Below are positions 1 through 63,533 of a stretch of DNA of 63,533 nt, piece after piece. Origin of the DNA: a virus (lineage: Duplodnaviria; Caudoviricetes); IMG/VR virus record IMGVR_UViG_3300010157_000065, positions 1 to 63,533 of that record; one strand, given 5' to 3'. Position 1 is the stretch's first letter. Each line of letters begins with the position of its first letter. The position numbers were made by a program, and so were the translations under genes. Below the pieces are notes generated by a model. That model saw only the letters and a list, made by a program, of their open reading frames with translations, made no database searches and had not been told where the DNA came from.

Positions 1-30
1 ATCACACCAGTCTTAGGTAGGTTTTTTAAT
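1..30. repeat. Terminal direct repeat (circular assembly overlap), left copy
   Basis: atcacacCagtcttaggtaggttttttaat matches 63504-63533 at 29/30 nt. Confidence 0.95.
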
Positions 31-107
31 CCTGGAGCAGGAAACCTCCAAAACTTCCACCACTCTAATAACATCGGATAATCTTCCTCAGTAAAATATC
101 TTGTCAT
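1..107 (-). CDS. N-terminal part of junction-spanning 125-aa protein (GNAT-like / T7 gp13-like internal virion protein A)
   Basis: ATG at 107 gives MTRYFTEEDYPMLLEWWKFWRFPAPGLKNLPKTGV and continues in frame into 63503..63233; promoter at 131-138; first gene of the ejection-protein operon. Confidence 0.75.
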   Translation of the reverse strand, partial: MTRYFTEEDYPMLLEWWKFWRFPAPGLKNLPKTGV

Positions 108-130
108 ATATTAAATTAAAATTAACTATG

Positions 131-138
131 CAAAGATA
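131..138 (-). promoter_or_regulatory. Bacteroidota -7 promoter element (TATCTTTG)
   Basis: TAnnTTTG consensus upstream of the ejection operon. Confidence 0.7.
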
Positions 139-144
139 ATGAAA

Positions 145-897
145 TTATTGAAACGACTTGAATACCTCTGTATTAACCGTAAATAGAGTGGCTTCATTAC
201 CGCTATCTATAGTTGTTAGCTTTATTGTTGCGTGGTTTCCTTTAAGACCATTGCTTTCGGCAGTAGGACTTTTAGCTACAAAATAAAAAGTATTAGCATC
301 TCCTTGATTTGTGAATGGATAAACTACTTCTATAGTTGTTGCACTAAAGTTTTGTACCCTCCCAATTTCAAGAGGTTCTCCATTTCCATCTAAAGTAAAT
401 AATGTATCGTCTGTAGATAAGAAAGAAGGTACTTCATCAAATTCATACAAACTTCCATCTACGTTAATAGAATTTCCAACACCTTGTATTGATAGGTGAG
501 TGAAGTCTAATATTGAAGAATCATTCCTACTTATCGTTGCGTAATGTTCTCCCTCTCTAGTATCAAAATTACCCCAATATATATGTCCGCTATCAAGATT
601 GGTCTCAACTTCTACATCCCATTTATTAGTATTGCTCTCTAATGATATTGTTTTAAAATGTTTTATATCACTAGGAGTTTGATTAAATGAAACTGTTACT
701 GATGATTCTTGAACTCCCATACTTCCAAAATCATTATAGAAATAATTTCTAGGTGCTGTTTCTGAGTGGTGTACATATAGTTGTCCTTTTTTAAAAGAAA
801 AGAAACTACGGTTAAGTCTAGTCATACACTCAGGGTTGTATCCCCAACGAGATGTCCAAGTATTTGTTTTTTCATCAAATGATAATGTCTCTGCCAT
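145..897 (-). CDS. Tail protein (C-terminal partner of tail stabilization protein)
   Basis: Beta-rich, TLSFDEKTNTWTSRW motif typical of propeller C-termini; follows the 1587-aa gene. Confidence 0.6.
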   Translation of the reverse strand: MAETLSFDEKTNTWTSRWGYNPECMTRLNRSFFSFKKGQLYVHHSETAPRNYFYNDFGSMGVQESSVTVSFNQTPSDIKHFKTISLESNTNKWDVEVETNLDSGHIYWGNFDTREGEHYATISRNDSSILDFTHLSIQGVGNSINVDGSLYEFDEVPSFLSTDDTLFTLDGNGEPLEIGRVQNFSATTIEVVYPFTNQGDANTFYFVAKSPTAESNGLKGNHATIKLTTIDSGNEATLFTVNTEVFKSFQ

Positions 898-934
898 TTT
901 TATTTCTTTTTTTCTTTTTCTTTTTCTTTATTTA

Positions 935-3900
935 TTAAGGACAATTCCCAACTTTAACTACATTTATTGTAGGCTCTATTATTGTTCTAGCGCAGAAGAA
1001 ATCTTCCACATAACCTGAAGTTCCATCTACACTTATTGATTGTACATTATTTGAAGTATCTACATATAGACAAGAATTAACACCTTCGCTACTATATATT
1101 TTATATTGCTTGTAGTATGCTTGATTACAACTTCCTAAATCTGTAATTGTTGCAGAAGGAGTTGAACTAGGTATTATAGAAGTTCCACAAAAGTTAGATG
1201 TAGATAATGCTAGAGTTAAAGACCTAAAAGATTTAATCCCATCACAATCTATATAGTCTATGGTTTCTACTTGATCTGGGTCTCCATAATCTACCCAATT
1301 TGCTCTAAAACTTCTACAGTCTACAAAGTCTCTCATATTTATATCGACTCTTATTAATTCAGAGCAACTTCCACTAGCTACAATATATTCAAAATAGTCA
1401 GGTAGATAATCATTGCCAGTGCTTAGGTAAGTAATAAGGTCTCCTATAACTTCAACTTCTCCAAGAGGAGGATATGTATCAATAGTTATAGTATATGGTG
1501 AGTTTACAAAAATATTATCTAACGCATTGAAGGTAAAACTTTCTTTTTGATTTATGTAATATAATTTGTTTTTAATGGTTGCATACACATCATCTATGTA
1601 ATCCCATACAATATATAATTTTGCGTTTAAATCTCCATCTCTATCAAATAGAAACTCAATGTAGTTGTCATCTCCATCTGTTGTTATAGCAGGATAAGAA
1701 GCTCTATCTCTTATTTGTTGAGCATCTAAAATATCTCTAGTTACTATATAACCTATTTTGTTACAAGAAGTAAATACTCCACTTATTTTACTAGAATAAA
1801 CTCTAATTGTAGAACCTTGAAATGGGATACCACCATCGGATTCATTTCCTACAATGGTTTCAAATCTAGTAAGACCAGAAGACTCAAATGTATCATCATT
1901 AGAATATTCCCCACTAAATCCATAAACAGAATCAGTCCAAGTGTATCTATTTCTCATAGACTTGTTGGCATCAGATAAATCATTTACAACTAATGAAACT
2001 ATTTCTAATTGAGGTGTCTCAGGAATAGTATTATATAATGAAATATTAACTACATCAGATAATGAATTGTTTGTGATATTCACTGTAATTATTTCTGCTG
2101 TAGTATTTTTAGTAAAGCTAAAGTTTCCTATTCCAGCCCTAGCTATACCATTATAAGTATCTCCATCAAACAATACTTCTATATCTAAATCATTATCGCA
2201 ATCGTAATCTATTATAAAATCTCCTACTTTTTTACCTGCATTTATTTCATAAGTATATGTATTATTTTTTAATATAGGTAAATTACTTAGTCTTTGATTA
2301 GGTTTAACTCTTGGAATAGCTAAAGTACGAGACTCTCCTGTAATTGAAAAAATATAGTTGTCATAAGAAGGGTCGTAACCTCCAGAGAAAAACTTTCCTT
2401 TATTTATTCTTAAATTATCTCTAAACCAATCTCTCATTCCGTATCTTGAGATAGGCTCTAAGCCATCAGGACCTAATCTTAAAATAGCCCCCCTTCTTTG
2501 GTCTGCAAAATAAATGTTATTAGCAAAATTAGAGAAACTCTCAGGGTCTAATCCTATTCCATATTCTCCAGAGAAAGGAATCTCTTGACCTAAAACATTT
2601 TCAACAGATGTTATTTGACCTCCTCCAACAGCATCAGAAAGTAAGTTTTTATTATAAAGAACTTTATGCACCTTATCTTCTTGAAAAACTATTAAATCCG
2701 TATCCCTTGAAAATATCTTTTGAATGCTTCCGTATTTATCATCTAAGTCTTTATAGTTTGCTCTTGATAGATTAAACTCATTTAAAGAGTTATAAACTGT
2801 GGTTTTATCATAACCTCCACTATAAGTCAAAGAAGATATATTCCTTCTTTCTTTATACTCATCTAATAAAACCGCATTAGGTCTTGTATTTGTAGATAGG
2901 AAGTTTGAAGAGAATAAATCCCTAACTCTATAACTCTCCGCACCATTTCCTTGAGTATAACAATTAAAAAAAGATAGATTTAATTTGGCAGGAGTGCTAG
3001 ACGTTTGGTCTTGGTCTCCATTATCAATTCCATTTGATAAATGATTACCATTAAGGTCTATTAGGTAAGTATCAGGTGTCTCATAGTAAACTTGAGATAC
3101 TTTATCTTTAGGTTCTGTTTCAAATATAAGAAGTTTTGCTGCATTTGTTATTGTTATATTAAACCACATCCTAGAAAAAGTCTGTCCATTACCAGCGTGT
3201 ATTCCATACCCTTCCATATACAATGCCCCATTAGGGTTTGGGGTATAAACAGTATATGGCTGACCAGCAAAATACTGAACTTGAGCAGTAAGTCTTAAAA
3301 AACCATAACCAAAAGGACCTAATCCATTTGCTTCACTTTGAAACCAACTTTGAAAATTAAGGTAATCATCTCCTACCGTATAACTTTTAGAATGAGTAGT
3401 CCGCTCAGCATTATCTCCAACAGCATTAAGAACATATATATCTATCTTACTTCCAGCCGTTATAGGAAAATCTTCATACAATCCAGTTGTTGCATTTAAT
3501 TTACTAAATGATGGAGTTAATCTAACTCCTGGTATTCCGCTAGTTTCACCATCGCTTATTTGTTGAAAATAAAGAGTGTTACTGGCTGAACTTTCGTTAA
3601 TTATTCCTCCAACATCTTTAAGTTTTATATAATTTCCAGCTATTTCAGTAGGTGTTCCCTCGATAAAATTTGAGAGTTGTTGTTTATATTCTAACACTTC
3701 TATCTTCTCTAAAACATCTAAAGGACCGTTTAAGTTTCTTTTAAGAATTAAGAAATCACCTTGCGCTACTTTATTTTTGTCTTGCCCTTCTAGTTTTATC
3801 CATACATTATTTTCTTCCTTATATTGCACAAGTCCATATATGGTTTGATAATCTAGTTTATTATCTTTTACAAAAATTTTATATTTAGTAGCCCAAATAG

Positions 3901-5698
3901 GAGCTTTATGATTTATTTGTAATTTTAAAGTATTCTTTGTTTTTGAATATGTTATAGGAATAAAATGATTGTTTGTTCCTGTTTGTTTTGCATTAGTTAT
4001 AACCGTAGAATATCTACCTTCAATATCTAAATAAACAATGCCAACCTCATAACTCCTATTACTTTTAACACTAGAATAAGCATTCCCATTTGATAAATTC
4101 GCATAAAGACTTCCATCAAATATAGAGAAATATTCTTGACGATAAATAGTTCCGACCTTATACTCTATGTATGGTATTTTAATTTTTATTTTATTAACTG
4201 ATGCAGATGGTAACACTTCAAATGGTTTGTATTTACCTGCATATAAAGGGTCTTCCCCTAAAGGAGCGTTACTTCCTGTTAAGTAATTTTTAAAGTTATT
4301 TGAAGCTATGTTTATGAAATTAGCAAACTCTGGAGATACTTGTAATGCTTCTGCATTTGTATAATTAGAGTCTATATATGTAAATAAAGAAAATACATAA
4401 TTTCCTCCATAATTATAAGGAGTTATTGGACTTGTGGCTCTAAAGTTTAATCCTAATACCTCTCCTGATTTAATGGGTAAATTTGTAAAATCTAACTCTA
4501 TTACGTTAAAAATAGTACTTGTAATTGGAGTTGTGTCGGTAGTAGTTACTGAATTAGATATTCTATTAGAAGGAAGTGTAGCTGAACTTAATGGATTGTT
4601 TACTGATGATAAATTATAATCTATTTTTATAAAAGCTCCAGAGTTATCTATTAAATCTCTACCTTCTACATAGTTTCCATATATTAATCTATTCCCAATG
4701 AAGTCTTGAGATTTTGCTTTAATAGGTACATTATCAAATAATCTATTAACCTCATCTTCTGGAAGCACTGAGTATATTTGATTGTTAGAGAATGTGTATG
4801 ATTGATTTACATTATTTGTCCATCCAGATTTCCATTTATTAAAAGTGTCAATTATCCAAATAGTATTACTATTACTCTCTTTAAATAATAGTTGAACATC
4901 TGTAACATTTTTATCTCCTGTATCGAATTTTATATTTACTGCATTAAATTTATTTACCATCCCAAGGTTTTCATTAGTTTGAAAATCTATTCTAAACTTA
5001 CCAGGGTAAAATTGTGGGTTTGAAAAAGTAGAGATAGCTGAATATTCTCCATCTAAATATTTCCATCTATAACCAAAAGAAAGGAATCTCTCTTTAATAT
5101 TATTTTCAAGACCACTTCCGTATATTGTTGGTGTGCATACAGGAGGGAAATGAGGTTGTACTTTATATAAGTTTATGTCTTTACTAGAAAATGTATCTGC
5201 TGAAGGAGATGCAGGTCCATATCCTTTTGCTCTATTAATATTTATACATCTAATAGGGTTTAAATCATCAGTCCAAACTAATAGCTTTTCTTTATTAAAT
5301 GAATTGTATATTACATTAGCTCCTGTTATTTTATAATTTTTTTTAAAATTTAATACATTTGTATAACCTCTGGTATCTTCTAAAACAGTAGACACAGTTC
5401 CTGCATTGTTTAATTGGTCGTACTCAAATATATAATTTCCTGTAGATGATGTTACAAACCAATAAATACATTCATTACCCTCATCAGTAACACTACCTAT
5501 TGTTTCAGAATCAGAAGGTATAAATACATTACTTATTTTATCAAGACCAAAAGAGTTTTGTACACTTCCAACTTGAGAACCCTCAGAATTTGAAACCAAT
5601 ACATTAAAAGCATCTATATATTCACCTTCAGGTATTAAACGGACATCAAAGTCCTTGTTCATTTTACCTTGTACAAAATTCTTTTTTAATTCACTCAT
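935..5698 (-). CDS. Tail stabilization / nozzle protein (P22 gp10-like), 1587 aa
   Basis: N-term NFxxGKMNKDxDxRLIPxGEYxDAxN, WTDDLNPIRCIN, GNRLIYGNY, YGIGLDPESF motifs; follows adaptor genes. Confidence 0.75.
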   Translation of the reverse strand: MSELKKNFVQGKMNKDFDVRLIPEGEYIDAFNVLVSNSEGSQVGSVQNSFGLDKISNVFIPSDSETIGSVTDEGNECIYWFVTSSTGNYIFEYDQLNNAGTVSTVLEDTRGYTNVLNFKKNYKITGANVIYNSFNKEKLLVWTDDLNPIRCININRAKGYGPASPSADTFSSKDINLYKVQPHFPPVCTPTIYGSGLENNIKERFLSFGYRWKYLDGEYSAISTFSNPQFYPGKFRIDFQTNENLGMVNKFNAVNIKFDTGDKNVTDVQLLFKESNSNTIWIIDTFNKWKSGWTNNVNQSYTFSNNQIYSVLPEDEVNRLFDNVPIKAKSQDFIGNRLIYGNYVEGRDLIDNSGAFIKIDYNLSSVNNPLSSATLPSNRISNSVTTTDTTPITSTIFNVIELDFTNLPIKSGEVLGLNFRATSPITPYNYGGNYVFSLFTYIDSNYTNAEALQVSPEFANFINIASNNFKNYLTGSNAPLGEDPLYAGKYKPFEVLPSASVNKIKIKIPYIEYKVGTIYRQEYFSIFDGSLYANLSNGNAYSSVKSNRSYEVGIVYLDIEGRYSTVITNAKQTGTNNHFIPITYSKTKNTLKLQINHKAPIWATKYKIFVKDNKLDYQTIYGLVQYKEENNVWIKLEGQDKNKVAQGDFLILKRNLNGPLDVLEKIEVLEYKQQLSNFIEGTPTEIAGNYIKLKDVGGIINESSASNTLYFQQISDGETSGIPGVRLTPSFSKLNATTGLYEDFPITAGSKIDIYVLNAVGDNAERTTHSKSYTVGDDYLNFQSWFQSEANGLGPFGYGFLRLTAQVQYFAGQPYTVYTPNPNGALYMEGYGIHAGNGQTFSRMWFNITITNAAKLLIFETEPKDKVSQVYYETPDTYLIDLNGNHLSNGIDNGDQDQTSSTPAKLNLSFFNCYTQGNGAESYRVRDLFSSNFLSTNTRPNAVLLDEYKERRNISSLTYSGGYDKTTVYNSLNEFNLSRANYKDLDDKYGSIQKIFSRDTDLIVFQEDKVHKVLYNKNLLSDAVGGGQITSVENVLGQEIPFSGEYGIGLDPESFSNFANNIYFADQRRGAILRLGPDGLEPISRYGMRDWFRDNLRINKGKFFSGGYDPSYDNYIFSITGESRTLAIPRVKPNQRLSNLPILKNNTYTYEINAGKKVGDFIIDYDCDNDLDIEVLFDGDTYNGIARAGIGNFSFTKNTTAEIITVNITNNSLSDVVNISLYNTIPETPQLEIVSLVVNDLSDANKSMRNRYTWTDSVYGFSGEYSNDDTFESSGLTRFETIVGNESDGGIPFQGSTIRVYSSKISGVFTSCNKIGYIVTRDILDAQQIRDRASYPAITTDGDDNYIEFLFDRDGDLNAKLYIVWDYIDDVYATIKNKLYYINQKESFTFNALDNIFVNSPYTITIDTYPPLGEVEVIGDLITYLSTGNDYLPDYFEYIVASGSCSELIRVDINMRDFVDCRSFRANWVDYGDPDQVETIDYIDCDGIKSFRSLTLALSTSNFCGTSIIPSSTPSATITDLGSCNQAYYKQYKIYSSEGVNSCLYVDTSNNVQSISVDGTSGYVEDFFCARTIIEPTINVVKVGNCP

Positions 5699-6573
5699 TA
5701 TTTAATCCAATTTGTTTGACCACGAAGAGATTGTAATATTTCATCATAACGAATATTCATCATTCTTATCTTGGTATTATTTCTTATTGCTCTAAATTCT
5801 GTCTTAGCTCTTTGAACTATATACTCTTGAACTCCATATTTGTTTGAGAGTATCTCATATTTAATGTACTGATATAAAAACTTCTCACATAATTTATTTA
5901 CTTTAATTTCATCCTCAGCTAAATCAGAGAGACCATCAGATACATATTCTATTACGATAGTTTTTGTTTTAACATCACTACTAAATCTTATAACCCCTAA
6001 GTTTTTATCTATAATAAATTTTCCATTTTGATTTGCTATTTTACCATCAATACCAAATCTACTTCCATACTGATACAAACTACCGCTATCGTATAAATTA
6101 TTTGATTTAGGATTAGCACTATTAATTTCTGTCATAGAAGTACCTTCTAAAGCATCTCCATTTTGATCAAACATTACGTTGTAGTTATTGTCTTGTAAGT
6201 AAGCAGTGGCTATTGTGCTTTGATTGTTTGTAACCATTGGTCTTAAATTACCATCATCATCTACCCAACTAATCCTAACATAGTTAATATAATCTTTAGG
6301 AAGTATCATTGTAAGGTTATCAGGAAGGTCTAACTCTAAAGCTTTAACTTCTTTTGCTACATCATAGTTTAATTCTTGCAAACCTCTCTTAGCGTGGAAT
6401 ATAACCTCATATCTTTTACAATCGCTTATTACTTTGTCATCTCCTACATACATTAAATAAAACTTATTTATAATGTCTTTTAAAAGTACATATTGATAGT
6501 TCCCCCAATTTTCATCTCTAGGTGAAGTACCTGCATTCTCATAGTATTGATAATCTGTTAAGTTATTACTCAT
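5698..6573 (-). CDS. Tail tubular / head-tail adaptor protein
   Basis: LPKDYINYVRI and EYVSDG motifs; position between capsid and tail genes. Confidence 0.65.
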   Translation of the reverse strand: MSNNLTDYQYYENAGTSPRDENWGNYQYVLLKDIINKFYLMYVGDDKVISDCKRYEVIFHAKRGLQELNYDVAKEVKALELDLPDNLTMILPKDYINYVRISWVDDDGNLRPMVTNNQSTIATAYLQDNNYNVMFDQNGDALEGTSMTEINSANPKSNNLYDSGSLYQYGSRFGIDGKIANQNGKFIIDKNLGVIRFSSDVKTKTIVIEYVSDGLSDLAEDEIKVNKLCEKFLYQYIKYEILSNKYGVQEYIVQRAKTEFRAIRNNTKIRMMNIRYDEILQSLRGQTNWIK

Positions 6574-6578
6574 ATATA

Positions 6579-7265
6579 TTATTGTTGCTGTTGTTTATCT
6601 TCTGCCTCAAATGCTGTTGCTGCTTGAACTATATCAGCTTCTCTTATGTTTAATCCTGCGTATTTTAAAATCTTCATTATAATCTCAAATTTATCATCAA
6701 AACCAATTTCTAAATCTTGGTATCCTGGAAGAGACTGATTAAATACAGGGTTATCGTTTATCACTGTGTATGTCCAGTTAGGGTCTTTAGGTGTTCTAAA
6801 ATAAGTTAAGAATACACCACTAATTATAGTTGAAGGGAATACTTTATAAGTATTTGCATATTTTATGTATGTTGGGTAAAATACACTATTCCCTGAGAAG
6901 TCATCTTGTAAATGATAGTTTAATTTATCTCTATCTAACAACTCTATCTCTCTTCCATTATATGTAAAATTAATAGTGGTGTACATATCGGAAGGTTGAT
7001 TGAATACTTGAGCCATTCCATCATAAGATAACTGAGTAGGTTGGCTAATAAACACATCCATATTCTCTCTGGTCTTTCTCAATATCTGCTTGTCATTTGC
7101 TCTAGCTACCCTAGATACAGATGCTTTGTTATATTCATAAAAGTAACCATCTACAATTTCTTGCTGTGCTTGCTTTGCAAATGTATTAAACTGTAAAGGA
7201 GTTATATAACCACGACTTTCTTTGTTAAGAATAAACCTAGTTATATTGTAAATATCGTTTATCAT
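6579..7265 (-). CDS. Head-tail adaptor / tail ring protein
   Basis: ILNKESRGYITPxQFNxFAxQAQ and YFRTPKDPNW motifs; synteny. Confidence 0.65.
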   Translation of the reverse strand: MINDIYNITRFILNKESRGYITPLQFNTFAKQAQQEIVDGYFYEYNKASVSRVARANDKQILRKTRENMDVFISQPTQLSYDGMAQVFNQPSDMYTTINFTYNGREIELLDRDKLNYHLQDDFSGNSVFYPTYIKYANTYKVFPSTIISGVFLTYFRTPKDPNWTYTVINDNPVFNQSLPGYQDLEIGFDDKFEIIMKILKYAGLNIREADIVQAATAFEAEDKQQQQ

Positions 7266-7282
7266 TTTTTATGTATTTTGTG

Positions 7283-7290
7283 CAAAGTTA
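7283..7290 (-). promoter_or_regulatory. -7 promoter element (TAACTTTG) for tail operon
   Basis: TAnnTTTG just past a terminator, upstream of ATG 7265. Confidence 0.65.
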
Positions 7291-7292
7291 CT

Positions 7293-7325
7293 AAAAAAAA
7301 AGCACCCCTATTGTAGAGGTGCTTT
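7293..7325 (-). terminator. Intrinsic terminator
   Basis: AAAGCACC...GGTGCTTT hairpin followed by a U-run on the minus strand. Confidence 0.8.
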
Positions 7326-7346
7326 GTATATAATACTTGATAGTTC

Positions 7347-8138
7347 TTAGTATAAACTATTTGAGATGTTGCTTAATACATCCATTCCTTCGTCAGTCAT
7401 AAAAAAAGAAGCCAATGCGCTATAAGCATTTTCACCAAAAGGAACAGTAATTATTTTACCACCTCCTTGACTCTCACTCCACGATACGTTTCTTCCATCA
7501 TTACTTAAAGCTATAATACCCATATCAACCGCTCTAATAGCAATATTTCTTAATTTCAAAGACTCATCATTAACTAATGACATCAACTCTTTAGGATTGT
7601 TTCTTGCATATAACAACATATCTCTTCTGATTTCAGATGATGTCATTCTATCTACTTTACCTTTCAATACCACTCTTGCTACAGCTTCAAGGTCTCCAAT
7701 AGGCATTTCTTTAACCGTAACCTGAGCATCTAATTGAGTTGTTAAAATATCATACTCTTCGTTTGCTACTTCTTCCGCATCAAACTCATAATACTTAACA
7801 TTTCTTGCAGGATGATAAAATGAAAGGAACTTTTGCAACTCTACATTTTCTTTAGTTACATATAACTTTCCATCTTCAAAAGTAATTGGAGGACAAATAG
7901 CATATCCATCTTGCTCATCTACAAATGGGGATTGTTGGTTATCACTCCATCTTAAAGCTCTATTGCTTTTCCCATCAAAGTACAAGAGGGGTCTGTTTTG
8001 AGTATGCTTTGTTTGTAGCATAAAAGTGATTGGAGTCTCATTACCTTTTAAAAGATATAGTCTATCTTTAACTTCAAAGTCGTTTACTGATGGTTTAGAA
8101 ACCACAGTAGGTTTTTTAGGGATTGCTTTAGTAGCCAT
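7347..8138 (-). CDS. Conserved virion-module protein downstream of MCP
   Basis: 263 aa, own promoter (8164-8171), directly after the capsid gene. Confidence 0.6.
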   Translation of the reverse strand: MATKAIPKKPTVVSKPSVNDFEVKDRLYLLKGNETPITFMLQTKHTQNRPLLYFDGKSNRALRWSDNQQSPFVDEQDGYAICPPITFEDGKLYVTKENVELQKFLSFYHPARNVKYYEFDAEEVANEEYDILTTQLDAQVTVKEMPIGDLEAVARVVLKGKVDRMTSSEIRRDMLLYARNNPKELMSLVNDESLKLRNIAIRAVDMGIIALSNDGRNVSWSESQGGGKIITVPFGENAYSALASFFMTDEGMDVLSNISNSLY

Positions 8139-8163
8139 ATTAAATTAAATTTTAAATTCTTTG

Positions 8164-8171
8164 CAAAATTA
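8164..8171 (-). promoter_or_regulatory. -7 promoter element (TAATTTTG)
   Basis: TAnnTTTG between MCP terminator and ATG 8138. Confidence 0.6.
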
Positions 8172-8201
8172 CATAAAATAATTATATGGTTTTTAAACAA
8201 T

Positions 8202-8232
8202 AAAAAAAGGGGAAGAAATTAATCCTCCCCTT
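8202..8232 (-). terminator. Intrinsic terminator after major capsid gene
   Basis: AAGGGGAGGA/TCTTCCCCTT hairpin plus U-run on the minus strand. Confidence 0.8.
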
Positions 8233-8253
8233 ATTATTAAAAGTCTTGTAAGA

Positions 8254-9666
8254 CTATAACAACATAAAGTTATTTGCTCCAAGAACTACTAAACATCTTT
8301 CAGATAAGAAGTTTACGCTCATGCTATCTACTTCACTATTAGTTGCTCCACCAGCAGAACCAATAATCCAAGATTTGTATTTACGGTCTTCAGTTTCAGA
8401 TTTTCTGTAACGAGTGTGTAAGAATGGTCTCTTAGCATTTTTACCTAATACTTGGTCGTATACGGTTAAAGTACCAGCAGGAACTAAAACTCCATTTACT
8501 GAGTTAATCAATCCACCAGTTGTAGCATCATTAAGATATTTCCAATCTGTTTTGTAGAAATCGTAACCTAAGTTAAATCCTTTAAATCCTAAATTTAATG
8601 CCATATCTTGCTCGTTGTCAAAAAGACCGTAAGAAGCTTGCATTACAGAAGAGTTAGAGATAGAAGCTAATACTTTATCAATATCAAAAGATAATTGACG
8701 ATTAACAAAAAGAACATTCTCTTGAATAGCTCCCTCTTTGTCTAAGATTTTGATAATGTTTTCAAGGTCTTCTCTCTCAGTAATTGTACCTGTTCCGATA
8801 TTACCTCTGTTTCTGATTTCGTAGAATAAACCTTTAGTACCTTTGTAACCTTGTCCTAAAGCAGCAGAACTAGCTACAGCAGGCTCACCTTCAATCATAG
8901 AAGTTTCTAAGTAATCTTCAAAACGTAAACGAGTTTCGTGCTCTGATTTTAAATACCACAAGTAACCTGTAGCACCATTTTCAGTTGTAACTTCAATCCA
9001 TCCGATTTGAGCCATATCTGAACCACTAACCTCGTATTTATCTTTGATAATAATTGGAGTGGTATCTAAGATTTGAGATTCAGCTTCGTTTGAACCAACC
9101 ATACCAGCAGATCCTTTTATAAACTCAGAACCATACACAAAAAATCTTAATGCAGATGCAGTAGCGGACAAAGCAGATATGTTAGCAGCAGAGTAAGCAT
9201 CTACAGTAATAACATCACCTCCAGCATTTACGCTTCTAACTATAGCTTTAATAGTAACGCCAGCAGTGTCTCTAATAATAATAGTTTGATTAGCTCTTAC
9301 GGCAGGGTATTTAGTTTGAGAACCTGAACCTGTTGAAGGTTGAACTATGCTTTGGTTAGAATCAAAAGTAATTTGGTTTGTACCTGTTTTAGTACCTGTT
9401 CCAAATATGTGAAGACGACCTTGCTCACTCCATTTAATCATATCTGAAGTAGAAGGCATTTCAGCTCCTACCATTCTCAAGAATGATGCAACAGAACGAT
9501 TACCAAATCTTTCAAATTCTTTTTCATAAAGATCTGGAAGTTCGTGTGATAAGAAGTCAAATGTACCTACATAGTTTGTATTTAGTGTTGTTTTGACTGG
9601 CGCAGGAGTCAATAATGGTGCTCCTGTAATTGTGTTCGATGTAAAATTTGCAGTATTTAATGCCAT
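8254..9666 (-). CDS. Major capsid protein
   Basis: 470 aa; YEKEFERFGNRS, WSEQGRLH, DFYKTDWKYLND, FLSERCLVVLGANNF; after scaffold and followed by a terminator. Confidence 0.85.
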   Translation of the reverse strand: MALNTANFTSNTITGAPLLTPAPVKTTLNTNYVGTFDFLSHELPDLYEKEFERFGNRSVASFLRMVGAEMPSTSDMIKWSEQGRLHIFGTGTKTGTNQITFDSNQSIVQPSTGSGSQTKYPAVRANQTIIIRDTAGVTIKAIVRSVNAGGDVITVDAYSAANISALSATASALRFFVYGSEFIKGSAGMVGSNEAESQILDTTPIIIKDKYEVSGSDMAQIGWIEVTTENGATGYLWYLKSEHETRLRFEDYLETSMIEGEPAVASSAALGQGYKGTKGLFYEIRNRGNIGTGTITEREDLENIIKILDKEGAIQENVLFVNRQLSFDIDKVLASISNSSVMQASYGLFDNEQDMALNLGFKGFNLGYDFYKTDWKYLNDATTGGLINSVNGVLVPAGTLTVYDQVLGKNAKRPFLHTRYRKSETEDRKYKSWIIGSAGGATNSEVDSMSVNFLSERCLVVLGANNFMLL

Positions 9667-9694
9667 TTTAAATTTGTTTTAATGTTTGTTTGTT

Positions 9695-10744
9695 TTATTT
9701 TTTCCTAATTCGTAAACCACCATCAAAATCATCATTACTCATTACTCTCATTTTAGGACCATCACTATTATTTGTAACTTCTTTAGAATCTCTAACATTC
9801 ATATCAATGTTTTTCATTCCTTTAATCACATTATTAGTAGAATCTGCTTTACCTTGTTCATAAAAAAACTTAGCAAAACCATCTGGGTCTCTAAACATAG
9901 CCAAAGCTTTGTGATAACTATGAGCGTCTTTCAACACTCCATTCTCATCTAAATGTTTTTGAATCACCGAAGATATATCTGATTGAACCGTTTTGGTTTC
10001 ATTTACATCTTTAGGTTTATAAACTTGTTTTTTATCTCCTAAGTTAAATTCAAATCCTTTGAACTCGTTAGAAAATAACTGCGAAGTTTTATCATCAAAC
10101 ACTTTTGCTTTAGCTTGAGCAATTTGCTCCGCTTGTTTTGATTGTGTTTCATATTCTTGATAGAAACTAAATGCTTTTTTATAATCTTCTGTAACTTCAG
10201 CTGCTTTAGACCCTAAATCAACCTTATATTGTTCCTTCAGACCATTTAGATACTCTTTAGCTCTAAACAATTCTTCTTTTAAAGCCACCTGCTTTTTTTT
10301 AATTTCTCTGTCGTCATCAATTTCTTCATCAAAAGAATATTCTTCTTCTAGTAAGTAATCAATATCAGCATCGTCAAGATGTGGCTTTGTTTGTTTGTAG
10401 TACTCTTTTAATGTTTCAGTACTATTTGCTTTATCCCAGTCTTTGTTAATTTTAATGTAGTTGTCTACACCATACTCCATTAACTTTTTTACATCCTCTG
10501 GAAGCTCAGCTTGTTTTTCATTCTGTGTAAGAACTTCGTCTAATGACTGGTATTCTTTTTGATACCTATCTTTTAAATAATTAAGGACTCTAGCATCGTC
10601 AATATCATTTACTACAGGTTCAACTACATCTTCATTCGTACTCTCATCTTTTAAACCATTTTCAAAATCTGCTTGAATCTGTGCTTCTTGCTCTTGAATT
10701 GAAGCTGGTTCTTCAGCATCAACTACTTTAAATGTCATTCCCAT
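9695..10744 (-). CDS. Capsid scaffolding protein
   Basis: Acidic, helical, FAKFFYEQGKAD motif; between portal and MCP. Confidence 0.75.
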   Translation of the reverse strand: MGMTFKVVDAEEPASIQEQEAQIQADFENGLKDESTNEDVVEPVVNDIDDARVLNYLKDRYQKEYQSLDEVLTQNEKQAELPEDVKKLMEYGVDNYIKINKDWDKANSTETLKEYYKQTKPHLDDADIDYLLEEEYSFDEEIDDDREIKKKQVALKEELFRAKEYLNGLKEQYKVDLGSKAAEVTEDYKKAFSFYQEYETQSKQAEQIAQAKAKVFDDKTSQLFSNEFKGFEFNLGDKKQVYKPKDVNETKTVQSDISSVIQKHLDENGVLKDAHSYHKALAMFRDPDGFAKFFYEQGKADSTNNVIKGMKNIDMNVRDSKEVTNNSDGPKMRVMSNDDFDGGLRIRKK

Positions 10745-10773
10745 AATGTATTTGTATTAAATTAAATTTTTTG

Positions 10774-10781
10774 CAAAGGTA
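10774..10781 (-). promoter_or_regulatory. -7 promoter element (TACCTTTG) for scaffold/MCP
   Basis: TAnnTTTG in the intergenic gap. Confidence 0.65.
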
Positions 10782-10793
10782 TATAAATTATTT

Positions 10794-13217
10794 TTATTCA
10801 ACTTTAAACAAGTCATCCATACCACCTAGACTATCTTCCTCATTAAAATCTATAGGACTTAAATCTTGTTGTCTTTGATTTATCATCTTACTTTGCTGAG
10901 TAGCTTGTAGTTTAGTTCTGGTATCTTTCCTATCCTCTTTATCCATATCTTTTTTATGAATTAAATCCATCTCAGCTTGTTTTACTTGACCTTGAAAACC
11001 TTGTTGTAACTTGATAAGTTCTGATTTATATTGAAACTCCATCTGCATTTTTTCCATATCCATTTGATGTTTCATTTGTTCTAATTGTGCATCACCTTGA
11101 GAAGTTGCTTGTATAACTTGAAGTTTACCTTGAGATGTAGCTTGAGCAAGTTGAGCTTGACTTTGAGCCTGGCTTTGCATTGTCTTAGCTTGTAACTCTT
11201 GGTCTCTTTCCTCTTTACGTTTCTTCTTAACTTTTAGTAACTGAGATGCTATTTTAATATTCTTCACATTACGAATATCTATTGCATCATCTATATCAAT
11301 TTTACCTGCTGCTAATGCTGCTTGAATGTTTTGATTTAACAACTGAGTTTCTTCTTCGTCTGGCATTAAATTAATGTATATACCAAAGTTGTACAAGTGT
11401 AGGTCTTTAATTTTATTAATTACATCTATACTTCCTCCTCCAATCATTAATGCAAAATCATCACGCATATCAGAGTACTCAAGAAGGTCTGACATTCTAT
11501 AACATATACATTCAGCAATCCTTCTAGTCATAAATAAACCACTTTGAAGAATATGTCTTGTAGCTGTGTTAGAGTTTAAAGCTGCTAGTTTTTGAAGACC
11601 TACTAAACTATTCTCATCTGGCATACTTCCATCACGAGCCTCATTAAGACCTGTGCTTTGACGAATCATATCTAGGTAGTGATTATACATACCAAGAAGA
11701 CTTTGTAGCTTAGCGTTAGCTCCTGAAGCTGTAAGCTCTTGAATTGGCATACGAGCATTATTAAACTCTCCATCTTCTGTGTAACTTCTTCCTACAACTG
11801 ACCCTGTTTGAAAATATAAATTTAATGCTTGTTCTGGACTATATGTTTGACCATTTCCTAAATTCACACCATTTAATCCATCTATATCTAAGAATACACC
11901 ATCAGGTTTCATTCCAGAGATAACTTGCTGTAGCTTTAAGTGTGTAAGTTGTATTTGGTCTGCAAAAGGAATCATTCTTTTAACTAATGAATCTATTGCT
12001 CCTCTGTACATTCTTGGAGCTGACATAACGTATGGAGGGTAAACTTTAGATATAGCAGATTTAGGTCTAACCATATTTTTCATTACCTCCCACTTTAGCA
12101 AGTAATTTGTACCCATAACCAATATTCCCTCAAACCAAACATCTATTCTTTTAGATATTTTTTCAAATTGAGCATCATCAGTTTTAGGTCCTTGAAAGCT
12201 ATCATCTCTCTCAATTACTTTATCTCCACCGTTAGCATTTCTTTTTTTCTTATAAACTACATTCAAATCACTTTTGTATGAGAAGAACAATAGTGTTGCT
12301 GAATTGTTTCTAATGTTTCCTCCTAATATTGTACCTCCTTGAATGTTTTGGTAAGCATCCCATTTAGAAGCTAACTTAGAAATTTCTTTAATCTCTTCTT
12401 GAGTTAAATTAGGATTTAATTTTTTTAGCTCTGTAATAGGCACATTTTTAACCTCTCCAAAATAATAACAATCTTGAAAAGTAGGGTCTTCAGTTGGACT
12501 AAATACCATATTTGCAGGATCGCAATATTCTATTCTAACTCCATTGTGTGTATCAAAAGAATGTCTAACTGCTGAAACACCTAATATAACTTGGTCTTCA
12601 TCTGTTCTTCTTTTAATTAAATCGTAGTTATTTATATTTAAAACATTCTCAATAGCTTTTTCCTCAGCAATCTCAATCTCATCCTTGTAGAACTCCATGT
12701 GCAAATCAAGCTCTTGCTTGTTCTGTGGCATTTCTTCTTCAGGAATTGGATACATATCAATACCTAATAAATTCTTAGCATCTTTCAATAGAGGAGCAGC
12801 TACCATAGCTTTCTCTACCTCTGTCTTATATCTATTCTTTTTATCTGAAGATATGTTATCTACTGCCTCTGCTTTAACTTCATATTGCCTAGTAGACATT
12901 CCATTAACAACTATATCAACAAACTTAGGTATAATTGGAAGTGGTGTCCAATCTAAATTAAGGTAAGAAATATCTCCATTAACAGACATCTCTTTCTTAT
13001 ATTTTTGAACTGATTGTTCTCCTCTTGCGTATAATCGCAATTTATGGAAGTGGTCTCTTGTAGTATAAAACCTTGAACCGTTTAATGATGTTTTTCTGAA
13101 CCATTCCGCTGTAATTGCTTGCCCCACGCTCCTACCATAATCCTCACTTTTCTTTATCTCATCAGTAGCTAGTTGATCAGGAAAATATATGTTAGGCATA
13201 GTTAAATCTTGATTCAT
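10794..13217 (-). CDS. Portal protein
   Basis: 807 aa; LDWTPLPIIPKFVDIVVNG, TGLNEARDGS; long Gln-rich C-terminal coiled coil (barrel); follows terL. Confidence 0.85.
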   Translation of the reverse strand: MNQDLTMPNIYFPDQLATDEIKKSEDYGRSVGQAITAEWFRKTSLNGSRFYTTRDHFHKLRLYARGEQSVQKYKKEMSVNGDISYLNLDWTPLPIIPKFVDIVVNGMSTRQYEVKAEAVDNISSDKKNRYKTEVEKAMVAAPLLKDAKNLLGIDMYPIPEEEMPQNKQELDLHMEFYKDEIEIAEEKAIENVLNINNYDLIKRRTDEDQVILGVSAVRHSFDTHNGVRIEYCDPANMVFSPTEDPTFQDCYYFGEVKNVPITELKKLNPNLTQEEIKEISKLASKWDAYQNIQGGTILGGNIRNNSATLLFFSYKSDLNVVYKKKRNANGGDKVIERDDSFQGPKTDDAQFEKISKRIDVWFEGILVMGTNYLLKWEVMKNMVRPKSAISKVYPPYVMSAPRMYRGAIDSLVKRMIPFADQIQLTHLKLQQVISGMKPDGVFLDIDGLNGVNLGNGQTYSPEQALNLYFQTGSVVGRSYTEDGEFNNARMPIQELTASGANAKLQSLLGMYNHYLDMIRQSTGLNEARDGSMPDENSLVGLQKLAALNSNTATRHILQSGLFMTRRIAECICYRMSDLLEYSDMRDDFALMIGGGSIDVINKIKDLHLYNFGIYINLMPDEEETQLLNQNIQAALAAGKIDIDDAIDIRNVKNIKIASQLLKVKKKRKEERDQELQAKTMQSQAQSQAQLAQATSQGKLQVIQATSQGDAQLEQMKHQMDMEKMQMEFQYKSELIKLQQGFQGQVKQAEMDLIHKKDMDKEDRKDTRTKLQATQQSKMINQRQQDLSPIDFNEEDSLGGMDDLFKVE

Positions 13218-13229
13218 ATATGTTTTTCT

Positions 13230-15497
13230 TTATTTTAGTAATTCGCTGTGCATTCCTTTATTAGAATATCTTGCAAAATTAAACATTATTTCGGTATTAT
13301 TTCGTATGGGTTTTGTAACGTATGTTTGATTAGCCATAATAGCAAGACCACTACTGATGGTTGCATCAAATTTTGTACGGTTAGCAATATCAAAATTAGC
13401 CCAATCTAAAAGAGTTCTATTAAAATACATATTACCAACACTACCTTCTTCTCTAAACTCGCCACTATAATCTACTCCTACATATTGATTTATATATGCC
13501 TCAATAGCATTTGCTTGTAACTCAATAGTTTGCGTAGATGATGGAATCCCTCCTAATTCTTTTTCTGAGGAAGACAAATCATTCTTATGTTTGTCTGGTC
13601 TATTCAAAGAGAAACCACGATACCCTCTATTGGAAAAATACTTTAACTGACCTACTTTGTTATTCTCAATTAAAATTGGCATACCATAAAACACACAAGC
13701 CATTAAACAATTCTCATAAAACTCCTCTGAAGTTCTTGGTCTTGCAATGTATTCTAAAAAAAAATGATTACTAGGTGCGTCATCCATATTAAATTTTGTT
13801 AGTCCGTGAAAAGAACCTTTAGATCCTCCTCCTCCAACTACACCTGATATGTCATAAGTATCACAACCAAAGCTCCCAACGTGTGCGTTACCTGCATATT
13901 TCCTCCCATTTTTTATCTCTATGTTATTACGCATTCCAGGCTTAGGTAGCCAAGTGGTTTTAAAATCTCCATCATTACAAGGTGTCCATATAACCTCTGT
14001 ATCTTTTATACCATTCTTCCAAGAAAACTTACCTGTTGTAATTACTCTTGAGTGTTCTAAACCATCATTATAATCTATCTGTTCGTATATCTTTGAAAGG
14101 TCAAACAAACTATTCTTAGCTTCATCACGAAATGCGTGTCCTTCTGTTCTAGGATTTTGTCTGTAAAACTCATTTAACGCATCAGAATCTTTTTTTAAAC
14201 TCTCTACGCTATTCTCAAAATAATCTAATACTCCATCAAGAATATAACCTCCTTGAATATCTTTAATAGGTTTCTCAGGAGTTCTAAATACAGGGAAACC
14301 ATAAATATCAATGTACCCCTCAAAGTTCCACTCCATAGGTATGAATAAAGCATAAAGACCACTCATAGTCCTTCCGTTCTTATCTCTCTTGGTTACATCA
14401 CTATTGTAGTATAATTTTTTAAAGTTATCACCTCCATTTGCTTGAGAATTACAAGTACTTCCCATCATACACTTCCCTATAAGTTTACGACCAACTCTTA
14501 AACAAGTTTGTGTTACTTTCCAGTTATTTGAAATGTTATTTGGTCTTAACCATTTCCCACTTTCATCGTGCACAAGTAGTTTTAATTTTTCCCCATCATA
14601 AGAGTTATCTCCTGTGTTAGCCCAGTCAATAGAAGTATCTAATCCTTCCATCTCATCTTGAGCATCAGACATATTATTCTTTGTGATTTTAGACGCTGGA
14701 ACACGGTAAGATATTTCTGTTTTAGGTTTATCCATACCATCCATAATCGGTTTAAAGAAAAAAGGGTAATTACTTGAGATTGGAACTACTTTATCAGTAA
14801 ACATTTTCTTAGCATCACCTCCTGTTTTAGAAAGGATACCAAGCCTACTATCTTTAGATATTGTAGCTACATTTACAAGTTCAGAACTACCCATAAAAGA
14901 AAATCCAGAACGTCTATTCTTTAAGTAACAAATACCAAAACTCCTATCATCTGCTTTACAAGCCTCCCAAAATATCCAATAAATTCTATTGCTCTCTCTA
15001 AATTCAGGAAGACCAATATCAATCTTTGTCCATTGAAGGTACATATAGTGAGAACCTGTAATGTAAGAGGGTTTTCCATTATTCATAAAAAACATTCCTT
15101 CATCTCTCTTATTAAATTCTTCTTCTATGTAATCTACCCATTTACCTTTAAATTCTTTAGGCATACTATTCCATTGAAAGATAGTCTTGATTTTTGATAG
15201 TTCTTTAGGGTATTCATCAGCTTCCCAATATTGCTCTTCAGGTTTTTTGTCTCTAATTTTTACTTTATTTGGGACAGAAGGTAATGCAACTTTAAGACCT
15301 TGTATGTTATATATCTCTCCTATAGTTCCATCTTTGGATATTACAACTACATCAAACTCTTGATTATATCCATATTCCCACCCCTTCTTTTTATTTCTTT
15401 TATCTATTTCTTTTTGAGGAATTAAATCTATTACAGTGTAAAGACTACTTTCCTTTGTTGCTTCGTTTTTCAGCAAAGCTTTCAAATTTTGGCTCAT
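13230..15497 (-). CDS. terL: Terminase large subunit
   Basis: Walker A-like LKNRRSGFS, Walker B LLVHDESGK, nuclease FGCDTYD and FDATISSG; start uncertain because of the terS overlap. Confidence 0.9.
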   Translation of the reverse strand: MSQNLKALLKNEATKESSLYTVIDLIPQKEIDKRNKKKGWEYGYNQEFDVVVISKDGTIGEIYNIQGLKVALPSVPNKVKIRDKKPEEQYWEADEYPKELSKIKTIFQWNSMPKEFKGKWVDYIEEEFNKRDEGMFFMNNGKPSYITGSHYMYLQWTKIDIGLPEFRESNRIYWIFWEACKADDRSFGICYLKNRRSGFSFMGSSELVNVATISKDSRLGILSKTGGDAKKMFTDKVVPISSNYPFFFKPIMDGMDKPKTEISYRVPASKITKNNMSDAQDEMEGLDTSIDWANTGDNSYDGEKLKLLVHDESGKWLRPNNISNNWKVTQTCLRVGRKLIGKCMMGSTCNSQANGGDNFKKLYYNSDVTKRDKNGRTMSGLYALFIPMEWNFEGYIDIYGFPVFRTPEKPIKDIQGGYILDGVLDYFENSVESLKKDSDALNEFYRQNPRTEGHAFRDEAKNSLFDLSKIYEQIDYNDGLEHSRVITTGKFSWKNGIKDTEVIWTPCNDGDFKTTWLPKPGMRNNIEIKNGRKYAGNAHVGSFGCDTYDISGVVGGGGSKGSFHGLTKFNMDDAPSNHFFLEYIARPRTSEEFYENCLMACVFYGMPILIENNKVGQLKYFSNRGYRGFSLNRPDKHKNDLSSSEKELGGIPSSTQTIELQANAIEAYINQYVGVDYSGEFREEGSVGNMYFNRTLLDWANFDIANRTKFDATISSGLAIMANQTYVTKPIRNNTEIMFNFARYSNKGMHSELLK

Positions 15498-15738
15498 CTT
15501 TAGTTGAATTAGGATTATCTTCAAGAATGTCTTGTTCTCTTTGTATCTTATCTAAAATATAAAAAGCATCATCAAGAGCTGTTTTCTTTGCAAGTACAGC
15601 ATTACGCATTTTGTCAGCTGTTATATCTACATCGTCATTGTCGGATATAATTTCATCAGCAAGAACTTTTATAAGTTCTGTAACAGATTTATAAGCAGCT
15701 TGAATAATCTGCTCTTTTAATTCTTTATGATTATACAT
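15445..15738 (-). CDS. terS: Probable terminase small subunit
   Basis: 97-aa helical protein immediately upstream of terL, ends FAEKRS. Confidence 0.55.
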   Translation of the reverse strand: MYNHKELKEQIIQAAYKSVTELIKVLADEIISDNDDVDITADKMRNAVLAKKTALDDAFYILDKIQREQDILEDNPNSTKDEPKFESFAEKRSNKGK

Positions 15739-16314
15739 TTAATTTAATTTAATTACTATATCATTGTCTGTCATTCTATATAGCTTCTCATCATCTATCT
15801 CGAAAGCATACTCACTATTCTTTTTAAAACCGACTATATCTCCAGGTTTAAAACCTAACGCTATTAAAGCAGGACATCCATATATCAATTCTCCAGAATG
15901 TTTCTCTTCTTTTTCTGTGTCGTAAAGCATTTCTCCTTGTTTGTTTTCTATTGGTCTCACGAAACAATAATTTAAGTTTGAAGACCATTCACTGCCCTCC
16001 TCATCTTTTCTTTTTAAATATATTCTTTCAGGACTAACCACATAATCACCATCTCTAAAATACTCTGGACTTTGCGTTTGTCTTCCCTTCATGTCGTAGT
16101 AAGTTCTAAATACATTGTGGTGTAACACTACTATATCTCCAACCTCAATATTTCCTTGATAATTTATAGGAAGTTCTTTTACTTTACCAAACCTATTAAC
16201 GTGTTTTGATGATTCTAAAGAAGTGTTTACTGTAAACTGTAAACCATCAACTATTTTAAAATTGTTGTATTTTTCCCCATAAGGAGAAATTATAAAATTG
16301 TATGGACTCCTCAT
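15739..16314 (-). CDS. GroES-like (tandem Cpn10-fold) protein
   Basis: Two GroES-like units: FIISP...IEVGDIVVL and FVRPI...FKPGDIVGF...EIDDEKLYRMTDNDI. Confidence 0.6.
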   Translation of the reverse strand: MRSPYNFIISPYGEKYNNFKIVDGLQFTVNTSLESSKHVNRFGKVKELPINYQGNIEVGDIVVLHHNVFRTYYDMKGRQTQSPEYFRDGDYVVSPERIYLKRKDEEGSEWSSNLNYCFVRPIENKQGEMLYDTEKEEKHSGELIYGCPALIALGFKPGDIVGFKKNSEYAFEIDDEKLYRMTDNDIVIKLN

Positions 16315-16541
16315 TAGTAATTTATATTAAATTCAACAAGGATTGGTAGGTTTTTATTTGGATTTTTCCATACCACTATTTCTTTACTCGCATTCTCTAT
16401 CCATACATAGTATCCATCACCAATATCTGTAATAGCGTGTATGACATTAGACCCTCCTAATACTTCTTGTCCAACTATATAGTGCATTGAGTTTTTATAA
16501 TCAAGACCAATAGTTATCTTTCTTATTTCATTTTTATTCAT
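16314..16541 (-). CDS. Hypothetical protein
   Basis: 75 aa, IRKITIGxDYKNSMHY; first gene after promoter 16568-16575. Confidence 0.7.
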   Translation of the reverse strand: MNKNEIRKITIGLDYKNSMHYIVGQEVLGGSNVIHAITDIGDGYYVWIENASKEIVVWKNPNKNLPILVEFNINY

Positions 16542-16567
16542 TTTATTTTATTTTATTTAATTCCTTG

Positions 16568-16575
16568 CAAATTTA
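16568..16575 (-). promoter_or_regulatory. -7 promoter element (TAAATTTG) for packaging operon
   Basis: TAnnTTTG in the intergenic gap. Confidence 0.6.
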
Positions 16576-16586
16576 TGCTTTTTATA

Positions 16587-16856
16587 TTAAACAAAACTTT
16601 TTACTAAAATAATTTCTTTTTCTTCTTCAATAGGAATATTGTTTTTAAATAACTCTTTAAAATCAATTTTTTTATTTAACCAAGTCTTTAAAATGTCAGT
16701 TGTTATCAATTCAAAATCAATAAAACTACTCTCTATAGGGTTTTCAAGTTCTAAAGTTCCAGAAGTATCTCCACAAATCCACTCAATAGATTTTATTACA
16801 TTGGTTAATCCTTCAAATAGCTCAACATAATAAACATTTAATATTTTTAATTCCAT
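16587..16856 (-). CDS. Probable tail-fibre assembly/chaperone protein
   Basis: Directly after the tail fibre; FIDFELITxDILKTWL motif. Confidence 0.5.
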   Translation of the reverse strand: MELKILNVYYVELFEGLTNVIKSIEWICGDTSGTLELENPIESSFIDFELITTDILKTWLNKKIDFKELFKNNIPIEEEKEIILVKSFV

Positions 16857-16860
16857 AATT

Positions 16861-19791
16861 TTAGTTATTTGCTATTATTATCCAGTTTGCTCCTGTAGAT
16901 ACAACATTTATATATTTATTCAATGTAGCACCTAAAGCTACTGTTGTAAGTCCATCTATGGTTTGAGAAGATGTAGTTGCTACTGTTACAAGTGATGCTC
17001 CAGTATTTTTTATTATATAATTTTTTCCAGCACATCCAACAGCTGTTGGTAATGTTGCAGTAACTACTCCAGTTGTTACATGAATCAAATAATCAGATGT
17101 TTTTATTGAATAACTACTTGTAATTGCTAAATAAGGTAACACAACACTACCTGATACAATTTCTATTCCTCTAAAATCTTGAGCAGATGTTAAAGTAGGA
17201 TTTATATATAAACCTCTTGTTATACCTGTGGCGACTCCTGCTGTTTGATTTATTATATTTGCAAGTGTTATACCATTGTAAGTTGCTAATCCAGTTGTAG
17301 GGTTAAAAGTTTCAATAGTTTTAAATACACCACATTCATTACTTGTAGCTGTTCTTGATCCTGTAACGCTACTTGCGAATATACCATAACCTTGCTCAGT
17401 TGTAAGATTATGAAATAATCCTATTGCTTTTCCACTTGTTGAAGTTCCTGATGTTATTCCTCCTGATAGACCTATTGTTGGAGAATATACTGGAAGCCCA
17501 AATGCAATAAAACCATCCTTTGAAATTGAAAATTTAGGTGTTCCAGAAACTTGAAATTGAAAAGGTACTGCATTATATAAACTTGCGGTATTTGTAACAT
17601 TTATTTTTAATGTAATAGGATTTCCTGAAGCGTTGTTCCAAGTTTGTTGCAAATCTAACAAAGAACCTTGTAATCCTGTTCCTGCTAAAGTGGTATCTAT
17701 TAATGTTACTTTACTTGTTGTAGAAATTCCTCCTACTCCAAGAGTTGTTCCATTATCTTGAATTAAACTATCTCCTAAAGTAGAAGTTCCTGTTGCTTTA
17801 GGTATATATCCTGATGTTAATGATAATGTTGCTTGTTTGCCATTTAATTGTGTTTGTATACTACTTGTTGCACCTTTTAGCCAAGTTAATTCAGAGAGTG
17901 AAGGATATGTTGCAGTATCTAATGATTGAATGTTTTTGCTTGCATCTAAAGCTAATATTTGAGATGCAGTTAATGAATTTAATATTGGTGCTGTAGAAAA
18001 TGTTTTAGCTCCTGCTATTGTTTGACTACCTGTCGTTATTACTCCTCTTGCTGTAGCAGAAGCATCTGGAAGATTAAATTTATGGTCAGTTCCTGAATCA
18101 ACTATTGCAAAGTCATTTCCAGTAGTTCCTGTAGTTAATGTTTGAGTAGCTCCTGTTAAAGAATTTATGGCTGTTAATCCTGTACCTGCCATTATACCAC
18201 TTTGTTGTGTAACTGTTAATATAACTGATGGTATTATTGGATGAGCAAATGGAGAAGTTTGTGCTGCCTCATATAACAATCTAACGTGTGTATCTGGTGT
18301 ACTCCACATTAATTGATAATAATACCCACCAACTACATTTAATACATAATTCCAAGAAGCTATTGTTTGTGAAGCAGTTGCGCCACCAGTCATTACTATT
18401 TTACCACCACTTCCTGGAACATCTACTCCGTTTTCTCTTAACCATATATCAATAGAATCAGTACCACTATTTGTTCTATCAAATTGTGCTGAAAACTGAA
18501 TATTATAAACTCCTGTATTAGCAATAGTAATTCTTGTTAAATTACTGCCATCACTTACAACTGTTACTCCGTTGTTTAAATCAGTCATACCAAACTTTAT
18601 TGCATAAGGTGTATTTATAGCAGCAGCAGTTTGTATAGTTCTATCTTCAAATGCTCCATAATAACCTGTTGGTGTAGGAGTTGCTGTATTAGTTAATATT
18701 CCACCTGATAGCGTAAGACCTGAACCAATAGTTATTTGTTCCATTACTCCTGTACCAGCCGTACTTCTACCTATCAACTTGTTAGTTGCCATAGATGTAG
18801 ATATTACAGGTGTAGTTCCTCCACTTGAAGTTATAGGACTTGTTGCTGTAACACTTGTAACGGCTGTAGTTAAATATGTATTGCTATCTAAACTACCATC
18901 AGCTTTAACAAATTGAGAGGATGTTCCTGATATATAGGATATAGTTCCTGAAGTTGATTTTACTATTCCACTTCCTGATAAAGGAGCTTGATAATTTGTG
19001 GATACTGATATTGTTCCATCTGATGCTATTGAAACTCCATCTCCTTTTTTAACACCTCCTAATACTGATGATGTTGCTACAGGTAAAGTGTATGCACTTC
19101 CTGTACTTAAATAAGTAGCATCTGCATATCCTTTGTCTATAAGAGTTCTTGCATCAAAAGTGCCTGATAAATCTGTTTTATATTTAAACAATGTTGTACC
19201 TAAGATAATGCCATCTTGCTGTATTCTAAGTCTTTCGTATGGAGACAACCCATTTGGTTGATTTGTTGCAAAAACAATATCAGGTCTTCCTTCACTATTT
19301 GATATAAAATATATACCTGCTCTAACATTACCAGCGTTATAATCTTGACTTTGTATTCCTGATACTGATCCTTCAACTGGATAATTGTCAGGTGTTGGGT
19401 TTGGTATAAAATTTATTATAGCAGGATTTTCTGAATTATTACAACCATATTTAGTAGAATTTCTTCCAAATATATTTAATCCAGCATTTGTGTTTGTTGC
19501 ACTTGTTCCAAATAATAAAACTTTTCCAGAGTTGTTATTATAAATATCGTCAGCTACTTTAGTCCAATCAGTTATAAATGTTTTTTCTACTAAATCTCCA
19601 TCTCCAATTCCTGTTTTATACCAATATTCTTTTCCTGCAATATTTACAGTAAGTCCTCTATGCCTTACAGAAGATAATATTGAAGTGTTAGCTTCACTAA
19701 CAGTTGCATAAGGAGATAATCCATTAAAATATTTATCGTCAAGAGGTTTTTGTTGTCCAACTCTTATACTGTCTGTTAAATTAATTGCCAT
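16861..19791 (-). CDS. Tail fibre protein, 976 aa
   Basis: Thr/Ser/Gly-rich; LPVATSSVLGGVK and QTIAGAKTF fibre repeats; C-terminal TLPTAVG...TIDG...VSTGANWII module. Confidence 0.8.
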   Translation of the reverse strand: MAINLTDSIRVGQQKPLDDKYFNGLSPYATVSEANTSILSSVRHRGLTVNIAGKEYWYKTGIGDGDLVEKTFITDWTKVADDIYNNNSGKVLLFGTSATNTNAGLNIFGRNSTKYGCNNSENPAIINFIPNPTPDNYPVEGSVSGIQSQDYNAGNVRAGIYFISNSEGRPDIVFATNQPNGLSPYERLRIQQDGIILGTTLFKYKTDLSGTFDARTLIDKGYADATYLSTGSAYTLPVATSSVLGGVKKGDGVSIASDGTISVSTNYQAPLSGSGIVKSTSGTISYISGTSSQFVKADGSLDSNTYLTTAVTSVTATSPITSSGGTTPVISTSMATNKLIGRSTAGTGVMEQITIGSGLTLSGGILTNTATPTPTGYYGAFEDRTIQTAAAINTPYAIKFGMTDLNNGVTVVSDGSNLTRITIANTGVYNIQFSAQFDRTNSGTDSIDIWLRENGVDVPGSGGKIVMTGGATASQTIASWNYVLNVVGGYYYQLMWSTPDTHVRLLYEAAQTSPFAHPIIPSVILTVTQQSGIMAGTGLTAINSLTGATQTLTTGTTGNDFAIVDSGTDHKFNLPDASATARGVITTGSQTIAGAKTFSTAPILNSLTASQILALDASKNIQSLDTATYPSLSELTWLKGATSSIQTQLNGKQATLSLTSGYIPKATGTSTLGDSLIQDNGTTLGVGGISTTSKVTLIDTTLAGTGLQGSLLDLQQTWNNASGNPITLKINVTNTASLYNAVPFQFQVSGTPKFSISKDGFIAFGLPVYSPTIGLSGGITSGTSTSGKAIGLFHNLTTEQGYGIFASSVTGSRTATSNECGVFKTIETFNPTTGLATYNGITLANIINQTAGVATGITRGLYINPTLTSAQDFRGIEIVSGSVVLPYLAITSSYSIKTSDYLIHVTTGVVTATLPTAVGCAGKNYIIKNTGASLVTVATTSSQTIDGLTTVALGATLNKYINVVSTGANWIIIANN

Positions 19792-19794
19792 TTT

Positions 19795-21402
19795 TTATGA
19801 ATTTCTTAATTGTATATTAGTTGATTCTGTTATTAATCCTGGACTAACGTGTATTTTGTAATTTACATTTGACCATAAACTAGTTGTACAAGCTAAAATT
19901 GTAGCAGAGCCAAATACTCCTCCAGGAATACTACCATTACTTAAAGCTGTTACATACCATACTGTTTTAGTTGTTGATGTACTTGGATATGCTACAGCTA
20001 AATATTGTCCAGTAGCAGCAAAAGGAATACTAATTGTACCTGTTGAATCACTCACAACTTTATTTGCTGTTCCTGAGTTAATTGCAGATTGCATATTTGC
20101 AGCAGTAATTGGTGATGATGATTTATACCAAAAATATGGATATATACCTTGCACTGTTGTTGATTGCGTTGTTGAAGTTGCTCCTGCTAAAGGAATATCA
20201 AAATTCCCTCCTTTACTATTTAATGGTTGAATACCTGTTGCGTAAGTAACAGTTGCATTAAATGTATTGCCAGTTTCTAAAAGCGTAGGTGTTATTGATT
20301 TTGTATTGCTACCTTGTGCAACTCCATCAAATGAATAACTTGACGCAGTGCCAGCTCTATATCCTTGAGTAACTGTAGGTTGCCAAATGCCAGATACTAT
20401 GTTTCCTAATATGTTGCCTTGATTAAAATTAAATGTTAATGTAATAGCTGATGAACTTCCAATTTCTCTGACACCTGCATTATTAGTCAATGAAAAACTT
20501 GGAGGAGTTAAAGTAGGATTAAAAGTTTTAGTTAGTAAGTCTTCTACAAATGTTTGTAAAGTAGTTCCAATAGGTATTACTTGTTGGGCTGCTACACCAC
20601 CAACTTCGACATCCGCAGTTACAGCAGCTGTTGTTACAGAGGGAACAGGAGAAGTTATTGTTGACCATGAATAAGAAACATCGTTTAATGTAATTGCGTC
20701 AAGGTCTATTGTTAAATTATGACTTGAATCAAAATTATCAATAATTTTTATTGTTGGAAATTCGTCTTTGTTTAAATATAATTGTCTATTATTTACAAAA
20801 TTTGTTGATTGTATAAACGCTGTACCAGTACCACGATAATTAGATATGCCATTTCCACTATTAACTACACTTTGTAAAGTAGGAATTGAAGATGAAGAAG
20901 GAGAAGAATAAAGAGATATTAAATAATCTTTATCTTCTAATATACTTCCATTTCCTTGAATAAATTCTAAATCAACAACAAAAAAATTATTATCAGGAAT
21001 ATAAGGAGTGATATTTGTTATTTTGTAAACACCAAATTCATTTATATTCTCACCTCTTGAAAGTATTATTTTATCACCATTTATGAAGTTTAAATATTGA
21101 GAAATAGAATTTCCTTTTAAACTTTTATTACTCATTAAAAATGTAGAGATAGAAGAAAATAAAACTGAAGGTCCTCTTTCTGTAACAAAAGATATAGTTC
21201 CATCACTTCTTTGTTCTCCTATGTTTAATGTTTGATAAGTAAATTTTAAAAATGGAGAGTCTATAACTTGAGAATGATTATAATATTCAGCTAAAGAAGT
21301 AGGTGTAAAATTTTTTGTTTCGTTATTATTATTAGAGTCAGTTCCTATCCACTTATCAGTAGCAGTTACATTGGTATCTTTAATATAATTATTTATCCTC
21401 AT
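19795..21402 (-). CDS. Tail fibre/spike-associated structural protein
   Basis: N-terminal anchor MRINNY..D...DKWIGTD shared with 23805..24473; beta-rich C-terminus. Confidence 0.65.
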   Translation of the reverse strand: MRINNYIKDTNVTATDKWIGTDSNNNNETKNFTPTSLAEYYNHSQVIDSPFLKFTYQTLNIGEQRSDGTISFVTERGPSVLFSSISTFLMSNKSLKGNSISQYLNFINGDKIILSRGENINEFGVYKITNITPYIPDNNFFVVDLEFIQGNGSILEDKDYLISLYSSPSSSSIPTLQSVVNSGNGISNYRGTGTAFIQSTNFVNNRQLYLNKDEFPTIKIIDNFDSSHNLTIDLDAITLNDVSYSWSTITSPVPSVTTAAVTADVEVGGVAAQQVIPIGTTLQTFVEDLLTKTFNPTLTPPSFSLTNNAGVREIGSSSAITLTFNFNQGNILGNIVSGIWQPTVTQGYRAGTASSYSFDGVAQGSNTKSITPTLLETGNTFNATVTYATGIQPLNSKGGNFDIPLAGATSTTQSTTVQGIYPYFWYKSSSPITAANMQSAINSGTANKVVSDSTGTISIPFAATGQYLAVAYPSTSTTKTVWYVTALSNGSIPGGVFGSATILACTTSLWSNVNYKIHVSPGLITESTNIQLRNS

Positions 21403-21878
21403 TTAATGTATTTTTTATATAAAACATAACCTACAATAATTAAAACAAGTATCCACCAATAAGACAAAATACTTTCTATTCTCTCAGATTTTTTTATAGA
21501 TGTTTTTTTTGAAGAATCTTTCCTTTCTTTTTTTGCAAATACAATATGTTTTTGATTGATTTCAGACACTTTTTCTATCTTGTCTATAGCAATATTGTTC
21601 TTGTGTTTTTTAATCCTTAAAATAGCATTTTTTACAGTGTCTCCTTTATAGATAAATGGTTTTGTTTTATCTATAGGGGATATTTCTATTTCAGAACCTT
21701 CAGAACTATCAATTACTTTTGTTTCTATATTGGTATTTTTAATTGCTTTAGAAGAATCTACTTTTTTTATTTCAACAACTTCTTTTTTTATTTCTTCAAC
21801 TTCTGTTTTATGTACTTTTCTTGAACCACAAGATATAAGACTTACACATAAAATTACTGCAAACATTATTTTTTTCAT
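21399..21878 (-). CDS. Lipoprotein, spanin-like
   Basis: Lipobox LISC-G, coiled coil and C-terminal TM helix; adjacent to endolysin. Confidence 0.65.
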   Translation of the reverse strand: MKKIMFAVILCVSLISCGSRKVHKTEVEEIKKEVVEIKKVDSSKAIKNTNIETKVIDSSEGSEIEISPIDKTKPFIYKGDTVKNAILRIKKHKNNIAIDKIEKVSEINQKHIVFAKKERKDSSKKTSIKKSERIESILSYWWILVLIIVGYVLYKKYIK

Positions 21879-22375
21879 TTTGGAAGTCTTTTAATTACTG
21901 AGTTCATAACTGATTTTAATTGGTCTGCATAATCTGGAGCTGTTGCATATCCAGCTTTACTTATCTCTTCAAAAAATTTAACTGGATTATTTTTAACCAA
22001 TAAAGCTTTAGAGTATCTAGGATTTTTTAAAAAAAAACTTATGTGGTCCTCAAATCCTTCAGCTGGTGTTTTGTATTTTCTAAACCAATCTTTGACTGTG
22101 TATTTAAAAGTGCCGTTAGTTTGTTTTACTATGCTTATAACTTCAGGATATTTAACAGAGTCTTTTGAATGATACTCTGTTGTCGTAATTAATTGCTTGT
22201 CTTGTTTATTTCCTTCACTCCATTTAATACCAAAGAAATTATTTCCCAAAGCTTTCTTACCCCAACCACTTTCAAGCGCTCCTTGAGTAAGGGTTATTAA
22301 ATAATTAAACCCTGTTTCGTTCTCTACTTTTTTTGCTTCTGGTAAATATGTTTTAACAAATTCTTCTGGAGTCAT
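21875..22375 (-). CDS. Endolysin, GH73 glucosaminidase (FlgJ-like)
   Basis: QGALESGWG, NNFFGIK, FRKY, AGYATAPDY motifs. Confidence 0.9.
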   Translation of the reverse strand: MTPEEFVKTYLPEAKKVENETGFNYLITLTQGALESGWGKKALGNNFFGIKWSEGNKQDKQLITTTEYHSKDSVKYPEVISIVKQTNGTFKYTVKDWFRKYKTPAEGFEDHISFFLKNPRYSKALLVKNNPVKFFEEISKAGYATAPDYADQLKSVMNSVIKRLPK

Positions 22376-22383
22376 ATATTTTT

Positions 22384-22578
22384 TTATTTCTTAAATATTT
22401 TTTCAAATGCTGTAGCGGTTAAAGCCGTACCTGCTAATGCCGTAACAGCCTCTACTAATATATCTGTGTGAAATATAAACATAGCAACTATTAAAGACAA
22501 TGAACTTATGACCCCAATAAATCTCTTTGAACTATTAGGGTCTTGTGTGTTCAATAATGATTTTAAAAATTCAATCAT
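22384..22578 (-). CDS. Holin-like membrane protein
   Basis: SSKRFIG followed by two hydrophobic helices; upstream of endolysin. Confidence 0.65.
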   Translation of the reverse strand: MIEFLKSLLNTQDPNSSKRFIGVISSLSLIVAMFIFHTDILVEAVTALAGTALTATAFEKIFKK

Positions 22579-22732
22579 CTTTTTTTCCGTTTTTCCAATC
22601 AATTAACTTTAACAAAGTATATATTATAGATGCTACTAAAAGAAAAATTCTTAAAAATGTTTCTAACTTAGAAAATGACAATGTAAATGCTAACAAATTG
22701 ACCGAGTATATCCTTAAATCTTGTATATTCAT
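22571..22732 (-). CDS. Second small membrane protein (holin/antiholin candidate), 53 aa, not in ORF track
   Basis: MNIQDLRIYSVNLLAFTLSFSKLETFLRIFLLVASIIYTLLKLIDWKNGKKDD; overlaps the next start. Confidence 0.65.
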   Translation of the reverse strand: MNIQDLRIYSVNLLAFTLSFSKLETFLRIFLLVASIIYTLLKLIDWKNGKKDD

Positions 22733-22736
22733 TATT

Positions 22737-23021
22737 TTATGCACCAGTATTAGTTCTTAAAAAAGTAAGAAGCTGAGCATAAGTTAGAGTATCAAAATTA
22801 TCTCCTCCAGCTGAATCATAAATATCAAAACCCCCAGTTTTAATAATACCTCCCATTCCTCCTAAAACATAAAAATATAAATTTGGAGAAGGGTCTCCAT
22901 CTACATTTTCTATTCTATAGTATATGTATTTTGCTGGAAGGCATAATACTTCTTGTGATGTTACAAGATCTGTTACTACTATATAATTATTTGTTTTTGC
23001 TATTGAATATTGTGCTGCCAT
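22737..23021 (-). CDS. Hypothetical protein
   Basis: 94 aa, tightly packed in the late operon. Confidence 0.65.
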   Translation of the reverse strand: MAAQYSIAKTNNYIVVTDLVTSQEVLCLPAKYIYYRIENVDGDPSPNLYFYVLGGMGGIIKTGGFDIYDSAGGDNFDTLTYAQLLTFLRTNTGA

Positions 23022-23048
23022 TTTTTTATTTTTTGTTTTTAGTATTAT

Positions 23049-23300
23049 TTACTTTTTCTTTCCTCCACCTCTTGCTCTATTAGCTTTAGCACTCTCTAGT
23101 TTAGTTACCTTACCACCAAAATGAGATGCGTCTAATCCATCGCCATTTCCGTAAGTTCCTTTTTTTCTATTATAAGCATTAGCTTCCTCTCTTTTTTTTA
23201 TAGCAGATGGTTTTGAAGCAGCTTCTCTTGAGGTATCTCTATGTTTTTTTTTAGCCTCTGGATTATCTCTATAATACTTAGCTGTTCTTCCTAAAGGCAT
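23049..23300 (-). CDS. Small basic protein with degenerate HNH-like motif
   Basis: GDGLDASH...ESAKANRAR. Confidence 0.6.
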   Translation of the reverse strand: MPLGRTAKYYRDNPEAKKKHRDTSREAASKPSAIKKREEANAYNRKKGTYGNGDGLDASHFGGKVTKLESAKANRARGGGKKK

Positions 23301-23302
23301 TA

Positions 23303-23605
23303 TTACTTCATTTTCTTTTTAGCTACAACTATTGCAACTTTACCTTGCATTTTTTTAGCAGCAACTTTTTTAGCCATAAATTTAGCCTCTTCATTTTTCT
23401 TTACAGTTTTGCTCTCACCTTTCTCGTGTTTCATCATAACTGCTTTAGAAGGATATTTCTCTCCTGTTTTTTTCTCAACAATCATTGCTGTTTTTTTTGT
23501 ACTTGTTGTTTTCATTTTTTTGTTTTTGTCTAGGTTTTTTAATATATTAACTTGAGTTTCATTGAATCTCATTACTCTATGGTTTAAGGATAATCCTACA
23601 TCCAT
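23303..23605 (-). CDS. Small Lys-rich protein
   Basis: EKKTGEKYPSKAVMMKHEKGE; start may be internal. Confidence 0.6.
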   Translation of the reverse strand: MDVGLSLNHRVMRFNETQVNILKNLDKNKKMKTTSTKKTAMIVEKKTGEKYPSKAVMMKHEKGESKTVKKNEEAKFMAKKVAAKKMQGKVAIVVAKKKMK

Positions 23606-23784
23606 TATTTTTTTTTGTTTTGAGGCATTGATTTTTTAGGAAGTTCTTTTGGTCCTTTTCCTTTTACCTTTGATTTACCAGCTACTGATAATGCAATAGC
23701 AATAGCTTGAGCTTTAGACTTTCCATGAGACATTTCAGTCTTGATGTTTTTCCCTACGTTTTCTCTTCCTTTTAATAGTGGCAT
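23605..23784 (-). CDS. Small basic protein, 59 aa, not in ORF track
   Basis: MPLLKGRENVGKNIKTEMSHGKSKAQAIAIALSVAGK..., a common phage motif. Confidence 0.7.
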   Translation of the reverse strand: MPLLKGRENVGKNIKTEMSHGKSKAQAIAIALSVAGKSKVKGKGPKELPKKSMPQNKKK

Positions 23785-23804
23785 AATTTTTATTTTTATA
23801 TTTT

Positions 23805-24473
23805 TTAATTGTAAACTCTAATTTCTATAGATTTATTTACTAAACCATTTGTTCTTCCATTTTTGTCACATAAAAGAAATTCTATGTAATCAACAAATTG
23901 TTCTTCTCCATAGACTGTTAATTGTGCTATTTGTGGTGATTCTGTAATGTTATAGTTTTCAGGACCTATAAATACAATTGTTTTTCCAATTGTAAATAAA
24001 TTATTGGAATTTAAAACATAATCTCCAACATTATTATATATCCACCATACATTACCAATAGTATTTTCTAATACTTTTACAGTTGGAGATCCTGTATCAT
24101 ATCGTAAATATACATTTATTCCCCAACTACTAGGAACTTCTCCTGTTGCTACAAAATAAGTTCCAAAAGCATTACTTGGAGCACCAACATTTGTAAAGTC
24201 GTGATTAGCTCCTCCTCCATCATCTATAATTTGATATGTAGTACCAATAGTTAAATTGGTTTGATATAAAGGTTGTAAAGAACTTGTTCCACTCTGTGTT
24301 AATAAAGCTGTAAATACTTTATACTTTAATTCTCCACTTCTAACATAGTTTCTAAGATCTCCTAAAGTAAAGTTTTTAGTTTTATTCAAATCATTACCTA
24401 TTGATCCATCTGTTCCAATCAATGTATCGGCATCATTTAATTCAGTATCTAATAAATAGTTTTGTATCTTCAT
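23805..24473 (-). CDS. Structural protein with tail-fibre-type N-terminal anchor
   Basis: MKIQNY..D...DTLIGTD N-term; YKVFTALLTQSGT...VLENTIG...IEIRVYN module. Confidence 0.65.
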   Translation of the reverse strand: MKIQNYLLDTELNDADTLIGTDGSIGNDLNKTKNFTLGDLRNYVRSGELKYKVFTALLTQSGTSSLQPLYQTNLTIGTTYQIIDDGGGANHDFTNVGAPSNAFGTYFVATGEVPSSWGINVYLRYDTGSPTVKVLENTIGNVWWIYNNVGDYVLNSNNLFTIGKTIVFIGPENYNITESPQIAQLTVYGEEQFVDYIEFLLCDKNGRTNGLVNKSIEIRVYN

Positions 24474-24476
24474 TTT

Positions 24477-24635
24477 TTATTTTTTATATGGGAACTTTTT
24501 ATTTAAAACTTTTTTTCTTTTTTCGCAATCTCCACAATCTTTTCCTCCATTCATTTTTTTAACCAATGGTTTAATTCCAGTGAATTTAGTTAGTTTTTCT
24601 ACAGTATCACCCAATCCTTTACTTTTTTTTGCCAT
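24477..24635 (-). CDS. Small basic Cys-containing protein, 52 aa, not in ORF track
   Basis: SKGLGDTVEKLTKFTGIK...DCGDCEKRKKVLN. Confidence 0.7.
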   Translation of the reverse strand: MAKKSKGLGDTVEKLTKFTGIKPLVKKMNGGKDCGDCEKRKKVLNKKFPYKK

Positions 24636-24637
24636 AA

Positions 24638-24946
24638 TTATTTTTTATTTTTAAATCTTTCTCCAACTCCAGAAGTCCTTCCTTCTCTATATACTTTAGA
24701 TTTAGGACTCCACAAGTCGTGCATAGACCAATATCCAGCTGTCAATTTAGATTGCTCTCCTTCTCCAGCGTGTCTCTTTCTATATTGCTTTCTTGCTTCA
24801 GAACTATAGTTTGAACTATATCCTTTAGCTCCATATCTAACTATTTTTTCTTCTCCTCCAGAACAAGCCTTAACTACTCTTTTGTGCTTACCATCGTTAG
24901 CAGGTCTAGGTTTGTTGCAAGGCATATTCTTTTTATCTATTGGCAT
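24638..24946 (-). CDS. Small basic protein
   Basis: CNKP...KACSGGEEKIVRYG...YRKRH...TAGYWS motif. Confidence 0.7.
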   Translation of the reverse strand: MPIDKKNMPCNKPRPANDGKHKRVVKACSGGEEKIVRYGAKGYSSNYSSEARKQYRKRHAGEGEQSKLTAGYWSMHDLWSPKSKVYREGRTSGVGERFKNKK

Positions 24947-24968
24947 AAATATGTTTTTTTAATCTGTG

Positions 24969-24999
24969 CAAAGTTACATATTTTTTTATTTTACATTTG
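24969..24999. promoter_or_regulatory. Divergent back-to-back -7 promoters
   Basis: TAACTTTG on minus (24969-24976) and TACATTTG on plus (24992-24999). Confidence 0.65.
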
Positions 25000-25021
25000 C
25001 ATATAAATTTAATTCAATAGT

Positions 25022-25567
25022 ATGGGAAGAATAGCAGGAAGAAGAAGAATGTACAAAAAAGGAGAGAGAAAGTACACCGTTCAAAAATTAAAAACAGTAG
25101 CAAGAAAACCTAATTACTTATACTCAGAGAAGGCATCTACATACCTAAAGTATATTCGTGTTGTAAGAAAGTACATACAGAAAAAATATGAGCTTAGCAT
25201 ATCTGAATTAGAGTTGGTCTTATATCTTTATGATGAGAGTATATTTGATAATAAAACTTTTGTAGAGTATTCTTCTATACTAGGTTTCTCAACTATAGAT
25301 TGGTTACACCGTTTGAAAGAAAGAGGGATAGTGAAGAAGTGGAGAGATGAGCCTGGATATAAAAGATTATATACATTAACTCACAAATATAAGATTGCTT
25401 GTAATAAACTATATAAACACCTTGAAGGAGAGCCTATACCTACTAATGTAAATCAAAACCCTTTGTTTAAAGTGTCTGCATCTTATAGTGATAAATTGTA
25501 TGCAAGGTTAATAAAACAGATGAATAGAAAAAGAGAGGAAGGAAAAAAGAATCCAGACCTCTCTTAA
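25022..25567 (+). CDS. Winged-helix (MarR-like) transcription regulator
   Basis: LSISELELVLYLY...LHRLKERGIVKKWR...LYTLT; counter-oriented in the late arm. Confidence 0.6.
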   Translation: MGRIAGRRRMYKKGERKYTVQKLKTVARKPNYLYSEKASTYLKYIRVVRKYIQKKYELSISELELVLYLYDESIFDNKTFVEYSSILGFSTIDWLHRLKERGIVKKWRDEPGYKRLYTLTHKYKIACNKLYKHLEGEPIPTNVNQNPLFKVSASYSDKLYARLIKQMNRKREEGKKNPDLS

Positions 25568-25588
25568 TGATACCAACTTCAGAAGAAA

Positions 25589-25750
25589 CTATTTATCTTC
25601 TAACACCTCTTCTGTAGGTTGTGTTTTCATAGCTAACAAAACATTCAATGCGTCATTAACCACCGCAGAGTCTTTTAAATTAAAAACTCCTTTTTGAGCA
25701 GATATATTTAATGCTTGCTCGATAACTGTAATTGCTTGATCTAAATTCAT
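25589..25750 (-). CDS. Hypothetical protein, 53 aa, not in ORF track
   Basis: MNLDQAITVIEQALNISAQKGVFNLKDSAVV...; follows groES. Confidence 0.6.
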   Translation of the reverse strand: MNLDQAITVIEQALNISAQKGVFNLKDSAVVNDALNVLLAMKTQPTEEVLEDK

Positions 25751-25771
25751 TTTTATTTATTTATTTATTAA

Positions 25772-26032
25772 TTAAAGTACTATTCTAATGTCATTCTCGC
25801 TAATGACTAGGTATTTTCCGCCTTCTATTCTTAATTCACTAGCATTAGTTTTATCGTAGTAAATTTTATCTCCAGGTTGAATACCTTTAACCAAATCACC
25901 TGTTAGAAATACATCGGCAAGTTTATACCGTATCTCTCTATCGTTTGCTTCAGTTATTACTAAACCAACTTTGTTTTTAACCTCCTCTTTAATTGGGGAG
26001 ATAACTATTGTTCTTCCAAATGCTTTTGCCAT
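25772..26032 (-). CDS. groES: Co-chaperonin GroES
   Basis: Mobile loop VGLVI, GIQPGDKIYY, EGGKYLVISENDI. Confidence 0.85.
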   Translation of the reverse strand: MAKAFGRTIVISPIKEEVKNKVGLVITEANDREIRYKLADVFLTGDLVKGIQPGDKIYYDKTNASELRIEGGKYLVISENDIRIVL

Positions 26033-27630
26033 TACCCTTGTCTTTTATTAGTTATTGTAGCCTCTGTAGTCAATAAAATAGAGGAAACAGATACTGCATT
26101 CTCAACAGCATTACGAACAACCTTAGTCGCATCAATAACACCCATTTTAAACATATCCCCACATTCTTCTGTAATTACGTTATATCCATATCCTTTGGTA
26201 TCCTCTTTAAATATATCTGCTAATATTTCATCTACACCAACACCAGCATTTTTTAATATTTGGTCAAATGGAGAATGTAAAGCAGACATTATTGAAAAGT
26301 ATCCTTTATTGAAATCGCTTTGAGAATTTAATTCAAATGGGTCTTTAAACATTTTTAAGCCATTAAAAACATCAATCAATGCTATTCCTCCTCCAGGCAA
26401 AATTCCTTCTTCTAACGCAGCCTTTGTAGCTTTAATCGCATCATCAACTCTATCTTTCTTCTCCTTCATTTCAACCTCGCTATTAGCCCCTACTTTTACT
26501 ACAGCAATCCCACCACATAATCTGCCAAGTCTGTCTTCGTAGTGCCATAGGTCTAGTTTGTTTTCAGAGAGTGAGATAGATTCTCTTACGTTAGAAACAC
26601 GAGCCTCAATATCATCTATGTACTTCTCTCTATCTGTAATAAGAATAGTTTGGTGTACATCAGAAATACATTTAAAAGCCTCTCCTAAGTAAGATGCGTC
26701 AATAGTAGATAAATCATTCCCTGTTTCATCAGATGCAAGTGTAGCTCCTGTTAATGCACATAGGTCCTCTAGTAATTCAAACCTTTTGATACCAAATCCT
26801 TCAGGTGAAACCACATTAACTTTAATTACTCCTTTAGCTTTGTTTACGTTCAAAGTATTCATAACACCATCTTCAACATCAGAGATAATCAAGAGGCTTC
26901 TTTTGTTTTGCATAGCAGCCTCACATATTGGAAGAATATCCTCAAGACTTTTAATTTCTTGGTCTGAGATAAATACTAATGGGTTTTCTAACACACACTC
27001 TTGTTTCTGTTGGTTTGTTATTAAATAAGGAGAGTTATACCCCTTCTTAATTTTAGTTCCATCAATAACTTCAACGTATGTTTTAGAAGACATACTTTCC
27101 TCCATAGTTACAACACCATCAACACCAACTTTTAAGTAAGCACTTGCAATAATATCACCCAGCTCACTATCATTATTAGCTGAGATTCTAGCTACGCTTT
27201 TAAGGGTCTTGTTGTTTACCTTCTTACTTTGTTTTTTCAACGCTTCAACAATGTCGTTTGAAGCCATCTGCATACCCTTTTTAAACTGAGAGATATTTGT
27301 CTTTTCATCAATTAATGTAATTGCTTTGTTTACAATGCTTTGTGTTAATACTGCTGTGGTTGTAGTTCCATCGCCTGCGTTATCAGCACTTCTTATAGAT
27401 GCTTGCTTGATAATACTTGCTCCTAGATTTTCTGTGGGATCAGATAGATTAATAGACTTTGCTACTGTAACACCATCTTTTGAAAGGTGAGGAAGACCTC
27501 TCTCATCTTCTATTGCAACATTTCTTCCTGCTGCACCTAATGTAACTTTTACTGCGTTTGCAACAATGTTTACACCGTTAATTAATTTTTCTTTGGCATC
27601 ATCTCCAAAGAGGATTTCTTTTTCAATCAT
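26032..27630 (-). CDS. groEL: Chaperonin GroEL
   Basis: KDGVTVAK, GDGTTT, ISANND, EKKDRVDDA, GILPGGG; no GGM tail. Confidence 0.97.
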   Translation of the reverse strand: MIEKEILFGDDAKEKLINGVNIVANAVKVTLGAAGRNVAIEDERGLPHLSKDGVTVAKSINLSDPTENLGASIIKQASIRSADNAGDGTTTTAVLTQSIVNKAITLIDEKTNISQFKKGMQMASNDIVEALKKQSKKVNNKTLKSVARISANNDSELGDIIASAYLKVGVDGVVTMEESMSSKTYVEVIDGTKIKKGYNSPYLITNQQKQECVLENPLVFISDQEIKSLEDILPICEAAMQNKRSLLIISDVEDGVMNTLNVNKAKGVIKVNVVSPEGFGIKRFELLEDLCALTGATLASDETGNDLSTIDASYLGEAFKCISDVHQTILITDREKYIDDIEARVSNVRESISLSENKLDLWHYEDRLGRLCGGIAVVKVGANSEVEMKEKKDRVDDAIKATKAALEEGILPGGGIALIDVFNGLKMFKDPFELNSQSDFNKGYFSIMSALHSPFDQILKNAGVGVDEILADIFKEDTKGYGYNVITEECGDMFKMGVIDATKVVRNAVENAVSVSSILLTTEATITNKRQG

Positions 27631-27654
27631 AGTTTTAATTTAATTTAATTTGTT

Positions 27655-27789
27655 TTATTCCCAAGTAAGTTTTAATTTAAAAATAAAGAAGTAAACTCCT
27701 ACTTCGTTGTAATCATATTCTTGGTCTTTGTAGTAAAAGTCAAAACCAAATAGGCAAAGTTGTGGGGAGATTTCTAATTCTATTTCCAT
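27655..27789 (-). CDS. Hypothetical protein, 44 aa, not in ORF track
   Basis: MEIELEISPQLCLFGFDFYY...KLTWE between promoter and groEL. Confidence 0.5.
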   Translation of the reverse strand: MEIELEISPQLCLFGFDFYYKDQEYDYNEVGVYFFIFKLKLTWE

Positions 27790-27816
27790 ATTTATATTTA
27801 ATTTAATTTAACCTTG

Positions 27817-27847
27817 CAAATATATATAATTTATTTCAATATATTTG
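27817..27847. promoter_or_regulatory. Divergent -7 promoters
   Basis: TATATTTG on minus (27817-27824) and on plus (27840-27847). Confidence 0.6.
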
Positions 27848-27872
27848 TGTTTTAATATCAAACCAAATAAAA

Positions 27873-28082
27873 ATGTACCAACAATTCATAGATAAGTGTG
27901 AAGAATTACTTTTAAACTTCAAAGAAACAGGAGAGATTGAATCATTATTACTCTTAGAATCATATTTATCAAACTTCTTAGATTACGCTGTAGATGATTA
28001 CTTAGATGAAATCAATGACTCTAATACCACTCATTCAGTACCTGCCTCACATTTTAATTGGAACTCAAATAACACTTTATAA
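27873..28082 (+). CDS. Small acidic hypothetical protein
   Basis: Own promoter and A-rich start context. Confidence 0.5.
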   Translation: MYQQFIDKCEELLLNFKETGEIESLLLLESYLSNFLDYAVDDYLDEINDSNTTHSVPASHFNWNSNNTL

Positions 28083-28299
28083 ACTTCCCATCTTTATCAT
28101 ACAGTTTATCTAGTTTAAACTTATCATCAATGTGTTCTATGATATTATCTAGGTTAATTGTTTGAAACAACATCTGAAACTTGTTTACATTCATATCTGG
28201 GTCTTGAGAGTTATCCATATAGTGTTTGTAAAACCACATAAGGTCGTAATTACCTGTGTTACGCATCTCAATGTATTTTTCTATTTCTTGTGTTTTCAT
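28054..28299 (-). CDS. Hypothetical protein
   Basis: 81 aa, ATGA-coupled to upstream gene. Confidence 0.65.
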   Translation of the reverse strand: MKTQEIEKYIEMRNTGNYDLMWFYKHYMDNSQDPDMNVNKFQMLFQTINLDNIIEHIDDKFKLDKLYDKDGKFIKCYLSSN

Positions 28300-28544
28300 A
28301 GTTTTTCTATTTCTTCTCTAACGTTATACCAAAACCCTTTACCCAATCCAACTTCAGGCAAACCATTTATTAATGATTTTATTATTTCATTAACACAAAT
28401 TAAAGCACATTGTTTAGAATTAAATCTACCTATTTCCATAGTCATTTTATCAAATAACTCTTGTGCTTTTTCTTTTGCTTTCTCTCTTGCTTTTTCAAGT
28501 CTTATTTCGTGAGCTTTAATAAACTCTTCTTTGTCTTTATTCAT
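28296..28544 (-). CDS. KEKAxEL...KQCAL...EIEKL family small protein
   Basis: Paralog of 46275..46475. Confidence 0.7.
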   Translation of the reverse strand: MNKDKEEFIKAHEIRLEKAREKAKEKAQELFDKMTMEIGRFNSKQCALICVNEIIKSLINGLPEVGLGKGFWYNVREEIEKL

Positions 28545-28801
28545 AGGTTTTCTATTTTATCTACGTCTATTAATGCTCCCATTTTTATTTCTCCATCAAC
28601 AATATTAATTATTAAATCGCAATTATTTTCTTTTTTAAAAGCTTTTATTTTATAATTAAACATATCTTGTAGATATACTGCGTTAGTAAATATTGACTCG
28701 TATTTTTCATCAATATTATTCAAATTGTTTTTTTCTCTCCATTCTTTCACTCTTGCGTTGTGAGTTTCTATAAAATGTTTTTCGTGCTCTTCTATATTCA
28801 T
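28541..28801 (-). CDS. Hypothetical protein
   Basis: 86 aa, coupled overlap; N-term resembles that of 28296..28544 (FIxxHxxR). Confidence 0.65.
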   Translation of the reverse strand: MNIEEHEKHFIETHNARVKEWREKNNLNNIDEKYESIFTNAVYLQDMFNYKIKAFKKENNCDLIINIVDGEIKMGALIDVDKIENL

Positions 28802-28804
28802 AAT

Positions 28805-29716
28805 TTATTTATTTAATTGTTTTAACCATTTGTTATATTCGTCTAAAGCATTTTGTACATCATCTTCATCCCATAAATTGTAAACCGTATTGATGTGCAA
28901 CTCTGATTTTTTAGATACACTTCTTTTAGTTAATCTACTTTCTAAAACTTCTTTGAATGATGATATAGCGTGAGTTATTTTCATTACGTTACATCCCTTT
29001 ATAAATTCTTGGTATGAGTGCGTTGAAAACATAGAGTAGTTGTAGTTGTCTATATCTTTTTTAAACATAAAGTACAATCTTTTAACTGTTGATTCAGAAA
29101 CCATACTAACTTTAGATATATCTTTTATAGTTAAGAAAGTATTATCATCATTACCTAATTCAATTAATAAATCAATAGCTCTCTCTATATTGTGTATTGA
29201 TTCTATTCTTTTAGACTTATTGTAATGAGACATTACTACTTTTGATTTTCCATCATATATCTTTCCCTCAATCTCCCTATCTTTCTTACCAATCTTATCA
29301 TAAGGTTTAACCCAAAAGAATTTTTTTGTTACAGGAGATATTTCATATAAACCTTCTCTAACCGTATTTATGTTGTCTAGTATTACTCCTCTATCAGCTA
29401 TCAATTCTTTGGTATCAAAAAACTCCACACACAACAAATTCATATACTTAAAAAGAATAGATTGTTCTATGTCTGGATTCAAATAAGACAATACACCAGC
29501 TATTCTAAAAGCATTAGAGAAATTACCCCTTGATAATGATGTGTGAGCAGAAAATGAATCATACCCATCTTCTATGTAATAAGAGACCAGAGTGCCATTA
29601 TGTATTACTTCTTTACCAACTCTTTTAGCTTCCTCTAAATCTATCCCATCCCATCTTAATACCAATTTGTATTTAGATAAATAATCTCCACTAGTTTTTA
29701 ATTCTTCTGTTTTCAT
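28805..29716 (-). CDS. Protein with two C-terminal HTH-like motifs
   Basis: TIKDISKVSMVSESTVKRLY and TKRSVSKKSELHINTVYNLW; ATG 5 nt after promoter 29722-29729. Confidence 0.6.
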   Translation of the reverse strand: MKTEELKTSGDYLSKYKLVLRWDGIDLEEAKRVGKEVIHNGTLVSYYIEDGYDSFSAHTSLSRGNFSNAFRIAGVLSYLNPDIEQSILFKYMNLLCVEFFDTKELIADRGVILDNINTVREGLYEISPVTKKFFWVKPYDKIGKKDREIEGKIYDGKSKVVMSHYNKSKRIESIHNIERAIDLLIELGNDDNTFLTIKDISKVSMVSESTVKRLYFMFKKDIDNYNYSMFSTHSYQEFIKGCNVMKITHAISSFKEVLESRLTKRSVSKKSELHINTVYNLWDEDDVQNALDEYNKWLKQLNK

Positions 29717-29729
29717 AGGTACAAATATA

Positions 29730-30470
29730 CAACATATTTTCCACATTATATACATAAGTTACTAATAAATAAAAAGTATACAAGAGTGGTATCACTCATC
29801 ATATAAGTTAGCCTTATAGAATGGTTGAGACCTATGTTGTATGTTTTTTTAGAATACCACATATCAGTAAGTTTTAGGTTATACCCCATTCTCCACCCTC
29901 TCACCTCTCCCCATAACCGAATATATTTCACCCCCCCCATAATTATAATTACATTTTGATTTTAAACTTTTTGCCTTTTTTCCTCCTATATATGTAACCG
30001 TAAATAAATAACCCTGTTTTAATTTTATAGGTTTTTTTTAGTAGGTCCATTTTGCGATACCTTGAAAAAAGTTTTTTTAGATGGTCCAAAAGGTTGTGTT
30101 AAACCAGCTCTAAATTCTAAAAACAGTTAATTTGTTTAAATAATCAATTTACATTATTATGTTTTCATAGTTTATATATTATGCTGCAATAGTTTAAATA
30201 GTGTTTATATTACATTATATATATGTTTTCGTTGTCCTTATATATATACGTGTTTTAATAGTTTTATATGTTAATTATTTTAAATTGGATTAAAAAATTA
30301 TATCCTTGATACTCAACAACTTACAAAATACTTTTATTTAATTATGTTAAAGTTTTGTTAAAAATTTGGAAATAACATTTTAACCGCCGTATATTTGTAC
30401 CGTTGCAATGAAGCAACAAAAAACATATTATAACTAAATTAGTTTTCGGAGCTTTTTAAAACCGACTAAA
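29730..30470. other. AT-rich non-coding divergence region between the two transcription arms (candidate genome end / control region)
   Basis: No credible ORF; homopolymer runs (C8, T7), repeated GTTTTTTTAG..GGTCCA. Confidence 0.55.
30365..30397 (+). promoter_or_regulatory. Early promoter (-33 TTTG, -7 TATATTTG)
   Basis: Both Bacteroidota elements with ~21-nt spacing. Confidence 0.7.
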
Positions 30471-30473
30471 AAA

Positions 30474-30896
30474 ATGAATACAACAGTAAAAAACACCAGT
30501 ACAAAAAAAGTAGCTACAAAATTGAGCGTTACTGAATTATTAAAAGCAACTACCGAAAAAATCGCAACCCCTAAAAAAACAAATTTAGAGAGACAAAACG
30601 ACCTTATAAATAAAGAGGACAAAACTACTTTTGACTGGGTAAAACTGGCAAATGTAACCGATAAAATAGAGGACAAAACTATTTCAAAGGTTTACAAAAA
30701 TTGTATAAAAAACGTTTATTTAAAAAATATAACGGGACTAACTAAAACACCTACTTTTGAGGACTTCAAAGCTAAAATGTCAGTAAAAGAAACTTATTCA
30801 AACTGGGACGGATACAAAGCACTGGCTAAATTTAACGTAAAAAATAACACAGCTGCAAAGGTGAAAAGACAAAACAAAAAAGAGGCTAAAAAATAG
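30474..30896 (+). CDS. First early gene, very basic 140-aa protein
   Basis: Lys/Thr-rich; follows the early promoter; precedes the structured RNA locus. Confidence 0.75.
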   Translation: MNTTVKNTSTKKVATKLSVTELLKATTEKIATPKKTNLERQNDLINKEDKTTFDWVKLANVTDKIEDKTISKVYKNCIKNVYLKNITGLTKTPTFEDFKAKMSVKETYSNWDGYKALAKFNVKNNTAAKVKRQNKKEAKK

Positions 30897-30906
30897 CCTT
30901 TAAATA

Positions 30907-30956
30907 GGTGTAAAAGACTTGGCTTTTTTATCGGGTTCAATTTGCCCGATACACCA
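30907..30956 (+). ncRNA. tRNA-like element 1 (acceptor, D-like and T arms; no anticodon arm)
   Basis: GGTGT/ACACC-A acceptor; AAAAG-ACTTGG-CTTTT arm; ATCGGG-TTCAATTTG-CCCGAT T-arm. Confidence 0.6.
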
Positions 30957-30959
30957 CTA

Positions 30960-31300
30960 ATAAATGTAAGGAATACACCAAAAACAAACGTTTTGAGGTC
31001 GTTAACTGGCGAAATGCGAGGACTTCAAAAAAGGCGAAACGCTATGTTTGTTATAACGTGCAAAAATTCTGGAAATATTTAGTAACCTTTAATATGAGGG
31101 ACTGGCAAAGGTCTTGCCTACTAAATTTGACACGGAATACAAGAAACAACTACACTGAACCGTCAAGGGTGTAAGGCTATAAAAGTAGTCAGGTTTGAAC
31201 TGCGAGGAAATTTATAGGGCTTTTTAAATACATTTAGAATGTATTATTTTAGTCAATACCATATTTGAAATATAGGGCAAAAAATAAAGATAATTATATA
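30960..31300 (+). ncRNA. Putative large structured non-coding RNA
   Basis: ORF-free with nested helices (see findings). Confidence 0.6.
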
Positions 31301-31304
31301 TTTT

Positions 31305-31337
31305 AGGCACACCTTATAAAATAGGTGTGCCTTTATT
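31305..31337 (+). terminator. Perfect 10-bp hairpin, terminator or processing stem
   Basis: AGGCACACCT-TATAAAAT-AGGTGTGCCT then TTATT. Confidence 0.65.
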
Positions 31338-31340
31338 ATA

Positions 31341-31406
31341 TGGTATGTTGCAAGGTGCAAAGGGCAAAATTATTTTGTCTTATGGGTTCGATTCCCATCA
31401 TACCAA
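31341..31406 (+). ncRNA. tRNA-like element 2 (non-canonical cloverleaf)
   Basis: 7-bp acceptor TGGTATG/CATACCA; canonical T-arm ATGGG-TTCGATT-CCCAT; mini D-arm TTGCA-AGG-TGCAA; 9-bp stem with 3-nt loop in place of an anticodon arm. Confidence 0.75.
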
Positions 31407-31454
31407 CAACTGCAATAGTGCAGCCAAACAATAAAATAATATAAAAAAAAGAAA

Positions 31455-31652
31455 ATGAAAAATTTAAGTCAATCAACTTGGGAGATGTGGTTTATTACAT
31501 CAGTAACGGTATTTTTAGCAATGTTTTTTATCGGGGCGTTGCCAGGCAGTGTGGTCTTCTTCCCTTTATTCTGGTGGATGTTCGGGCCTGTAATCCTTAA
31601 TTTAGTAGCGTGTATTTATGTTGGTCTTAATTCACAATCACATGAGGAATAA
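31455..31652 (+). CDS. Small two-TM membrane protein
   Basis: Two hydrophobic helices. Confidence 0.65.
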   Translation: MKNLSQSTWEMWFITSVTVFLAMFFIGALPGSVVFFPLFWWMFGPVILNLVACIYVGLNSQSHEE

Positions 31653-31809
31653 TAAAAGGTATACGGAAAGCAAGGCAAAATCGAGTGATGCCGTTAAACA
31701 AATGGAAGGGTTTTACTCTTGGATGCTAAAAATAAAGAGCATACACCTAGCCGACAACGAGAGGATGTCAAGGGCATACCAAAACATATATAATAATGCA
31801 GTAAAGTAA
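31642..31809 (+). CDS. Hypothetical early protein
   Basis: MRNNKRY...FYSWMLKIK; ATG at 31642. Confidence 0.55.
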   Translation: MRNNKRYTESKAKSSDAVKQMEGFYSWMLKIKSIHLADNERMSRAYQNIYNNAVK

Positions 31810-31826
31810 AATAATATAAAGAAAAC

Positions 31827-32054
31827 ATGAGAAAACGTATATCAATAAAAATAGACATTAACGCAATAGGCTTAGAGATAAAAAATAATCAAGACAGAAA
31901 AAGGTCTTTATTTAGAGAGGCTTTAAGAGACGTTTGTGAGAGAGATAATATTCGTATAGGCGAGGCAAAAAAGACGCTTAAAAGTGAGCTTAAATGGCAG
32001 TGTATTAAAAGAAGTATTAATATTTTACATACAGAAAACTATATTATTAATTAA
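31827..32054 (+). CDS. Hypothetical basic early protein
   Basis: 75 aa; segment DNIRIGEAKK resembles DNLKYGEAKR of 36146..36346. Confidence 0.6.
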   Translation: MRKRISIKIDINAIGLEIKNNQDRKRSLFREALRDVCERDNIRIGEAKKTLKSELKWQCIKRSINILHTENYIIN

Positions 32055-32060
32055 ATTTTG

Positions 32061-32161
32061 TATATTTGCAGTGAGCAATCCACTACTTGCTGCATACTTA
32101 TTTATAAAAACATATACAAACCCTTATTGAGTGTAGTGGCTCAGTAGGGGTTTTGTATTTT
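32061..32161 (+). promoter_or_regulatory. Promoter plus kissing-loop leader/attenuator A
   Basis: TATATTTG; hairpin loop TCCACTAC is complementary to loop TGTAGTGG of an 18-bp terminator-like hairpin. Confidence 0.7.
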
Positions 32162-32166
32162 AAATT

Positions 32167-32787
32167 ATGATAGGAATATACAAAATAATCAGCCCTAGTA
32201 ATAAAGTGTACATAGGTCAGTCCGTAAACATTAGAAAAAGATTTAATGCTTATAGATATGCTAAATGCAAAGGACAAATAAAACTATATAGATCATTCAT
32301 TAAATATGGCGTAGAAAAACATATTTTTGAAATTATAGAAGAATGTAATATTGAAGAACTAAATAAAAAAGAAAGATATTATCAAGATTTATATAATGCT
32401 ATTTGTCCCAAAAACGGATTAAATTGTTTATTGACCGCAACTGAAACTAAAAGTAAAGTTTTTAGTAAGGAAACTAGAGAAAAAATGTCAATATCAAGAA
32501 CAGGTAAAACTCAAAGTAAGGAAACTAGAGAAAAAGTATCTAAAGCAAATAAAGGTAAATTGTTTAGTAAAGAAACTAGAGAAAAATTATCTATAGCTGC
32601 AAAAGGAAGGATTAGGACAGAAGAACATTTAAAGAATAGATGTAAAATAATATTAGATACAAATAACGGAGTGTTTTACTTCGGATTAAAAGACGCATCT
32701 AAATATTCAGGAATAAATGAGCATACACTGAGAGCTAAATTAAATAATAGATTTGGACCAAACAATACCAGTTTAAGGTATGTATAA
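32167..32787 (+). CDS. GIY-YIG homing endonuclease with NUMOD3 repeats
   Basis: GIYKI...YIGQS, R, E, N catalytic pattern; three SKETREK(M/V/L)S repeats. Confidence 0.92.
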   Translation: MIGIYKIISPSNKVYIGQSVNIRKRFNAYRYAKCKGQIKLYRSFIKYGVEKHIFEIIEECNIEELNKKERYYQDLYNAICPKNGLNCLLTATETKSKVFSKETREKMSISRTGKTQSKETREKVSKANKGKLFSKETREKLSIAAKGRIRTEEHLKNRCKIILDTNNGVFYFGLKDASKYSGINEHTLRAKLNNRFGPNNTSLRYV

Positions 32788-32856
32788 TAAAATAATATAA
32801 ACAAGTAAAGTAAAATAATATAATCAAATAGGTTGTGCCTTACCACTAAATCAAAA

Positions 32857-33051
32857 ATGTATTCAAATTTAACAAAAGAGCAATTAATCGCACATTTAGA
32901 AGCAAAAGATGATATAATAGAACTTCAAGAAAGTACTATTGAAATGTATCTATCAGTAGTTGAATTAATAGAACATAAACTAAAAATGGTATTAGAATTA
33001 CAAGAAATTCAAGAAGACAAATTAAATAAAATAGAACAATCAATAAAATAA
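32857..33051 (+). CDS. Small coiled-coil protein
   Basis: MYSNLTKEQLI..., heptad pattern. Confidence 0.6.
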   Translation: MYSNLTKEQLIAHLEAKDDIIELQESTIEMYLSVVELIEHKLKMVLELQEIQEDKLNKIEQSIK

Positions 33052-33063
33052 TATAAAAAAAAG

Positions 33064-33831
33064 ATGAAAGCAAAAAACAAAACAACAGACGTACAAAGAT
33101 TAGTATTTAGAATGGTTACAGAAAATACAGGGATTCACTTCTTAGATAGTGGTTTCTCAAATGGTCGTATGTGGCAACGCAACGCAAAGAAAACAATACA
33201 AGACTTTATTAGAGAGCCTGAAGAGTCATACACCTTTGACAATACCTACGGCTACATAGAGCGGACCGTATCTGTATTTCATTACTTATGTGGTCTTGAA
33301 TTAGACGAGGTGTGCGAGAAATTCAATAGGAGAAACACTAATCCAGCCGATCACGATGGGAACACAGGAGTTCTAGAAGATACATACGGAGTTAGTGAAC
33401 GTGCAGGCAACTGGCTAAAAGATAACCACGAAGTAGAAGTAGAGTACACCTTTAATACATACAATGGAGATAGCGACCTATCACAGATATTGCAAGGCAG
33501 TATAATGGAAATTGATGGAGATACTTACTACTTAATTCAAGTACACGGAGGGGCAGATGCTCGTGGAGGTTACACTGATGCAAAGTTATTTAAAAGAAGT
33601 CATTATTCAGGAGGCATACACGAATACTTGCAAGAGTATAGAGATAGTAGTGAGATTATGGATGACTTAAATGATGGGTATTTAGATGAGGTGGTAGATG
33701 ATGGAGACAAAACCATTATATACACCTCACAACAAATATTAGATAGAATGCAAGAGATTAAAGATGAGGAACATAACAAAAAAGTTATGCAAGAACTTAT
33801 GGATGAATGTACAAAAATTAAAAACTCATAA
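33064..33831 (+). CDS. Conserved acidic early phage protein
   Basis: ENTGxHFLDSG..NGRxWQRN, NTYNGDSDLSQ, QVHGGADARGGYT motifs. Confidence 0.75.
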   Translation: MKAKNKTTDVQRLVFRMVTENTGIHFLDSGFSNGRMWQRNAKKTIQDFIREPEESYTFDNTYGYIERTVSVFHYLCGLELDEVCEKFNRRNTNPADHDGNTGVLEDTYGVSERAGNWLKDNHEVEVEYTFNTYNGDSDLSQILQGSIMEIDGDTYYLIQVHGGADARGGYTDAKLFKRSHYSGGIHEYLQEYRDSSEIMDDLNDGYLDEVVDDGDKTIIYTSQQILDRMQEIKDEEHNKKVMQELMDECTKIKNS

Positions 33832-33834
33832 CCT

Positions 33835-33975
33835 ATGAAAACAATTAAAGAAAGATTATCAAAAGAATTTGGATACATGCCGACAGACAGTGAAGTTATA
33901 AACCTTTACAGATGTGGCGAATTAATATTAACAGATAAAGAGGAAGACTCTATATTAGAACATTTAGACCTATGA
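33835..33975 (+). CDS. Hypothetical protein, 46 aa, not in ORF track
   Basis: MKTIKERLSKEFGYMP...; fills the gap with ATGA coupling. Confidence 0.55.
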   Translation: MKTIKERLSKEFGYMPTDSEVINLYRCGELILTDKEEDSILEHLDL

Positions 33976-34151
33976 AAACACAAGTAATTAAAAAAGAGGT
34001 GGTGTATACAATGCCGTACACCACCGAATCGGATATTAAAAAAGCCTCACAGAAAAGAGAAAGGCTTTACGAGAAATGGAATAACGTGCAAGTATATCCT
34101 AATGGAATGCACGAGGTAAGAATAGTTTGTTCACAATCACAAAACATATAA
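33972..34151 (+). CDS. Hypothetical protein, 59 aa, not in ORF track
   Basis: MKTQVIKKEVVYTMPY...CSQSQNI. Confidence 0.55.
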   Translation: MKTQVIKKEVVYTMPYTTESDIKKASQKRERLYEKWNNVQVYPNGMHEVRIVCSQSQNI

Positions 34152-34155
34152 AGCT

Positions 34156-34773
34156 ATGAGAACAGTTATAACAGAAGAAGTTATTTACTCTTGGGAAGAC
34201 GTAAAAAACAATGCGGAATTATTAGAGGTGGTCTTAGATAAAAATAGAGACATCAACATCGATCACGGTATGGAGTGGTGGGATATGGTATATGAAGACT
34301 GGACCGAGAAGTTGGAGGAGTTTGGCTACAGAAACATAGATATTTGTTTTAGTGGTTTCTATTCTCAAGGCGATGGAGCAAGTTTTACTGGCAATGTAGA
34401 TGTATTGGAATGGATTAAAACCAATGATAAAGAAGGGAAGTATAAACGTATTGCAAAGCTAATGAGTGATGGTATTATAGACATTAACGATGACAGAATA
34501 GTAAGAGATAGGTGGCACAGCTATGTACACGAGAATACAACTACATTTCACTTCTCAACCGACTACCAATACGGAGCTTGTCAAGACTACATAAATATAG
34601 AGATGATTTTAAACGATTTAGAGAGCGATATTTATCTGCACCACAAAAACCTTAATAGAGAGATTTATTCTTCTTTAGACGAGAGCTATAACTACCTACA
34701 AAGCGATCAAAGTGTATCAGATACATTAGAAGTAAGCGATTACGAATTTAACATTAACGGAGATATAGTATGA
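34156..34773 (+). CDS. Acidic early protein (FSGFxSQGDGA family)
   Basis: FSGFYSQGDGASF motif and C-terminal YEFxxxG. Confidence 0.7.
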   Translation: MRTVITEEVIYSWEDVKNNAELLEVVLDKNRDINIDHGMEWWDMVYEDWTEKLEEFGYRNIDICFSGFYSQGDGASFTGNVDVLEWIKTNDKEGKYKRIAKLMSDGIIDINDDRIVRDRWHSYVHENTTTFHFSTDYQYGACQDYINIEMILNDLESDIYLHHKNLNREIYSSLDESYNYLQSDQSVSDTLEVSDYEFNINGDIV

Positions 34774-35039
34774 TACACACAACGCAAGACTTTTATAATA
34801 AAGTCGCAACAAAATTAAGAGGAAAGTTTTTTAAAGAAGAGAATCACGGATGTACACAGAATCCTAACTACCACAAAACAAGCCACACTCTTGAGTTATT
34901 TAATAATGGTTGCTTAACATATAGGCAAATGATAGGAAGACTAGCAAAGAGTTGTAATCAATCCACTAAAAATATACATTCTATTGTAGAGAATTATGTG
35001 GTATCATTCGGAGAATATAAATATAAACCTAAAAAATAA
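34770..35039 (+). CDS. Hypothetical protein
   Basis: 89 aa, ATGA-coupled. Confidence 0.65.
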   Translation: MIHTTQDFYNKVATKLRGKFFKEENHGCTQNPNYHKTSHTLELFNNGCLTYRQMIGRLAKSCNQSTKNIHSIVENYVVSFGEYKYKPKK

Positions 35040-35046
35040 AGAATCT

Positions 35047-35220
35047 ATGAAAATAATAGTATTAGACTTTCAAACAGAAGAAGTTCTTATATTCAACTAC
35101 TCTCCTGATTTTGGAGATGCAGAAGAATATATGTACCAGCTTGAGCAAGACGGCAGTATTTCTAAAGTGAGTGATTGTCAGTGGATGGTAGTAAATGAAT
35201 TAAAATTACAAATAATATAA
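35047..35220 (+). CDS. Hypothetical protein
   Basis: IIVLDFxTxEV...SDCQWM. Confidence 0.6.
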   Translation: MKIIVLDFQTEEVLIFNYSPDFGDAEEYMYQLEQDGSISKVSDCQWMVVNELKLQII

Positions 35221-35241
35221 ACAATTAAAAATCAATTAGTT

Positions 35242-35601
35242 ATGGGGCGCTATTTTACAGGAATGATCGAAGGAAAGTTTTGGTTTGGAGTACAAAACAG
35301 TACAGCTGCTGATAGGTTTGGGGTATCATACACTGAGCCAAATTATGTAGAGTATTACTACAATACAGAAGACCTTGAAGGGGTTGAAAACGAGATAAAA
35401 GTTATTGAGGATAGTTTAGGAGATAAGATAGGGGTTATGGAGAAGTTTTTTAATAGTGTAAACGGTTACAATGACAAGCAGTTAGAAGAACTTGGAATAT
35501 CAAGAGACGACCTGAGCGAGTATGCCGATTTAAAGTTAGGTATAAAGATTAGAGATTGTATAAAAGAGAATGGAGAATGTACATTTGAAGCAGAGTTATA
35601 A
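35242..35601 (+). CDS. Conserved acidic phage protein
   Basis: MGRYFTGxIEGKFWFGVQxS..A.RFG; C-terminal CxFEAEL. Confidence 0.7.
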   Translation: MGRYFTGMIEGKFWFGVQNSTAADRFGVSYTEPNYVEYYYNTEDLEGVENEIKVIEDSLGDKIGVMEKFFNSVNGYNDKQLEELGISRDDLSEYADLKLGIKIRDCIKENGECTFEAEL

Positions 35602-35626
35602 ATATAATATAAAACAAGAAAAACCT

Positions 35627-36145
35627 ATGAAAACAAGAGTAGAATTGATTGAAGATTTTTTAGCTACGATTAAAGTAGAGAATTTAGACATCCCTTATTA
35701 TGTGGATGCAAGTGAGGTTAATAGCTTTGAAGAGATGTTTGAGACCATTGAAGATAACAGAGGGTTTGAGGTAGAGATAATCTACTACGCAAGTGCTATG
35801 GACTATCTAAGAGAAAACGATCCATCCCTTAGTGAAAGTATGGAGATTGCTGAGGAGTATGGTTACACCCCTAAAAAAATCAACAGCGAGTTATTAGCTA
35901 GTCTATTAGCCTCAAAAAATTGTCGTGATGAGTTTGAAGAGTATAGAAGTGAGATAGAAGACTTCTTTGAAGAGTTAGAAGATAACGAGGATTTATTCAG
36001 AGGGTATATGGAAGGGAAGGATTACGATGTGGATGATGTAGACAACTATATCATTGACGATTTTGATGATGACCTATCTATGGAAGAGAATGAAGAAAGA
36101 CTAATTGATTACATAAGAAAAAGTAAAGAAGGAGAGAAAGAATAA
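35627..36145 (+). CDS. Highly acidic protein, candidate Ocr-like DNA mimic
   Basis: Very D/E-rich; IIYYASAMDYL motif; early region. Confidence 0.5.
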   Translation: MKTRVELIEDFLATIKVENLDIPYYVDASEVNSFEEMFETIEDNRGFEVEIIYYASAMDYLRENDPSLSESMEIAEEYGYTPKKINSELLASLLASKNCRDEFEEYRSEIEDFFEELEDNEDLFRGYMEGKDYDVDDVDNYIIDDFDDDLSMEENEERLIDYIRKSKEGEKE

Positions 36146-36346
36146 ATGAGACCAAGAACAAATAGAGTTTGTATAGAATTAGTTAGTAATCTCCTTGAGG
36201 CTGAACACCAAGAGGAGATTAATGGTATTAGAAAGATACAAAAAGAAGATAACTTAAAGTATGGTGAAGCAAAGAGACTATACCAAATGAGGAGAAATCC
36301 AATAGCAATGCTAGAACACAAATTATTTAAAAATTCACAATCATAA
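36146..36346 (+). CDS. Hypothetical protein
   Basis: 66 aa, abuts the upstream stop. Confidence 0.6.
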   Translation: MRPRTNRVCIELVSNLLEAEHQEEINGIRKIQKEDNLKYGEAKRLYQMRRNPIAMLEHKLFKNSQS

Positions 36347-36350
36347 AACT

Positions 36351-36581
36351 ATGGAAAACAAAATGACAAAAGCAGCAGAAAAATTAAACGGATTAGAACT
36401 TAACCTAGATGATTTCTTCTGTATAAGTTTATGGGGAGAAAATGAAATATCGCTACACGCAAAGTTCTCTAATGAACTATTCGACAATTTAGATAGTAAA
36501 GGCTTCGACCTAGAATTTGACAAGTCAACTAAATTTTTTAGAGCGGAAAACGATGGAGTTAGAATAGTATTAGGTATGTAA
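36351..36581 (+). CDS. Hypothetical protein
   Basis: 76 aa in tight array. Confidence 0.65.
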   Translation: MENKMTKAAEKLNGLELNLDDFFCISLWGENEISLHAKFSNELFDNLDSKGFDLEFDKSTKFFRAENDGVRIVLGM

Positions 36582-36583
36582 CT

Positions 36584-36820
36584 ATGGGAGTAGTAAATAA
36601 AACAATACAGTACAAAGGAGTAGAGCTTGACATCGAGTTCTACTTCTCTCCTGCTGAACCTGAAGTTAGGTATTACGCAGATGGTAGTGGTTATCCTGGA
36701 TGCGGTGAAGAAATAGAGATTTATTCTATCGGACATCGTGGGGAAGATGTTACGGAATTACTAGAGGATAACTTCTCAGATATTGAGGAGAAATTAATTG
36801 AAGAAATACATAATGATTAA
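36584..36820 (+). CDS. Small acidic protein
   Basis: PAEPEVRYYADGSGYPG...DVTELL motif. Confidence 0.7.
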   Translation: MGVVNKTIQYKGVELDIEFYFSPAEPEVRYYADGSGYPGCGEEIEIYSIGHRGEDVTELLEDNFSDIEEKLIEEIHND

Positions 36821-37538
36821 TACTATGAAAAACATACACATATTACCAACAGATAAACCAAGTAGGGTTTATAAAAATTTACTTACTGATAAGTTATTTA
36901 TTTTAGAAAATTCATTTATGGATGTTTCTGAATGTAATAGAGAATATCAAAACATCTACATCACTAATTCAGAAGAAATTAATCAACAAACTGAACCTTG
37001 TTGGTGTATTAACACTATTAAAAATACTTGGGATGATGATTTGATTTATTATCAAGGTTCAATGCCACAGTATCATTATGTAGGATTTAAAAAAATCATC
37101 CTAACAACAGACCAAGACTTAATCAAAGATAATGTACAAGCTATTGATGATGAGTTTTTAAAATGGTTTGTTAAGAATCCAAGTTGTACGGGGGTTGAGG
37201 TAAGACAAATAGAAGATGAACTTATTTCTCCTAAAAATCCAAAAATAAGATTTAATGCTTTACAAGACCCTCCAAGTTTTATTTCAGCCAATTCTTTAAA
37301 TGATATGATTTTAACGTACAAATACAAAATCATCATCCAAAAAGAAAAACCTAAACAAGAAATACTTGAAAATAGTATTAAGTTATTAGTAAATAAATGG
37401 CAACAACAACAAATAAATTACGAGACTTTAGCAGAACATTATATTGATGACCAACACAACAATAGAAAATTCACTTACAAAGCAATGGCTACAAGAGATT
37501 ATTGGAAAGAACTATTAAAACTCATAGAAAATAAATAA
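36813..37538 (+). CDS. MKNIHILPTDKPS-family modular protein
   Basis: NIYIT..EEI, KKIILTTDQDLIKD.VQAIDDEFL.WFVKNPSC, YKIII.KE.PKQE blocks. Confidence 0.7.
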   Translation: MINTMKNIHILPTDKPSRVYKNLLTDKLFILENSFMDVSECNREYQNIYITNSEEINQQTEPCWCINTIKNTWDDDLIYYQGSMPQYHYVGFKKIILTTDQDLIKDNVQAIDDEFLKWFVKNPSCTGVEVRQIEDELISPKNPKIRFNALQDPPSFISANSLNDMILTYKYKIIIQKEKPKQEILENSIKLLVNKWQQQQINYETLAEHYIDDQHNNRKFTYKAMATRDYWKELLKLIENK

Positions 37539-37560
37539 AAAAATTTAAAAACAAATAAAA

Positions 37561-37905
37561 ATGAAAAAAATAACAAAATCAGTAATTAAGCTTTCAGAAT
37601 TACCAATAAGATTACAAAAAAATGAAATTTTCAAAGGTCATAAATTACATACTTATGCAGAGTTTCATATTGATGAATCAGAAAAAGATGAACTATCATT
37701 ATGGTTAATTGAAAATTATCCTACTATAAAAATGAAAATCAGTTTTTTAATTCATATCGATTCTGATGAAGAAATTGATTATCCAGTTGATAAAATAAAA
37801 CAACAATGTTATAATGAAGAAGATATGATTAATTTTCTAAAATCAGTTTTTGGTATGGAAGATTTTGATTATGAAAAAGCTCTTGAACAATTTAAAAAGA
37901 AATAA
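37561..37905 (+). CDS. Hypothetical protein with ...YNEEDM...EQFKKK tail
   Basis: C-terminal module shared with the next gene. Confidence 0.65.
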   Translation: MKKITKSVIKLSELPIRLQKNEIFKGHKLHTYAEFHIDESEKDELSLWLIENYPTIKMKISFLIHIDSDEEIDYPVDKIKQQCYNEEDMINFLKSVFGMEDFDYEKALEQFKKK

Positions 37906-37907
37906 AA

Positions 37908-38138
37908 ATGACAATAGAAAGAATAAAAGAAATTCAAAAAGAAACAGCATATCCAGATAGTATAAGTGTTCAACAAGCATTACTTCAAGTTTGGAATGAA
38001 TGCCAACAACAACAAAGTTATAGTGATTTAGATATTGAAAATATTATTGCTGAAACTTGGATAAAATGTGTAGGTAATGACGGCAATAATTTTAAAGAGA
38101 CCAGAGATAATATACTGAAACAATTTAAAAAGAAATAA
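37908..38138 (+). CDS. Hypothetical protein with ...YSDLDI...QFKKK tail
   Basis: RIKEIQ.ETAYPDS.SV.QALLQVWNE plus shared tail. Confidence 0.65.
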   Translation: MTIERIKEIQKETAYPDSISVQQALLQVWNECQQQQSYSDLDIENIIAETWIKCVGNDGNNFKETRDNILKQFKKK

Positions 38139-38147
38139 AGAAACAAT

Positions 38148-38327
38148 ATGATGGAAACACAAATAATGCAAGAACTAAATTTAGTTTTAGATTGCCTAGA
38201 ACAAAGCGAGAATACATTTCTATTTAATAAAGTTAAAAAGGTTATGGAAGACCTAGAGTTTTACTTCGGAAGTAGCGAGTATTACGCACAAGAAATAAGA
38301 AAAATAATTAATGATTCACAATCATAA
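38148..38327 (+). CDS. Hypothetical protein, 59 aa, not in ORF track
   Basis: MMETQIMQELNLVLDCLEQSENTFL...INDSQS. Confidence 0.55.
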   Translation: MMETQIMQELNLVLDCLEQSENTFLFNKVKKVMEDLEFYFGSSEYYAQEIRKIINDSQS

Positions 38328-38347
38328 ACTATAAAAAAAATAAAACT

Positions 38348-38749
38348 ATGGAAAAAGAAATATTTGAAATGTGCACGACAAGAGGTATGCAAGTGCATAA
38401 GTTCACTAACAATACAAGGTGTATATTTTACAAGGGATTTAAGTTTGAAGAAGTAACCGATGTTAATGGTGATTTATCATACAACTGTTACAATGTAAGG
38501 TATGTTAATTACAAGAGATTAACCAATGAAGAGATGAGAATGCTCTTAGACTTTGGAGTGATAGTATCATCTGATGTATTGTCTTTTAAAAACTATAAAA
38601 GGTTAGTAGAGGTTAGTAGGTTGGCAATAAATAATCCAAAGAACGGATACAAAGTAATAGAGAAGTCTAATAAGATGGCTGAACACTATGAAAAATTGTG
38701 TAATAATTTAATCTCTCTACATAAAAAACACACAGAATTATTTGTTTAA
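38348..38749 (+). CDS. Hypothetical protein
   Basis: 133 aa ORF. Confidence 0.65.
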   Translation: MEKEIFEMCTTRGMQVHKFTNNTRCIFYKGFKFEEVTDVNGDLSYNCYNVRYVNYKRLTNEEMRMLLDFGVIVSSDVLSFKNYKRLVEVSRLAINNPKNGYKVIEKSNKMAEHYEKLCNNLISLHKKHTELFV

Positions 38750-38764
38750 GTATAAAGTAATTAG

Positions 38765-38772
38765 TAAATTTG
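38765..38772 (+). promoter_or_regulatory. -7 promoter (TAAATTTG) for recombination operon
   Basis: TAnnTTTG with TTTG ~20 nt upstream. Confidence 0.6.
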
Positions 38773-38805
38773 TTAATAATTAAAATCAAGTAAATTAAAT
38801 TAAAA

Positions 38806-39360
38806 ATGGGAACAACAGCAAAAAAAGAATCGGTAGAAGTAAAATCATTATCTCAAAAACTAAGCGAGATACAAGTTGGTTTTAAAGCAAAGAAGAGTAG
38901 GTTTAATTCTTTTGGTAAGTATAACTTCAGAAGTGCTGAGGATATATTAGAAGGATTAAAACCATTCAATAAAGAACACGATGTGTACTTTAAAATAACA
39001 GAGAGTTTAATTAATACAGATCCTCTTATATTAGAGAGTGTTGCATCTATTGTAGATTGTTCTACAGGAGAAACCATAGAAGCTAAAGCAATAGTAGGTA
39101 TTGACTTGATGCAGAAGGGGATGCAAGCTGCACAATGTTTTGGTAGTTCTTCTTCTTACGGTAAAAAGTATTCATTAGGGAATCTATTACTTATAGATGA
39201 TACTCAAGATGCTGATGCTAATAACGACCACACTAAACAACCAATCCCTGATGCAAGGTTTCAAGCAGCACTTAAAGCTATAGCTGGAGGTACATTCACT
39301 AAAGAACAATTACTTAATGGTTTTGAACTTACACCTGAACAAATAAAACAATTAGGATAG
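38806..39360 (+). CDS. erf: ERF-family single-strand annealing protein
   Basis: NSFGKYNFRSAEDILE, QxFGSSSSYGKKYSLGNLLLIDDTQDAD. Confidence 0.9.
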   Translation: MGTTAKKESVEVKSLSQKLSEIQVGFKAKKSRFNSFGKYNFRSAEDILEGLKPFNKEHDVYFKITESLINTDPLILESVASIVDCSTGETIEAKAIVGIDLMQKGMQAAQCFGSSSSYGKKYSLGNLLLIDDTQDADANNDHTKQPIPDARFQAALKAIAGGTFTKEQLLNGFELTPEQIKQLG

Positions 39361-39429
39361 TATGGGAGTGGGTATAACACTCCTTGTACTAGGAATAATA
39401 ATGATAGCTTATAACAAAAAACAAGACCT

Positions 39430-39648
39430 ATGAAAAAAATACTATTAGTAGCTATAATGTTATTTAGTTTGTCTAGTTGTTATTGTACAACTGAATCTCA
39501 AGATTTGCAAATGCTACAGAAAAAATACCCTAAAGCTGGTATTATGAGAGTAAGAGGAAGTCAATATATTGTAGCAGATACTTTGCATACATATAGTATT
39601 ATATTAAGTGATAATGGAGATGTATTTACAACAATTAAAATTAAATAA
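39430..39648 (+). CDS. Small lipoprotein
   Basis: Signal peptide with lipobox LSSC. Confidence 0.65.
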   Translation: MKKILLVAIMLFSLSSCYCTTESQDLQMLQKKYPKAGIMRVRGSQYIVADTLHTYSIILSDNGDVFTTIKIK

Positions 39649-39652
39649 CTCT

Positions 39653-39907
39653 ATGAAGACAGCTGTAGAATATTTATACGAAAATTATTTAGACAATCCT
39701 TTATCAAATGAAGATATTATATACAACATAAATGTATTTGAACAAGCTAAAGAAATAGAAAAGCAACAGATTATTAATTTTACTAATGAATTTATTAATA
39801 AACATACTTTTGGAGATTATGATAGCAGAGTTCAAGAAAATAAAACAATAGAAGAATACTACAACGAAACATTTAAAAATAAAAACAATGAAAACACAAC
39901 AATTTAA
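39653..39907 (+). CDS. KTAVE...QAKEIEKQQII...EYYNETFK family small protein
   Basis: Recognisable constant-end motif family. Confidence 0.65.
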   Translation: MKTAVEYLYENYLDNPLSNEDIIYNINVFEQAKEIEKQQIINFTNEFINKHTFGDYDSRVQENKTIEEYYNETFKNKNNENTTI

Positions 39908-40568
39908 AGCCAGGTGCTCATCTCTAGGAAAGATATTCACTAACCCTCGTAGCAAGGCAGAGACTATCTCAGAGACCACCAAAACATACCTAGAAGAATG
40001 GGTATTAGAAGCAAAGTACGGAATCAAGAAAGAGATTACATCAAAGTATCTTGATAAAGGTTTACAAATGGAAGACACCGCTATTCAAGAGTACTCAAAG
40101 TTATTCAATGTAGAATGCTTTAAGAATGATGAGTGGTTTGAGAATGATTATATAACTGGTACTCCAGATTTAATACTTGACAATAAGATTGTAGATATTA
40201 AGTGTAGCTTCTCTTTATTCAGCTTCCCTATGTTTGACACCAAATTAGACAACAAGGCTTACGAATATCAGTTACAAGGGTATATGTACCTCACAGGAAA
40301 AACAGATGCTGAAATAGCTTATTTCCTTCTTAACTCTCCAGAGAACATTATCCTTAGTGAAGCTAAAAGTATTATGTACAAAGAAGCATTAGGACAAGAG
40401 TGGTTGGATATATTAGTTGAGGAGGTTAGAGCAAACCATACTTACGATCATATCCCTATTAAAGATAGATGTAAGGTGTTTAAAGTTGAGAGAGATGAGA
40501 GTATCATATCCGAGATTAAAGATAGGGTAGAAAATTGCAGGGTACATATCAAAACGCTTGGATATTAA
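39888..40568 (+). CDS. YqaJ / lambda-exonuclease-like nuclease
   Basis: RCSSLG, GxxxE, GTPD...DIKCS, YEYQLQGYM. Confidence 0.88.
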   Translation: MKTQQFKARCSSLGKIFTNPRSKAETISETTKTYLEEWVLEAKYGIKKEITSKYLDKGLQMEDTAIQEYSKLFNVECFKNDEWFENDYITGTPDLILDNKIVDIKCSFSLFSFPMFDTKLDNKAYEYQLQGYMYLTGKTDAEIAYFLLNSPENIILSEAKSIMYKEALGQEWLDILVEEVRANHTYDHIPIKDRCKVFKVERDESIISEIKDRVENCRVHIKTLGY

Positions 40569-40572
40569 TTTG

Positions 40573-40620
40573 TATATTTGTATAGCTGAATAGCCGACAA
40601 CAGCAGTAAAAAGGTAGGCG
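40573..40620 (+). promoter_or_regulatory. Promoter plus 5' leader H-type pseudoknot of ssb
   Basis: TATATTTG; stem GCTG/CAGC with loop GCCGAC pairing to downstream GTAGGC. Confidence 0.55.
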
Positions 40621-40638
40621 ACACTAAATTATTTTATT

Positions 40639-40941
40639 ATGGGACAGCTATTAGCTATCAGTATTGATGTAACAAAACTTGACAAAAGTAAATTCGTTAC
40701 AGGAAAAAAAGGAACTTACGCAAACCTTACAATTAGCGTAAATGACACAGACGATCAATTTGGAAACAATGTTTCTATTTGGGAAGGTCAAAGTCAAGAA
40801 GAGAGAGAAGCTAAGGCTGATCGTAATTTTCTAGGGAATGGGAAGGTTGTATGGAAAGGTGAGGACAAAGGTTCACAATCATCAAAACCAGCAAGTGTAA
40901 AGAAATCTATTCCAGTAGAAGATTCGGATCTCCCTTTTTAA
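40639..40941 (+). CDS. ssb: Single-stranded DNA-binding protein (non-canonical)
   Basis: Small beta protein with acidic tail EDSDLPF; after erf and exonuclease. Confidence 0.7.
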   Translation: MGQLLAISIDVTKLDKSKFVTGKKGTYANLTISVNDTDDQFGNNVSIWEGQSQEEREAKADRNFLGNGKVVWKGEDKGSQSSKPASVKKSIPVEDSDLPF

Positions 40942-40968
40942 GCTTTTCATTGAACACACAACTACAAC

Positions 40969-41000
40969 AAAACCACTCTTGAAACATAGGGTGGTTTTTT
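40969..41000 (+). terminator. Intrinsic terminator after ssb
   Basis: AAAACCACTCT/AGGGTGGTTTT plus U-run. Confidence 0.8.
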
Positions 41001-41017
41001 ATTTAAACATTAAACTT

Positions 41018-41155
41018 ATGAAAATAATATATATGCAACGAACATTCCCTTTATTATCTAGTGAAGTATGGGATGTAATAGAGAGAGATCAGAATAAAGA
41101 AGTTAAGACTTTAAACGAGGAACAATACATTGTTTTAAAAATAAATGAAGAATAG
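41018..41155 (+). CDS. Hypothetical protein, 45 aa, not in ORF track
   Basis: MKIIYMQRTFPLLSSEVWDVIE... Confidence 0.4.
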   Translation: MKIIYMQRTFPLLSSEVWDVIERDQNKEVKTLNEEQYIVLKINEE

Positions 41156-41203
41156 TTTTGATTGTCAAAAGTTATTTATTAGATTTGTCAAAAATAATAT
41201 TCG

Positions 41204-41330
41204 TATCTTTGCAGAGATTAATATGAGGTAAGAGGCATATAATCTAAACGACATAATAAATAAAACACAACTTAAACCTTGTGGCAATGCATCCTCTTAC
41301 TTTAGTGCAAAGCCTCAGGGTTTTTTGTTA
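41204..41330 (+). promoter_or_regulatory. Promoter plus kissing-loop leader/attenuator B
   Basis: TATCTTTG; loop AGGTAAGAGG is complementary to loop CCTCTTACTT of a long hairpin ending in a U-run. Confidence 0.7.
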
Positions 41331-41344
41331 CAAATTATTTATGT

Positions 41345-41872
41345 ATGGAAAATACTATCATTGACAACCAATCAAAATGCCTAAGACTTATTGAGCATGA
41401 AAAATCATTATTTTTTTTTAATGGTATTCAATATGAAGAACCTTCTCTTGAAGAATTAAAGAATATAAAAAAATTAATAGAGTCAAATATAAAAAATTAT
41501 GATTCTGTATCTTCAAATATAAAATATTACAACGAATGTATTTACGAAGATTTATTTCCTACTATTAAACGTAAATATATCAATGAACCTAAAAAAACTA
41601 TTAGTGGAATTATATACATATTAAAATGCGAGAGAACAAAACTATATAAAATAGGATTAACCTCTACAAAAATAGATTCAAGACTTAAATCTTTGAAAAC
41701 TGCAAATCCAAGTATAAGTTTAGTTAAATATTATTCAGGAATTACAGATATATATTCTGAAGAAAAAAAATTGCATAATTTATTTGCTGATAAAAGAATA
41801 GATGGAGAATGGTTTGAATTAGATGATTCTGACTTAAATACTATAGACTGGTTTTTTAATATACCTTTTTAA
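41345..41872 (+). CDS. T5orf172 / GIY-YIG superfamily nuclease
   Basis: GIIYIL...YKIGLT...RLKSL.TANP...EKKLH..F...RIDGEWF. Confidence 0.85.
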   Translation: MENTIIDNQSKCLRLIEHEKSLFFFNGIQYEEPSLEELKNIKKLIESNIKNYDSVSSNIKYYNECIYEDLFPTIKRKYINEPKKTISGIIYILKCERTKLYKIGLTSTKIDSRLKSLKTANPSISLVKYYSGITDIYSEEKKLHNLFADKRIDGEWFELDDSDLNTIDWFFNIPF

Positions 41873-41874
41873 TT

Positions 41875-42765
41875 ATGAGTGGATGGATAAAAATACATAG
41901 AGAAATAAAAAATCATTGGATTTGGAATAATACAGAATACTTTAAATGGTGGATGGATATTTTATTGGAAGCTAATTATCTTCCTAGTAAGGTAGTTATA
42001 AAAGGAACTATTTATGAGTGCGGAAGAGGTGAAAAACTATACTCTTTAGATACTTGGGCAAGTAGATGGAATACCAATAAAAGTAAGGTTAGAAGGTTTT
42101 TAAATCTGTTACAAAATGACTCAATGATAGAGATTAAAAACGAAACGCAAACGACACGTATAACTATCTGTAATTACGATGATTACCAAGATAAAGAAAA
42201 CGCAAGTGAAACGCAAATGAAACGCAAACGAAACGCAAGTGAAACGCATTTGACACCAATTAAAGAAAGAAAAGAAATAAAGAAAGATAATCTTTTAGTA
42301 GAAGTTGATAGAAATGGTCTTGATGATGCCACAAAAACATACTACGATATTGCAATTGGCTTTCAAAGAGTATTTATTCTTAATAAAAAATCTTTAGGAC
42401 TTACTAATTTTGAAGATCAAAATAATGCTACATTTAAAAGTTATGTCGAGCCTATTAGATTAGCATTTGAAAAAGATAAAAGAACCAGAGATGACTTTGC
42501 TAAGATATTTATATTTCTTCAGTCAGATGAGTTTTGGATGAAGAACATTATGTCTACATCTAAACTAAGAGAAAAAATGGGTGATTTATTAATTAAAGCA
42601 TCAAAACTTAAAGCTAAACAAGCTAAACTACCTGATGACTGGTATTCAAGAGAACTAACTACAGAACAACAATCACTACTATCACCTGAGCAATTAAAAA
42701 GATGGAAAGAAAATAAGGTTAGGTTAGGTGTTGAGGGTGGATATTTAAAACCAATAGAAAGATAA
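41875..42765 (+). CDS. Replication initiator (lambda O / DnaD-like)
   Basis: MSGWIKIHR.I..HWIW, wHTH, TRITICNYDDYQ, C-terminal FWMKNIMS..KLR; internal iterons. Confidence 0.85.
   Translation: MSGWIKIHREIKNHWIWNNTEYFKWWMDILLEANYLPSKVVIKGTIYECGRGEKLYSLDTWASRWNTNKSKVRRFLNLLQNDSMIEIKNETQTTRITICNYDDYQDKENASETQMKRKRNASETHLTPIKERKEIKKDNLLVEVDRNGLDDATKTYYDIAIGFQRVFILNKKSLGLTNFEDQNNATFKSYVEPIRLAFEKDKRTRDDFAKIFIFLQSDEFWMKNIMSTSKLREKMGDLLIKASKLKAKQAKLPDDWYSRELTTEQQSLLSPEQLKRWKENKVRLGVEGGYLKPIER
42142..42251 (+). repeat. Iterons, probable replication origin
   Basis: Five tandem 11-bp (G/A)AAACGCAnnn units at 42197-42251 plus one at 42142; followed by an A-rich tract. Confidence 0.85.
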
Positions 42766-42768
42766 GAT

Positions 42769-43644
42769 ATGAAAAAAGTAATAGCGTGGTGGTCTGGTGG
42801 TATTACATCAGCAGTAACTTGTAAGATATGTATAGATACATACGGAGTTGAAAATGTAAGGGTTATTTTTATTGATACATTCAATGAAGATGAAGATACC
42901 TACAGATTTAAAAAAGATTGTGAGGTTTTATATGGTAAAGAAATAGAGACCATAACATTGATAGGTAAAAAATATAAATCTATTCAAGATGTATGGATAA
43001 AACACAAGTCATTAAACGTAGCTAAAGGTGCTGTATGTTCTTCTGAACTTAAAAGAAGTGTTAGAGAGAAATGGCAAAAGAATAATGAGTATGACCTACA
43101 AGCATTTGGTTTTGAAATAGAAGAGATTAATAGAGCAAAGTCTATGAAGTTAAACCATTCAAAAGCTAAACCTATATTCCCTTTATTGTTATATGGCTAT
43201 TCAAAAAAAGATTGTATTAAAATAATGGAGGACTATGGAGTTCAAGTTCCAAGAATGTATTACTTAGGTTTCCATAATAATAATTGTTTTAACACTGGAT
43301 GCGTTCAGGGAGGTATTGGTTATTGGCAAAAGATAAGAGATGAATATCCTGACAAGTTTAATGCTATGGCAGAGATGGAACATAAACTAACAGAACTTAA
43401 AGGTGAGCCTGTTACTATGCTTAAAGACCAAAGCAATGAAGCAAAACAATCTAAAAATCAGTTAATATTTTTAAAACCACATCCTGATTATCCTGCTATA
43501 AAAGATATATCTATGATTAAAGGTAGAGAAGTTAAACCTTTATTTGAGTGTAATGGTTTCTGTGGTGTAAATGATTTATCAGAGAGAACTGAAACTGAGA
43601 AAGAGATTAATTATGGACAATTAGATATGTTTGGAGATGAGTAA
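42769..43644 (+). CDS. PAPS-reductase-like PP-loop enzyme with Cys cluster
   Basis: WWSGGITSA PP-loop; CSSELK, NNCxxxGCVQGG, CNGFC. Confidence 0.8.
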   Translation: MKKVIAWWSGGITSAVTCKICIDTYGVENVRVIFIDTFNEDEDTYRFKKDCEVLYGKEIETITLIGKKYKSIQDVWIKHKSLNVAKGAVCSSELKRSVREKWQKNNEYDLQAFGFEIEEINRAKSMKLNHSKAKPIFPLLLYGYSKKDCIKIMEDYGVQVPRMYYLGFHNNNCFNTGCVQGGIGYWQKIRDEYPDKFNAMAEMEHKLTELKGEPVTMLKDQSNEAKQSKNQLIFLKPHPDYPAIKDISMIKGREVKPLFECNGFCGVNDLSERTETEKEINYGQLDMFGDE

Positions 43645-45442
43645 TAGTAAAGTAACAGTATTCAAAGACCTCTTCTCTTTAAACACCCCAATGTATGTAG
43701 ACATAGATTATGTCCTACAAAGAATACAAGAGGAAGTATGTAGTGAGTTGGTCAATAAGATTAGACAAGAGAAAGACAAGAGCAGTCGTAACATCCTTAA
43801 AAAGAAGTTGCCTTGTGTGTTATTCTCTGGAGAGTTTAGCAGTAGAGCAGATAACGCCTTAGTTCAGCACAGCGGTTTTATATGCTTAGACTTCGATGGG
43901 TTTGAGGATCAAGAAGTCCTTACATTTTCCAAAGACTATTTAATAAAAGATAAGTACACTTACTCTGTATTTACTTCTCCTAGTGGTGATGGTCTTAAAG
44001 TAATTGTCAAAATACCAGACGACTTTGAAAACCATAGGTCTTACTTCAATGGTCTTAAAGAATACTACAATAGTCCATACTTCGATGAGAGTTGTGTTAA
44101 TGAGAGTAGGATATGTTATATGTCATCTGACAAAGACATCCACATACAGAAAGATAGCGAGGTATTCTCTACTAAAGCAAAACCAAGAGAGTATGTACAG
44201 AAACAAAGTATATCGCATATCGCAATTAAAGATGATGACAGAGTTATCAAAGGTCTTTTAAAGTGGTGGGAAGATAAGTACGGAATGGTAGAAGGGGAAA
44301 GAAACAGAAATGTTTTCATTCTATCTATGGCACTCAATGAGTTTGGTATCTCTGAAATGGAAGCCAAGAGTGTATGTATGCAGTTTGCACATCAAGGTTT
44401 TGACGAGGAAGAAATAAAGGCGTGTGTAGAGAGTGCATATAGAAAATCACATTTGTTTAATACCAAATCATTTACCGATGATGAGAGGTTTGATAACTAC
44501 TCACCTTCATCAGTAGAAACCTATGAAAAGACAAGGGTAAACTTCCATAACATTTATGAGAGTGCATTTGTAGATGTAAAGAAGAAGATAGAGTTCCCTC
44601 CAGTAGCAATAAGTATGGGAACATACAACTACAATGGTAAACAATTCCCTATACCCTTTGGAACATACGGTAACTTCTCTTGCATAGTTGGTGCATCTAA
44701 ATCTAAAAAGACTTTCTTAAAGAGTTTGATTATGGCATCATACATTGGAGGGAACTCTTCTATGTACGCTAGTAGTATTAAAAGCCACAGAGAAAGGGAT
44801 ATGTTTGTAATAGACTTGGATACTGAGCAATCAGCCTGGCACGCACAGAATGTATTTAAAAGGACTATGAAGATGGTAGGGTGTGAAGACTATGAGTTCT
44901 ACAAACCTTTTGCTTTAAGACCATACGACCCTAAGCAAAGACTAGAGTTTATAGAGTGGTTGATTTATGAAAGCGATATGCGTGATAACATTGGTCTTGT
45001 AGGTATAGATGGTCTTGCAGATTTAGTTGATGATTTTAATGATTTAAAGGAGAGTCAGAAAGCTATACAGAAAGTAATGAAGTGGACCGATGACAAACAA
45101 TTTCACCTTACAACTATCCTTCACTCTAACTACGGAAGTGCTAAAGCTGTTGGACATATTGGAAGTAGTATGCTAAAGAAAGCCGAGACAGTTTGCTCAG
45201 TAGTTAATACAGATGGTATTGTTACTGCTACATTTACACATACAAGAGGTTTTCCAATAGAGAGTTTCTCTTATGATGTACAAAAAGAAACTGGTCTACC
45301 TTTTATTATTGGAGACAATTCTTTAGACAATAACTACATACCATCATCGACAAAAAAAGAATTTATTACAGAGGATAAACCCCTCCCATTTATTAACCCA
45401 TCTGATGCGTTTGATAACCCATTAGATAGTATTCCGTTTTAA
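43637..45442 (+). CDS. Primase-helicase fusion (VirE-N/BT4734 primase-like, PriCT, AAA_25/RecA-like)
   Basis: KKKLP..FSG.F, HSGFICLDFD, FTSPSGDGLK, EGERN, Walker A GASKSKKT, DTEQ, IDG. Confidence 0.85.
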   Translation: MSNSKVTVFKDLFSLNTPMYVDIDYVLQRIQEEVCSELVNKIRQEKDKSSRNILKKKLPCVLFSGEFSSRADNALVQHSGFICLDFDGFEDQEVLTFSKDYLIKDKYTYSVFTSPSGDGLKVIVKIPDDFENHRSYFNGLKEYYNSPYFDESCVNESRICYMSSDKDIHIQKDSEVFSTKAKPREYVQKQSISHIAIKDDDRVIKGLLKWWEDKYGMVEGERNRNVFILSMALNEFGISEMEAKSVCMQFAHQGFDEEEIKACVESAYRKSHLFNTKSFTDDERFDNYSPSSVETYEKTRVNFHNIYESAFVDVKKKIEFPPVAISMGTYNYNGKQFPIPFGTYGNFSCIVGASKSKKTFLKSLIMASYIGGNSSMYASSIKSHRERDMFVIDLDTEQSAWHAQNVFKRTMKMVGCEDYEFYKPFALRPYDPKQRLEFIEWLIYESDMRDNIGLVGIDGLADLVDDFNDLKESQKAIQKVMKWTDDKQFHLTTILHSNYGSAKAVGHIGSSMLKKAETVCSVVNTDGIVTATFTHTRGFPIESFSYDVQKETGLPFIIGDNSLDNNYIPSSTKKEFITEDKPLPFINPSDAFDNPLDSIPF

Positions 45443-45466
45443 ATAAAATATACCATTTTAAATTAG

Positions 45467-45474
45467 TATATTTG
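45467..45474 (+). promoter_or_regulatory. -7 promoter (TATATTTG)
   Basis: Upstream of the HNH gene. Confidence 0.55.
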
Positions 45475-45489
45475 TAAAAAAAATAAATT

Positions 45490-45993
45490 ATGTTATTAGA
45501 GAAAAAATGTTTTAAGTGTAATGAAGTAAAAATTATTGATGATTTTTATAAGCATAGTAAAATGAAAGATGGACATTTAAATAAATGTAAAGAATGTTCT
45601 AAAAAAGAAAGTAAAAAAATTTACAGTAAAAATTACTTAGATAAAGAATGGGTTATTAAAGAAAGAAAAAGGTGTGTTGAAAGAAACAAAAGATTAAATT
45701 ATAATAAAAAATATTTTTTAGATTCTTTACTTGATTATTCTAAATATAAAAATGCAAGGAGAAAATATAAGATTTTAAAACCGTATGAAGTACATCATTG
45801 GAATTATAATTTTGGACACGAAGAAGACTTTATTGTTTTAGAATTAAAGGAACATAGAAAAGCGCATACTTTTTTAATTAGAAATAAGGGAGAGTATTTA
45901 TTTAAAGATGAATTTAATAATATTTTAGATACTAAAAAAAAGCATATAGATTACTTGAATAAAAAAGGAATAATAATTTTTAGAGAATTTTAA
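45490..45993 (+). CDS. HNH-type endonuclease with N-terminal Zn finger
   Basis: CFKC...FY...CKEC; EVHHWNY...HRKAH. Confidence 0.75.
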   Translation: MLLEKKCFKCNEVKIIDDFYKHSKMKDGHLNKCKECSKKESKKIYSKNYLDKEWVIKERKRCVERNKRLNYNKKYFLDSLLDYSKYKNARRKYKILKPYEVHHWNYNFGHEEDFIVLELKEHRKAHTFLIRNKGEYLFKDEFNNILDTKKKHIDYLNKKGIIIFREF

Positions 45994-45995
45994 TT

Positions 45996-46205
45996 ATGAG
46001 AAGTTTAGAAGAAGAATTTAGAGAGAAGTTACAAGGACATTTATCCGATGAGAAAACAGAGATTGATGTTAGAATTGCTGTAAAAATAGCAGATGAATTT
46101 GCTATTGGATTTGCAGAGTGGGCTATTACTAAAAATATGGGTGTAAATAAATTTACTTTATATGAAGGAGAATTAGAAATCTATAAAAAAGAAAAAGGAT
46201 TATGA
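45996..46205 (+). CDS. IADEFAIGFAEW...LEIYKKEKGL family small protein
   Basis: Recognisable motif family. Confidence 0.65.
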   Translation: MRSLEEEFREKLQGHLSDEKTEIDVRIAVKIADEFAIGFAEWAITKNMGVNKFTLYEGELEIYKKEKGL

Positions 46206-46274
46206 TACACTTTTATTTCATTGTAATAATCATAGGTTTAGCAGCAATTTACGATAACACTAAAGAATAATATT

Positions 46275-46475
46275 ATGAGTAGTCCAAAAGAAAAAGCAGT
46301 AGAGCTATATGAAAAGTATTTTTATATTATACCATCAACTATTGATGATTATTTTTCAGATAGTTTAGCCAAAAAATGCGCATTAATAACAGTTGATGAG
46401 GTACTAGAAAATTCACATACAAATGTATTTACAAAGTATTGGGAAGAAGTTAAACAAGAAATAGAGTGGTTGTAA
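46275..46475 (+). CDS. PKEKAxEL...AKKCAL...EVKQEI family small protein
   Basis: Paralog of 28296..28544. Confidence 0.7.
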   Translation: MSSPKEKAVELYEKYFYIIPSTIDDYFSDSLAKKCALITVDEVLENSHTNVFTKYWEEVKQEIEWL

Positions 46476-46759
46476 TGGCTAAAAGAGTTGTAAAAGTATT
46501 CTCTCCAAAACCAGAACAATTGTCTCACGCTAGATTCTCAAACAGTAAAGGTATAGCAATATGTATTCAACCTATACCTGATAGAAGTGGTAGTTACTGG
46601 GTAGAGAAACACTTAATAGAGGAATACAAAGAAGTACAGTTTTTAAGGGTGGACCAATCTAAGAAAGATACCCCTGCAAATAGAATGGTATTCAACGAAT
46701 ATGATGGGCAAGCAAAGTGCTTTGAGATGTATGAAATGTTTTATAATAAAAATAATTAA
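46475..46759 (+). CDS. Hypothetical protein
   Basis: TAATG-coupled start. Confidence 0.6.
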   Translation: MAKRVVKVFSPKPEQLSHARFSNSKGIAICIQPIPDRSGSYWVEKHLIEEYKEVQFLRVDQSKKDTPANRMVFNEYDGQAKCFEMYEMFYNKNN

Positions 46760-46790
46760 CAATTTAATTGTGTTATTAGTTATTTCTATA

Positions 46791-46798
46791 TACTTTTG
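46791..46798 (+). promoter_or_regulatory. -7 promoter (TACTTTTG)
   Basis: TAnnTTTG with upstream TTG. Confidence 0.55.
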
Positions 46799-46818
46799 GA
46801 GAAATAATTTAAAACACC

Positions 46819-46983
46819 ATGAGAAACCAAAACAATTTTATTAACCACGTTACAAAACAAATCAATGATTTAACTGATGTAATTATCGAGGAACTATACG
46901 AAGACGAGAGTGATGTACTTCCTGATGCAGTAGATGATTTGACAGAGATTTTGAAACAATTAAAGCAGGATTATGAGCGATAA
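46819..46983 (+). CDS. Small acidic protein, 54 aa, not in ORF track
   Basis: MRNQNNFINHVTKQINDLTDVIIEELYED... Confidence 0.55.
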   Translation: MRNQNNFINHVTKQINDLTDVIIEELYEDESDVLPDAVDDLTEILKQLKQDYER

Positions 46984-48274
46984 GAAAACTAAAAAGTATT
47001 CCAAAGAGTTAGTAAGCAGAGCAACAGAACTTTTAAAAGAAGGTTTTAATATTACAAAAGCATCTGAAATAGTATGTGAAGAGTTTGAGATTAAATATAA
47101 TGATACTGTTAGAAGATCTATATCAAAAACATTACAAAGAAATAAAGTAGATAATGATTTAGAGAATGAAACAACTACTGATACAAGTCAGTACAAGTCA
47201 GATTTATCTAGTATGCCATCAGCATGGTCTTCAGAAAATAAAAGATTTTATTCTATTGAAGAATATTGTGATGTATATGGATTAGATAAAAACTCAGTTA
47301 AGAGTTCTAAATTAGTTAGTCATAATGCTTCACACATGGTTTACAACATAGCTTTCTTTACAGATGAGGAAGAAGCAGTTATAGAGGTAGGTGAAAATTT
47401 AGAGGAGATTATACGGAAGTATATAAATCCAATTGAAGTTGAAACATCATCTATTGGAGTGTCAGAATACTTTGATAGACTTGTTTATACAGATACACAT
47501 ATAGCTATGAATGTTCAAGGTAAAGACGGAGATCCTTTATATGATGGAAAATGGGATGAAGAAGAAGTTTTAGGTAGGCTTTCAAGTATGATAGCTCACA
47601 TCAAAACATTTAAGTCATCTAATTTTTTAATCATTGATGATTTAGGAGATTTCATGGATGGTCTAGGAGGACAGACAACAAGAAAAGGACACGAGCTTCC
47701 TCAAAATATGAATGATAAAGAAGCATTTGATTTGGCATTAAAATTTAAAATAGCATTAGTAGATGCATTGGTTTTAGAGTATGATGAAATAATATGTAAT
47801 AATATTACTAATGATAATCATAGTGGTGTATTCTCTTATTTTGTTTCTTCTGCTGTTAAGGGTATTTTAGAGCAAAGGTATCCTGGAAAAGTTAAGGTTA
47901 ATTCTGTTAAAAAATTCATGCACCATTATTCTGTTCACAATCATACGTTTGTAATTTCTCATGGTAAAGACATAGGAGAAAACAAGTTTGGATTTAAACC
48001 AAAACTAGACGCTATACAAGCTGAAAAAATTGATCAATACTGCAAAGAACATAAGTTATACAATGGAAACTTTATAGAGTTCTCTAAAGGAGATAGTCAT
48101 CAAGCAATTTATGATGATACCACAAGTAATGATTTTAGTTATTATAATTACCCTGCATTTTCACCTCCATCAAACTGGGTTAAGACAAACTTTAAGAATA
48201 GCAAATCAGGGTTTAATTTCTTTAACATAAGTAAAGATAGTAACATTAAAATATCAATACCTTATTGGTTTTAA
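46973..48274 (+). CDS. Metallophosphoesterase-like protein with N-terminal HTH
   Basis: TDTH, LGDFMDG, NDNH, SHG, GDSH motifs. Confidence 0.8.
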   Translation: MSDKKTKKYSKELVSRATELLKEGFNITKASEIVCEEFEIKYNDTVRRSISKTLQRNKVDNDLENETTTDTSQYKSDLSSMPSAWSSENKRFYSIEEYCDVYGLDKNSVKSSKLVSHNASHMVYNIAFFTDEEEAVIEVGENLEEIIRKYINPIEVETSSIGVSEYFDRLVYTDTHIAMNVQGKDGDPLYDGKWDEEEVLGRLSSMIAHIKTFKSSNFLIIDDLGDFMDGLGGQTTRKGHELPQNMNDKEAFDLALKFKIALVDALVLEYDEIICNNITNDNHSGVFSYFVSSAVKGILEQRYPGKVKVNSVKKFMHHYSVHNHTFVISHGKDIGENKFGFKPKLDAIQAEKIDQYCKEHKLYNGNFIEFSKGDSHQAIYDDTTSNDFSYYNYPAFSPPSNWVKTNFKNSKSGFNFFNISKDSNIKISIPYWF

Positions 48275-48280
48275 AATATT

Positions 48281-49144
48281 ATGGGTAAAATTTGGACACA
48301 AGAAGAAATACAGTTTTTAAGGGATAATTATCCTAATAAAGGAAGTAATTATTGTTCAACGTATTTAAACAGAAAAGTAAGCTCAATTCACTCTAAGTGT
48401 AGTTTATTAAGAATAGGTTTAAGTAAAGAATGTTTGTTTTTATCTAACAAAGAAACTCAGAAAAAGATAAACGATAAAAGACCTAATTCAGATTTTAATG
48501 TAAACATAGATCAGTTCTTAAATATTGAATCTCCAGATGTGGCTTATTTTTTAGGTTACTTATGGGCTGATGGATATATAGTAAGACAAGAAATTAGATT
48601 AAGTATCTTGACTTCAGATATGGATGTAATTAAACCTGTACTTAATAGAATTGGTAAGTGGAACTATAATGAAAGACAAAGAGAGAATAGAAAACCAATA
48701 TGCACAGCCATTACTAATAATAGAAAATTAGTTGATTTTTTAAAGGATAATGATTTTAAAATAAAGTCAGGTGCTTCAGCAGATAAAATATTAAGTAAAA
48801 TAAATGATTCTATAAAACACTATTTTTTTAGAGGGCTTATTGATGGTGATGGTTATATAAGAGAAAGAGGTTTGTCTATAAGTTCTAACTACATACAAGA
48901 TTGGAGTTACGTAACTAATGTAGCTGACGAGTTGAAAATAAAAAGCTATATATATAGAATTATTAGTGGAAAAAATAAATACTCTGCTTTAGAAATGAAC
49001 GGTGTTAATGGGTTATTGTTTGGAGATTATATCTACAAAGGTATAGATAAAGACAATATAGGACTAAAAAGAAAACATTTAAAATACTTAATATTAAAGA
49101 GTAGGGTGGATAATGGAAGAAAAAATAAAAAAGAAAAACTATGA
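48281..49144 (+). CDS. Free-standing LAGLIDADG endonuclease
   Basis: AYFLGYLWADG and FFRGLIDGDG; N-terminal WTQEEIQFLRDNYP. Confidence 0.88.
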   Translation: MGKIWTQEEIQFLRDNYPNKGSNYCSTYLNRKVSSIHSKCSLLRIGLSKECLFLSNKETQKKINDKRPNSDFNVNIDQFLNIESPDVAYFLGYLWADGYIVRQEIRLSILTSDMDVIKPVLNRIGKWNYNERQRENRKPICTAITNNRKLVDFLKDNDFKIKSGASADKILSKINDSIKHYFFRGLIDGDGYIRERGLSISSNYIQDWSYVTNVADELKIKSYIYRIISGKNKYSALEMNGVNGLLFGDYIYKGIDKDNIGLKRKHLKYLILKSRVDNGRKNKKEKL

Positions 49145-49273
49145 AAACACACACACAAAGTCCATTACAAAGAATAAAGAGAGTGATGGACTACTATTAC
49201 AAGCAAGGGCACAACTCAGAGAGAGTTAATAAAGTCTACAGAAATATAATTATAAACAGATTAAATAAAAAAA

Positions 49274-49786
49274 ATGTACACAATTAATCAAATAAAAGAA
49301 GATGTATCTGAGTTTTTTAATTTAGATTTGTCTTCTAAAACAAGAGACGCTAAACATTTCAGAGCTCGCTCAGTTTTCTATAAGCTATGTTTTAATTTAT
49401 ACTATAACCCAACCTATCAAGCAGTAGGAGAAGCTGTAAATAGAGACCATTCAACCGTTATTCACTCTATGAGAAATTGGGATAACAATCTAAGGTATGA
49501 CTCTAATATGAAGAAAGCTTATGAGGTATTACTTAATAAATATAAGAATTATGGGGATATGAGTTTCTCAAAGATACTTAAAGAGATTAACAAAAAAGAA
49601 GAGGAAGTCAATAGATTAAATAATGAAGTAGATTTTTTAAAAAATAAAAGTAATGATTCTGGATTTGAAGAAATAAATTGTCTAAAAGGATTATTACAAA
49701 ACTTAGATTACGATGAGCAAGTTCTGTTAAGGTTTAAATTACAAGCAGTGTACGAATTAAATAAAGGGAAGGTAAAAATTAAATAA
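49274..49786 (+). CDS. DnaA domain-IV-like HTH protein
   Basis: SKTRD...RARS...VGEAVNRDHSTVIHS. Confidence 0.8.
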   Translation: MYTINQIKEDVSEFFNLDLSSKTRDAKHFRARSVFYKLCFNLYYNPTYQAVGEAVNRDHSTVIHSMRNWDNNLRYDSNMKKAYEVLLNKYKNYGDMSFSKILKEINKKEEEVNRLNNEVDFLKNKSNDSGFEEINCLKGLLQNLDYDEQVLLRFKLQAVYELNKGKVKIK

Positions 49787-49814
49787 AACAAAAGAAAAGA
49801 AAAGAAAAGAAATT

Positions 49815-50102
49815 ATGAAATTAAAAAAAGATTTACAAGTAAACATGAGCTGGGATAATAACAAGGGATACTACAATGGATTGGTATCTAACTTCCCTCT
49901 TTCAAATGGTCTTAAAGCTGATTTTAATCTAAGAGTAGCTTGTGTTGAGAATGTGTACAGAAATGCTGATGACTATGATATGCTAAGGATTGATGTAGAA
50001 GATCTAAAAGTATTCACTCACACCAATGATTACATTCAATTTAAAGGAGGACAAGAGAGAGAATTAATTAATAGTATTCAAACTAGAGTAACATGGGGAT
50101 AG
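49815..50102 (+). CDS. Hypothetical protein
   Basis: 95 aa ORF. Confidence 0.6.
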   Translation: MKLKKDLQVNMSWDNNKGYYNGLVSNFPLSNGLKADFNLRVACVENVYRNADDYDMLRIDVEDLKVFTHTNDYIQFKGGQERELINSIQTRVTWG

Positions 50103-50470
50103 CTATAGAAAAATATATAGATGGGGATAATAGAGGTAAAGAAAACTTGGTATTTACCTTATATATGTCAAACCCTCCAATAAATAATTTTAAAGACTAC
50201 GTTATTCTAAGTGGAGATTTATACAGACACAGTAATGTTTCTGATTGCATAACCACCTATGCTTATATGAATACTGATATGTACCTTGATTTAATCCTAG
50301 ATAAAATAAAATATAAAGACCAAGAAGGAGATTTTATATTTACATCTGGAGTAATAGGAAATTTTAAAAAACTATCAAAGCCTGAGCGTAAAAAAAATAT
50401 CTACTTAGAAAGCGGAATACTAGGAATACACAAAAAAGAAGAGTTTAAAGTTATAAAAGAAGTAATATGA
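50093..50470 (+). CDS. Hypothetical protein
   Basis: 125 aa, overlapping neighbours. Confidence 0.6.
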   Translation: MGIAIEKYIDGDNRGKENLVFTLYMSNPPINNFKDYVILSGDLYRHSNVSDCITTYAYMNTDMYLDLILDKIKYKDQEGDFIFTSGVIGNFKKLSKPERKKNIYLESGILGIHKKEEFKVIKEVI

Positions 50471-50871
50471 CACACATAAAAAAAAGGTTTTTAGATGAGT
50501 TTATAAATGATATTGAGGTTAATGAACCAAAAGTTATCTCAGATTCTATAGTAGATAATGTAATACAAAGCTTTAGGGAGCGTTCTAACGTAGGAATTAA
50601 GAAATATGGTGTAACGCTAGACAGAGAAGATTTAAGTCCTTTAGAATGGATCTCTCACCTCCAACAAGAATTACAAGATGCTATCCTTTATGCGGAGAAG
50701 TTAAAGGGGGATTTGGCTGAGGATAGTGAAAGTAAAACCTCTTACCATTTACTAAAAGTAGAGGAGGTTAATATTAAATCTAATTTCGGACACTCTATTC
50801 ATAGAAACTTCAATCAGGTTTGTCTTGAGTATTCTTTAGATGGTAAAGTAGTAACATTAAATATAACATAA
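50467..50871 (+). CDS. All-alpha NTP-pyrophosphohydrolase-like protein
   Basis: RSNVGIKKYGVTLDR.DL...W..H.QQEL.DAILY. Confidence 0.65.
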   Translation: MTHIKKRFLDEFINDIEVNEPKVISDSIVDNVIQSFRERSNVGIKKYGVTLDREDLSPLEWISHLQQELQDAILYAEKLKGDLAEDSESKTSYHLLKVEEVNIKSNFGHSIHRNFNQVCLEYSLDGKVVTLNIT

Positions 50872-50880
50872 GAAAAAAAA

Positions 50881-51303
50881 ATGAGGAAAGAAATAAATAA
50901 TTTAATTGAATTTAACGAGGCGTTTGAAATTAAGTTTCCATCGTCTCCTTTGTTAGTAGATGCTAAGACACAAGAGTTAAGAGTTAATCTATTGTTAGAG
51001 GAATTGGAAGAGTATAGAGTAGCAAATACTAGGGGAGATATTACTGAGGTATTAGATGCTATTGGAGATATGCTTTATATAGTGATAGGTACAGCAGTTC
51101 AACACGGTATGCAGAATATAGTTGAGGAAGCTTTTAGAATTATTCATTCTTCTAATATGAGTAAGCTAGATAAAGATGGGAGACCAATTATTAATGGAGA
51201 CCAAACTTATGATGGTAGAAAGCCTATAGGTAAGGTTTTAAAGAGTGATATGTACTGGAGTCCTACAGAGAAATTAAATAACTTAATATGTAAACAAGGA
51301 TAG
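50881..51303 (+). CDS. MazG/PRA-PH-like nucleoside triphosphate pyrophosphohydrolase
   Basis: LLEELEEY...EVLDAIGDMLY...IHSSNMSK...GKVLK. Confidence 0.85.
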   Translation: MRKEINNLIEFNEAFEIKFPSSPLLVDAKTQELRVNLLLEELEEYRVANTRGDITEVLDAIGDMLYIVIGTAVQHGMQNIVEEAFRIIHSSNMSKLDKDGRPIINGDQTYDGRKPIGKVLKSDMYWSPTEKLNNLICKQG

Positions 51304-51401
51304 GTTATGAAATATTTATTGTTAATAGTAGCTTATGAGATGATAAGGGATAAGGCAATATGGCTTTGGTATTATTTAATTAAAAAAGGAGGAGGAGAGT
51401 A

Positions 51402-51647
51402 ATGAAAGCAAAATTAATATTTGACACGACAGACCCAGACGACAGACAAGAGTTTTTAAGATGTAGCAAATCACTCGATATGTCATTAGCATTATGGGAT
51501 GTAATGCACCTAAGAAAGAAGTTAGCGACAAGATACGAGGTTGAAAACAATTCAAATAATGATGTGTTTGATGGAATAGATGGTTTTGCTGATGAGGTCT
51601 TAGAAATCCTAGACAAATATAATATTAACTTAGATGAATTAGTGTAA
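51402..51647 (+). CDS. Hypothetical protein
   Basis: MKAKL.FD...DD..EF..C.K..DM..ALW motif. Confidence 0.7.
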   Translation: MKAKLIFDTTDPDDRQEFLRCSKSLDMSLALWDVMHLRKKLATRYEVENNSNNDVFDGIDGFADEVLEILDKYNINLDELV

Positions 51648-51684
51648 CAATGGAAAACAAAATTAATGTAACTATAGAATAATT

Positions 51685-52266
51685 ATGAAAAATAAAGTAA
51701 AATATTTTATTAAAGGTTTTGATTACCTAAGAGTATATAACTCTCCTTTTAAACCACCAAAGATTAAGTTGTATTTTGGGAAGGTAGCTATAGGAACTCC
51801 AATATTCTTCCCTAGAAAGTGGGTTAAATTCACCCAAGTAGATAGAGTAGAAGCTGCAATAAAAAATATAAATGACCCTAAAAAAGTAGTGAAGAGTTTT
51901 AATGAATGGTACGAACACTATAAAGGATATTCTAAGGCAATCCCTAAAAAGATAGGTTTTGATTTTGTAAGTCTTGGATGGAAAACCAAATACGATAGCT
52001 ATAGACACGAATGGAATCCCTTAATTAGTTTTGTATTCTTTAAGTGGCAGATAGCTTTAATGTTTATTCCTGAACACGATATGCACTATTGGGAATCCTG
52101 GTTATACTATACAAGAGAGACGGATAAATCCGCCCCTATAGCTGAAAGAATAGCTCAATGTCGGAAAGAAGCACCACAGACTTGGAGTAGAATGACAAAT
52201 CCTATAGGCACAAAAGAAACCATAGATTATTATGAATTAATTTTAAAAGATAAATACAATGGCTGA
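51685..52266 (+). CDS. Trp-rich hypothetical protein
   Basis: SPFKPPK, GTP.FFPR.W, LGWKTK, YWESWL. Confidence 0.7.
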   Translation: MKNKVKYFIKGFDYLRVYNSPFKPPKIKLYFGKVAIGTPIFFPRKWVKFTQVDRVEAAIKNINDPKKVVKSFNEWYEHYKGYSKAIPKKIGFDFVSLGWKTKYDSYRHEWNPLISFVFFKWQIALMFIPEHDMHYWESWLYYTRETDKSAPIAERIAQCRKEAPQTWSRMTNPIGTKETIDYYELILKDKYNG

Positions 52267-52585
52267 TATTTCAATGTGTGAAAACATCACTTGCCCTTCA
52301 AAAGAATATTGTTATAGATACACAGCAACTCCAAATGAGTTCAGACAGTCTTATGGAGTATTTACTCTTGAAGAAGATGAGATTAATTGCAGCCACTTTT
52401 ATCCTAATGGAAAAGACTCTAACAAGTGTAAACTAAGAGGCGTTAAACGCGATGGGGAGATATGTAATTTAGATTACTGTACTTACCCAAAATGTGTTCA
52501 AGATAGTTACTGCCCTAAATGTCATAAGATAGATGGAGAACACAAGATGAGCTGTGAAACAAGAAAGGTAACTATTTTGTTGTAA
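52259..52585 (+). CDS. Small Cys-rich (Zn-binding) protein
   Basis: MADISMC....CP....CYRYTA plus further CxxC motifs. Confidence 0.7.
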   Translation: MADISMCENITCPSKEYCYRYTATPNEFRQSYGVFTLEEDEINCSHFYPNGKDSNKCKLRGVKRDGEICNLDYCTYPKCVQDSYCPKCHKIDGEHKMSCETRKVTILL

Positions 52586-52594
52586 CTTTGCCTT

Positions 52595-53041
52595 ATGGGA
52601 AAGAATATATCAAGAGCAATTAAGACCACATACAAAGGAAAGAAATTCCAAAGCAGATTAGAACAACACCTATTTCAGTTGTTTGATGATGCTGGGGTAA
52701 AGATTAAGTATGAGGAAGAAGTGTTCACAATCATAGATAAATTTCATTTCCCTAATGCTTCTTATGAGAAAACCATTAATAGTAAAGGTACTCTTATAAA
52801 CAAAGGTGAGAAAACTCACTTAGCAATCAAATACACTCCTGATTTTACATTGGATATTGGTGATTTAAAGGTAGTTATAGAAACAAAAGGATTAGTAACT
52901 GACGTGTACGCAATGAGAATGAAACTATTTAAAAAGTATATAGCAGACAATAATCTAAACTATGTTATATATGTTCCAAGAAACCAAGCACAGAATAAAT
53001 GGGTGTTTGATGAGGTAATGAAATTAATTAAGGTGGTATAG
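52595..53041 (+). CDS. Endonuclease I-like / PD-(D/E)xK resolvase
   Basis: FQSRLE, YE, YTPDF, IETKG. Confidence 0.8.
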   Translation: MGKNISRAIKTTYKGKKFQSRLEQHLFQLFDDAGVKIKYEEEVFTIIDKFHFPNASYEKTINSKGTLINKGEKTHLAIKYTPDFTLDIGDLKVVIETKGLVTDVYAMRMKLFKKYIADNNLNYVIYVPRNQAQNKWVFDEVMKLIKVV

Positions 53042-53078
53042 GCGCAAAACTTCTTCCCTTTTCAATAGAACGCAAATT

Positions 53079-53113
53079 AAAAGCCACCAAATGACTTAGG
53101 TGGCTTTATTTTT
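53079..53113. terminator. Bidirectional terminator at convergence of the two arms
   Basis: AAAAGCCACC...GGTGGCTTT with A/T runs on both sides. Confidence 0.8.
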
Positions 53114-53117
53114 AGTT

Positions 53118-56100
53118 TTATTTATTTCCTTTAGCCATTAACTTGAAGAATGATGCTACACTTGAATCAGATAATATTTTGTTTTCATTAAGTTCTATGG
53201 CTACACTCACAAGTCTTTCAAACTCTTTATTATCTCCACTATTCTTAGCGTCTCTAAGTTTTGTTAAAATAGCTGGCTCAACATCATCTTTTTTCATCTT
53301 CATATATTTAGAGGCATCTTCACTAAATATCTTATTTCTAATCTTTCTTCTTAGTATAGCTGCTTCTGCTGCTTTATTCATTAAACCATTTAACTCGTCA
53401 TTACTTACCCTCAATTTAGTTCCAAACTCCTTAGTTAATGAAGGGTATATTTTACGCATTTGACTATCAATTTTATTTTCTTGACCTTCAGTTGTTTTCG
53501 ATCCGTACTCTTTAAATAGACTCAAGTACTCATTATACATCCTAGTCTTTACATATCTATACATCTTTCCTTCCAAATCAGATATTTCTTTAGGAGATCC
53601 AGTGCGATAAATCTCTTTTTGGTCTTCAATAGTAGGTATTGATGAAAACTTCTCTTGAGACTTCATTGCATTAACGTCTTTAGCAAAAGGTAATATACCT
53701 GTGCCTTGAGCAGTTTTAATTATTCCTGACTTAACATCTCCTTCACCTGCTTCAATATCTTTCCTAACTTCTTCACTTGCTATTCCTAAAGAACCTGTGT
53801 TACTCATTAAGTAATCAAAACCATTTTTAAAACCTCCTGCATTTGGGTCGTAAGAAGTAAAACCAAATGAACTTGCATTTTTATCGTATGCTCCTTCGTA
53901 TGTTACTCCTTGCATATACTTGTCATTAAGGAACTCAGCACCAATATTAACAGCGTTAGATGCGAAGTTACCTGATGCTCCTGTAACAAAGTTTATAGCA
54001 GCTCCTATTAAATCCCTAACTCCTTGTTTCTCTTCTTTCTCATTATCTTTAAATACAGAGTATCCTAGTGCAGACGCTATTCCTGAGAACAAACCTGCTT
54101 GAACAAACCTTTTAGAAGCTGTGTATGCGTATTGACTTGCAAACTTAGACCCTAAAATACCCACATCTTTTCTGTTTATCTTACCATTTGAAACCATATT
54201 ATCCAAAGCCATATATATTCCTGTTTGCTGTCCAGAATTATGTGCTCTAAGGTTGGAGTTAAAGTGGTTTAAAATCACTTCTGATTGTCCAGCGCTAGGT
54301 TTAGTTTGGTACTTACCAGCTACTACATAAGGATTCTTTGACGAAACTATTTGACTAATATCAACGTCTGCTTGTCTAGTAGCTTTATCTAATTGCTTTC
54401 TAAACTTGTCAATATATTCTACATCTCCATCTGATATTTTCTTGTAATTAGGCTTCTCTCCAGCAAGCTCAGTAAACCTGCTTTCAAACAATCCATAAAA
54501 CAAAGGAACTGCAACTGCTTTATCTGGAGTAGCTAATAAAAAATCCCCAAGTTCTTCTACAGTTTTTTGAGTACCTTCCAACATTGAGTCTCTATATAGC
54601 TTCAATAACAACTTCTTTGCAGGACCATCTAAATTACTACTTCCTTGTATTCTTGTTTCAAAAGGAACATCTGCACCACCTTGTCCTCCTATCTTAGGAA
54701 GTTCAAATATATTATTGGCAAAACGAGCAGCTTGTGGAACTTTTAATTCATACATTATTTTGTTGTGGTCTGCTCCACTCTTTAATATGTCGTTGTAAGT
54801 CTTAACTCCATAGAAATACTTTTCAGCGTGAGGAAGTGAATTGACTACGTTTCCAAATAATTCGGGAATAGCTTTAGTAATACCAACCAATTTTACCTTA
54901 GTAACTTTACCAGAGAAAAAACCCAAGAGACCTAATCCCATACCTTTAGAATGTATACCAGCTATGGATTTATGTTGTAAAGACTCTATGGTTTGAACAA
55001 CTATCTTTTGTTCTTCGGTAAGTGTAGGGTCTTTAAGTAGTGATTTTATTAATGCTTGGTCTCTCCTAGTTCTATCTAGTAAATGGTATCTTGTAGAAAC
55101 ATCCTCTAAGTACTTGTGCATCTCCTCTGTTATATCTAAAGATATAGCTTTGTTGCCTCCACCTGTTCCTCCAGTTTTCTCAAGAATATTTCCAGCCTTA
55201 AAGCTAGGCTTAGTAAACTCTAATACCTTATTGTTTATCTCTCTCTCTAAACTCTCTCCTTTACTTATAGTACTACTAAGAGATATTGGTGTATAGTTCT
55301 CTTTTACTTTAAGTACATTACCATCATCATAAAAAGCAGTATCGTAAGCCTTATCTTTTATATCGCTATTGTAGAACTTATCATGTGCTTCTACTATAGC
55401 CTTCTCTGAATCTCCAAAGTTTTTAGAGTTAAAAAAATCTTCAGAATTAAAGTTTAAATCTTTAAATTCATCCACCAATTCTTTAATTACTTTTCTAGTC
55501 TCTTTAGAGTACTTATTATTCTCTCCTTTATCAGAAAAAAACCTATCAGAAAAATACTGATCTACCGATAAATCTTCTTTAGCCCCTGAAGTTTCGTGAA
55601 GTCTTTGTATTACATATAATTTAGCTCTAACTTTTGCTTTAAATATAGCATCAGTATCACTACCGTGAACATCTTGAAGATATTTTTCTATCGGATTTAT
55701 TAATTTCTGTCTAGTGGTTAATATGTATATATCATTTGCTCCAACTTGTTGAGAGCCTTTACCAAAGAATGTACCTGCTAAATCTGTATCCTTAGACCCT
55801 AAAACGGTATCTACTGCGTATTTGTGGTATCTCAATAATTGATTGCTTAAACCGCTTCTTTTTAAAGAGTTCTTACTTTTAATTAAAGAGTTGAAAATAG
55901 CTTTCATTCTTGAAGATGGAGCTAAGTCTTTAAGTTTTAGTTTAGATTGCTCTAGCGCATTCTTTACCTCTTTAGAGCTATTAAATAATTCTATAGAAGC
56001 ATCTATTGTATTCAAGTTTTTATTTATGAAACCATCTCCTATGTTTAGTAAGTGGTCCTTCATATTATCCAAATCTTTATCAGATAAACTATCTAAGTAT

Positions 56101-57134
56101 TCATCAGATACATTATCTAAAACATTATCAATCCTTGACTTTGTTGATTTATCTAAAACACCTATATTCTTTAAATCTCGTATATCGTTCAAAGAGTTTT
56201 TAATGGTTTCTTTTCTCTCGTCTTTTTCTTCTTTAGTAAATGGTTCTTTAGTAGCTCTATTGTTCTTCACATCTACAGAGTTTTTAAAGAAATCCTCATT
56301 GTCTAACAAGTAACTCTCCTCTTCTTTAGATATATTTCCCTCTGAACGCATCTTATCTACAACACTATCAAAACCCTCTGCTTTTAATTCCTCAAAGTCA
56401 TTTAAGAATTGGTCTACCCTTTGTTTTAAATCAACATCTTTAACATTTCTATTCTCATAAGATGCAATTACGTTATTAGCATCAGCTACAAGAGCGTTAA
56501 CGCCTTCTCCTGACATTTTTCCGCTAGATAACTTATCTACTATCTCCTCGTATTTTGGTAGGTATTCAGAAGGTATTCTATCTGGGTTAAGAGATAACAT
56601 TCTTTTAAAAGAGTTTACACTATAAGTGTCTTTGACAACACCTGCTTTTGACAACCTGGTTATTGCTTTACTTCTAGCCTTATTAGAATTGGCTACCTTT
56701 TCTTTGTAGTCAGCAGTATCAAATACTTTATCAACGTGTTCAACAAATTCTGAGATAGCTTTGTTCACGTCTCTTTCTGAACTAATCCTTCCTAGTTTAG
56801 ATATTATAGACTTGTATTGAGCATTGGTTATTTCTTTCTTACCAAGACTTTCTTTGAATATTTTTATAGCGTTTGTTACTCCATCTTTAATGGTTCTCTT
56901 GGTTTCCTTAGCCTTTTCTCCATATGCTTTGTCAGATGCTTTTAATGCTTCTGTACTAGCCTTAAAAACGTCTAAAACTTGACCCTTTAGGTCTTTAACT
57001 TGTTGCTTTAAATCTTCTTTGTAGTCAGCTTCTAATACCCTTCTACCCTCTTCTTTGTTTAGGTATTTTTTGAAAGCAGCATCACTTTTGAAAAATTTAC
57101 CATTATAATTCCAACCATCGCAAGGATTCGCCAT
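53118..57134 (-). CDS. Large internal virion / ejection protein, 1338 aa
   Basis: Helical; last gene of the ejection operon; no catalytic motif recognised. Confidence 0.6.
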   Translation of the reverse strand: MANPCDGWNYNGKFFKSDAAFKKYLNKEEGRRVLEADYKEDLKQQVKDLKGQVLDVFKASTEALKASDKAYGEKAKETKRTIKDGVTNAIKIFKESLGKKEITNAQYKSIISKLGRISSERDVNKAISEFVEHVDKVFDTADYKEKVANSNKARSKAITRLSKAGVVKDTYSVNSFKRMLSLNPDRIPSEYLPKYEEIVDKLSSGKMSGEGVNALVADANNVIASYENRNVKDVDLKQRVDQFLNDFEELKAEGFDSVVDKMRSEGNISKEEESYLLDNEDFFKNSVDVKNNRATKEPFTKEEKDERKETIKNSLNDIRDLKNIGVLDKSTKSRIDNVLDNVSDEYLDSLSDKDLDNMKDHLLNIGDGFINKNLNTIDASIELFNSSKEVKNALEQSKLKLKDLAPSSRMKAIFNSLIKSKNSLKRSGLSNQLLRYHKYAVDTVLGSKDTDLAGTFFGKGSQQVGANDIYILTTRQKLINPIEKYLQDVHGSDTDAIFKAKVRAKLYVIQRLHETSGAKEDLSVDQYFSDRFFSDKGENNKYSKETRKVIKELVDEFKDLNFNSEDFFNSKNFGDSEKAIVEAHDKFYNSDIKDKAYDTAFYDDGNVLKVKENYTPISLSSTISKGESLEREINNKVLEFTKPSFKAGNILEKTGGTGGGNKAISLDITEEMHKYLEDVSTRYHLLDRTRRDQALIKSLLKDPTLTEEQKIVVQTIESLQHKSIAGIHSKGMGLGLLGFFSGKVTKVKLVGITKAIPELFGNVVNSLPHAEKYFYGVKTYNDILKSGADHNKIMYELKVPQAARFANNIFELPKIGGQGGADVPFETRIQGSSNLDGPAKKLLLKLYRDSMLEGTQKTVEELGDFLLATPDKAVAVPLFYGLFESRFTELAGEKPNYKKISDGDVEYIDKFRKQLDKATRQADVDISQIVSSKNPYVVAGKYQTKPSAGQSEVILNHFNSNLRAHNSGQQTGIYMALDNMVSNGKINRKDVGILGSKFASQYAYTASKRFVQAGLFSGIASALGYSVFKDNEKEEKQGVRDLIGAAINFVTGASGNFASNAVNIGAEFLNDKYMQGVTYEGAYDKNASSFGFTSYDPNAGGFKNGFDYLMSNTGSLGIASEEVRKDIEAGEGDVKSGIIKTAQGTGILPFAKDVNAMKSQEKFSSIPTIEDQKEIYRTGSPKEISDLEGKMYRYVKTRMYNEYLSLFKEYGSKTTEGQENKIDSQMRKIYPSLTKEFGTKLRVSNDELNGLMNKAAEAAILRRKIRNKIFSEDASKYMKMKKDDVEPAILTKLRDAKNSGDNKEFERLVSVAIELNENKILSDSSVASFFKLMAKGNK

Positions 57135-57137
57135 AAT

Positions 57138-57656
57138 TTACCCTTTAAATAAAACTTTCTCTAATAATAACATCTCAAATTTACTATCTCTATTAGTACC
57201 TTCTACTACATTTAGTTTATCGCTGTACTCAGCAACAGCTTCTTTCTGTGTAGTTCTAAAGAATTGTAAGAAATCAAATACGCACAAATCTCCTATTTTA
57301 AATACCTTTATAGATGTATCTTCATAACCCTCGTATAAAGCAAACTCCATATCGTATGCTTTCTCTATAACATCTACCAAGTCTGTGAACTCTAACACTG
57401 GTTTTAAAATGTTTGAGAGGTCTGGAGTAATATTCCAATCTACTAAGTAATCCTCAATCTTTTTAGCGTGAGTTAATTCATCATCACTCTCTGCTTTAAA
57501 GAATGCTGCGGCTTTAAAAAATCCTTTGTTTTGACACCAATTAGTAGCGCTTCTATAAAAGTAGAATGCTTTAAATTCATCAGGTAATCTCTCAAGTAAT
57601 AAGTTTACTACTTCTTGACTTAACTTCTCTGGTTTCTCAATTTTACTATTATTCAT
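57138..57656 (-). CDS. ftn: Non-heme ferritin
   Basis: Four-helix pattern with ferroxidase ligands E..Y (DEFKAFYFY), ExxH (DELTH), E (YDME), Q (TQKE). Confidence 0.88.
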   Translation of the reverse strand: MNNSKIEKPEKLSQEVVNLLLERLPDEFKAFYFYRSATNWCQNKGFFKAAAFFKAESDDELTHAKKIEDYLVDWNITPDLSNILKPVLEFTDLVDVIEKAYDMEFALYEGYEDTSIKVFKIGDLCVFDFLQFFRTTQKEAVAEYSDKLNVVEGTNRDSKFEMLLLEKVLFKG

Positions 57657-57670
57657 ATATTTTTATTTTT

Positions 57671-60600
57671 TTATTCGCAAGGCTTAGTTAATTTACCGTC
57701 TTTCATTAATTTATCAACTACATCTTGAAAGTTACTGTCGTCTATAACTTTAGGCAAAGATACCACTTCTTTTTGTTTTGCTTCCTCTACCTTTACTTCT
57801 TCTGTAGGTTTAGCATTTCTTGTACTTCTTGATTTAGGTTCTGTCTTAACTTCTGTAGGTTTTCCTAACAAATCCTCTACTGCCTTTACAAATTCAGGAT
57901 TACTTCCGTCTGCTTTTGTGTCAAAATATATCTTTGCAACATCTTCAGTTAAAATATCAGCATTTGAACCTAATTTTTCATTAAATAAATCAATATTTTT
58001 ATTTATAAATGTATTATATTCTTTATCATTTACATCTTGTAATGATTTAGCTAAATTTGGCTCAAATACTTCTTTTACAGGTTTGGCAGCTTCTATCTCT
58101 CTTAATATAGGAGAGATTAATTTATCGTACTTATTATAGATTTCACCAAGTTTAACTTTATCATCAGGACTTACATCTTTGTATTCTTTCTGTTCTTCCT
58201 CTCTTAATCTTTTTACCTCAGCTTCTTTTTCAGGTATAGTAGTTTCTGTAGGTTTAGGAAGTACTTGTAACTCTATAGGCTGAGATATTTCATCTTGTGT
58301 GCCTTTAGGTTTATTTTCTGCCTCAACAGCTTTTTGCTTCTCATTGTTAATATTAGCTTCATGTAGTTTAACTGCTTCAACAACTATATCTCTATTGCTA
58401 AAGTTAAAGTTTTCCTCCCCTCTTTCTCTAGCCTCAGAAACTAATTTCTTTCCAGCCTCATCTTTAAGTTTGTTTTGTTCTCTTTCAGGGAGGCTATAAA
58501 AACCTTCTTTTCTAGGAGAATAGTTTTCTCTAACATTCTTTAAGTTCTTCTCGTTTTCTACATACTCTCTCTTTACTTTGTCTAATGAAACTCGTTTCTC
58601 TTCTTTAATTAAATTAGAGTTTTGAATGTCTGAAGCTTCTTGTCTTAGTTCTGAAGATTTTTTAGCTAATGAAACCACTTTGTTATAATCTCCCTCACTC
58701 ATATTTCCCATTCTATCCAAAACATCATCTATATGACCTTTGCTTTCTGAGGACACTCTATCAAGTTGTTTTTTAATTAAGGCTTTTTCTTCAGGTATCA
58801 ATGACTCATCATTCATTCTCTCAGTCATGTATGAAATTAACTTTGCATTTTCATCTATGGTTTTAGCCTCTTCATTTGTCATCCAAGGCTTAGCTGTTTG
58901 TCCTAATGCGTGTGCAAATCCTTTATTCATTACCGTAAGAAAAGCAGCATCAGCTAATGGTCTTATATCTGTAGCTACTTTAAACCAATCAACATCTTTA
59001 CCCATTGCGTTATCAAGAGTTGCTTGAGACAAAGCCATTACCTTTAAATCACCAGCAAATTCTAGTGTATGTTTTAAATAGTCTCCTCCGTTTTTAGCTA
59101 AGAAAGCTCCAACACTTTTCTTTTGAGAGTTTAATAAAATATCAGGAGATTCTTTTTCTAAAGCAGCAATCATCCTAGCTTCATTCTTAAAAATCTTTAA
59201 TTGTTTTGCAGCAGGAAGATACATAGCAGCACCCCATAATAAAGGCACAGCAGCATCAGCTAATTCAGAATGAAACTCTTTATCTTTATAATCACTTACA
59301 TTATATTGTTTCCCATCAAACTCAAAAGACTTTTCTTTATTTTTTATAGCCTCTTGTTTTAATTGATTGAATGATTCATCCTCATGTCTCATCTCTTTTG
59401 ATTTACCTCCAGCAGATTCTAAGGCTGTTAATCCTACAGCAATTTCTCCTCCTGAAACAATAGCAGCCACCATCCCAAGATTATCTCCTGTCATAGTAGT
59501 TATTTGGTTAGTCCATTCATTTACGTTTTTTAAAGATAAATCAGATGTTAAATCTCCTACTTTAGTTCTCCCTCCTAATCTAACTCCTGGAGTAACTTCA
59601 ACTCCCTCTTTTACATCCTCTGCTTTTTTACTTAATACCTCACTGACTTTTCTCGCCCCTTCTTGAAATGGTATTGCTTGAAGTGGAGCAGGACCATTAG
59701 CTATTACATACGGAGCATACTTCCCTACAATTTCAGATATGTTTCCAACAGCTCCATAAAACCATCCTTTTACGCCTTGAGCTATATCTTTAAATTCATT
59801 GTTTTGAGAAGAAACCGCTTCTGCCTCTTGCTTAAAAGTACCTAAGTTTTTATTATTACTATTTAGCGTACCTTGATAGTTTTTCATCAAACCTAAGTTT
59901 ACATTTATGCTGTGTAAAATATCTTCGTGTTGATCAATAATTTCTTGTGGTATCTGACCTCCTTTGGATGTAATCTCTTTCATTTGAGATTCTATACTTG
60001 CTTTATCAGATATTAAACCTTTATTAACCGCTGCTGTTTCGTGAAAGTTTTCAGCAACTTTTTTATTCTCTTTAGATAGGTTAGCGTATTGATCTGCTTT
60101 ATGTTTACCAAATGCGTATTGCTCTCCTGTTGAAAGATTTTCTTTAGCTAAATTAAGTTTACTTTGGTATATATCATGAGTTTTTTTCTCTATAAATTTT
60201 TGTTTAACTCTATATTCTATTTGACCAGGAAGAAGAACCTCTTTATGTTTTAAAGCATCAGCCTTAACTTCTTTCCTTAAATCTTCTAATACATTTGGAA
60301 CTTTTAAATCGCCAGTCTCATCTACAAGACCTAGTTTATTCATACCAGACATTGCAGCATTCATAACATCAGTTACCCCTTGTTTAATACCATTCCAAGT
60401 TCCTTTTTCAGGGTGCAAAGCGTCTTGATAATCTTTCTCAATATCTTTTAAATCATTTGCATTTACAGAAGCTCCCTTCATTTTTGTGATGGCAGATTCA
60501 TAATTCTTCTTTACAAAATTATCAAATTGTGGTTTTAATTCAGGAGTCTTTTTAACTGTGGTTGAGAAATCTTTATACCCTTTTACAGGAGCTACAAAAG

Positions 60601-61063
60601 AAAGTGCATTAGTTAAAGCAGAAGGTAAAGTAGTGGGTTGAGTTGATGTTTCCTCTCCCTTATTAAAAGAAGATAATTCATCAACAGACATATTATCAAA
60701 GTTTACAGGCTTAACTCCTCCAGATAAAGATGCCGAAACCGATGGCTTCTTTGGACCTCCTCCATCCAATAAAGATTTTCTTACTGGTGGTTGTATAGAA
60801 GAAACCTTTTGAGGAGTTTCCCCAACTGGTTGAGAATCGTCTTTTTTTTTTACTTCAAAAAACTCAGGGAACTTAGAATTTATAACTTTATAATCCCCTC
60901 CATATTTTTTATTATTAGCAGTTGCAACATATTCTTGCAACACTCCTTCATCATAATTTTTTAATTCAGGAAATTTAGAATTTATAATAGAATAATCTCC
61001 TTTATATTTAGGGTTATTTGCAGTTGCTACATACTCTTGTAATACTCCTTCTATTTCTTCCAT
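57671..61063 (-). CDS. Large internal virion / ejection protein, 1130 aa
   Basis: N-terminal tandem repeat, Gly/Ala hydrophobic mid-segments, charged C-terminus. Confidence 0.6.
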   Translation of the reverse strand: MEEIEGVLQEYVATANNPKYKGDYSIINSKFPELKNYDEGVLQEYVATANNKKYGGDYKVINSKFPEFFEVKKKDDSQPVGETPQKVSSIQPPVRKSLLDGGGPKKPSVSASLSGGVKPVNFDNMSVDELSSFNKGEETSTQPTTLPSALTNALSFVAPVKGYKDFSTTVKKTPELKPQFDNFVKKNYESAITKMKGASVNANDLKDIEKDYQDALHPEKGTWNGIKQGVTDVMNAAMSGMNKLGLVDETGDLKVPNVLEDLRKEVKADALKHKEVLLPGQIEYRVKQKFIEKKTHDIYQSKLNLAKENLSTGEQYAFGKHKADQYANLSKENKKVAENFHETAAVNKGLISDKASIESQMKEITSKGGQIPQEIIDQHEDILHSINVNLGLMKNYQGTLNSNNKNLGTFKQEAEAVSSQNNEFKDIAQGVKGWFYGAVGNISEIVGKYAPYVIANGPAPLQAIPFQEGARKVSEVLSKKAEDVKEGVEVTPGVRLGGRTKVGDLTSDLSLKNVNEWTNQITTMTGDNLGMVAAIVSGGEIAVGLTALESAGGKSKEMRHEDESFNQLKQEAIKNKEKSFEFDGKQYNVSDYKDKEFHSELADAAVPLLWGAAMYLPAAKQLKIFKNEARMIAALEKESPDILLNSQKKSVGAFLAKNGGDYLKHTLEFAGDLKVMALSQATLDNAMGKDVDWFKVATDIRPLADAAFLTVMNKGFAHALGQTAKPWMTNEEAKTIDENAKLISYMTERMNDESLIPEEKALIKKQLDRVSSESKGHIDDVLDRMGNMSEGDYNKVVSLAKKSSELRQEASDIQNSNLIKEEKRVSLDKVKREYVENEKNLKNVRENYSPRKEGFYSLPEREQNKLKDEAGKKLVSEARERGEENFNFSNRDIVVEAVKLHEANINNEKQKAVEAENKPKGTQDEISQPIELQVLPKPTETTIPEKEAEVKRLREEEQKEYKDVSPDDKVKLGEIYNKYDKLISPILREIEAAKPVKEVFEPNLAKSLQDVNDKEYNTFINKNIDLFNEKLGSNADILTEDVAKIYFDTKADGSNPEFVKAVEDLLGKPTEVKTEPKSRSTRNAKPTEEVKVEEAKQKEVVSLPKVIDDSNFQDVVDKLMKDGKLTKPCE

Positions 61064-62664
61064 TATCTACTTTTTACTTGATTTGTTGTTGGTGTAGTTT
61101 TTTTAGGAGCTCTCCATTTCTTATCTACAACTATATTTAATACTTGAGAATAATCTTTAACACTAGAATTTCCTTGTAACATAGAGTTTACAGTTACTTC
61201 TGGAGCTGTATAGTAAGCCTCTTTTGTTTCTTTTCCTTTTGTGTAAGAAGCTAATTCAGCCTCATTATCTTCAGGAGATTTGCTTTGATTGTATCCTGAC
61301 CATCCATTATTTTTAGCTACTTTGTATAACTCAGTTTTAGACACAGGCTCAGCAACTCTTATTAATGCGCTTCCGCCTTTACCTTTAGTTACTCCTGTCA
61401 ATGTACTTCCTGCTGGGAGTTGAATTGATTTTCCACTATCTGAAATTACGCTGTATCCGCTATTTGTTGTAGGAGAAGCGTCAGGAATAGTTACAAAACC
61501 TTTACGAACTACATCAGGAGATACTCTTTTTGATATGGTAACAGGAACTAATGATAATCTATATTTCTTTAAATCCTCTTCTTTCTGAGCTCTTACTTCA
61601 GCTAAATTAACATCTTCAGTATGTTTTTTCCCAAATTTACCAAATATAATATTTTCATATTCGCCTCTAACAATATCATTGTCTTTATCTGTATATTCTT
61701 TCTCTAACATAGGATGAGAATATCTTTCTAAATTAGCTTTATCTTCTTCACTTAAATTCTTGTCATTTTTATGAGCTTGATAATAATTATATAAAACATT
61801 TATTCTCTTATCTCTATTTCCTACTAATGAATCAATACTAGAATCTATAGCTTTTTTTACTCTTTCGTCTTCATAATATAAATTAGAAGCTTTTTTATAT
61901 CCATTGTCAGTACCTACTTCATTTCCAACTATTGCAGCTTGAATTTTTTTAGCATCTTCATTAGGGTCGTATGAATCCATTATATCGTAAGCCTTTGCAT
62001 TTTGCATTTCACTTTGAGATATAGAATCTGCTTGAGTTCCATCTCTATTATAAAATTTTTTATAAACCTTTTGTCCATTTTTATCAAGCACAAATTTTCT
62101 GTCTACTTCTCCAGTTGTAGGATTATTAGATACTTCTATTTCAGGGAATTTAAAAACATAAGAGCCATTTGAATATATAGGTTCAGCATCTTCTTGATTA
62201 TCAAATCCATGACCTAACAAATCTAACTTGCTTTGCATTACACCGCTTTTCTTACCTACATTTTCTAATAATAATTTAGCATTTGCACCTACTTGTTTAT
62301 TTGTTTCAGTAAGTGTTTTTATTAAATCTGGAACTCTATAATATTCAGCTTGCTCTTCTGGAGTCAAGAAATTTACTCCGCCTTTTTCAGTAGCTTTATT
62401 ATACAATTCATTTTTTCTTTGTATAGCAGTTTGAGCTAATTTGCTAATAGCTAAATCATATACTTTAATACCAGATGGTATTACTTCACCATTAGCAGTA
62501 TACTCTATAGGTTTAACTTTCTCAGCTTTTAATTGAGCTAATTTTAAATCCTTCTTTCTTTCTAAATCTGCCTGTTGAAACTTCTGTGCATTTAAAGCTA
62601 TATCCCCAAAATCTACATTTGGTGCTTGTACTGTTGCGTATGCATTTACTTTACCTATCGCCAT
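61063..62664 (-). CDS. Internal virion / ejection protein, 533 aa
   Basis: Synteny between small and large ejection proteins. Confidence 0.55.
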   Translation of the reverse strand: MAIGKVNAYATVQAPNVDFGDIALNAQKFQQADLERKKDLKLAQLKAEKVKPIEYTANGEVIPSGIKVYDLAISKLAQTAIQRKNELYNKATEKGGVNFLTPEEQAEYYRVPDLIKTLTETNKQVGANAKLLLENVGKKSGVMQSKLDLLGHGFDNQEDAEPIYSNGSYVFKFPEIEVSNNPTTGEVDRKFVLDKNGQKVYKKFYNRDGTQADSISQSEMQNAKAYDIMDSYDPNEDAKKIQAAIVGNEVGTDNGYKKASNLYYEDERVKKAIDSSIDSLVGNRDKRINVLYNYYQAHKNDKNLSEEDKANLERYSHPMLEKEYTDKDNDIVRGEYENIIFGKFGKKHTEDVNLAEVRAQKEEDLKKYRLSLVPVTISKRVSPDVVRKGFVTIPDASPTTNSGYSVISDSGKSIQLPAGSTLTGVTKGKGGSALIRVAEPVSKTELYKVAKNNGWSGYNQSKSPEDNEAELASYTKGKETKEAYYTAPEVTVNSMLQGNSSVKDYSQVLNIVVDKKWRAPKKTTPTTNQVKSR

Positions 62665-62703
62665 TTGTTATTTAGTTTTTGTATCTTCTCCTTTTGTATC
62701 TTC

Positions 62704-63228
62704 TCATTTTTTACCTGCTGCATAAATTTGAGCTGCACTAGCAAATCCCTGAACAGCTCCATGAAGACCTTGCATCTGTTGTGCGTTTCCAGCACTAATT
62801 TGAGAAGACAAAGCAGCTACATTACCCATATATCTTTGCTCTTTCATAGCTTGCATTCTAGCTTCATCTCCTGCTTGAGCCATTGCTATATCATTCTCTT
62901 GCTTATCGTAATCAGCTTTAATCTGTAAGTCAGTTTGTTTAGCTTGAGCATTAGCTTCTCCTAACCCTCCAATAATTCCTCTAACACCACCGCTTCTTAA
63001 AGCATCTACATTAGTTGCAAACCTTTTTTGGTTTTGTTCTGATAATAATTCATTTCCTAGTTTACTAACTTGCATACCTGCATATACATTCTGTAATTCT
63101 GGGATAGGTAAATCATTTAAAGCGTTTTGAGCATCTCTAGCTTGTTTCGCTCCTGTTATTGCTTGAAAAGCCCCTCCTAATGCAGAGATACCTCCTATTC
63201 CAAGGGCTACTGATGTTGCTGCTGCCAT
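62704..63228 (-). CDS. Small ejection protein (T7 gp14 / P22 gp7-like)
   Basis: Gly/Ala hydrophobic N-terminus, Gln/Ala coiled coil. Confidence 0.65.
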   Translation of the reverse strand: MAAATSVALGIGGISALGGAFQAITGAKQARDAQNALNDLPIPELQNVYAGMQVSKLGNELLSEQNQKRFATNVDALRSGGVRGIIGGLGEANAQAKQTDLQIKADYDKQENDIAMAQAGDEARMQAMKEQRYMGNVAALSSQISAGNAQQMQGLHGAVQGFASAAQIYAAGKK

Positions 63229-63232
63229 ATTT

Positions 63233-63503
63233 TTATAATAATTTTATATATTCGTTACAATTCTTACTCCCTAAAACAAATCCCTCTTCTAAATATTTGT
63301 TCTGTAAATTCTCATTCTTTAAAGATGTGTATGCAACCTCATATCCCATCTCTTTTGCTATATAACACAACTGATTTATACACTCTGAAATATCATTCTT
63401 CCTAACCTCTTTATCTTTCTCTTCAGGATTGCTAACTATAAATTCTATCCAACACATATTACTATTAGTTAAGTAGACAAAGCCAGCGCAAGTGTTGTTC
63501 ACA
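63233..63503 (-). CDS. C-terminal part of junction-spanning GNAT-like virion-operon protein
   Basis: ...VNNTCAGFVYLTNSNMCWIEFIVSNP...EEGFVLG pattern is GNAT-like; lies upstream of ejection proteins. Confidence 0.7.
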
Positions 63504-63533
63504 ATCACACAAGTCTTAGGTAGGTTTTTTAAT
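63504..63533. repeat. Terminal direct repeat, right copy
   Basis: atcacacAagtcttaggtaggttttttaat; one mismatch to 1-30. Confidence 0.95.

What the first reader, a model, noticed from the sequence alone, without database searches (positions are those of the whole stretch)
30390..31425. Candidate new system: basic first-early protein plus a large structured RNA bracketed by two anticodon-less tRNA mimics
Seen: the first rightward promoter (30390) leads into a 140-aa Lys-rich ORF. Ten nt past its stop comes tRNA-like element 1 (30907-30956), then ~340 nt of ORF-free, densely paired sequence, a 10-bp hairpin (31305-31332) and tRNA-like element 2 (31341-31406). Established: RNase P and RNase Z recognise the acceptor/T-arm stack and elbow rather than the anticodon, and tRNA-like tags such as mascRNA serve as processing signals. 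Inference: the mimics punctuate the transcript so host enzymes release a discrete ncRNA right after DNA entry, possibly forming an RNP with the basic protein (anti-defence decoy or host takeover). I cannot match the RNA to a family I know.
Basis: partly seen in the sequence, partly recalled or inferred. Interest (0 to 1): 0.85.

Follow-up and report, generated by a model that had tools for sequence, protein, structure and literature searches.

The report
Phage early RNA flanked by tRNA mimics
A family of freshwater Flavobacteria-type phages carries, just after its first early gene, a conserved folded RNA flanked by two miniature tRNA look-alikes without anticodons, which probably lets host tRNA-trimming enzymes cut the RNA out; its job is unknown.

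Summary
The window is a complete 63.5-kb Flavobacteriia-type podophage. After the first rightward gene (140 aa, 30474-30896) lie a minimal tRNA-like element (TLS1, 30907-30955), a three-way junction with two G(A/C)AA(U/C)-loop hairpins (30983-31052), about 250 nt of further structure, an intrinsic-terminator-like hairpin (31305-31340) and a second tRNA-like element (TLS2, 31341-31406; Rfam tRNA 28.3 bits against a cut-off of 29; ARAGORN calls nothing). Twenty non-redundant related loci keep this layout. Covariation is strong: 11 of 15 TLS pairs and 18 of 22 junction pairs carry compensatory changes, and 0 of 500 shuffles reach those values. Rfam has no matching family. No internal promoter motif was found, so the RNA is probably co-transcribed with the gene, and cutting by RNase P and RNase Z at the tRNA mimics is the most economical way to release it. 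This is inferred, not shown. A distant phage lineage has the same RNA layout behind an unrelated first gene, which argues against an obligatory complex with the 140-aa protein. The main rival is a cis-acting, put/nut-like antitermination site upstream of the terminator. I read it as a new structured RNA family and a new variant of tRNA-like punctuation.

The parts
30365..30397 (+). Bacteroidetes-type promoter match (TTTG, 21 nt, TATATTTG) in the divergent intergenic region
   Evidence: Pattern search. It is the only + strand match between 30365 and 38741. The same strict motif lies upstream of the homologous ORF in 9 of 22 loci, and inside the RNA region in 1 of 22.
30474..30896 (+). First rightward ORF: 140 aa, Lys-rich, all-helical, unknown fold
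   Evidence: It has 108 homologues at E<=1e-3 and 84 cluster representatives. No Pfam or PHROG match. AlphaFold2 pLDDT is 79. No fold match: Foldseek E>1, VIA Z<=4.3.
30907..30956 (+). TLS1, a minimal tRNA-like element. Acceptor GGUGUA/UACACC; D-like hairpin AAAAG-ACUUGG-CUUUU; T arm 30931-30949; A30956 in the discriminator position. No anticodon arm.
   Evidence: Script geometry. R1 model gives 14.2 bits. One compensatory pair in the T arm against L010.
30983..31052 (+). Three-way junction. P1 is AACAAAC/GUUUGUU. P2 is a long hairpin with a 5' internal loop GUUAA and loop GAAAU (core GCGAAAUGC, 31009-31017). P3 is a hairpin with loop GAAAC (core GCGAAACGC, 31034-31042).
   Evidence: R2 model gives 67.4 bits at 30985-31050.
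31053..31304 (+). Variable body of the RNA. It contains hairpin GGCAA-AGGUCU-UGCC (about 31108-31122), a stem CUACAC/GUGUAAG with one compensatory pair against L010, and an A/U hairpin at 31227-31245.
   Evidence: 82% mean column identity to L010 over the aligned 30880-31480 stretch, while the protein is only 63% identical. Two-sequence alifold. The 5' part is shared with group B relatives.
31305..31340 (+). Intrinsic-terminator-like hairpin (10 bp, 6 G-C) plus U-rich tail UUAUUAUA
   Evidence: L010 has a hairpin of different sequence plus a U-run at the same place. A terminator-like hairpin lies between the junction and TLS2 in 9 of 13 loci.
31341..31406 (+). TLS2, a four-way tRNA-like element. 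Acceptor UGGUAUG/CAUACCA; D-like hairpin UUGCA-AGG-UGCAA; long stem with a 3-nt loop in place of the anticodon arm; T arm AUGGG-UUCGAUU-CCCAU; discriminator A31406; no CCA.
   Evidence: Rfam tRNA 28.3 bits against cut-off 29. ARAGORN negative. RNAfold cloverleaf. Two compensatory T-arm pairs against L010. R1 gives 10.5 bits.
31410..31423 (+). Small hairpin CUGCA-AUAG-UGCAG just after TLS2
   Evidence: Kept through one compensatory pair in L010 (CUACA/UGUAG). Similar hairpins follow TLS2 in L006, L007 and L013.
31455..31652 (+). Next early ORF (65 aa, hydrophobic), the first of a long run of small rightward ORFs

Best explanation
This is a conserved structured RNA module inside the early operon of a family of freshwater Flavobacteriia-type podophages.

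The host RNA polymerase starts at the promoter near 30365-30397 and transcribes the 140-aa gene and the RNA as one molecule. Two minimal tRNA-like elements mark the borders of the RNA. Each has an acceptor stem stacked on a T arm, about 11-14 bp in all, plus a small D-like hairpin whose GG-containing loop can complete the tRNA elbow. Neither has an anticodon loop.

The most likely mechanism is as follows. Host RNase P cuts at the 5' side of each mimic and RNase Z, or an equivalent enzyme, cuts at the 3' side. This would separate the gene-1 mRNA, an RNA of about 385-430 nt and the mRNA of the downstream early genes. The RNA's 3' end would come either from the terminator hairpin at 31305-31340 or, in read-through transcripts, from RNase P cutting at TLS2 nine bases further on.

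The released RNA would act through its invariant core, a three-way junction with two hairpins carrying G(A/C)AA(U/C) loops. Its partner is more likely a host factor than the 140-aa protein.

Shown here: the structures, their conservation and covariation, their order, and the absence of an internal promoter motif. Inferred: co-transcription, cleavage by RNase P/Z, release of the RNA, and action in trans.
For: 1. Structure is under selection at the RNA level.
- TLS model alignment of 12 sequences (11 distinct): 97.5% of cells paired, 11 of 15 pairs with changes on both sides, 0 of 500 shuffles as high on four of the five measures (36 of 500 for further pair types), and slid controls at 20-48% paired.
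- Junction alignment of 12 sequences: 97.2% paired, 18 of 22 pairs with compensatory changes, 0 of 500 shuffles on all five measures.
- U-G pairs and the UUCGAUU T loop fix the + strand.

2. The layout is conserved.
- The two hairpins with the GYGMAAYG-type core (two looser variants also accepted) lie 90-150 nt after the stop codon in 21 of 21 non-redundant loci.
- A closing stem P1 was found in 20 of 21 by constrained folding.
- TLS1 sits right after the stop in 16 of 21 by script or model.
- TLS2 is present in 13 of 16 loci with enough downstream DNA.

3. The mimics have the tRNA features that RNase P and RNase Z read.
- G at +1, a discriminator-like A, and a T loop of UUCGAUU or a variant.
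- Acceptor plus T stem sums to 11-14 bp across the TLS1 examples; a tRNA has 12.
- A model built only from TLS2 also picks up TLS1 of L003 (24.2 bits), L015 (21.3 bits) and the window (14.2 bits).

4. The elements are specific to this locus. Each of 5 whole related phage records gives one strong TLS match, at this locus; only 2 further weak matches (E 0.19 and 0.4) lie elsewhere.

5. No own promoter was found. The strict Bacteroidetes motif lies inside the RNA region in 1 of 22 loci and upstream of the ORF in 9 of 22.

6. The noncoding DNA is better conserved than the gene. Against L010 it shows 82% mean column identity, while the protein is 63% identical.

7. There is precedent.
- Bacterial RNase P matures phage regulatory RNAs such as P1/P7 C4, and RNase P plus RNase Z process the tRNA-like ends of MALAT1 and MEN-beta (passages of PMC4919922).
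- MHV68 TMERs are a tRNA-like element followed by two hairpins, released by tRNase Z (passage of PMC4838037).
Against: - There is no expression or end-mapping data. No RNA run holding the stretch was listed.
- Four of 21 loci (L002, L007, L013, L029) lack TLS1 and carry a different element there. A 5' tRNA mimic is therefore not indispensable.
- Three of 16 loci with enough sequence (L003, L023, L026) show no recognisable TLS2.
- A terminator-like hairpin directly before TLS2 in 9 of 13 loci means TLS2 is made only on read-through. That fits a cis-regulatory reading at least as well.
- The window's own TLS scores against the relatives' model are low (14.2 and 10.5 bits).
- Nothing identifies a partner for the hairpin loops.
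- The promoter test uses one strict motif, which half of the loci lack even upstream of the ORF.
Confidence: 0.45

Rival explanations
1. Cis-acting processive antitermination or attenuation site, like HK022 put or lambda nut. The two-hairpin junction in the nascent early transcript modifies the transcribing host RNA polymerase, directly or through a host factor. The polymerase then reads through the terminator at 31305-31340 into the early genes. The tRNA mimics only tidy the transcript or insulate the neighbouring mRNAs.
For: - The order promoter, gene 1, two-hairpin element, terminator, rest of the early genes matches the logic of PR-cro-nutR/putR-tR1 (recalled from memory).
- No further Bacteroidetes-type promoter match lies on the + strand until 38741, although about 25 small ORFs follow the terminator.
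- A terminator-like hairpin lies between the junction and TLS2 in 9 of 13 loci.
- The hairpin loops are invariant while the stems covary, as expected for a recognition site.
- The RNA is kept in a lineage with an unrelated first protein, which fits a protein-independent, put-like device.
Against: - The loops end in a pyrimidine (GAAAU, GCAAU, GAAAC) and can close as a G-U or G-C pair. They are therefore not the GNRA-like boxB pentaloop.
- No boxA-like element was looked for or seen.
- Four of 13 loci (group B) have no terminator by my criterion.
- This reading does not explain about 250-450 nt of extra conserved structure or the two tRNA mimics.
- Only 2 other terminator-like sites lie on the + strand of the early region: 32118, beside a homing endonuclease, and 40969. 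Little processive antitermination would be needed.
Confidence: 0.25
2. One reading: the released RNA forms a ribonucleoprotein with the basic 140-aa protein encoded just upstream, serving as a decoy or for host takeover.
For: - Gene and RNA are adjacent in 21 of 21 family loci.
- The protein is Lys-rich with a disordered basic N-terminus.
- One of 62 distant family members carries an N-terminal Rho_N (HeH-type nucleic-acid-binding) domain, E 9.9e-11.
- Two identical hairpin loops would suit a dimer.
Against: - The same RNA layout occurs in L082/L085/L086 after a 171-aa ORF with no detectable similarity: TLS1 with a UUCAAUU loop, four GAAAU hairpins, a junction scoring 43.7 bits, and a four-way TLS2. 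BLASTP gives E 14 and hhalign probability 0.2% against profiles of 25 and 62 sequences.
- The protein has no known RNA-binding fold.
- Adjacency is expected anyway for the first two items of one operon.
Confidence: 0.12
3. The small tRNA mimics are themselves the products. Once trimmed, and perhaps given CCA, the 50-66-nt elbow-bearing RNAs would titrate a host enzyme or a defence protein that recognises the acceptor/T-arm part of tRNA. The RNA between them is mainly a spacer or regulator.
For: - Both mimics keep a complete elbow (GG loop plus T loop) and an acceptor stack, with strong covariation.
- TLS2 is the best conserved part across groups: 67-77 bits in 9 loci.
- The anticodon arm is dispensable and variable. 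It is absent in 9 minimal forms, and an unrelated hairpin occupies its place in the window, L002 and L007.
Against: - The junction is found in more loci than the mimics (21 of 21 against 16 of 21 and 13 of 16).
- No CCA is encoded.
- No target is known.
- TLS2 lies behind a terminator, so it would be made in small amounts.
Confidence: 0.1
4. Decayed tRNA genes, or remains of a tRNA-based attachment site, with no present function.
For: - Phages often carry tRNA genes.
- TLS2 nearly reaches the Rfam tRNA threshold.
Against: - Compensatory changes keep the stems in lineages whose terminases are only 33-64% identical.
- The minimal three-way form is uniform across groups.
- No integrase was found among 37 ORFs scanned.
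- Both acceptor strands are present, not just a 3' tRNA half.
- An exact 22-nt T-arm/acceptor search found nothing in viral contigs.
Confidence: 0.03

Closest known systems
mascRNA / MEN-beta tRNA-like elements of MALAT1 and NEAT1 (mammals)
   Same: A tRNA-like fold without decoding function sits inside a long transcript and serves as a cutting signal for RNase P and RNase Z. A small tRNA-like RNA is a by-product (passage of PMC4919922).
   Different: The known case is eukaryotic and nuclear, with a single element at the 3' end. Here the host is bacterial, two elements flank the RNA, the minimal form has three helices rather than a cloverleaf, and cleavage is not shown.
TMERs of murine gammaherpesvirus 68
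   Same: A viral transcript made of a tRNA-like element followed by two hairpins, separated by tRNase Z (passage of PMC4838037). TLS1 followed by the two-hairpin junction looks alike on paper.
   Different: TMERs are about 200-250 nt Pol III units whose hairpins are Dicer substrates. Here the hairpins have invariant loops, sit in a three-way junction inside a bacterial early operon, and no miRNA pathway exists.
RNase P-matured phage regulatory RNAs (P1/P7 C4 antisense RNA; P4 CI RNA, recalled)
   Same: A phage RNA cut out of a longer early or immunity transcript by host RNase P (C4: reference 206 cited in PMC4919922; P4 CI is recalled from memory).
   Different: Those are short antisense RNAs (about 77-80 nt) of temperate enterobacterial phages with known targets. 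No antisense target, no sequence similarity and no Rfam match here.
HK022 put RNA and lambda N/nut (boxB) antitermination sites (recalled from memory)
   Same: Two adjacent stem-loops with conserved loops, downstream of the first early gene and upstream of a terminator.
   Different: The hairpins here close a three-way junction. The loops are G(A/C)AA(U/C), not GNRA-like GAAAA or GACAA. The upstream protein is Lys-rich, not an Arg-rich N-type peptide. The host is Bacteroidota. Function was not tested.
Bacterial Y RNA YrlA with its tRNA-like domain (recalled from memory)
   Same: A bacterial or phage noncoding RNA containing a tRNA-like module that lacks an anticodon.
   Different: No Rfam match down to E 10 in the region. 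No Ro/Rsr-type protein was seen among 37 ORFs scanned. The tRNA-like modules here are terminal units, not an insert in a Ro-binding stem.

Membership tests
tRNA (Rfam RF00005 / ARAGORN) | Score at or above the curated threshold, or detection by a tRNA gene finder | tested here: not met
   TLS2 scores 28.3 bits against a gathering score of 29. It does not appear in the gathering-threshold scan of the whole window. ARAGORN finds 0 genes in the window and in L002-L009.
tRNA (Rfam RF00005 / ARAGORN) | Seven-nucleotide anticodon loop with U33 and a purine at position 37 | tested here: not met
   In the window the arm is a long stem with a 3-nt loop. If a 7-nt loop is forced, position 33 is A and position 37 is U (read from the sequence). 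Nine relatives have no such arm at all.
tRNA-like processing signal (mascRNA type) | Acceptor stem stacked on a T arm of tRNA-like length, with a T loop and an elbow partner | tested here: met
   Acceptor plus T stems sum to 11-14 bp. T loops are UUCGAUU, UUCAAUY or AGCGAAA. The D-like loop contains GG.
tRNA-like processing signal (mascRNA type) | Cleavage by RNase P at the 5' side and RNase Z at the 3' side | not testable with these tools
   No RNA run was listed. This needs in-vitro cleavage or end mapping.
tmRNA | tRNA-like domain formed by the 5' and 3' ends, plus a tag reading frame | tested here: not met
   ARAGORN finds no tmRNA. Rfam gives no match. Each mimic is self-contained.
lambda nut / boxB | 5-bp stem with a GNRA-like pentaloop (G...A) bound by an Arg-rich N peptide | tested here: not met
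   The loop's last base is U or C in all 42 hairpins of 21 loci. The upstream protein is Lys-rich and has no family match.
HK022 put RNA | Two stem-loops acting in cis on RNA polymerase to suppress downstream terminators | not testable with these tools
   The layout is compatible. No sequence comparison was possible, because I had no put sequence from a tool. Function needs transcription assays.
YrlA / Y RNA with Ro (Rsr) | Match to the RNA family and a Ro/TROVE protein partner | tested here: inconclusive
   No Rfam match at E<=10 in 30300-31600. No Ro-like annotation among 37 of 69 listed ORFs scanned against PHROGs. The remaining ORFs were not scanned.
phi29-type packaging RNA | Three-way junction with two mutually complementary loops for ring formation | tested here: not met
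   A junction is present, but the two loops are alike (GAAAU and GAAAC) rather than complementary. Rfam gives no match.

The most novel reading that the evidence does not exclude
The phage would hijack the host's tRNA-maturation enzymes to carve three RNAs out of its very first transcript: a roughly 0.4-kb structured RNA and two free anticodon-less tRNA-elbow mimics. These would act together as a purely RNA-based host-takeover or anti-defence module. For example, they could soak up a host protein that recognises the acceptor/T-arm half of tRNA, or a factor that binds the invariant G(A/C)AA(U/C) hairpins. The module would work independently of any phage protein, which would explain why it is kept in lineages whose early proteins are unrelated.
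Probability: 0.15. Interest if true: 0.85.

Novelty: new variant of a known kind. Interest (0 to 1): 0.62.

Why it matters
Structured noncoding RNAs of phages outside the enterobacterial models are almost unexplored, and Bacteroidota lack the classical RNA chaperones Hfq and ProQ (recalled from memory).

- **A ready-made RNA family.** It has unusually clear covariation, a defined place as the second item of the early operon, and many relatives: the neighbouring protein alone has 108 homologous clusters in public metagenomes, and the fetched loci come from lake and other freshwater records.
- **If the mimics are cut.** This would be a bacterial-virus counterpart of the tRNA punctuation seen in mitochondria, MALAT1 and a herpesvirus. 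It would also be a natural analogue of the engineered tRNA-flanked guide-RNA arrays.
- **If the junction is an antitermination site.** It would be the first such device described for Bacteroidota phages, to my knowledge; I did not search the literature for this specifically.
- **For annotation.** The minimal 45-50-nt three-helix tRNA mimic is missed by tRNA finders and could be searched for more widely.

Tried and rejected
- **RNA evidence.** No RNA holder was listed: 3 DNA runs held 0.40, 0.22 and 0.06 of the words.
- **Stop-codon read-through.** In the window 61 codons stay open after the TAG. The open stretch is 0-45 codons in the 20 relatives, and both TAA and TAG are used as stops. Rejected.
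- **Link to the replication initiator.** The initiator gene's internal repeats (GAAACGCAA, 42140-42250) resemble the hairpin core. The initiator was not found in 5 related records, so the idea could not be tested. The other 3 of 5 window matches to GYGMAAYGC are coding repeats.
- **Wider pattern scans.**
  - GCGAAATGC-gap-GCGAAATGC in viral contigs gave 90 stretches (80 listed and examined), nearly all coding repeats or chance. Only L050 (the same contig as L002) and L082/L085/L086 were real.
  - GGCAAAGGNCTTGCC gave 119+ stretches; of 129 loci checked by tblastn, one (L223) had the ORF.
  - The 22-nt TLS2 end had no match.
- **Bacterial genomes.** There is no relative of the protein. A strict two-hairpin pattern gave 37 stretches. 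Across the 28 given to R2 there was one match, L262 at E 0.063, and none across the 4 Bacteroidota loci given to R1.
- **Cultured relatives.**
  - R2 found nothing in MW202828.1, elemoE, phi18:3, phi38:1 or Gundel_1.
  - R1 gave only two weak matches in Gundel_1, E 0.09 and 0.15.
  - blastn and tblastn against the phage collection found no match for the region or the protein.
- **Protein function.**
  - No Pfam or PHROG family for the 140-aa protein.
  - No fold match.
  - The Atlas search gave nothing above 0.83.
- **Viral sgRNA idea.** The preprint's abstract, outline and term search mention neither tRNA nor Flavobacteria. No long repeat:anti-repeat duplex is present. Not pursued.
- **Self-cleaving ribozymes, group I introns, GOLLD/ROOL.** No Rfam match.
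- **Operator-like palindrome GTTTACAAATGTAAAC.** It is seen in relatives' RNA regions, but matches in the window are at chance level.
- **Correction to my notebook.** Entry 3 says R2 found 21 of 21 family loci. That is wrong. R2 found 15 of 21 at E<=1, 9 of them at 67 bits or more.
Full report
**What the window is**

The window is a complete IMG/VR virus record of 63,533 bp with about 30% G+C.
- Genes run leftward up to about 30.0 kb and rightward from about 30.4 kb.
- PHROG scans of 37 ORFs give portal, large terminase, virion proteins, endolysin, GroEL/GroES, an exonuclease, a DnaD/O-like initiator and a primase-helicase. No integrase, reverse transcriptase or Ro-like protein was seen.
- The terminase is 62% identical to an uncultured podovirus (MW202828.1). 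It is 42% identical to Flavobacterium phages of genus Elemovirus and 32-39% identical to Cellulophaga and Tenacibaculum phages.
- The host is therefore most likely a freshwater member of the Flavobacteriia. This is an inference.

**Check of the observation**

- A Bacteroidetes-type promoter match lies at 30365-30397.
- The 140-aa ORF is 30474-30896.
- TLS1 is 30907-30955/6.
- The 10-bp hairpin at 31305-31332 is followed by a U-rich run and scores as terminator-like.
- TLS2 at 31341-31406 scores 28.3 bits against Rfam tRNA, just under the cut-off of 29. It has a good acceptor and T arm but a 3-nt loop where the anticodon loop should be.
- ARAGORN finds no tRNA or tmRNA.
- No Rfam family reaches its threshold anywhere in the window.
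- The 534-nt stretch folds far better than shuffles, z = -4.5.

**Relatives**

The 140-aa protein has no Pfam or PHROG family.
- It has 108 homologues at E<=1e-3 among 151 candidates.
- A profile search finds 84 cluster representatives in 1.84 billion proteins.
- A profile scan fetched 8 loci from viral contigs and 20 from metagenome contigs.
- I dropped 8 duplicates (L005, L016, L017, L019, L020, L024, L025, L028). That leaves the window plus 20 distinct loci.
- In all of them a stretch with few ORFs follows the gene.

**The conserved core: a three-way junction**

- All 21 loci carry two tandem hairpins 90-150 nt after the stop codon. The core is mostly GYGMAAYGC, with looser versions in some loci: CCGAAAUGG for the first hairpin of group B and L006, ACGCAAUGU for the second hairpin of group E.
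- In the window this motif occurs in noncoding DNA only at 31009 and 31034. The three other matches are coding repeats.
- Unconstrained folding gives the same three-way junction in most loci.
- Constrained folding finds a closing stem in 20 of 21 loci. L008 has one by eye.
- Closing-stem sequences differ widely. Examples are AACAAAC/GUUUGUU in the window, AAUAGGAC/GUUUUAUU in L010, AACCGCU/AGCGGUU in L003 and UUAAUCUUUC/GAAAGAUUAA in L009.
- Model R2, built from the nine long-form members, finds 15 of the 21 family loci at E<=1, nine of them at 67-91 bits.
- On the 12 matches with E<=0.002, 97.2% of cells pair and 18 of 22 pairs carry changes on both sides. No shuffle of 500 reaches the observed value on any of five measures. 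Slid controls pair at 37-48%.
- That alignment was fitted to the model, which favours the structure. The independent folds show the same helices.
- The loops are invariant while the stems vary. The last loop base is always U or C, so G-U or G-C can close a three-base loop.

**The tRNA mimics**

- TLS2 in nine relatives is a uniform 45-50-nt three-helix unit. It has a 6-7-bp acceptor, a 4-bp hairpin with loop UGGA, a linker UUUAU, a 5-bp T arm with loop UUCGAUU, UUCAAUC, AGCGAAA or AGCGAUA, and then the acceptor 3' strand and an A.
- The window, L002 and L007 carry an extra, unrelated hairpin where the anticodon arm would be. L010 has only an unpaired stretch there.
- Model R1, built from those nine, finds TLS2 in 11 loci at 35-77 bits.
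- R1 also finds TLS1 of L003 (24.2 bits), L015 (21.3 bits), the window (14.2 bits), L021 and L004 (about 13 bits) and L014 (10.5 bits). The two mimics therefore belong to one structural class.
- On the 12 matches with E<=0.001, 97.5% of cells pair and 11 of 15 pairs have compensatory changes. Four of the five measures are reached by 0 of 500 shuffles; the fifth, further pair types, by 36 of 500.
- Between the window and L010 alone, the TLS2 T arm has two compensatory pairs and the hairpin after TLS2 has one.
- A geometric script finds TLS1 directly after the stop in 15 family loci and in L086. Acceptor plus T stem sums to 11-14 bp, against 12 in a tRNA.
- With L003 from the model, that makes 16 of 21 loci. 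L023 looks the same by eye.
- L002, L007, L013 and L029 instead have a different element that can be drawn as a pseudoknot.
- TLS2 is seen in 13 of the 16 loci with at least 600 nt of downstream DNA. It is not seen in L003, L023 and L026.
- In five whole related phage records the strong TLS match is unique to this locus.

**Between junction and TLS2**

- The body measures 266-444 nt and is only partly conserved between groups.
- In the window and L010 the aligned region has 82% mean column identity, although the proteins are only 63% identical.
- A G+C-containing hairpin followed by a T-run lies between the junction and TLS2 in 9 of 13 loci. It ends 9-10 nt before TLS2 in five of them: the window, L010, L007, L008 and L029. 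Group B (4 loci) has none by my criterion.

**Transcription logic**

- The strict Bacteroidetes promoter motif lies upstream of the ORF in 9 of 22 loci. It lies inside the 900 nt after the stop in 1 of 22.
- In the window no further + strand match occurs before 38741.
- The only other terminator-like sites on the + strand of the early region are at 31536 (inside an ORF, weak), at 32118 (next to a GIY-YIG homing endonuclease) and at 40969.
- The simplest reading is that gene 1, the RNA and the downstream early genes come from one promoter. This is an inference.

**A second lineage**

- The pattern scan turned up L082, L085 and L086, from contigs of 62,956, 91,067 and 30,103 bp.
- Their terminase is only 33% identical to the window's.
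- Their junction scores 43.7 bits with R2.
- The layout is the same (read from the sequence): a divergent region, a first rightward Lys-rich ORF of 171 aa, a TLS1 with an 8-bp acceptor and a UUCAAUU T loop starting about 40 nt after the stop, four GAAAU hairpins, and a four-way TLS2 just before the next ORF.
- The ORF shows no similarity to the 140-aa family. BLASTP gives E 14, and hhalign gives probability 0.2% against profiles of 25 and 62 sequences.
- Only one small protein is shared between about 15 kb of that phage and the window.
- The RNA is therefore more widely kept than any neighbouring protein. This argues for a host partner, or for an RNA that acts on its own.

**What it most likely does**

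- I favour the punctuation model (0.45). The mimics offer host RNase P and RNase Z the acceptor/T-arm stack and elbow that these enzymes read. Cutting would release gene-1 mRNA, the structured RNA and the downstream mRNA.
- Precedents exist for each step. Phage C4 RNA is an RNase P substrate, and the tRNA-like ends of MALAT1 and MEN-beta are cut by RNase P and RNase Z (PMC4919922, passages seen). Herpesvirus TMERs are a tRNA-like element plus two hairpins, processed by tRNase Z (PMC4838037, passage seen).
- The RNase P 'ruler' idea comes from PMC4919913, for which I saw only the search listing.
- The main rival (0.25) is a cis-acting antitermination or attenuation device. The junction sits between the early promoter and a terminator that has no promoter behind it, which is the logic of put and nut sites. 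My knowledge of those systems is recalled from memory, not taken from a call.
- The two readings are not exclusive.
- Free tRNA-mimic decoys (0.10) and decayed tRNA genes (0.03) rank lower.

**Novelty**

- There is no Rfam match.
- The phage collection gives no match by DNA or protein.
- Three literature searches brought up nothing on tRNA-like elements in Flavobacterium or other Bacteroidota phages.
- tRNA-like punctuation is a known principle. The three-helix mimic, the pairing of two of them around a phage RNA, and the junction motif are new as far as I can tell.

**Limits**

- All functional statements are inferences.
- The family loci come from lake or freshwater metagenomes, and no cultured representative was found.
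- Several loci are short contigs.
- The covariation counts use model-fitted alignments of related sequences.

Noticed in passing
window 42140-42250 (inside ORF 41875-42765, +): Six or so tandem 11-nt repeats of GAAACGCAA[A/G]N lie inside the DnaD/O-like replication initiator gene. They look like iterons of an origin placed within its own initiator gene, as in lambda. The repeat core resembles the hairpin core GCGAAACGC of the early RNA.
   Followed up: partly
window 32118-32787: A GIY-YIG/NUMOD3 homing endonuclease gene (32167-32787) sits among the small early ORFs. It is preceded by a 15-bp terminator-like hairpin (32118-32153) and is probably a mobile insertion.
   Followed up: no
window 26032-27630 and 15739-16314 (- strand): The phage encodes its own GroEL-like chaperonin (532 aa, PHROG E 4e-141) and a GroES-like co-chaperonin (191 aa).
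   Followed up: no
L006 about 3580-3600 and 3770-3790; L008, L007, L013 (noncoding region after the homologous ORF): The perfect palindrome GTTTACAAATGTAAAC occurs one to three times inside the RNA region of some relatives. It looks like an operator for a DNA-binding regulator. It is absent from the window (matches there are at chance level).
   Followed up: partly
L086 3864-5030 (also L082, L085): A distant phage lineage (terminase 33% identical) has the same layout of early ORF, tRNA mimic, GAAAU hairpins and tRNA mimic, but with four GAAAU hairpins and an unrelated 171-aa Lys-rich first ORF.
   Followed up: partly
L002, L007, L013, L029: first about 100 nt after the homologous ORF: In place of TLS1 these loci carry a conserved element that can be drawn as an H-type pseudoknot (for example AGGUU..UACGGU..AACCU..ACCGUA), followed by further hairpins. 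Whether it is a pseudoknotted acceptor mimic was not examined.
   Followed up: no
protein family of window 30474-30896 (alignment A14): One of 62 distant family members carries an N-terminal Rho_N (HeH-type) domain, E 9.9e-11. The N-terminal part of the family is highly variable in length and low in predicted order.
   Followed up: no
window 42769-43644 (+): A PAPS-reductase-like protein (PHROG 424, E 5e-50) is encoded next to the replication initiator and the primase-helicase.
   Followed up: no
L030/L035 (one 61-kb viral contig) and L077: Unrelated A+T-rich phage contigs carry arrays of GCGAAAT repeats (tandem or iteron-like) in noncoding DNA. No link to the hairpin motif was established.
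   Followed up: no

What the first reader, a model, noticed from the sequence alone, without database searches (positions are those of the whole stretch)
30960..31300. Multi-domain RNA fold with junctions and a possible pseudoknot
Seen pairings: AACAAAC(30983-89)/GTTTGTT(31046-52) encloses TTTTGAGGTC(30991-31000)/GACTTCAAAA(31021-30) and GGCG-AAA-CGCT. ATTTAGTA(31077-84)/TACTAAAT(31119-26) closes a three-way junction with CCTT/GAGG and GGCAA/TTGCC. Further stems: TACAC(31151-55)/GTGTA(31169-73), GGCTAT/GTAGTC, AATACATT/AATGTATT. TTGAC(31127-31) can pair with loop GTCAA(31162-66). Several G-U pairs favour RNA over DNA structure and fix the + strand. Function is unknown.
Basis: seen in the sequence. 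Interest (0 to 1): 0.7.

Follow-up and report, generated by a model that had tools for sequence, protein, structure and literature searches.

The report
Structured phage spacer RNA with tRNA-like ends
The flagged stretch lies in a 558-base non-coding spacer in the early genes of an uncultured freshwater phage that most likely makes a folded, modular RNA followed by a tRNA look-alike with no anticodon; its job is unknown.

Summary
As a whole, 30960-31300 folds only slightly better than shuffles (z -1.45). The support comes from relatives. In the one close homologue, L106/L123 (78% identity), the first three-way junction and the UACAC/GUGUA hairpin keep their pairing through compensatory changes. 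Across all helices tested, 10 doubly changed pairs are kept and 1 is broken, against a random mean of 1.49.

The second junction is not conserved: 26 nt are missing in L106. The pseudoknot gains no support.

The finding is part of a 558-nt spacer (30897-31454) after a small basic ORF in the rightward early operon of a complete 63.5-kb phage. The phage has GroEL and a crAss-type muzzle protein.

The spacer is modular:
- a T-loop minihelix;
- a core (31127-31292) 94% identical to L106;
- an intrinsic-terminator-like hairpin;
- a tRNA-like element (31341-31406) without a usable anticodon loop, kept in four phages with covarying acceptor and T stems.

Rfam and ARAGORN name nothing at threshold. 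No RNA data exist. My best reading is an early structured non-coding RNA with tRNA-mimic processing modules. It is a new variant of a known kind.

The parts
30390..30397 (+). TATATTTG box (TAnnTTTG, the Bacteroidota -7 promoter consensus as I recall it) upstream of the small ORF. It is the likely start signal of the rightward early transcript.
   Evidence: The same TATATTTG lies upstream of the ORF's counterparts in L012 and L013. TAnnTTTG is common in this AT-rich genome (65 on + and 70 on -), so this is weak on its own.
30474..30896 (+). 140-aa lysine-rich ORF ('p140') of no known family. A long non-coding spacer follows it in every relative that has it.
   Evidence: no PHROG or Pfam family. 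One search finds homologues in L123 (65% identity) and in L024, L032, L018 and L028 (38-42%). (protein atlas) was uninformative.
30907..30955 (+). 5' minihelix: GGUGU/ACACC closes a small hairpin and a T-arm-like hairpin, AUCGGG-UUCAAUUUG-CCCGAU.
   Evidence: -15.9 kcal/mol, z -3.03, 2 of 200 shuffles as good. C-G becomes U-A in L106. The same layout, with other closing stems and a GGGGG-UGCAAUU-CCCCC hairpin, follows the ORF in L024, L028, L032 and L018.
30983..31052 (+). Domain 1, a three-way junction: P1 AACAAAC/GUUUGUU; P2 UUUUGAGGUC/GACUUCAAAA with an inner hairpin CUGGC-GAAAU-GCGAG; P3 GGCG-AAA-CGCU.
   Evidence: z -3.30. Searches show compensatory changes in L106 (P1 x1, P2 x3, inner hairpin x1 plus one mismatch repaired) and two one-sided changes in P3 that keep pairing. 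About 22 of 70 positions differ, by my rough reading, yet the pairing is kept.
31077..31126 (+). Domain 2, a three-way junction: AUUUAGUA/UACUAAAU, CCUU/GAGG, GGCAA/UUGCC. It is specific to this lineage.
   Evidence: z -2.04, with the - strand equally good; 26 nt carrying the 5' closing strand and CCUU/GAGG are absent in L106/L123. Only GGCAA/UUGCC is kept, and it is unchanged.
31127..31173 (+).
   Evidence: A-U becomes G-C in the hairpin. The pseudoknot pair U-A becomes C/C (broken) and its other 4 pairs do not vary; contigs in runs X3 and X5 match from 31125 onward and are unlike the window upstream of it.
31175..31216 (+).
   Evidence: All these pairs are invariant between the window and L106, so the two folds cannot be told apart.
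31217..31254 (+). GGCU/AGUC stem with U-rich internal loops, capped by hairpin AAUACAUU/AAUGUAUU. Sequence blocks GGGCUUUUU and UUUUAGUCAAUACC are conserved as far as L013.
   Evidence: In L013 the cap hairpin is UAUACU/AGUAUA, which I read by eye as two pairs changed on both sides.
31258..31292 (+). Hairpin CCAUAUU-UGA-AAUAU.GG, followed by the conserved AGGGCAAAAAAUAAAGAUA.
   Evidence: GGGCAAAAAA is kept in L106, L012 and L013.
31293..31340 (+). Intrinsic-terminator-like hairpin AGGCACACCU/AGGUGUGCCU with a U-rich tail (CUUUAUUAUA). An A-rich tract upstream (around 31283-31289, inside the previous part) can pair with the tail.
   Evidence: terminator scan. (z -6.78, 0 of 200 shuffles as good). 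(AAUAAAG/CUUUAUU). Hairpins of unrelated sequence sit at the same place, before the same tail, in L106, L012 and L013.
31341..31406 (+). tRNA-like element: 7-bp acceptor stem, compact D-like hairpin with an AGG loop, a 7-bp arm closed by a UUA triloop where the anticodon loop should be, a canonical T arm (AUGGG-UUCGAUU-CCCAU), discriminator A, and no encoded CCA.
   Evidence: Rfam tRNA 28.3 bits against a gathering score of 29; anticodon loop 1 nt in place of 5 in the alignment. (ARAGORN: none). (z -3.17). Syntenic elements score 22.5 (L106), 17.4 (L013) and 14.3 (L012) bits. Acceptor and T stems covary.
31410..31423 (+). Small hairpin CUGCA/UGCAG, starting 4 nt after the tRNA-like element.
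   Evidence: G-C becomes A-U in L106. L013 has AUGCAAUAUUGCAU and L012 has CUAU/AUAG at the same place.
31432..31445 (+). TAAAATAATATAAA, a gene-start motif 9 nt before the next ORF's ATG. It marks the 3' boundary of the spacer and is probably not part of the RNA fold.
   Evidence: 4 exact copies on the + strand (31432, 31807, 32788, 33044). Three lie 6-9 nt before an ORF start (31455, 31827, 33064). Also kept in L012, L013 and L106.

Best explanation
The finding is the middle of a 558-nt non-coding spacer (30897-31454) in the rightward early operon of a complete 63.5-kb phage. The phage resembles phages of flavobacteria: it has GroEL, a crAss-type muzzle protein, portal, large terminase and a DnaD-like loader.

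I read the spacer as a modular, structured + strand RNA. It would be transcribed from the host-type promoter in front of the small basic ORF, or from a start inside the spacer, and would end at the terminator-like hairpin at 31305-31340. In order, its modules are:
1. a T-loop minihelix directly after the ORF's stop codon;
3. a slowly evolving core, 31127-31292;
4. the terminator;
5. directly after it, a tRNA-derived element that keeps the acceptor stem, an AGG D-like loop and the T arm, but has lost a usable anticodon loop.

Proposed mechanism (inferred, not shown). The two tRNA-mimic modules are handled by the host's tRNA-end enzymes, RNase P and RNase Z. That handling would punctuate the early transcript, set the ends and stability of the non-coding RNA and of the downstream early mRNAs, and release a small anticodon-less tRNA-like RNA. 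The structured body would persist as an abundant early RNA, as reported for long intergenic RNAs of Cellulophaga phage phi14:2.

Shown: the spacer is non-coding, selection acts on + strand pairing, it is modular, and the tRNA-like acceptor/T-arm is kept in four phages. Inferred: that it is transcribed, where its ends lie, that it is processed, and any trans-acting role.

The confidence given (0.5) is for the statement as a whole. That it is a + strand structured RNA under selection I put at about 0.7, and the specific processing role at about 0.3.
For: Context
- The window is a whole virus record with phage genes. Its structural protein is closest to phages of Flavobacterium, Cellulophaga and Maribacter.
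- A strand switch near 30 kb puts the spacer in the rightward block.

Non-coding
- The only + strand ORF of 40 aa or more inside the spacer is 46 aa with a TTG start. In L106 it carries 2-nt and 1-nt indels.
- There are stops in all three frames of 30960-31342.

Selection on structure, window against L106
- All helices: 65 pairs unchanged, 4 one-sided changes kept, 2 one-sided broken, 10 two-sided kept, 1 two-sided broken, 12 in gaps.
- Sliding the partners gives 0-2 two-sided kept pairs. Random pairs give a mean of 1.49 and a maximum of 8 in 5000 draws, none reaching 10.
- On the RNAalifold consensus: 7 pairs with a change on both sides, against 0-3 when slid; 4 of 500 shuffles reach 7.

Strand
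- G-U pairs lie on the + strand, and the + strand folds better.

Conservation
- The core 31127-31292 differs from L106 at 10 of 166 positions, by my count. The adjoining ORF is 65% identical in protein, and the 29846-31448 stretch is 70.5% identical in DNA.
- Contigs in two further runs match only from 31125 to about 31300.

Terminator
-. The hairpin's sequence differs in all four phages while its position and U-rich tail are kept.

tRNA-like element
- The Rfam tRNA model aligns end to end with all four syntenic copies, all below threshold: 28.3, 22.5, 17.4 and 14.3 bits.
- The acceptor stem is GGUAUG/CAUACC in three copies and CAAUAG/CUAUUG in L013.
- The T stems are AUGGG/CCCAU, GUAGG/CCUAC, GUUGG/CCGAC and AGCGG/CCGUU.

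Precedent
Against: - There is no expression evidence.
Part of it, 31127-31200, is no better than shuffles.
L106 and L123 are one phage, 99.7% identical.
- A terminator-like hairpin lies 5 nt upstream of the tRNA-like element. The element is therefore transcribed only by read-through or from a promoter I could not identify.
- The middle of the tRNA-like element is not conserved, and its tRNA score falls from 28 to 14 bits among relatives. That pattern also fits a decaying tRNA gene.
- RNase P/Z processing is inferred purely from shape.
- The phage encodes no CCA-adding enzyme, so any CCA would depend on the host.
Confidence: 0.5

Rival explanations
1. Evolutionary debris. The spacer is what is left of a phage tRNA gene or cluster plus AT-rich filler, its hairpins are incidental, and it has no function of its own beyond ending the upstream transcript.
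For: - All four tRNA-like copies score below the Rfam threshold, from 28.3 down to 14.3 bits, and ARAGORN finds none.
- Domain 2 comes and goes through a 26-nt indel.
- The 5' half has no alignable counterpart in L012 or L013.
- The whole region folds only marginally better than shuffles.
Against: - 10 doubly changed pairs are kept against 1 broken, where chance gives about 1.5.
- The core is 94% identical (my count), next to an ORF that is 65% identical in protein.
- The acceptor and T stems covary across four phages while the rest of the element drifts.
- A long structured spacer follows the ORF in a second clade as well.
Confidence: 0.15
2. A DNA-level control region. On this reading the hairpins and conserved blocks are promoters, terminators, operator sites or single-strand DNA hairpins used in transcription or replication initiation, not a folded RNA.
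For:
- Sigma-70-like matches number 9 against 5.3 expected.
- A terminator-like hairpin is present.
- The spacer lies about 1 kb from the strand switch.
- The twin GCG-AAA-YGC triloop hairpins resemble unusually stable DNA mini-hairpins (recalled, not tested).
- Sequence-conserved blocks such as UUUUAGUCAAUACC and AGGGCAAAAAA show no covariation.
Against: - G-U pairs and G-U intermediates occur only when the + strand is read. On the other strand they would be A/C mismatches.
- The - strand folds worse.
- UUUUAGUCAAUACC is not repeated in the genome: 14 matches at up to 3 mismatches against 16.25 expected.
- The replication-initiator and loader gene lies 11 kb away, at 41875-42765.
- TAnnTTTG is frequent by chance here, with 135 copies.
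Confidence: 0.15
3. A highly diverged tmRNA-like RNA, of the kind Cellulophaga phage phi14:2 carries in its early intergenic region.
For: - phi14:2 has an ARAGORN tmRNA at 4031-4500 (Rfam 46 bits against a gathering score of 47). That position lies inside the non-coding gap before g006 and should be within one of the intergenic regions the preprint reports as highly transcribed. I inferred the overlap from the annotation table.
- The window's spacer is of similar length, has T-loop and acceptor modules, and has a candidate pseudoknot.
- The 17-mer of the sister clade's T-arm-like hairpin also occurs inside permuted tmRNA genes.
Against: - ARAGORN finds no tmRNA in the window or in 15 related loci. 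Rfam lists no tmRNA match.
- Both tRNA-like modules are closed locally, and for the 3' one the local acceptor pairing covaries in L013. A tmRNA closes its acceptor stem with its two distant ends.
- There is no G3:U70 pair.
- None of the three frames has a short reading frame ending in an Ala-rich tag.
Confidence: 0.04

Closest known systems
Early long non-coding RNAs of Cellulophaga phage phi14:2 (g004-g005 and g005-g006 intergenic regions; preprint 10.1101/2020.03.07.982082, passages read)
   Same: Both are long (over 0.5 kb) intergenic stretches in the rightward early block of a phage that infects, or resembles phages of, flavobacteria and has crAss-type virion genes. Both contain tRNA-mimic modules: a tmRNA at 4031-4500 and, by my own descriptor, a tRNA-like minihelix at 1772-1849. 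Function is unknown in both.
   Different: There is no sequence similarity; only chance 12-17-nt matches appear. The phi14:2 region holds a bona fide tmRNA and this spacer does not. phi14:2 has a virion RNA polymerase with a DFDxD motif, and I found no DFDxD in the five large ORFs checked here. Expression is shown for phi14:2 only.
tRNA (Rfam RF00005)
   Same: Acceptor stem, GG-containing D-like loop, canonical T arm and loop (UUCGAUU), discriminator A. The model aligns end to end.
   Different: All four copies score below the gathering score, and ARAGORN calls none. The anticodon arm ends in a triloop or is missing, so it cannot decode. No CCA is encoded. The 20-mer spanning the T arm and 3' acceptor strand matches none of the species-representative genomes scanned, so it is not a recent copy of a host tRNA end.
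tRNA-like processing modules on longer transcripts, such as MALAT1/mascRNA in mammals, and the small stable RNAs cut from the phage T4 tRNA cluster (both recalled, not tested here)
   Same: A tRNA-shaped element without decoding ability sits at the end of a longer structured transcript, where RNase P/Z cleavage would create the ends of the flanking RNAs.
   Different: Cleavage is not shown here, and a terminator-like hairpin already lies just upstream. There is no homology; the resemblance is architectural only.
Large ornate phage-associated RNAs next to tRNAs (GOLLD, ROOL; Rfam families; the association with tRNAs is recalled)
   Same: A multi-helix non-coding RNA in a phage genome, adjacent to a tRNA-type element, with unknown function.
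   Different: No Rfam match at gathering scores over the whole window or at E up to 10 over 30700-31600. It is much smaller, about 430 nt. It is far less conserved: its 5' half turns over between close relatives.

Membership tests
tRNA (RF00005) | Score at or above the Rfam gathering score (29 bits), or an ARAGORN call | tested here: not met
   28.3 bits in the window; 22.5, 14.3 and 17.4 bits in L106, L012 and L013. ARAGORN finds 0 genes in the window and 0 in 15 related loci.
tRNA (RF00005) | Seven-nucleotide anticodon loop with U33 on a 5-bp stem | tested here: not met
   In the window the arm GGCAAAA/UUUUGUC closes on a UUA triloop. Forced open, the loop would be AAUUAUU, with A at position 33. 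L106 has no such arm, and in L012 the order of arms differs.
tRNA (RF00005) | Acceptor stem stacked on a 5-bp T stem with a UUCRANY loop | tested here: met
   Present in all four phages, with compensatory changes in both stems.
tmRNA (RF00023 and permuted forms) | Acceptor stem formed by the distant 5' and 3' ends, a G3:U70 pair, a tag reading frame, and a model or ARAGORN match | tested here: not met
   No ARAGORN or Rfam call. The acceptor is closed locally with all Watson-Crick pairs. No tag-like frame. Positive control: the phi14:2 tmRNA is found by both tools.
Bacterial Y-RNA-like RNA (YrlA) with a tRNA-like domain | Rfam match and a neighbouring Ro (TROVE-domain) gene | tested here: not met
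   No such Rfam match. There is no TROVE domain anywhere in the phage, while the control genomes ring.
Rho-independent terminator | GC-rich hairpin followed directly by a U-rich tail, kept in position among relatives | tested here: met
   10-bp stem with 6 G-C pairs and tail UUAUUAUAUG; z -6.78. Hairpins of different sequence sit before the same tail in L106, L012 and L013. Termination itself cannot be tested here.
   0 matches at gathering scores in 63,533 nt. None among the 11 weak matches in 30700-31600.
Conserved structured RNA (general criterion) | Base pairs kept through compensatory changes more often than in controls | tested here: met
   10 kept and 1 broken, against 0-2 for slid partners and a random mean of 1.49. 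7 against 0-3 on the RNAalifold structure. For the 5' two-thirds this rests on only one independent relative.
   4 of 5 pairs never vary and 1 is broken in L106 (U-A becomes C/C). Runs X3 and X5 show the same A-to-C change at 31166.

The most novel reading that the evidence does not exclude
A previously undescribed class of phage early non-coding RNA. It would be a modular scaffold whose ends are anticodon-less tRNA mimics, a T-loop minihelix at the 5' end and a tRNA-derived element at the 3' end. The phage would use them to engage host tRNA-handling machinery (RNase P/Z, CCA addition, modification enzymes or tRNA-targeting defence nucleases), either to sculpt its own early transcripts or as a decoy that protects the translation apparatus. 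The rapidly changing central helices would be a variable, host-interaction surface.
Probability: 0.15. Interest if true: 0.75.

Novelty: new variant of a known kind. Interest (0 to 1): 0.5.

Why it matters
Phages of Bacteroidota are abundant in water and in guts, yet their non-coding RNAs are almost unexplored. The only experimental hint I found is the pair of abundant, unexplained early RNAs of phi14:2. This spacer offers a second, sequence-unrelated example that also carries tRNA-mimic modules. It also gives a concrete, testable idea: tRNA-shaped elements that can no longer decode are kept as processing or decoy modules in phage early transcripts. If that were confirmed, it would add a phage example to the small set of tRNA-like punctuation signals I know of. 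It would also give a handle on how these phages organise early gene expression without their own RNA polymerase. If it is not confirmed, the region is an ordinary fast-evolving spacer with a terminator and a decayed tRNA.

Tried and rejected
Family and gene finders
- Rfam at gathering scores on the whole window: nothing. Rfam in E-value mode on 30700-31600: only the sub-threshold tRNA match and noise.
- ARAGORN: no gene in the window.

Searches for relatives that gave little
- blastn against 50,697 phage records: no match.
- The nearest published phage, MW202828.1, has no counterpart. The best blast E was 0.3, and its 593-bp annotation gap looks coding.
- tblastn with the small ORF against the phage collection: no match.
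- Protein-anchored searches in IMG/VR with the small ORF and with the 255-aa ORF: no relatives.
- Exact-pattern scans of IMG/VR: 0 hits, only L013's contig, or only L012's contig among 17 hits.
- Metagenome scan: 43 hits, of which 2 (L106 and L123, one phage) were real.
- Genome scan with the T-arm-plus-acceptor 20-mer: 0 hits.

Sequencing runs
- No RNA holder was listed among the 21 runs returned, and the four DNA runs laid were contigs only. Expression remains untested.

Ideas dropped
- Small-protein reading of the 46-aa ORF 30942-31082: rejected because of indels in L106.
- UUUUAGUCAAUACC as a repeated promoter: rejected, not enriched.
- My own descriptor for acceptor-plus-T-arm minihelices was not specific: 59 hits against 41-52 in shuffles. 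I make no claim about how common such elements are.
- The 17-mer GGGGGTGCAATTCCCCC is not specific either. It gave 97 IMG/VR hits, including T arms of permuted tmRNAs. Only 5 of those loci carry the sister-clade spacer, and 4 of them are contigs I already held.
- The protein atlas search for the small ORF was uninformative.
- MAFFT misaligned the four tRNA-like copies, so I read their stem pairs by eye rather than counting them with the tool.

Tools lost
- The script machine was lost, so per-segment identities were counted by hand.
- I could not see the supplementary tables of the phi14:2 preprint (transcript abundances and 5' ends).
Full report
**1. What the window is**

The window is a whole virus record of 63,533 bases from IMG/VR, estimated complete, with about 30% G+C.

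It encodes a portal, a large terminase, virion proteins, GroEL, a DnaD-like loader, a primase and a GIY-YIG homing endonuclease. It also encodes a homologue of the crAss-virus muzzle protein (PF25731, E 3.5e-14).

Its 470-aa structural protein is closest to an uncultured podovirus (MW202828.1, 57%), Maribacter phage Panino (52%), and Flavobacterium and Cellulophaga phages.

Genes run leftward up to about 30.1 kb and rightward from about 30.4 kb. The finding lies about 0.6 kb into the rightward block. I found no DFDxD polymerase motif in the five large ORFs I checked.

**2. The observation**

G-U pairs occur in four of the helices.

Thermodynamically the whole 30960-31300 stretch is unremarkable: -67.4 kcal/mol, z -1.45, and 7 of 100 shuffles fold as well. 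The opposite strand is weaker, at -51.8 kcal/mol, z -0.56.

| Part | z-score | Shuffles as good |
|---|---|---|
| First junction (30980-31055) | -3.30 | 1 of 200 |
| Second junction (31074-31129) | -2.04 | 12 of 200 |
| 31127-31200 | +0.31 | 122 of 200 |

For the second junction, the minus strand folds equally well.

**3.

The finding sits in a 558-nt gap (30897-31454) between a 140-aa lysine-rich ORF of no known family (30474-30896) and a 65-aa ORF (31455-31652).

Upstream of the 140-aa ORF is a TATATTTG box, which matches the TAnnTTTG -7 element of Bacteroidota promoters as I recall it. The same box precedes the ORF's counterparts in two relatives. The motif is frequent by chance in this genome, however.

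- A strong terminator-like hairpin at 31305-31332 with a U-rich tail (z -6.78).
- Five bases later, a tRNA-like element at 31341-31406. It scores 28.3 bits on the Rfam tRNA model against a gathering score of 29, and ARAGORN does not call it. A 7-bp arm closed by a UUA triloop stands where the anticodon loop should be.

**4. Relatives**

Direct DNA and protein searches around the spacer found nothing in the published phage collection or, at first, in IMG/VR.

Using the phage's GroEL as an anchor gave 80 loci.
- The closest, L011 (94% GroEL), ends just before the spacer.
- L012 (88%) and L013 (71%) hold a syntenic spacer of 566-620 nt after a counterpart of the small ORF.

One metagenome pattern scan added L106 and L123. 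These are one phage (99.7% identical to each other) and are 78% identical to the window over 30831-31448.

A second clade (L018, L024, L028, L032) has a 38-42% homologue of the small ORF, followed by a 580-700-nt spacer of its own.

Further scans added no new member of the window's own clade. They added one more contig of the second clade.

**5.

| Element | Window | L106 | Reading |
|---|---|---|---|
| P1 | AACAAAC/GUUUGUU | AAUAGGAC/GUUUUAUU | One C-G to U-A exchange, two A-U to G-U changes, and a matched insertion on both strands (my reading; MAFFT places the last pair differently) |
| P2 | UUUUGAGGUC/GACUUCAAAA | (G)UUUAACUUC/GAGGUUAAA(A) | Three pairs changed on both sides and kept (G-C to A-U, G-U to C-G, G-C to U-G); one terminal pair lost |
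| Inner hairpin | CUGGC/GCGAG | UUAGC/GCUAA | One compensatory change; a G/G mismatch becomes A-U |
| P3 | GGCG/CGCU | AGCG/UGCU | Two one-sided changes, both still paired |
| Hairpin | UACAC/GUGUA | UACGC/GCGUA | One compensatory change |

Four changed on one side and stay paired, and 2 changed on one side and break. Five changed on both sides and stay paired, and 1 changed on both sides and breaks. Eleven pairs are deleted.

With the flanking helices added, 10 doubly changed pairs are kept and 1 is broken. Sliding the 3' partner by 1-3 columns gives 0-2. Random pairs that are complementary in the window give a mean of 1.49 and a maximum of 8 in 5000 draws.

On the RNAalifold consensus, the tool counts 7 pairs with changes on both sides, against 0-3 when slid. 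Four of 500 shuffles reach 7.

About 22 of the 70 positions of the first junction differ, by my rough reading, yet the fold is kept.

**6. What is not supported**

- The second junction is not conserved. A 26-nt stretch carrying its 5' closing strand and the CCUU/GAGG hairpin is missing in L106/L123. There, GGCAA/UUGCC forms a simple extended hairpin.
- GGCAA/UUGCC, GGCUAU/GUAGUC and AAUACAUU/AAUGUAUU do not vary between the window and L106, so that comparison says nothing about them. RNAalifold prefers CUAUAAA/UUUAUAG to GGCUAU/GUAGUC.
- The proposed pseudoknot loses its first pair (U-A becomes C/C), and its other four pairs never vary. Contigs in two other runs carry the same A-to-C change at 31166.
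- L012 and L013 align with the window only over the 3' 170-250 nt. Each carries different helices there.

**7. The conserved 3' half**

From 31127 to 31292, the window and L106 differ at 10 of 166 positions (94% identity, counted by hand). The adjoining ORF is only 65% identical in protein, and the wider 29846-31448 stretch is 70.5% identical in DNA.

Contigs in runs X3 and X5 match the window only from 31125 to about 31290-31300. They have unrelated sequence upstream. The core therefore behaves as a module.

Within the core, GGCU/AGUC encloses the AAUACAUU/AAUGUAUU hairpin. In L013 the sequence blocks GGGCUUUUU and UUUUAGUCAAUACC are kept, while the hairpin becomes UAUACU/AGUAUA. I read that as two pairs exchanged.

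AGGGCAAAAAA is kept in all four phages.

The terminator-like hairpin has a different sequence in each phage, always followed by (C)UUUAUUAUA or a similar tail:

| Phage | Stem |
|---|---|
| Window | GGCACACCU/AGGUGUGCC |
| L106 | GUCAAGUCA/UGGCUUGAC |
| L012 | AACACGUA/UACGUGUU |
| L013 | AGUCCUUUG/CAAAGGACU |

That pattern, with shape, position and U-tail kept while the stem sequence is free, is what I expect of an intrinsic terminator.

**8. The tRNA-like element**

The Rfam tRNA model aligns end to end with the syntenic element in all four phages, always below threshold.

| Phage | tRNA score (bits) | Acceptor stem | T stem | T loop |
|---|---|---|---|---|
| Window | 28.3 | GGUAUG/CAUACC | AUGGG/CCCAU | UUCGAUU |
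| L106 | 22.5 | GGUAUG/CAUACC | GUAGG/CCUAC | UUCAACU |
| L012 | 14.3 | GGUAUG/CAUACC | GUUGG/CCGAC | UUCGAGU |
| L013 | 17.4 | CAAUAG/CUAUUG | AGCGG/CCGUU | UUCAAUU |

In L013, five of the six acceptor pairs are exchanged relative to the other three.

An AGG motif sits in the D-like region of all four. The segment between differs in length and fold, and only the window can be forced into an anticodon-like loop, with A at position 33.

The discriminator is A, and no CCA is encoded. The 20-mer covering the T arm and 3' acceptor strand occurs in none of the species-representative genomes scanned.

A small hairpin follows 4-5 nt later, and it covaries: CUGCA/UGCAG in the window and CUACA/UGUAG in L106.

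So the acceptor-plus-T-arm half of a tRNA is under selection, while the decoding half is not.

**9. Comparison with known systems**

- **Curated RNA families.** Nothing in Rfam matches, so GOLLD, ROOL, Y-RNA-like families, ribozymes and introns are not supported. The phage has no Ro/TROVE gene and no CCA-adding enzyme.
- **Closest precedent.** In passages of the phi14:2 preprint, two long intergenic regions in the early, rightward block of that Cellulophaga crAss-like phage are transcribed above most genes and persist. Their function is undetermined.
- **What I found in the phi14:2 record.**
  - A tmRNA lies at 4031-4500 (ARAGORN; Rfam 46 bits against a gathering score of 47). That is inside the non-coding gap before g006.
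  - A further acceptor-plus-T-arm minihelix lies at 1772-1849 by my own loose descriptor. That descriptor is not specific.
  - There is no sequence similarity to the window.
- **tmRNA reading for the window.** I rejected it. Neither tool calls one, both tRNA-like modules are closed locally, there is no G3:U70 pair, and there is no tag frame.

**10. Verdict**

My best-supported reading is an early structured non-coding RNA ending at a terminator. It is framed by a T-loop minihelix and an anticodon-less tRNA-derived element, which probably serve as signals for the host's tRNA-end processing.

Transcription, RNA ends and processing are all inferred. No RNA data could be found.

The main rivals are decayed tRNA debris and a DNA-level control region.

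Noticed in passing
window 31432-31445, 31807-31820, 32788-32801, 33044-33057 (+ strand); also 32811-32824 with one mismatch: The 14-mer TAAAATAATATAAA occurs exactly 4 times, all on the + strand in the early block. Three copies lie 6-9 nt before an ORF start (31455, 31827, 33064). It is also kept in L012, L013 and L106, and many other metagenome contigs carry the 31425-31460 block behind unrelated sequence. It could be an early or middle promoter giving near-leaderless mRNAs, or a translation-start motif.
   Followed up: partly
L135 (NC_021806, Cellulophaga phage phi14:2) 4031-4500 and 1772-1849: ARAGORN calls a tmRNA (tag GSSVQKLAMVA*) in the non-coding gap before g006. This should be within one of the highly transcribed 'long non-coding RNA' regions of the phi14:2 preprint. 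My loose descriptor also picks up a second tRNA-like minihelix with a perfect T arm in the g002-g003 gap, which ARAGORN does not call.
   Followed up: partly
L024:8690-8740(-), L028:7340-7379(-), L018:7700-7790(-), L032: In a second phage clade, the homologue of the small ORF is followed at once by a GGGGG-UGCAAUU-CCCCC hairpin enclosed by a 5-6-bp stem. The stem's sequence differs between lineages (AGUAG/CUACU against UCGAAU/AUUCGA). L018 has three copies of the hairpin motif. The same 17-mer also forms the T arm of permuted tmRNA genes on unrelated contigs (L164, L171).
   Followed up: partly
window 31006-31020 and 31033-31043; the aligned L106 positions: There are two near-identical small hairpins, GCG-AAA-YGC, in the first junction. 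In L106 both copies read AGCGAAAUGCUAAG, an exact 14-nt direct repeat. This suggests a repeated binding site for a protein, or a tertiary-contact motif.
   Followed up: no
window 32167-32787 (+): A free-standing GIY-YIG homing endonuclease gene (PHROG 314, E 1.6e-30) lies in the early block. The block between about 31700 and 33030 is arranged differently in L106, which is consistent with mobile insertions.
   Followed up: no
window 26032-27630 (-) and 935-5698 (-): A 63.5-kb phage carries both a full-length GroEL (PHROG 5725, E 4e-141) and a 1587-aa homologue of the crAss-virus muzzle protein. No DFDxD polymerase motif was found in the five large ORFs checked. It may be a small relative of crAss-type phages that relies on host RNA polymerase for early genes.
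   Followed up: partly
L012:2440-2600 (- strand): The motif CTTATTTTAG recurs four times within about 130 nt of L012's version of the spacer. ATTTTAG also recurs in the window (31245, 31300) and in L013. It is close to, but does not match, the TAnnTTTG promoter box.
   Followed up: no
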